A stretch of 7,273 nt of DNA from contig CALAQQ010000068.1 in assembly GCA_937888485.1 (NCBI GenBank), forward strand, positions 1 through 7,273. The letters are read 5' to 3'. This stretch comes from an uncultured Clostridia bacterium (GTDB lineage Bacteria; Bacillota; Clostridia; Oscillospirales; Acutalibacteraceae). The notes below the pieces were generated by a model, which was not told the origin of the DNA, made no database searches, and saw only the letters and a program-made list of their open reading frames with translations. Made by a program: the position numbers and the translations under genes. Positions within the stretch are counted from its first letter, which is position 1. The number at the start of each line of letters is the position of its first letter. Of the stretch, positions 1 through 7,273 are shown piece by piece.

Positions 1-289
1 CCGTAATACTGCCGACAATTATGAGACGGAGCTTATTATCCTTTACGGTCTCAATTATTTCGCAAAGTTGCTTTGTGCTTCGGGCAAGTCTCGAAACTTC
101 AAGGGTGTATATTGTGTCTCCTGCCTGAGCCTGTTCCAAGAGGGTTGAAAGCTCCTGCTTCACAGCACTGTCGCCGTGTTCGTATTCGAGAAATATTTCC
201 TCTGCTCCCGCCTTTTTCAGTTCATTAACCTGACGAAAAATGTCTTGACGATTCTCATTAGTCGAGCAACGTGCATATCCGTAATTCAT
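1..289 (-). CDS. Serine recombinase (resolvase/invertase family), N-terminal catalytic domain; 3' part beyond the window
   Basis: My own translation of the minus strand from ATG 289..287 gives MNYGYARCSTNENRQDIFRQVNELKKAGAEEIFLEYEHGDSAVKQELSTLLEQAQAGDTIYTLEVSRLARSTKQLCEIIETVKDNKLRLIIVGSIT, with no stop before the window edge. It has the classic YAR(V/C)ST nucleophile motif (Ser9) and a D..(V)SRL.R motif. A GGAG RBS lies at 297-300 (complement). It is absent from the ORF track because it is open at the edge. Confidence 0.85.
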   Translation of the reverse strand, partial: MNYGYARCSTNENRQDIFRQVNELKKAGAEEIFLEYEHGDSAVKQELSTLLEQAQAGDTIYTLEVSRLARSTKQLCEIIETVKDNKLRLIIVGSIT

Positions 290-303
290 GATTTATCTCC
301 TTA

Positions 304-570
304 TCAATCAACAAAGGTGTTGTATGTGAATTTAGCTCCGAGCTTAAAGCCTGCAATAAAACTGTCTGCGTTGCTCACGCAAAGGAACTCACCCGACTGT
401 TTCAGATATGTGTCAAACAGTTCGTTTTCAGCATCCGTCAGTTTTGCGGCAAGTTGTTCCTCGGTCTTTGACAATGCGGCGAGCTTATTTCTGACCTTCA
501 CCCTCAGCTCCGTTGTGATTTCCTGCGGCTCGATGTTGCCGTAATAAAATTCTTCAATAAAGTTCGGCAT
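304..570 (-). CDS. Small hypothetical protein (88 aa), co-operonic with the serine recombinase
   Basis: This is the ORF-track 304..594 frame. I prefer ATG 570..568 (MPNFIEEFYYGNIEPQE...) because a GGAGAAAGG RBS precedes it, while the longer start lies inside the 586-609 hairpin. The stop is TGA. The gene ends 14 nt upstream of the recombinase ATG. Confidence 0.65.
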   Translation of the reverse strand: MPNFIEEFYYGNIEPQEITTELRVKVRNKLAALSKTEEQLAAKLTDAENELFDTYLKQSGEFLCVSNADSFIAGFKLGAKFTYNTFVD

Positions 571-585
571 CTTATTGTCCTTTCT

Positions 586-609
586 CCGCCCCACTGTTGC
601 GTGGGGCGG
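586..609 (-). other. Intercistronic GC-rich stem-loop (9-bp stem, 6-nt loop)
   Basis: CCGCCCCAC (586-594) pairs perfectly with GTGGGGCGG (601-609). It lies between the stop of 621..896 and the RBS of 304..570. No U-tract follows on the minus strand, so it is more likely an mRNA processing, stability or attenuation element than a full terminator. Confidence 0.45.
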
Positions 610-620
610 ATTGCGTATTC

Positions 621-896
621 TTAGCAGATTGAGAAGCGGCGGCTTGAAACCTGCTTTGTGAACTCCTTATACATATCGGCGTGCATCTTCTTGAAAGATG
701 TTGTATCGAATCTCTGTGAAAGAACCGATGTCCAACGGATGATATAAGCTCCTGCTTCAAGTTCCTCGGTGTTCTGTTCAAGCATTTCAGCTTTGAGCAT
801 ATCTCTGATTGCTTCAGCCTCAGCCTTTGCATCCTCGATGATTGTTTCCCACTCTGCGAGAGCCTCGATTTTCTTGATGATTTCGTTGTTTGACAT
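621..896 (-). CDS. Small hypothetical protein (91 aa), acidic helical N-terminus; first gene of the recombinase operon
   Basis: ORF-track frame MSNNEIIKKIEALAEWETIIEDAKAEAEAIRDMLKAEM... An AGGAGA RBS lies 8 nt upstream of ATG 896..894. The stop is TAA. Confidence 0.65.
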   Translation of the reverse strand: MSNNEIIKKIEALAEWETIIEDAKAEAEAIRDMLKAEMLEQNTEELEAGAYIIRWTSVLSQRFDTTSFKKMHADMYKEFTKQVSSRRFSIC

Positions 897-953
897 GATT
901 GATTTCTCCTTTGTTGTGTTGTTTTGATGTGTGGTTGTTTATCAACTGTACTC

Positions 954-982
954 ATTATACTACGAAATTCGTAGTTTGTCAA
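954..982 (-). promoter_or_regulatory. Consensus sigma-70/SigA-type promoter for the leftward operon (621..896, 304..570, serine recombinase)
   Basis: On the minus strand: TTGACA (982..977), a 17-nt spacer, then TATAAT (959..954). The spacer is filled by the palindrome ACTACGAA-A-TTCGTAGT (959-975). Confidence 0.65.
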
Positions 983-1057
983 TACGTTTTTCGTAATTTC
1001 TTTACGATTTTCGAAATATTTTTTCGTTTTGCGTATTGAAATGCTACGAAATCCGTG
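961..1057. promoter_or_regulatory. Array of five phased operator-like sites, consensus TACG-N5-CGTA
   Basis: The sites are 961-973 TACGAAATTCGTA, 983-995 TACGTTTTTCGTA, 1003-1015 TACGATTTTCGAA, 1023-1035 TTCGTTTTGCGTA and 1045-1057 TACGAAATCCGTG. Start-to-start spacing is 22, 20, 20 and 22 bp, about two helical turns. The outer sites lie in the spacers of the two divergent promoters. The next pair abut the -35 boxes. Confidence 0.6.
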
Positions 1058-1064
1058 TTATACT
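1036..1064 (+). promoter_or_regulatory. Promoter for the XRE regulator gene (extended -10)
   Basis: TTGAAA (1036-1041), a 17-nt spacer, then TGtTATACT (-10 at 1059-1064, TG at 1056-1057). Operator-like site 1045-1057 lies in the spacer. An AAGGAG RBS at 1075-1080 lies 9 nt before ATG 1090. Confidence 0.6.
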
Positions 1065-1089
1065 ATCCAAAAGTAAGGAGTGATTATCA

Positions 1090-1305
1090 ATGATTAAGTT
1101 TAAAGTTAAAGTCAGACTTGCAGAATGCAATATGACACAAAAAGAATTAGCAGAAAAAACAGGCATCAGACCGCCGACAGTGTCCGCAATTTGCGTGGGA
1201 ACAGTAAAGCATTTGCCGATTGATGCACTTGACAAAATCTGCGAAGCTCTTGACTGTCAGCCTGCTGACCTCATGGAGTATGTAAACGAACCCGATGTTC
1301 AGTAA
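1090..1305 (+). CDS. XRE/Cro-CI family helix-turn-helix transcriptional regulator, YozG-like (71 aa)
   Basis: The sequence is MIKFKVKVRLAECNMTQKELAEKTGIRPPTVSAICVGTVKHLPIDALDKICEALDCQPADLMEY. It shows the typical HTH (MTQKELAEKTGI...TVS) and the C-terminal LDKIC.AL.C.P.DL motif of small YozG-type regulators. It has a strong RBS and a TAA stop. Confidence 0.9.
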   Translation: MIKFKVKVRLAECNMTQKELAEKTGIRPPTVSAICVGTVKHLPIDALDKICEALDCQPADLMEYVNEPDVQ

Positions 1306-1577
1306 AGGGGTACATTGATTTCTTGAACAAATATCGGTGTTTTTTGAGCGGATTACATCCGATTTTTACCGAGCTTAAAGTGTGCATGAAAGCATTTGTT
1401 TTTCTGAACAGGGGTCGGGGGTGTATTTCGGGAGAAAGAAAAATTTCTTCACCCTTTGCGAAAATGCGTGGCTCACTCTCCGTCTGAATGTGATTTTTAA
1501 TCCGAAACACGATTGTGCTGACCGCAAACGATAGAATTATATTTTCACCGTCAGGCGAACCAAAAGGAACATAAACG

Positions 1578-1624
1578 AAAAAATACGGCAAACCGTGAGA
1601 TTGTCTCTCTTGGTTTGCCGTATT
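1578..1624 (-). terminator. Rho-independent terminator ending the minus-strand RHH/Rep/GIY-YIG operon (may also act on the plus strand for the XRE gene)
   Basis: A 13-bp perfect stem pairs AATACGGCAAACC (1582-1594) with GGTTTGCCGTATT (1612-1624). On the minus strand TTTTTT follows it (A-run 1578-1583 on plus). The stem starts 1 nt after the TGA at 1626-1628. Confidence 0.8.
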
Positions 1625-1625
1625 A

Positions 1626-1757
1626 TCATTTCCACTCCTTGAACAACTCATCAAGAGCCATGTCAAGTGCGGTTTTCATACTCTTTTGCATGAAGGCAAG
1701 AATTTCTGCTTCAAGCACGTTCTTCTTCTTTTTTTTCTTATCTTTCTTGTTCGCCAA
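1626..1757 (-). CDS. Small lysine-rich hypothetical protein (43 aa, TTG start)
   Basis: My own translation gives (M)ANKKDKKKKKKNVLEAEILAFMQKSMKTALDMALDELFKEWK, then TGA. AAGGTG lies 7 nt upstream of TTG 1757..1755. The ORF ends directly at the terminator. It is too short for the ORF track. An internal ATG at Met23 is an alternative start. Confidence 0.4.
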   Translation of the reverse strand: MANKKDKKKKKKNVLEAEILAFMQKSMKTALDMALDELFKEWK

Positions 1758-1934
1758 TTATTTCACCTTGCTTTCAAAAACAAAAGTTATTTCATCGGCT
1801 TCGTCAGGTTCGTTCAGCGAATCAAAGATATTCTATATCTGTTCTGAATAATTCTCCATTGCGGACTTACCGTTTAACTGATAGTAAAATATATCAGGCA
1901 CTTTGCCTTGTTTTCTCCAAAACTCTAAATTCAT
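1758..1934 (-). CDS. Small hypothetical protein (58 codons) with an in-frame TAG at 1833-1835
   Basis: GGAAGGAGA RBS, then ATG 1934..1932: MNLEFWRKQGKVPDIFYYQLNGKSAMENYSEQI-TAG-NIFDSLNEPDEADEITFVFESKVK-TAA. The standard code gives only 33 aa. The frame stays open and protein-like after the TAG. Confidence 0.45.
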
Positions 1935-2362
1935 ATAATTTCTCCTTCCATAATCTAATCAAGGGATATATTCAATGCATCCCTGTTCATTTTGAATTTT
2001 CGCCAATCCTCCGCAGTCGGTATCTGACAGTTCAGCGGCGGCTGATACAAGCGGATAAAATATCCTTCTCTTTCTCCGATTTCTTCTTCGATTTCCGCTT
2101 TTGTTTTGCTCTTGGCGGTGTAAAGAACATGGAATCTGACGGAATAGTTCCGTCTGTTAGCTTCGGCAAGAACTTTATATTTATTCTCTTTTGGATTTCC
2201 CATTGAACACCAATGCTCCGCCATGCGATAAAGGATGTTATTGCTTTTACCGATATAAACGATTTTATTATTGACGGTGATTGAATACACCCCCGAACAC
2301 TAAAACTTTTTGCTCCATTCCTGTTGGATGTTTTTATTATAAATATTTTGAACACTATTCAT
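1931..2362 (-). CDS. GIY-YIG nuclease family protein with an in-frame TAG at 2300-2302 (the standard-code fragment is track ORF 1955..2290)
   Basis: AGGAGA RBS, then ATG 2362..2360: MNSVQNIYNKNIQQEWSKKF-TAG-CSGVYSITVNNKIVYIGKSNNILYRMAEH...EIGEREGYFIRLYQPPLN... The GVY...YIG motif, the conserved Arg and the Glu/Asn match GIY-YIG. The track ORF starts at a GTG that is really the V of GVY. The apparent stop is TAG at 1955-1957. If that TAG is read through, 8 more codons end at TGA 1933..1931, giving an ATGA overlap with the next ATG at 1934..1932. Confidence 0.75.
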
Positions 2363-2377
2363 GTTAATTCTCCTTTC

Positions 2378-2908
2378 TTAAAACACAAAGTCTCCGAGCT
2401 TATCTGAACACTCACTGACTTTTGGATTCTTTATATTATTGGGATTTATATTTTTCCCTATATTATTATGCGTATTATCAATAACCCCTGCAGAGGTACA
2501 TTCAAAATTCAAAGGGGTATTATCAATGTCGGCTGAGGGGGTATTTTCAATATCCGCCGCACTTTTGTAAATTGCATCATAATCAACTATGATTTCACCT
2601 TGCTGACCGTTCTGACTTGGCTTGTGGATTATCCAACCCTTTTCAATCAATGCTTTTCTTGCGTTTTTATATGTAGATTCTGACATTCCGCATCTGCTCA
2701 GAACGGTTGCCTCTGCAACAGCGAAACTGCCATTATCGGCGTTGCCTGTCAAAAACCACATAAGTTTGAGCTAAGCTCCTTCTTTGCCTGACAGACCGTT
2801 CATTATGATTGATTCAAGGTGATGTGTCCTGATTGCTTTTCCCCATTTATTATCCATATCTTTTTCCCCTTTAGACTTCAATATCGGTGCCTGATTGAAT
2901 ACGCCCAT
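2378..2908 (-). CDS. Winged-helix/HTH DNA-binding protein, replication-initiator-like, with an in-frame TAG at 2771-2773
   Basis: GGAGGA RBS (2923..2918), then ATG 2908..2906: MGVFNQAPILKSKGEKDMDNKWGKAIRTHHLESIIMNGLSGKEGA-TAG-LKLMWFLTGNADNGSFAVAEATVLSRCGMSESTYKNARKALIEKGWI... The stop is TAA at 2378-2380. The track ORF 2378..2761 is only the part after the TAG. The Rep-like call rests on the LS..(A)..L..L...N.....S...L....G.S..T...A...L...G.I pattern and is an inference. Confidence 0.6.
2472..2557. repeat. Iteron-like repeats inside the 3' half of the Rep-like gene
   Basis: GTATT(A/T)TCAAT occurs three times, at 2472-2482, 2517-2527 and 2541-2551. The last two sit in a 24-bp tandem unit, GGGGTATT[A/T]TCAAT[G/A]TC[G/C]GC, at 2514-2533 and 2538-2557. 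That unit encodes SADIENTP/SADIDNTP. A very AT-rich stretch at about 2425-2482 lies next to it and contains TATATTATT twice (2432-2440 and 2459-2467). Confidence 0.55.
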
Positions 2909-3050
2909 TGCCGCAAATCCTCCACTATTCACAAATAAATCTGATGTATTGACTTATGTTCATGTTATATTTTTCTGCCTGCTATTGGATTGATTCTTTT
3001 TCCCTTTCGGTCAGGCGAAGGTCAATCTTTTTATTCTTTATAGCTTTCAT
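2871..3050 (-). CDS. Ribbon-helix-helix protein (MobC/CopG-like) with in-frame TAGs at 2982-2984 and 2925-2927
   Basis: GGAGAG RBS, then ATG 3050..3048: MKAIKNKKIDLRLTEREKESIQ-TAG-QAEKYNMNISQYIRFICE-TAG-WRICGNGRIQSGTDIEV-TAA (2873..2871). The pattern (R)LT..E...I...A...(G/N).S.S.YIR is typical of RHH and MobC-type proteins, and the first TAG lies inside that motif. The standard code gives only 22 aa. The extended form overlaps the next gene start (2908) by 38 nt. Confidence 0.55.
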
Positions 3051-3119
3051 TTTTTCTCTCCTTTATCTTGTAAATTTTCTTTTTAATGATTTATCAGACT
3101 TTGTCCGACCTTCTATTAT

Positions 3120-3148
3120 ATTATATCAAAAATTTTTCTTAAAATCAA
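3120..3148 (-). promoter_or_regulatory. Promoter of the TAG-containing RHH/Rep/GIY-YIG operon (extended -10)
   Basis: On the minus strand: TTGATT (3148..3143), a 17-nt spacer, then TGaTATAAT (-10 at 3125..3120). A second overlapping TATAAT lies at 3120..3115. It sits just downstream of the terminator at 3165-3203. Confidence 0.6.
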
Positions 3149-3164
3149 AAAAGAGCGGTCGCCG

Positions 3165-3203
3165 CAAACAAAAACGCCGCTGAATCAATTAAGTTCAGCG
3201 GCG
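3165..3203 (-). terminator. Rho-independent terminator after the paralog pair
   Basis: A 10-bp stem pairs CGCCGCTGAA (3175-3184) with TTCAGCGGCG (3194-3203). On the minus strand TTTTTGTTTG follows it. A second small GC hairpin plus T-run follows at about 3150-3165. Confidence 0.75.
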
Positions 3204-3238
3204 GACTTGCTTTATTAAAATACATGGTTTTGTTCCTT

Positions 3239-3685
3239 TCAGGAAACTTTATCTTTCTTATCATATTTACTTTCGTCAGGGGGAGAAACAACCGTGAGAG
3301 TGGGTTTGAAATCAACCTCAAATTTAGGTGTTTCTTTATAATTTGGAAACTGTGAAATAAACCAATCAGAAACATACTTGTAGGGACTTTTCATCGGAGC
3401 GGACATTTTCTGAACCTTCTCAAACATAGCAATGAGTTCATCAGAATTGTTATAACATTCGATATGCTTTCTCATGTTTTTATATTTGAATCTCTTGTTC
3501 TCTCTTGGCTTTTTCTGTTCTCTGCCTGATTTGATGCTGACCTTAATGTTGGGGAAATCGTGCTTTATTGCCTGAACCATTGTGTATTCGGGAGAACCGT
3601 AAACTTCTGCGGCATCCCTGAACTTATAGTTCATAACAAGAGTGTTTGTTGTGTAGTCAATTCTATATCCGTTATTCTTTGCCAT
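3239..3685 (-). CDS. Hypothetical protein, paralog B of a tandem pair (148 aa)
   Basis: This is track ORF 3239..3694. I prefer ATG 3685 (MAKNNGYRIDYTT...), which is preceded by GAAAGGA. It shares YG(S/T)PEY, KY(K/E)NM, FEKV(Q/K)(K/R)MS and (S/N)PYKYV.DWF blocks with 3708..4148. The stop is TGA. Confidence 0.75.
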   Translation of the reverse strand: MAKNNGYRIDYTTNTLVMNYKFRDAAEVYGSPEYTMVQAIKHDFPNIKVSIKSGREQKKPRENKRFKYKNMRKHIECYNNSDELIAMFEKVQKMSAPMKSPYKYVSDWFISQFPNYKETPKFEVDFKPTLTVVSPPDESKYDKKDKVS

Positions 3686-3707
3686 TTTTATCAATTCCTT
3701 TCTTTAA

Positions 3708-4148
3708 TTACATGTTTGATGCCTTGTCAAGTTCGGTTATTTCTGCAGTTTTCTTTTTTTCAGCTCTCTGTTTTTCAACATTTTTGATAAATGTTTCGAA
3801 CGATTCATAACCTTCAAATTTCTTTTCAAACCAATCAAGAACATATTTATATGGGTTTTTCTGAACCTTAGACATTCTTTTTACCTTTTCGAATTCTGCT
3901 TTAAGAATATCCTTGTTTTCCTGCTCATCAATGAATGTTTCCATATTCTCATATTTGAGGTTTAAGGTTGTTTTCTTATTGGGATTCTTCTTGATTGTCT
4001 TAGTGGTCATTGTAAAATTAGGGTTTTCTGCTATAAACTCACGCCACTGTCTGTATTCGGGTGTTCCGTAGATTCTTGCCTTCTTTTCAAATGCCTTTGA
4101 TACCTGAGCCATGTTGTTGTCCATAATTTTGATTGTATTTTTTGTCAT
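3708..4148 (-). CDS. Hypothetical protein, paralog A of a tandem pair (146 aa)
   Basis: Track ORF MTKNTIKIMDNNMAQVSKAFEKKARIYGTPEYRQW... It is collinear with 3239..3685 through shared motif blocks. The stop is TAA. The RBS is weak. Confidence 0.75.
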   Translation of the reverse strand: MTKNTIKIMDNNMAQVSKAFEKKARIYGTPEYRQWREFIAENPNFTMTTKTIKKNPNKKTTLNLKYENMETFIDEQENKDILKAEFEKVKRMSKVQKNPYKYVLDWFEKKFEGYESFETFIKNVEKQRAEKKKTAEITELDKASNM

Positions 4149-4318
4149 TTTTAATTACCAACTTTCTTAAATTATTTTTTTAGTTTGAATTTTATTTGTT
4201 TTAGTTTTTGTGGGATTGATGATGTGTTGCTCTTGGCTTCGCTAAGTGAATGGTTGCCTGAACTGCTTCATGTTTGTTCGTTCCTTTCGTGTTGGTGTTG
4301 TTCATCTGTTGTGTCTAC

Positions 4319-4347
4319 ATTATAGCACCCACCAACACCCTACCCAA
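4319..4347 (-). promoter_or_regulatory. Promoter for the paralog-pair transcription unit (extended -10)
   Basis: On the minus strand: TTGGGT (4347..4342), a 17-nt spacer, then TGcTATAAT (-10 at 4324..4319). It lies just downstream of the integrase terminator. Confidence 0.5.
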
Positions 4348-4373
4348 GCACATAACTATTCCTCTGCTTTTGC

Positions 4374-4412
4374 AAAAAAAGAAAAAGAACAACTTTTTTT
4401 AGTTGTTCTTTT
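4374..4412 (-). terminator. Rho-independent terminator after the integrase gene
   Basis: A 10-bp stem pairs AAGAACAACT (4385-4394) with AGTTGTTCTT (4401-4410), with a T6 loop. On the minus strand TTTCTTTTTTT follows it (A-run 4374-4384 on plus). Confidence 0.8.
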
Positions 4413-4485
4413 ATCTCAAAGTTGTCAAAAGTTGATAGTTTAAAGCTAATTGAATCGATTTAAACTCTTTTGAGCGGATTTGCAG

Positions 4486-5418
4486 TTATTTATTAAGTTT
4501 TATTCTTTCACTATTGGATTTAAAATTATTTAAAGGGGAGAATGCATCGTAGTTCTTTGTTATATCCTTATCAAATATAGCACAATAATGTTTTGTCATA
4601 TCGAGAGTTGAATGTCCCAATAACCTCTGCAAAGTAAAAGCGTTGCCGCCGCAGTCAACCAAATACTTCTTAGCAAAAGTGTGTCTGAACAAGTGAATGC
4701 TTGTCTTTTGGACACCTCTGCGTTTGTTATACTTTGCAATAGTGCATCGTAAACCGTTTTCTGATAGCTGACCGCCTGTTTCATTCGGGAAAAGGAAATC
4801 ATCGTCTGAACCGCCTCTTATTCTCATATATTCATTTAATATACCGCAAAGCAAAGAACAGAGGGGTATCACCTGAGATTTCTTGTTTTTGGTGTGCCTG
4901 AGGTAAATCACCTGATTGTTCAGGTCAACATCTTTGTTGGTAATATTGCGGACTGAGGCGGCACGGCAACCGTTATTCAAGAGTAAATTTATTATCACCC
5001 AATTACGGTATTCTGAAAAACTGCACTTCCTCATATTGGGCTTGTTCAATAGCAATTTAAGCTCTAAATCGGTATAGGTGTCCTTGATTGTTTCCTCAGC
5101 TCTATACCTTGACAGGCTCAAATTCGCAATTCCTTCTTCTTTGCACCAAGAGAAAAAAGATTTCAGAGTTCGGGTATAACTCTGTATCGAATTTGCGGAT
5201 AAGCCGACATCACGCATACTTGAAATCATTTTTTCAAGGTCAGCCTTTTCAATGGAATCCATAGGATTATCAATGGGTAAATGTTTTCCGATTGATGATA
5301 AATGCTCTTTATATGTCCTCAATGTCTTTTCGCTAAGACCCAAAGACTTTTTTGCGAGCAGGAAATCATCAAAGGTTTCCGCCATTGAAACTGAAACTTT
5401 CATCTTGATTTTTGCCAT
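4486..5418 (-). CDS. Tyrosine-type site-specific recombinase/integrase (310 aa)
   Basis: This is track ORF 4486..5454. I prefer ATG 5418 (MAKIKMKVSVSMAETFDDFLL...), which has an AGGAG RBS 10 nt upstream; the track start is a TTG. It has an N-terminal SAM-like core-binding domain. The catalytic signature is present: R in NGCRAASVRN, HLFRHTF (H..R), and LGHSTLDMTKHY (H...Y). The stop is TAA. Confidence 0.9.
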   Translation of the reverse strand: MAKIKMKVSVSMAETFDDFLLAKKSLGLSEKTLRTYKEHLSSIGKHLPIDNPMDSIEKADLEKMISSMRDVGLSANSIQSYTRTLKSFFSWCKEEGIANLSLSRYRAEETIKDTYTDLELKLLLNKPNMRKCSFSEYRNWVIINLLLNNGCRAASVRNITNKDVDLNNQVIYLRHTKNKKSQVIPLCSLLCGILNEYMRIRGGSDDDFLFPNETGGQLSENGLRCTIAKYNKRRGVQKTSIHLFRHTFAKKYLVDCGGNAFTLQRLLGHSTLDMTKHYCAIFDKDITKNYDAFSPLNNFKSNSERIKLNK

Positions 5419-5476
5419 TTTTGCAACACTCCTGATTCGTATATTTTTCGTCAAAAATCAAGCGTGTCAACAAAAC

Positions 5477-5520
5477 AAAGAAAAAACCGTTCAAACCTTT
5501 AAGTTTGAACGGTTTTCTTT
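5477..5520. terminator. Bidirectional rho-independent terminator between tRNA-Pro and the integrase gene
   Basis: CCGTTCAAAC (5487-5496) pairs with GTTTGAACGG (5503-5512). Flanking A4/T4 runs extend the stem. T-rich tracts follow it on both strands. It lies about 5 nt past the tRNA CCA end. Confidence 0.75.
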
Positions 5521-5524
5521 GTTA

Positions 5525-5600
5525 TGGTCCGAGTGGCGAGACTTGAACTCACGGCCTCTTGACCCCCAGTCAAGCGCGCTACCAACTGCGCCACACCCGG
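5525..5600 (-). tRNA. tRNA-Pro (anticodon GGG), 76 nt, with encoded CCA
   Basis: Manual cloverleaf fold of the minus strand: CCGGGTG TG GCGC AGTTGGTA GCGC G CTTGA CTGGGGG TCAAG AGGCC GTGAG TTCAAGT CTCGC CACTCGG A CCA. The 7-bp acceptor stem has one G-U pair. The C1-G72 pair and A73 are typical of bacterial tRNA-Pro. U33 is followed by GGG and G37. The T-loop is TTCAAGT. Confidence 0.85.
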
Positions 5601-5642
5601 ATATTCTGTTTTGGGTTGAGATTTATCAACTCAACGAATGCT

Positions 5643-5670
5643 ATTATAACACAGAAACTTGAAATGTCAA
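5643..5670 (-). promoter_or_regulatory. Promoter for tRNA-Pro (extended -10)
   Basis: On the minus strand: TTGACA (5670..5665), a 16-nt spacer, then TGtTATAAT (-10 at 5648..5643). It lies about 40 nt upstream of the mature tRNA 5' end. Confidence 0.6.
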
Positions 5671-5728
5671 GCAATTTTTCAAAAAAACCAAAAGTTTTTT
5701 TATTTTATCAATTTTTTTCATTTTCCTA

Positions 5729-5757
5729 TTGACAAACAGAAATTTTCGATGTATGAT
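5729..5757 (+). promoter_or_regulatory. Promoter for the symporter gene
   Basis: TTGACA (5729-5734), a 17-nt spacer, then TATGAT (5752-5757). An AAAGGAG RBS at 5801-5807 lies 8 nt before ATG 5816. Confidence 0.55.
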
Positions 5758-5815
5758 GTATTCACTTTAGCAGTTAAAAGCTTTAAAGCTGTAATGGTTA
5801 AAAGGAGTGAAGCAA

Positions 5816-7273
5816 ATGGATAGAATTGCAATATGGTTAACCATAGGTATTTACATTGTTATTATGGTTATAATCGGAATTACTCAGGGTAAAAAAGCAA
5901 AAAGCATTGCCGACCTCACAGTTGGCGGCAGAAACGCAGGCGCATGGCTCTCTGCCCTCTCTTACGGTACTGCTTATTTTTCGGCAGTTATGTTCGTAGG
6001 TTATGCAGGCGGTACCGGAAAAGGCTTCGGTCTCTGGGGTATTCTTGCGGGTCTTGGAAATGCTGTTTTCGGTTCATGGCTTGCATGGAAAGTTCTTGCA
6101 AGAAGAACAAGAGACACATCTTATCGTCTCAAGATTAAAACAATGCCGCAATTCCTTGAAAAGCGTTATTCAAGCGAAAGCATGCGACTTTTTGCATGCA
6201 TAATCATATTTGTATTCCTTATCCCTTATTCAGCATCGGTTTACAAGGGACTTGCTTCTGTTGCAGATGTTCTTCTTGGTATAAATGTTGAAATCTGTAT
6301 GATTATCATCGCTGTTGTCGCAGCACTTCTTCTTGTCTTCGGCGGTTATCTTGTTCAGGCAAGAGCCGACTTTATGCAGGGAATTGTTATGATGTTCGGC
6401 ATTGCACTTCTTATCGTATGTGTTATTCGCTGTGATGCCGTCGGAGGATTCGAAGGAATAATGGAATACGCACATACCCTCGGTACACAGCCTTCAGCAA
6501 CAAACGGATTACCCAAGCTCAACTCTTCACAGTGGATTTCACTCTGGGCAACCGTTCTCATGACAAGCTTCGGCACATGGGGTCTTCCTCAGATGGTTAC
6601 AAAGTATTTCGGAATCAAGAACGATACACAGGCAAAGAAAGGCATTACAATCTCTACATTCTTTGCATTTCTCGTTGCAGGTGGCGGATATTTCATCGGC
6701 TCGCTTTGCTACAGATACTTTACATATGCACAGCTTAACGATCCTGCAGACCCCAACTACATTGCGCAGGACTTCATCGTTCCGAATATGCTCAAGGAAT
6801 CAAATCTTCCCTCTGTTCTTCTCGGAATAGTTCTTGTTCTTCTCATTGCGGCTTCGGTTTCGACACTTTGCTCGGTAACACTTACCGCAAGCTCAACTCT
6901 TACAATTGACTTTATCAAACATTTCAAAAAAGACCTGAGCGATAAAAAATCATCATTGATTATTAAGGTATTATGTGTTATATTTGTAATATGTTCGTAT
7001 ATTATAGCTAACACGGACACCGCAATTCTTGACATGATGAGCTACTCATGGGGCATCATTTCAGGCTCTTTCCTTGCTCCTTACGTTATTTCTCTCTATT
7101 GGAAAAAGATGAACACCAAAGGTGCATGGGCAGGTATCATCGGCGGATTTGTTATTGCAGCAATTCCCGCAGCAGCAAAACTTGCAACAAACTTCACTGC
7201 CGATGAAACAGTTATTATGCTTGCAGGAAAAGGTCCCGTGTTTGCATGCATAGCAATGATCGCTTCACTTGCA
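5816..7273 (+). CDS. Sodium:solute symporter (SSS) family transporter, partial (486 codons, 3' end beyond the window)
   Basis: My own translation from ATG 5816 gives MDRIAIWLTIGIYIVIMVIIGITQGKKAKSIADLTVGGRNAGAWLSALSYGTAYFSAVMFVGYAGGTGKGFGLWGIL... and continues without a stop to 7273. It is a multi-span hydrophobic protein with the SSS-type N-terminal pattern (..GGR....W....S...T..SA..F.G..G). It is absent from the ORF track because it is open at the edge. The substrate cannot be told from sequence alone. Confidence 0.85.
   Translation, partial: MDRIAIWLTIGIYIVIMVIIGITQGKKAKSIADLTVGGRNAGAWLSALSYGTAYFSAVMFVGYAGGTGKGFGLWGILAGLGNAVFGSWLAWKVLARRTRDTSYRLKIKTMPQFLEKRYSSESMRLFACIIIFVFLIPYSASVYKGLASVADVLLGINVEICMIIIAVVAALLLVFGGYLVQARADFMQGIVMMFGIALLIVCVIRCDAVGGFEGIMEYAHTLGTQPSATNGLPKLNSSQWISLWATVLMTSFGTWGLPQMVTKYFGIKNDTQAKKGITISTFFAFLVAGGGYFIGSLCYRYFTYAQLNDPADPNYIAQDFIVPNMLKESNLPSVLLGIVLVLLIAASVSTLCSVTLTASSTLTIDFIKHFKKDLSDKKSSLIIKVLCVIFVICSYIIANTDTAILDMMSYSWGIISGSFLAPYVISLYWKKMNTKGAWAGIIGGFVIAAIPAAAKLATNFTADETVIMLAGKGPVFACIAMIASLA

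Follow-up and report, generated by a model that had tools for sequence, protein, structure and literature searches.

The window, by which we mean the whole stretch of 7,273 nucleotides that was analyzed, holds most of one small integrative element located at the 3′ end of a tRNA-Pro gene of an Oscillospirales gut bacterium. The 3′ half of this host tRNA-Pro(GGG) gene (5525..5600, minus strand; ARAGORN and Rfam) is the attachment site, here on the attL side, and the matching repeat is outside the window, to its left. On the other side is a host sodium:solute symporter gene (5816..7273, plus strand; Pfam SSF, E = 1e-48), of which 486 codons are visible. In 24 relatives, the 3′ half of the tRNA gene recurs as a direct repeat (mostly ~46 nt long) at both ends of the element, and complete att-bounded copies span 4.3–12.3 kb; judging from the complete relatives, the element in the window would have a full length of about 8–12 kb. 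The elements are mosaic, as illustrated by L003, which shares 95% identity with window positions 1–1602 yet has a divergent operon, and tandem arrays at one site occur (L097). Cargo of relatives includes defense-like genes (WYL regulators, an Eco57I-like methyltransferase, and a T5orf172/ResIII protein).

Seven element genes contain no in-frame TAG. At the left end, a serine recombinase (resolvase/invertase) gene exits the window, leaving the N-terminal 96 codons visible (2..289, minus strand; Pfam Resolvase, E = 4.6e-18); full-length orthologs of 195 aa are encoded in L003, L010, and L095. It is preceded on the same strand by genes for a DUF6809 protein of 88 aa (304..570, minus strand, stop TGA; Pfam DUF6809, E = 2.2e-19) and a 91-aa protein (621..896, minus strand, stop TAA; phrog_6244 and a RecE-like C-terminal region, E = 1e-13), the latter being the first gene of a unit divergent from the regulator gene and 100% identical in L003–L006. 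The divergent promoter region (954..1064, both strands; promoter scan and sequence) comprises a perfect TTGACA-17-TATAAT promoter for the 91-aa gene (982-954, minus strand), a near-palindrome (960-974), and the promoter (1036-1064, plus strand) of the XRE/Cro-C1-type HTH regulator gene (1090..1305, plus strand, 71 aa, stop TAA; Pfam HTH_26, E = 2.5e-20). The remaining unit encodes a tyrosine integrase of 310 aa (4486..5418, minus strand, stop TAA; Pfam Phage_integrase, E = 4e-26, with a SAM-like N-terminal domain) and two paralogous proteins, paralog A (3708..4148, minus strand, 146 aa) and paralog B (3239..3685, minus strand, 148 aa; from the ORF list). Pfam and PHROG scans of the paralogs returned no match for paralog B, and an AF2 model of paralog A (pLDDT 81.5) had no structural match in PDB or BFVD by Foldseek.

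Between these units lies an operon of five genes (1626-3050, minus strand) with 479 codons, six in-frame TAGs, and neither TAA nor TGA in frame. The two boundaries that a sequence-only reading of this DNA had given for it both exist: a sigma-70-like promoter (3120..3148, minus strand; TTGATT-17-TATAAT, extended −10 TG) and a terminator hairpin at its end (1582..1624, minus strand; inverted repeat with 19-nt arms, then a T-run). A second terminator hairpin follows paralog B (3166..3212, minus strand; inverted repeat and terminator scan) and insulates the integrase–paralog A–paralog B unit from the operon. The first operon gene encodes a NikA/CopG-like ribbon-helix-helix (RHH) protein (2871..3050, minus strand, 59 aa, stop TAA; Pfam NikA-like, E = 1.5e-8) with TAGs at 2982-2984, where L100 has Gln encoded by CAG/CAA, and at 2925-2927, where L096 has Tyr. 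The second encodes a Rep-like winged-HTH protein (2378..2932, minus strand, stop TAA; Pfam HTH_36), whose PHROG matches (phrog_270, 186, 428, and 678) are all replication initiation or helicase loader families; its TAG (2771-2773) lies inside the N-terminal domain, of the phage replication-initiator/DnaD-like type, at a site where L096 has a Gln encoded by CAG/CAA. A GIY-YIG nuclease follows (1931..2362, minus strand, 143 aa, stop TGA; Pfam GIY-YIG, E = 1.4e-7; phrog_1111 endonuclease), with TAGs at 2300-2302 and 1955-1957; the latter is a sense codon, because L095 has Asp there and retains the tail IMEGE.I. The last two genes are orfD (1758..1934, minus strand, 58 aa, stop TAA; from the ORF list), with a TAG at 1833-1835 that in the L095 ortholog is present at a different position, and orfE (1626..1757, minus strand, 43 aa, stop TGA), which has no TAG and is kept in L002, L004, and L095. 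The six TAGs interrupt conserved domains; all six are retained in a copy that is 4% diverged (L002), and most are retained in L095 and L100, where gene callers treat them as sense.

The sequence-only reading had drawn attention to this partition, and all of its counts were reproduced: six TAGs in the 479 operon codons, none in the 950 codons of the other element genes (96+88+91+71+148+146+310), and none in the 486 codons of the flanking symporter. The difference between the operon and the rest is significant per codon (Fisher p = 0.0014) and against CAG+CAA (p = 0.0044). The partition is not a matter of mutational supply, since out of frame TAG is equally dense in the two gene sets. The related claim that TAG is dispensable as a stop holds for the window, where every element gene ends in TAA or TGA if TAG is read as sense, but fails for the family, in which TAG terminates 6 of 59 integrase, 3 of 9 XRE, and 4 of 23 resolvase genes.

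The same partition is kept across ~150 related loci of Oscillospirales gut bacteria, examined as a first sample of ~60 loci and a second, independent sample of 80 metagenome loci, with operon genes (Rep-like HTH, GIY-YIG, and small ORFs) compared to the others (integrase, paralogs, XRE, resolvase, and so on). Among Gln-type codons (TAG, CAG, and CAA), TAG accounts for 69 of 355 in the operon vs 1 of 771 elsewhere in the first sample (p ~1e-35), and for 93 of 698 vs 0 of 390 in the second (p ~1e-19). TAGs are thus not scattered through integrase or regulator homologs (one and zero in the two samples): the integrases (62 + 30) have one TAG in ~20,600 distinct codons, and non-operon element genes a single TAG in ~36,000 codons. 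Within the operon TAG makes up about one fifth of Gln codons and is densest in GIY-YIG (43 TAG vs 123 CAG/CAA in the second sample); up to five TAGs occur in the Rep gene of one relative, and operons can have at least seven. The recoded module is found at a constant position in over 100 elements bounded by att sites. Conserved in-frame TAGs also mark a second, non-homologous replication-module gene located beside a Toprim or PriCT primase, including in the isolates Flavonifractor porci P01024 and Colidextribacter sp. OB.20. Some relatives, L010 among them, have a replication gene of another kind with no TAG inside it, and TAG gating is therefore not universal.

At invariant Gln columns TAG interchanges with CAG and CAA, with 8 CAG, 5 CAA, and 12 TAG in the HTH column YPN[Q]R and 4 CAG, 12 CAA, and 8 TAG in the column TYHD[Q]F; thus, TAG encodes Gln. 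In the operon genes dN/dS is 0.07–0.5, also for the segment that follows the first TAG, which indicates that the operon genes are not pseudogenes and, together with the Gln-column swaps, supports the earlier claim that the TAGs are translated sense codons. Standard gene callers do fragment the operon genes (e.g., in L001), as would be expected were these decaying pseudogenes or were the TAGs assembly errors. This explanation is refuted by the purifying selection, by the composition of in-alignment stops (84 TAG, 2 TAA, and 0 TGA in the ~60 loci of the first sample), by the lack of frameshifts, and by identical TAGs in independent assemblies; nor are the operon genes non-functional remnants in relatives, where dN/dS is far below 1.

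Host translation follows the standard code: 32 of 227 flanking genes (14%) end in TAG, coding density is 90% under this code, and some element genes also end in TAG. In L031 and L051, Rep has four TAGs, yet the integrase of the same element ends in TAG. It is therefore highly improbable that the host itself reads TAG, via a chromosomal suppressor or a pyrrolysine-type system, such that there would be no gating; the use of TAG to end integrase, XRE, and resolvase genes in relatives and the near absence of TAG from non-operon codons likewise argue against it. Pyrrolysine decoding of UAG predicts no CAG/CAA interchange and is not supported, as no tRNA(CUA) was detected in the loci scanned and the residue opposite TAG is Gln in protein families that are not related to one another. 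ARAGORN identified no tRNA(CUA) in the window or in ~170 loci spanning whole elements, and an Rfam scan of the window found tRNA-Pro only. A suppressor provided by the late region of the element, as suggested in the sequence-only reading, is excluded, given copies of 4–12 kb with no late or structural region and no suppressor tRNA. Since the host code is standard and no element copy has a tRNA(CUA), full-length replication proteins need a suppressor in trans. A tRNA(CUA) or other code-switch factor of their own is common, but not universal, among recoded phages, and many in the published set considered below reportedly encode the suppressor tRNA themselves.

Gln is the residue classically inserted when UAG is read through by a near-cognate tRNA. 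Under leaky termination, host tRNA-Gln(CUG/UUG) would occasionally misread UAG, and the TAGs would throttle Rep and the nuclease for control of copy number or toxicity. Such insertion fits the TAG/CAG/CAA interchange, and some genes have a single TAG only; however, with up to five TAGs per Rep gene and at least seven per operon, read-through of a few percent per site would give negligible yield. TAG forms ~20% of Gln codons, as in recoded phages, and the TAGs are not followed by a particular +4 base or a common motif. We regard leaky termination as distinctly unlikely.

We infer translational licensing to be the best reading of the partition: the replication proteins are probably made only when an amber suppressor tRNA is supplied from elsewhere in the cell. 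For amber gating of the operon by a suppressor in trans, most plausibly from a TAG-recoded phage, we estimate a probability of roughly 0.55. The standard-code genes (integrase, paralogs, XRE, the 91-aa/DUF6809/resolvase unit, and the cargo of relatives) would be translatable in any host cell. In an ordinary cell, RF1 would terminate at the first TAG and yield truncated peptides even if the operon were transcribed, leaving the element a quiescent integrated passenger. Full-length Rep and nuclease would be made only with a tRNA-Gln-like amber suppressor; it must act in trans, because the element encodes none, and would most plausibly be provided by a phage with TAG recoding (code 15), whether this phage has infected the cell or is a prophage undergoing induction. 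Replication of the element would then be coupled to the phage code switch, in the manner of satellite and helper. Of the licensing switch proposed from the sequence, the premises stand (TAG is sense, is confined to the replication operon, and occurs in a standard-code host), but the switch itself is a hypothesis, and no suppressor-bearing partner was found.

A link to phages is evident in recoded phage contigs of ~100 kb that carry the same orf78–HTH–GIY module. The uracil-DNA glycosylase of these contigs has an in-frame TAG, probably at the position where the YPPQ motif of E. coli Ung has Gln. The shared module raises the alternative that it was repeatedly captured from TAG-recoded phages and is dead in the elements, with the partition a mark of mosaic origin. 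The mosaicism seen in L003 is consistent with this, as is Gln codon preference, the operon being CAA-rich and the paralogs CAG-rich, a difference that mere import of the module from recoded phages would predict just as well. A dead module would nevertheless not be expected to show dN/dS far below 1 among copies in different hosts, also past TAGs, or a fixed position in so many elements; a non-homologous replication module is likewise TAG-bearing, and column 54 of GIY-YIG is TAG in 12 of 12 sequences, with only 1 of 31 amino-acid-invariant columns keeping a single codon. We consider this alternative unlikely.

That the GIY-YIG gene has the highest TAG density and one site that never drifts to CAG/CAA also fits an infection trap, in which the TAG-gated nuclease and its partners would be made on the suppressor of a recoded phage and then damage phage or host DNA, as abortive infection or defense. 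Defense-like cargo is in keeping with this; however, the gated set includes a replication-initiator-like protein, the same trio occurs in the replication region of a phage, and no toxin-like effector was found besides the small nuclease, which together make a trap improbable.

The layout of the element is of a satellite type, with an integrase, an att site, sub-phage size, its own replication module, and a master regulator. Neither the ORF lists nor Pfam and PHROG scans of complete copies contained virion or lysis genes (capsid, terminase, tail, and lysis), and Pfam and PHROG gave no match to packaging or capsid-redirecting genes (terS, capsid-size redirection, and head–tail adaptors), nor did the paralogs have a structural match. 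A relaxase domain was absent from all scanned proteins, with NikA-like RHH the only match of this kind. Since neither packaging or capsid-redirecting genes nor a relaxase turned up, the case for helper dependence is the coding argument only. IMG/VR provides no evidence of travel in virions, the family being almost absent (2 matches for each of two queries).

Integrative and mobilizable elements (IMEs) of Firmicutes resemble the element in their integrase and att site at a tRNA gene, small size, tandem arrays (here L097), and NikA-like RHH of the relaxosome-accessory type, although the element has no relaxase or recognizable oriT. No use of recoded stop codons is known for IMEs.

Phage satellites (PICIs, P4-like elements, and marine VEIMEs) are likewise small, with a tyrosine integrase, tRNA-linked att, a regulator of XRE type opposite a divergent unit, a replication module that is autonomous, defense-like cargo that varies, and a life cycle proposed to be phage-triggered (Eppley et al., 2022; PMC9618062). 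Known satellites, unlike the element here, sense their helper by protein–repressor interactions and carry packaging or capsid-remodeling genes; the literature searched contained no description of a satellite gated by the suppressor tRNA of its helper. It is possible, if somewhat doubtful, that the elements constitute a novel class of satellites of gut phages, or of islands triggered by phages, in which the helper is sensed via its amber suppressor tRNA and not a protein signal. If so, induction would be signaled by the very change of code that the cell undergoes on infection. This would unlock the replication initiator and the GIY-YIG nuclease, with the integrase, repressor, and defense cargo remaining in the standard code.

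TAG-recoded temperate phages of Oscillospiraceae have been published, and a code-switch logic was proposed for the recoded Garnet and Topaz prophages, whose integrases are TAG-free (Borges et al., 2021/2022; bioRxiv 10.1101/2021.08.26.457843); the partition as a licensing idea is thus an already published hypothesis for recoded prophages. As in the element, these prophages have in-frame TAG as Gln in a standard-code host, an integrase that avoids TAG, integration beside a tRNA gene, and the same host family (Oscillospiraceae, for Topaz), and the code is proposed to act as a switch between integrated and active states. They differ in that the element, at 4–12 kb, lacks virion and lysis genes as well as a tRNA(CUA), and in that recoding of replication genes, described as variable in the prophages, here affects the replication operon only. 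What is new is a satellite-sized element without its own suppressor, in which recoding is limited to the replication module.

Within the element, in-frame TAG codons are confined to one operon of five replication-type genes on the minus strand (1626–3050). In the window map, compiled from an ORF listing, a six-frame translation that distinguished TAG, TAA, and TGA, and Pfam and PHROG scans, this operon encodes a NikA/CopG-like RHH protein (2871–3050), a Rep-like winged-HTH protein (2378–2932; HTH_36, and the PHROG replication-initiator and DnaD-like families), a GIY-YIG nuclease identified by Pfam and PHROG (1931–2362), orfD (1758–1934) and orfE (1626–1757). Based on its promoter-like site (3148–3120), the hairpin and T-run at its end (1582–1624) and a second terminator hairpin after paralog B (3166–3212), all on the minus strand, the operon is a transcription unit of its own, which bears out the insulation claimed in the sequence-only reading. 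The other minus-strand genes of the element are the N-terminus of a serine recombinase (2–289), a DUF6809 protein (304–570; exact look-up of the product gave no record), a 91-aa protein (621–896), paralog B (3239–3685), paralog A (3708–4148) and a tyrosine integrase (4486–5418). The paralogs (~150 aa each; 3239–4148) are a conserved pair, always found downstream of the integrase; an AF2 model is confident (pLDDT 81.5), and no match was found in Pfam or PHROGs, or by Foldseek searches of the model against PDB and BFVD. An XRE regulator is encoded on the plus strand (1090–1305). Between the divergent promoters of the XRE and 91-aa genes (954–1064), there is a near-palindrome, CTACGAAATTCGTAG (960–974), together with more TACGAAAT-like repeats, which are possible operators for the XRE regulator.

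The operon has 6 in-frame TAG codons (2982–2984, 2925–2927, 2771–2773, 2300–2302, 1955–1957, and 1833–1835; minus strand) in 479 codons, and no in-frame TAA or TGA. TAG is absent from the 950 codons of the other element genes of the window and from the 486 codons of the host sodium:solute symporter gene (5816 to the window end, plus strand), so the partition by transcription unit and the TAG-free host gene both stand as first described (Fisher's exact test for the partition: p = 0.0014 per codon; p = 0.0044 versus CAG+CAA). Out-of-frame TAG trinucleotides occur at the same frequency in the operon and in the other element genes of the window.

The same partition was found in related elements. 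In a first sample of 62 loci, obtained by scanning a single genome per species for the integrase (gut bacteria of animals and humans, all from Oscillospirales and related Clostridia, including three cultured isolates), and with each distinct sequence context entered once, TAG accounts for 69 of the 355 Gln-type codons of operon genes, compared with 1 of 771 in the integrase, paralogs, XRE, 91-aa, DUF6809, and resolvase genes (p ~1e-35). A second, independent sample of 80 metagenome loci, found via the HTH protein, gave 93/698 for the operon versus 0/390 for other genes (p ~1e-19). These family counts are phylogenetically non-independent, yet the TAGs fall in at least 32 different alignment columns. 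Scattering of TAGs through integrase or regulator homologs was not observed; the sole in-frame TAG among 92 integrases (L032, one related locus, 10113–10115; TYS#HF versus TYKQHL, with Gln in relatives) points either to a recent nonsense mutation of CAG to TAG or to an integrase that is, unusually, recoded. When all TAG-sense ORFs were clustered de novo, an approach that is noisy because antisense frames of conserved genes cluster too and that did not serve as the main statistic, an extra replication family emerged in three loci (L014, L016, and L066). Flavonifractor porci P01024, Colidextribacter sp. OB.20, and one MAG have a non-homologous replication-module gene beside a Toprim or PriCT primase, also with conserved in-frame TAGs. 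In L010, a close relative with an 82% identical integrase and the same flanking modules, the recoded operon is replaced by a different 224-aa gene with an apparent TAG stop (12318–13028); thus, gated and ungated variants appear to coexist in the family.

The operon TAGs are translated as Gln, and the recoded genes are under selection. Recognizable domains are split by the window TAGs (RHH, wHTH, and the stretch directly before the GIY motif). A copy 96% identical to the window (L002) retains all six TAGs; three more distant window-type copies (L095, L096, and L100) retain most of them and add others, and have Gln at the sites where TAG is missing, except for one Asp and one Tyr. Many relatives encode a divergent operon type (orf78, Rep-like HTH, and GIY-YIG), first found in L003, a locus with a left part 95% identical to window 1–1602; in the HTH protein of this operon type, two columns with invariant Gln are encoded by 8 CAG, 5 CAA, and 12 TAG, and by 4 CAG, 12 CAA, and 8 TAG, respectively. 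Between copies, dN/dS is 0.07–0.5, unchanged when restricted to the part downstream of the first TAG, and the stops inside alignments of the first sample (~60 loci) are TAG 84 times, TAA twice, and TGA never. The position of the TAGs in domains, their conservation, the interchange with Gln codons, the low dN/dS, and the stop types together exclude pseudogenes and sequencing errors, and the operon genes of relatives are not non-functional remnants. Leaky read-through that throttles the replication genes is unlikely, since a gene may carry as many as 5 TAGs and their sequence context is unremarkable; a context-driven read-through signal was rejected on the grounds that the +4 base and the neighboring sequence are the same for TAG and CAG.

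At column 54 of the GIY-YIG nuclease (motif RVA#HY; e.g., L003 2519–2935), TAG is present in 12/12 L003-type operon sequences, and CAG or CAA never; synonymous sites are otherwise saturated, with a single codon kept in only 1 of 31 amino-acid-invariant columns. The alignment thus suggests selection for the stop codon as such at this site. A rival explanation for the operon is a defense nuclease triggered by a suppressor. Alternatively, the module could have been captured from recoded phages, with its TAGs as baggage inherited from them. In the window and related loci, operon genes prefer CAA for Gln (201 CAA versus 85 CAG), whereas the paralogs, 91-aa, and DUF6809 genes prefer CAG (130 CAG versus 35 CAA); this codon usage favors capture, and hints that the operon is of a different evolutionary source than the other modules. 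However, selection on the recoded genes, fixed synteny, and the second, unrelated recoded module all argue against mere baggage.

No suppressor is encoded by the element itself: ARAGORN identified no tRNA(CUA) in the window or in ~170 loci covering whole elements, and an Rfam search of the window returned only tRNA-Pro. This excludes the earlier proposal of a suppressor encoded in the element's own late region. A suppressor of the host is a further rival explanation; as far as the flanking genes show, however, the hosts use the standard code: among those that encode 150 aa or more, 32/227 (14%) end in TAG, and coding density is 90% under that code. If TAG is read as sense, TAA or TGA terminates every element gene of the window, as was first noted, but this does not extend to relatives, in which TAG terminates 6/59 integrases, 3/9 XRE genes, and 4/23 resolvases. 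L031 and L051 are among the relatives with TAG-terminated genes, and their Rep gene has four in-frame TAGs. TAG is therefore both stop and sense codon within one element, a dual use that is understandable only if translation of the two sets of genes takes place in different states of the cell.

Two coding regimes thus operate inside one element, and conditional translation of the operon is the best reading. In an ordinary cell, the replication operon would be translationally silent, while integrase, regulators, and cargo would work; a recoded phage would deliver a suppressor tRNA and unlock Rep and the nuclease, confining element replication to phage-infected or phage-induced cells. Of the licensing switch originally proposed, conditional translation is retained; a helper phage as suppressor source is plausible but unproven, and a search for a specific suppressor-bearing phage linked to the elements found none. 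An IMG/VR scan using the host tRNA-Gln anticodon arm with CTA recovered several phage tRNA(CUA) genes, none of them like host tRNA-Gln, in loci that share no gene with the element. Phage contigs of ~100 kb in IMG/VR (L070 7190–7903 and 15–600; related L092–L094, 3300045988) share the orf78–HTH–GIY module and appear partly TAG-recoded: in-frame TAGs are scattered outside the module in a second HTH paralog (PN#R site), a 73-aa ORF (three TAGs), and a uracil-DNA glycosylase, the latter probably at the Gln position of the YPPQ motif known from E. coli Ung. Extension of a contig of this phage gained ~6 kb, in which there was no tRNA.

In 24 loci, a tRNA gene (Pro, Lys, Ala, or Arg) is followed ~100 nt downstream by the integrase, and the 3′ half of that tRNA recurs as a direct repeat (~46 nt in most loci) that marks the far end of the element; complete elements are 4.3–12.3 kb. 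The window has tRNA-Pro(GGG) (5525–5600, minus strand) and lacks the far end, the element extending past the left edge. A 17-bp hairpin (5481–5518) separates the 3′ end of the tRNA from the integrase promoter; it falls on the element's side of the junction and could be either a terminator or a feature of the recombination site, and its counterpart in L002 (380–420) is retained with a different sequence. L002 was also considered as an excised circle, which was rejected because a DUF6809-like gene beside its integrase is on the wrong strand. The closest element in a named genome has 86% nucleotide identity (an Acutalibacteraceae MAG). Samples ERZ1767568, DRR848668, and JGI 3300029305 also contain the element. 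L097 contains a tandem array at tRNA-Pro (3114–15171): the tRNA, a 3.8-kb integrase-less segment encoding an acetyltransferase and HTH_19, a second 45-nt att repeat, an 8-kb element, and a third repeat. The stretch behind the resolvase serves as a cargo slot with variable content, namely defense-like genes that are all TAG-free (L100 12953–19358; L003 5005–6399; L010 15338–17235; L066 10980–11744), including an Eco57I-like methyltransferase with a 982-aa T5orf172/ResIII protein, WYL/WCX regulators, a DUF4379 zinc-finger/REase_MTES_1575 protein, and SprT-like proteins. Searches of the elements found no capsid, terminase, tail, lysis, or relaxase genes, and megablast of window 1–5500 against phage and plasmid collections gave no match.

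Standard annotation fragments the recoded genes (L001, NCBI MAG records), and thus the family is invisible in current catalogs; the confinement of TAG to replication genes is likewise widespread and has escaped such annotation. The gating hypothesis can be tested directly in two cultured carriers, F. porci P01024 and Colidextribacter sp. OB.20. If a suppressor acting in trans unlocks the module, recoding would be a channel for one mobile element to read the state of another, and recoded phages would be followed by parasites or sentinels attuned to their switch of code.

Earlier descriptions of stop-codon recoding concern phage genomes that carry their own means of code switching. By size and gene content, the element resembles phage satellites and small phage-parasitizing integrative elements; however, searches of the elements revealed no packaging function, and their helper dependence is putative. 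Nothing on recoded stop codons in a satellite or an integrative element came up in full-text literature searches. For the Garnet and Topaz prophages, a standard-code integrase with other genes recoded, and the code as a life-cycle switch, have been proposed; Topaz is a TAG-recoded temperate phage of Oscillospiraceae (~22 kb) with a TAG-free integrase, adjoining a tRNA (Borges et al., bioRxiv 10.1101/2021.08.26.457843). The element shares with this family a TAG-free integrase and recoding of other genes, but has no virion or lysis genes and no suppressor, and recoding affects its replication module alone, whereas those phages recode this module only variably. What is new is a satellite-sized, non-viral element in which one module is recoded and the suppressor is not its own.

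Follow-up and report, generated by a model that had tools for sequence, protein, structure and literature searches.

In bacteria, recoding of stop codons has so far been known from phages and prophages, in which it is thought to time the expression of late and lysis genes. Reassignment of TAG to glutamine has been reported in both, glutamine being the only meaning of TAG observed in phages whose code differs from that of the host; bacteria that harbor recoded prophages keep to the standard code, the integrases of recoded phages are TAG-free, and TAG suppressor tRNAs were detected in only 40% of the TAG-recoded phage genomes (Borges et al., 10.1101/2021.08.26.457843). The Topaz phages have genomes of 22 ± 3 kb, and one Topaz prophage adjoins a tRNA-Thr gene in an Oscillospiraceae genome (Borges et al., 10.1101/2021.08.26.457843).

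Here, a 7,273-nucleotide stretch of DNA from an uncultured Clostridia bacterium (GCA_937888485.1 CALAQQ010000068.1:1-7273; "the window") was analyzed. It carries a small integrated element, an island that encodes an integrase and a replication module of its own but no full set of virion genes. The island resembles the TAG-recoded (code 15) Topaz phages in that conserved genes contain in-frame TAGs aligning best with glutamine, the integrase is TAG-free, integration is adjacent to a tRNA gene of a standard-code Oscillospirales host, and a suppressor tRNA is undetectable, as it often is in TAG-recoded phages. Its integrase, RHH, and Rep genes are homologous, though distantly, to those of Topaz-like phages. 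In contrast to these phages, the islands are 8 to 12 kb long and lack terminase, portal, capsid, tail, and lysis genes, and recoding is confined to one five-gene operon, whereas most phage genes, including structural and lysis genes, are recoded (27 of 30 ORFs in a complete relative). The TAG-free pA/pB, p91, DUF6809, resolvase, WYL, and variable cargo genes of the islands have no phage counterpart.

The island falls in the size class of PICI/SaPI-like and P4-like satellites and of other small islands inserted at tRNA genes and, like them, has a tyrosine integrase next to a tRNA gene as well as att repeats. It also resembles phage satellites in encoding a replication initiator of its own and XRE-type regulators with divergent promoters, in the defense-type cargo carried in the variable region of one island (L010), and in its kinship to a phage group as a possible helper. 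The island differs from satellites in lacking recognizable packaging or capsid-remodeling genes and a demonstrated helper. Known satellites are controlled by transcriptional derepression through helper proteins, whereas translational gating is proposed for the island; no description of translational gating of satellites by a reassigned stop codon was found in the literature. With integrative mobilizable elements and small plasmids, the island shares a maintenance/mobilization-type gene set (NikA-like RHH, winged-HTH Rep, and resolvase), but those elements are not known to have in-frame stop codons and, unlike them, the island has no identified relaxase or oriT: no relaxase appeared in Pfam/PHROG scans of the window genes or in precomputed Pfam matches of complete islands, and no oriT was identified in the island. 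A megablast search of the PLSDB plasmid collection gave no match.

Organization of the island

The window contains the following features.

1..289, minus strand: serine recombinase (resolvase), N-terminal part (Pfam Resolvase, E=4.6e-18)
304..570, minus strand: DUF6809 protein (p96), TAG-free (Pfam DUF6809, E=2.2e-19)
621..896, minus strand: p91, conserved protein of 91 aa (phrog_6244, E=1.4e-13)
1090..1305, plus strand: XRE/Cro-C1-type HTH regulator, TAG-free (Pfam HTH_26, E=2.5e-20)
1306..1625, no strand assigned: conserved noncoding spacer from operon to XRE gene, of constant length (295 to 322 nt), with conserved blocks in 11 lineages
1576..1624, minus strand: intrinsic terminator of the operon (-26.8 kcal/mol, z=-8.0, then UUUUUU)
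1626..1757, minus strand: last (fifth) operon ORF, 43 aa (TTG start, TGA stop)
1758..1934, minus strand: small ORF, 58 aa (ATG 1934, TAA stop; homologues in other lineages)
1931..2362, minus strand: GIY-YIG nuclease, 143 aa (ATG 2362, TGA stop; Pfam GIY-YIG, E=1.4e-7; phrog_1111 endonuclease)
2378..2908, minus strand: Rep-like winged-HTH protein, 176 aa (TAA stop; PHROG replication-initiator families, E down to 3.7e-11)
2871..3050, minus strand: RHH (NikA-like) gene, 59 aa with both TAGs read (ATG 3050, TAA stop; Pfam NikA-like, E=3.9e-9)
3120..3148, minus strand: promoter-like site of the recoded operon (TTGATT-17-TATAAT, extended -10 TG)
3169..3203, minus strand: intrinsic-terminator-like hairpin and U-run 3' of pB (-23.5 kcal/mol, z=-4.0, then UUUUUGUUU)
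3239..3694, minus strand: pB, paralogue of pA, 151 aa (aligns with the pA family, 31% identity)
3708..4148, minus strand: pA, conserved protein of 146 aa, function unknown (57 homologues)
4486..5418, minus strand: tyrosine integrase, 310 aa (Pfam Phage_integrase, E=4e-26, and N-terminal SAM-like domain)
5525..5600, minus strand: host tRNA-Pro(GGG) (ARAGORN; Rfam tRNA, 63.6 bits)

The 3' end of the tRNA-Pro(GGG) gene is the integration site and forms one island boundary; similarity to the relative L002 begins at position 5520. At the other end, the resolvase gene is cut by the window edge and the island extends beyond it, and relatives have full-length resolvases of 194 to 213 aa at the corresponding position. 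L010 has a second copy of the 3' half of this tRNA at a distance of 12.3 kb, which represents the other att site. Complete islands are 8 to 12 kb long (12.3, 8.1, 8.1, and ~9 kb between att sites), with tRNA-derived att repeats at both ends, and the family is integrated at tRNA-Pro or tRNA-Thr genes of gut Oscillospirales. None of four att-delimited islands of 8.1 to 12.3 kb carries virion or lysis genes (terminase, portal, capsid, tail, or holin/lysin); an earlier note had described, from the window alone, a small tRNA-associated element without visible structural genes.

The integrase is counted from ATG 5418, although its ORF is open as far as a TTG at 5454; it ends with TAA and contains no TAG in any lineage. 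pA and pB are likewise TAG-free in every lineage; pA had no Pfam, PHROG, or PADLOC match, and its AlphaFold2 model (mean pLDDT 81) matched no PDB fold at E<=0.001. The hairpin at 3169..3203 divides pA/pB from the recoded operon, whose promoter-like block is kept among island lineages in the intergenic alignment. Apart from the operon terminator, for which there is one compensatory change, no helix has support in the family alignment. In the spacer, no covariation support for RNA structure beyond this terminator and no Rfam or tRNA match was found, and the spacer is a candidate for an origin or another cis-acting DNA site. The XRE gene is convergent with the operon and divergent from p91, with promoter-like sites at 1036-1064 (plus strand) and 982-954 (minus strand). 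p91 is TAG-free and 64 to 94% identical across island lineages.

In-frame TAG codons of the operon

Translation of the minus strand of the window revealed six in-frame TAGs between the RHH gene and the small ORF, exactly where the earlier note had placed them: 2982-2984 (codon 23) and 2925-2927 (codon 42) in the RHH gene, 2771-2773 (codon 46) in the Rep-like gene, 2300-2302 (codon 21) and 1955-1957 (codon 136) in the GIY-YIG gene, and 1833-1835 (codon 34) in the small ORF. The number of codon 46 follows from the true ATG at 2908, with a GGAGGA ribosome-binding site (RBS) upstream, in agreement with the 45 Rep codons claimed before. The earlier note had listed four genes, all TAG-interrupted; the operon itself has five genes, including the ORF at 1757-1626. 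That ORF has no TAG in the window and one in some relatives. The absence of internal TAA, TGA, and frameshifts, claimed for about 480 codons, was confirmed across 479.

The five genes end, in order, with TAA, TAA, TGA, TAA, and TGA. With TAG read through, the gene junctions are compact: a downstream ATG at 2857 comes after the RHH TAA, the GIY-YIG TGA overlaps the next ATG (ATGA), and the TTG start of the last gene abuts the TAA of the small ORF. Six of the 10 TAG trinucleotides on the operon strand are in frame, compared with 5 of 74 for TAA and TGA together, all five of these being the real stops. Given the codon composition of the operon, the chance that six random nonsense mutations are all TAG is ~0.002-0.003.

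Single profile matches cross TAGs in the RHH, Rep, and GIY-YIG genes. The Pfam NikA-like match covers RHH residues 5-37 and spans the TAG at residue 23, the PHROG profiles phrog_428 and phrog_678 span the Rep TAG, and phrog_1111 matches GIY-YIG residues 9-114 across the TAG at residue 21. Two of the TAGs, 2925-2927 and 1955-1957, are close to C-termini and might double as terminators in cells that do not decode TAG; a sense reading of these two has not been demonstrated. The sequence behind them is weakly constrained or overlaps other features: the 7-codon tail of GIY-YIG after 1955-1957 has a dN/dS of 0.87, and the second RHH TAG lies within the RBS region of Rep.

Distribution of TAG in related islands

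The operon (RHH, Rep, GIY-YIG, and two small ORFs) was compared with six other core genes in 13 nonredundant islands, comprising the window element and 12 others from Oscillospirales metagenome-assembled genomes (MAGs) and metagenomes. The operon contained 72 TAG and 166 CAA/CAG codons, and the other core genes contained 1 TAG and 273 CAA/CAG codons (Fisher p=6e-26). The single exception, in the DUF6809 homologue of L019, is an artefact located upstream of the start codon. All core genes of all lineages stop with TAA or TGA. The annotated cargo genes of L009 and L010 are TAG-free as well.

The TAG positions differ between lineages. In the RHH gene of relatives, TAG moves to an adjacent column or to the conserved Gln of 'NISQYIRF'; the GIY-YIG gene has 2-3 TAGs in every lineage, in partly different columns; and homologues of the small ORF have TAGs at other columns (e.g., 'NRA#GKVPD', where # is TAG, versus 'RKQGKVPD' in the window). 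Relatives with ordinary sense codons and no TAG elsewhere, which would have spoken against recoding, are thus not what the alignments contain. At the Rep column, 11 of 13 lineages have TAG and the other 2 have CAA/CAG; L007 has TAG, full-length members among the 53 Rep homologues have Q there, and in L003 and L025 a Gln codon replaces TAG and the Rep ORF is continuous.

As the earlier note had expected, Gln was the commonest residue aligned with TAG (19/66, 29%, versus a background of 3.1%; p=1e-13), and three alignment columns hold only Gln codons or TAG. TAG does not act as a simple synonym of Gln at every position: in GIY-YIG columns 23 and 138, it alternates with Leu or Asp and never with CAA/CAG. 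No positional conservation indicative of a programmed read-through context was found 3' of the 72 TAGs, the following base being T in 26, A in 21, G in 14, and C in 11 cases. Selection was similar on both sides of the TAGs: in Rep, dN/dS was 0.18 upstream of the TAG and 0.16 downstream of it, and in GIY-YIG the values on the two sides of the first TAG were 0.16 and 0.15. In the homologue alignments, the two sides of each TAG belong to one conserved protein, and not to unrelated ones. The closest relative, L002 (a Logan contig), keeps all six TAGs, and the independent gene calls stored with it have exactly the read-through lengths for RHH (59 aa), GIY-YIG (143 aa), and the small ORF (58 aa); the stored Rep call of 181 aa also reads through the TAG. 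L002 alone says little about TAG conservation because it diverges by only ~1.7% in the operon.

That low divergence, together with the interruption of all four genes under the standard code, is what could be cited for pseudogenization, i.e., TAGs as inactivating nonsense mutations in a decaying element. This explanation is effectively refuted: the 13 lineages hold 72 TAGs and not one in-frame TAA, TGA, or frameshift, dN/dS is ~0.16, TAG columns are common to lineages with saturated synonymous divergence (dS >1), TAG aligns preferentially with Gln, and the bias toward TAG is already improbable within the window. The preference of the earlier note for amber reassignment or suppressor dependence over decay is thereby supported. 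Real termination at the TAGs, with downstream re-initiation and separate peptides from split genes, has in its favor the starts 3-4 codons past two TAGs (Rep ATG 2761 and GIY-YIG GTG 2290) and the code-11 calls of 134-137-aa Rep fragments in NCBI and JGI records. It is nevertheless very improbable, since many mid-domain TAGs are not followed by a start codon (RHH column 34; GIY columns 84, 88, 109, and 118), the segments before TAG are as constrained as those after it and fall in the same profile matches, and the Rep ORF of L003 and L025 is continuous. TAG is also the codon of pyrrolysine, and some Firmicutes decode it in this way. Insertion of pyrrolysine or another residue by a host Pyl system would fit the rank of Lys as second commonest residue at TAG columns (9/66), but its 14% is no enrichment over a background of 11%, compared with a roughly ninefold enrichment of Gln and with the columns restricted to Gln codons or TAG. 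No pyl genes were present in any Pfam-annotated flank or locus, and only TAG-to-Gln changes are on record for phages with a host-divergent code (Borges et al., 10.1101/2021.08.26.457843); this possibility is barely credible.

Recoded phage relatives and search for a decoder

The integrase, RHH, and Rep proteins of the island have distant homologues (30-43% identity) in ~23-kb TAG-recoded "Topaz-like" temperate phages from samples, and within a GC range, similar to those of the islands. Phage L051 encodes all three homologues besides terminase, SPP1-type portal, and tail-fiber genes with in-frame TAGs, and virion genes are also present in L052/L057. The RHH TAG of L051, before the conserved '...ISEFVRYACE' helix, is positioned similarly to that of the island. 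For relatives of 22.7-23.4 kb in IMG/VR, coding density was 0.41-0.60 with code 11 versus 0.80-0.84 with TAG as sense. In a complete circular relative of 23,135 bp, 27 of 30 ORFs contain TAG; its in-frame TAGs number 87, with as many as 11 in a single gene, and about three ORFs of at least 70 aa are TAG-free.

A tRNA with a CUA anticodon, which the earlier note had suggested looking for, was not detected by ARAGORN in any of ~57 loci, including islands, flanks, and related recoded phages; the expectation was not met. No tRNA at all was detected in the complete circular phage. Rfam revealed no tRNA-like RNA beyond host tRNAs and the att remnant in the window and eight complete-island or recoded-phage loci, and host DNA flanking the islands in ~15 genomes contained no tRNA(CUA). 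The missing suppressor tRNA is no refutation, because only 40% of TAG-recoded phages have one (Borges et al.) and the complete recoded relative lacks one too. The standard code applies to host genes: those flanking the islands are intact and free of in-frame TAG, and TAG does serve as a stop, though rarely (3 of 99 ORFs of at least 150 aa).

Two origins of the decoding activity were considered, both subordinate to the sense reading of TAG, and they were judged about equally likely. In one, the decoder would come from a Topaz-like helper phage that the island parasitizes: on infection or induction, the phage would bring about the amber-decoding state, the Rep, nuclease, and RHH proteins of the island would be translated, and the island would replicate and perhaps hitch-hike as a satellite. 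This would fit the islands of 8-12 kb with intact att repeats, integrase, and Rep and without virion genes, the homology to the recoded phages, and the similarly placed RHH TAG of L051. The variable region of L010 encodes defense-like cargo (a split type IIG restriction-modification system and a WYL regulator), which we take to be reminiscent of satellites. Sensing of co-infecting phages of the same code has been suggested as a use of recoding (Borges et al., 10.1101/2021.08.26.457843). However, no suppressor tRNA that could be lent is detectable in the complete phage relative, the island has no recognized gene for packaging or capsid redirection, and no cos/pac, terS, or capsid homology between island and phages was found. 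Protein identity to the phages is low, and the only similarity at the nucleotide level is a promoter-like stretch of ~50 nt in common with L051. A helper phage as source of the decoder remains possible, at less than even confidence.

The alternative is that the host supplies the decoder, whether as a tRNA(CUA) encoded on the chromosome, through RF1 that is weak or regulated, or in a state induced by stress, to be used by islands and tRNA-less Topaz-like phages alike; the operon would then answer to host physiology and not to a helper phage. A phage with 87 in-frame TAGs and no tRNA must obtain efficient decoding from some other source, its few TAG-free ORFs leave little room for a phage-encoded switch, and the rarity of TAG as a host stop would lower the cost of host-level suppression. 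Against this stand the lack of tRNA(CUA) in island-flanking host DNA, the standard code of the hosts of recoded prophages (Borges et al., 10.1101/2021.08.26.457843), and the absence of in-frame TAG from host and non-operon island genes, which is unexpected if decoding is constitutive. The strict separation of modules with TAG from modules without it speaks for a conditional state. A host decoder, too, remains possible at less than even confidence.

Discussion

The data establish that the TAGs are confined to the operon, conserved and under selection there, and Gln-like in their alignments; the island boundaries, gene content, and kinship to recoded phages were likewise determined. The six TAGs of the window are probably translated as sense codons, most likely as glutamine as in genetic code 15, in a module-specific recoding that would gate the operon and rely on a decoder acting in trans. 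Peptide or ribosome-footprint data are not available, and the two C-terminal TAGs remain ambiguous. That the TAGs gate the operon, and where the decoder comes from, are inferences, and there is no evidence for excision, replication, or packaging of the island.

In the proposed mechanism, the integrase, pA/pB, XRE, p91, DUF6809, and resolvase genes and the L009/L010 cargo would be expressed under the standard code of the host, since they are TAG-free and hence translatable under it. The operon, comprising the NikA-like RHH protein, the Rep-like winged-HTH initiator, the GIY-YIG nuclease, and two small ORFs under their own putative promoter and terminator, should give only truncated peptides until the cell gains an amber-decoding activity. 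TAG would in this way serve as a translational lock on the replicative module. As the island has no recognizable suppressor tRNA, the decoder, which is unidentified, must act in trans. It might be a conditional amber-decoding capacity of the host itself, or a code-switched state that a recoded phage sets up on infection or as a co-resident, in which case the island would be satellite-like. We put forward only tentatively that the island, a nonviral element, carries a genetic-code lock by which the replication/nuclease module is on solely in an amber-decoding state brought about by a helper phage or by inducible host suppression.

These results extend stop-codon recoding to widespread integrative islands of 8-12 kb without virion genes, in which the same device is limited to one replication/nuclease operon and kept by selection across many gut Oscillospirales species. 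Standard-code gene calls in public MAG records fragment the operon genes, and this misannotation is systematic. With five genes and six TAGs, the island is a compact test bed for TAG decoding and code switching without a recognizable suppressor tRNA, and the complete 23-kb phage with TAG in 27 of 30 ORFs poses the same decoding question. The islands show the "second genetic code" to be a resource or signal shared among kinds of mobile elements within one host clade. If a helper phage supplies the decoder, this would be a new principle of satellite activation and the first case of a satellite-like element using the genetic code to sense its helper; if inducible host suppression is responsible, it would also serve the tRNA-less Topaz-like phages.

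In-frame TAG codons and gene layout of the operon

The minus strand of window positions 1560-3120 was translated in three frames, and every gene was followed through TAG. The following features were located:

3169-3203: terminator after pB
3148-3120: promoter-like site before the RHH gene
ATG 3050 (-): RHH gene, in-frame TAGs at 2982-2984 and 2925-2927
ATG 2908 (-): Rep-like gene with GGAGGA RBS, in-frame TAG at 2771-2773 (codon 46)
ATG 2362 (-): GIY-YIG gene, in-frame TAGs at 2300-2302 and 1955-1957
ATG 1934 (-): small ORF, in-frame TAG at 1833-1835
1757-1626 (-): fifth ORF, last gene of the operon
1576-1624: strong terminator after the last operon ORF

The flanking terminators and the promoter-like site indicate that the recoded genes form their own transcription unit. 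The TAG positions of the earlier note proved exact, as did its placement of the Rep TAG after 45 codons preceded by an RBS and ATG. It had described a TAG-bearing stretch of four genes; the TAGs do lie in four genes, and the operon itself includes the fifth ORF. Neither an in-frame TAA or TGA nor a frameshift occurs in the 479 codons of the operon, which agrees with what had been claimed for about 480 codons. The five genes end, in order, with TAA, TAA, TGA, TAA, and TGA. Gene junctions become tidy once TAG is read through: the TGA of the GIY-YIG gene shares bases with the ATG that follows (ATGA), and the TAA of the small ORF abuts the TTG start of the next gene. On the operon strand, 6 of 10 TAG trinucleotides are in frame, as are 5 of 74 TAA/TGA trinucleotides, all five of which are true stops. 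Given the codon composition of the operon, the probability of obtaining TAG in each of six random nonsense mutations is p≈0.002-0.003.

Profile searches revealed matches of a NikA-like profile to RHH residues 5-37, of PHROG replication-initiator families to Rep residues 14/19-144, and of the phrog_1111 endonuclease to GIY-YIG residues 9-114. Each match extends across a TAG column, as expected from the claimed continuity of the domains. Predicted Gln-decoded peptides across the TAGs include ...GKEGA-Q-LK... and ...KKF-Q-CSGVYSITVNNK.... The TAGs at 2925-2927 and 1955-1957, near the C termini, may double as terminators; the GIY-YIG tail after the last TAG has a dN/dS of 0.87.

Organization of the tRNA-associated islands

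Complete islands are bounded by tRNA-derived direct repeats, e.g., those of contigs L010 (12.3 kb, at tRNA-Pro), L009 (8.1 kb, at tRNA-Thr), and L019 (~9 kb, at tRNA-Thr). An odd 96-nt "tRNA-Lys" in L019 proved to be the 3' half of tRNA-Thr, duplicated as an att site. The genes are arranged in the conserved order tyrosine integrase, pA, pB, recoded operon, XRE (opposite strand), p91, DUF6809 (sometimes), and serine recombinase, followed by variable cargo, in most cases with a WYL regulator. The islands contain neither virion nor lysis genes, in agreement with the small tRNA-associated element that the earlier note had described as having no structural genes in view. The window contains only one island boundary and ends within the recombinase gene. 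The host genomes are Oscillospirales MAGs from the guts of animals and belong to Acutalibacteraceae, Oscillospiraceae, and Ca. Fimenecus. Neither the GenBank phage collection nor the PLSDB plasmid collection gave a megablast match to window 1-5520.

In L010, the variable region (12953-19358) encodes a type IIG-like restriction-modification system in split form (Eco57I-type methyltransferase and T5orf172/ResIII protein) and a WYL regulator; this cargo is defence-like. In the related contigs L004 (3114-15170) and L005 (3393-7330), two different elements are inserted one after the other at one tRNA-Pro. Copies of the tRNA 3' half occur in L004 at 7004 and 15126, and the tandem consists of a 3.9-kb element (acetyltransferase, HTH protein, and small ORFs) and then an 8.1-kb recoded island.

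The proteins pA (3708-4148) and pB (3239-3694) are TAG-free paralogues whose genes directly precede the recoded operon in nearly all islands. Neither had a match in Pfam, PHROG, or PADLOC, and the AlphaFold2 model (mean pLDDT 81, confident) had no significant fold neighbour in the PDB. The p91-XRE gap (954-1064) contains divergent promoter-like sites, a layout resembling a phage-type genetic switch:

982-954 (-): promoter-like site, perfect TTGACA-17-TATAAT
1036-1064 (+): promoter-like site, TTGAAA-17-TATACT

The spacer from the operon stop to the XRE stop (1306-1625) is of near-constant length (295-322 nt in the window and 10 other island lineages), and its strongly conserved blocks include CATTCAGACGGAGAGTGAGCCACGCA, TCCCGAAATACACCCCC, and TTTGTTCAAGAAA. 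A hidden noncoding RNA was considered and rejected: there was no covariation beyond the terminator, and no conserved CTA-containing loop was seen when the alignment was read by eye. Because RNAalifold supports only the terminator hairpin, an RNA is less likely here than a DNA site such as an origin or a Rep/RHH binding site.

TAG codons in related islands

Exact-protein look-up with the neighbouring 146-amino-acid (aa) protein recovered two near-identical contigs. The related contig L002 is 96% identical to the window overall and keeps all six TAGs. Its stored gene calls for RHH (59 aa), GIY-YIG (143 aa), and the small ORF (58 aa) have read-through lengths, and the stored Rep call (181 aa) likewise passes through the TAG. 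Taken alone, this retention is poor evidence of TAG conservation; since the operons of the window and L002 diverge by only ~1.7%, more distant lineages were examined. Similarity of L002 (1-377) to the window ends at the tRNA boundary (window 5520), where tRNA-Pro is replaced by an oppositely oriented DUF6809 gene; the island context differs, and the L002 island possibly adjoins another element.

A search with Rep revealed 53 homologues, the full-length members of which show Q at the TAG column; code 11 Rep calls on NCBI MAG records begin directly past this column. At the DNA level, the column is a genuine Gln codon in the L003 island and TAG in the L007 island. Contig look-ups and scans of genome and metagenome collections provided 13 non-redundant islands and more distant relatives. 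The operons of the 13 islands contain 72 in-frame TAGs and 166 CAA/CAG in 5,825 codons, compared to one apparent TAG and 273 CAA/CAG in the 8,413 codons of the integrase, pA, pB, XRE, p91, and DUF6809 genes (Fisher p=6e-26). This one apparent TAG, within p96 (DUF6809 protein) of L019, sits upstream of the start codon and thus outside the gene.

The TAG columns shift among lineages, as in the pairs 'IQ#QAEKY' / 'IQE#ARKY', 'NISQYIRF' / 'NTS#FIRF', 'RLYQPPLN' / 'RLY#PPLN', and 'RKQGKVPD' / 'NRA#GKVPD' (# denotes an in-frame TAG). Gln accounts for 29% of the TAG-aligned residues versus a background of 3.1% (p=1e-13), and three alignment columns hold only Gln codons or TAG. The dN/dS values before and after the TAG are 0.18 and 0.16 in Rep and 0.16 and 0.15 in GIY-YIG, with dS above 1 in both. 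Certain columns appear to be conserved without drift, with TAG present at Rep column 46 in 11 of 13 lineages and at each of GIY columns 23 and 138 in 8 of 12.

These comparative data of the 13 islands fit poorly with decay of the genes to pseudogenes, with splitting of the genes plus re-initiation, with programmed read-through, and with insertion of pyrrolysine, and these readings were rejected. The earlier note had already doubted random decay, and the number of operon TAGs, the Gln enrichment, and the purifying range of dN/dS (0.15-0.18) on both sides of the TAG substantiate this doubt. Programmed read-through lacks a context signal, since the base 3' of TAG is not conserved. The relatives instead support the proposed amber reassignment or suppressor dependence, including the anticipated Gln at TAG columns of homologues. 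The operon TAGs thus appear to be selected sense codons, with TAG used like a codon for Gln, in the manner of genetic code 15.

Kinship to TAG-recoded phages

Distant Rep relatives (29-40% identity) carry one to four TAGs each. One of the loci, L051, is a phage fragment with in-frame TAGs in the large terminase, SPP1-type portal (E=2e-95), and tail-fibre genes; its RHH gene has a TAG and its integrase gene is TAG-free. An IMG/VR search with the L051 portal led to genomes of 22.7-23.4 kb with coding densities of 0.41-0.60 under code 11 versus 0.80-0.84 with TAG as sense, one of them with an integrase beside tRNA-Thr. Topaz phages have a size of 22±3 kb and TAG recoding that spares the integrase, and a prophage of this group adjoins tRNA-Thr in an Oscillospiraceae genome (Borges et al., 10.1101/2021.08.26.457843). 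The IMG/VR genomes match Topaz in size, TAG recoding, TAG-free integrase, and tRNA-Thr site. The islands have only integrase (30-36%), RHH (35-47%), and Rep (31-36%) in common with these phages. A single-protein Rep scan of IMG/VR gave no matches, and the only matches of a Rep profile scan were L015 and L016, both distant and phage-like; these and the related contig L014 are not clearly recoded.

Window 3111-3159 matches L051 4086-4136 over ~50 nt (82-87% identity), between the L051 integrase and RHH-Rep genes, a position equivalent to the island operon promoter region. The match is absent from the other three phages, may merely reflect consensus promoter elements, and was not used as evidence. 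Beside a distant Rep relative, contig L049 (115-2602) has a gene for a DNA methylase of the C5 cytosine type (Pfam E=6e-49) with one in-frame TAG and an adjacent 438-aa ORF with three; both seem to be TAG-recoded as well and may form a recoded restriction-modification pair. In L026, an Aristaeellaceae MAG contig, minus-strand ORFs of region 1-6700 have up to 14 in-frame TAGs per 245 codons, and coding density peaks (0.99) with TGA as sense; this region, beside a distant Rep homologue, may be another alternatively coded element.

Search for the decoder of TAG

The CUA-anticodon tRNA expected by the earlier note was not detected by ARAGORN in ~57 loci, and permissive Rfam scans of nine sources (window, complete islands, and recoded-phage loci) revealed only host tRNAs and att remnants. 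The complete circular Topaz-like phage IMGVR_UViG_3300013426_000012 (assembled from L057 and L052; 23,135 bp, 77-bp terminal repeat) has 87 TAGs in 27 of 30 ORFs, up to 11 in one gene, and a TAG-free integrase. Neither ARAGORN nor a permissive Rfam scan detected a tRNA in it. A phage of this kind cannot rely on leaky near-cognate read-through, so some unrecognised source must put these cells into a state of efficient amber decoding.

No in-frame TAG was found in host genes. Outside the islands (flanks of L003-L031), host ORFs of 150 aa or longer stop with TAA (70), TGA (26), or TAG (3), and the three TAG stops look genuine. The L010 RnfB stop context is TAG-GTT-TAA, so that the intervening TAA rules out the following ORF as a read-through extension. 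Two TAGs in a 594-aa host ORF of contig L023 both lie upstream of the start codon. A TAG share of 3/99 seems low for Firmicutes, which could be relevant should amber suppression be tolerated by the host.

As the source of the amber-decoding state, a recoded helper phage and a conditional host capacity are about equally likely, the phage being slightly ahead, and we propose either only tentatively; most of what is left falls to an unrecognised island factor, e.g., pA/pB. In the phages, TAG suppressor tRNAs were found in only 40% of TAG-recoded genomes, the decoding mechanism was left open, and recoding was speculated to sense co-infecting phages (Borges et al., 10.1101/2021.08.26.457843).

Putative role of the TAG codons

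Full-text literature searches found recoding reported only in phages and prophages, with no report for satellites, plasmids, or other islands. At the sequence level, our data show operon-restricted, selected, Gln-like TAGs, a small island free of virion genes, and its kinship to recoded phages. We infer that the TAGs may act as a translational lock on the operon. The integrase, regulators, recombinase, and cargo would be made under the standard code, and RHH, Rep, the nuclease, and the small proteins would be made only in an amber-decoding state.
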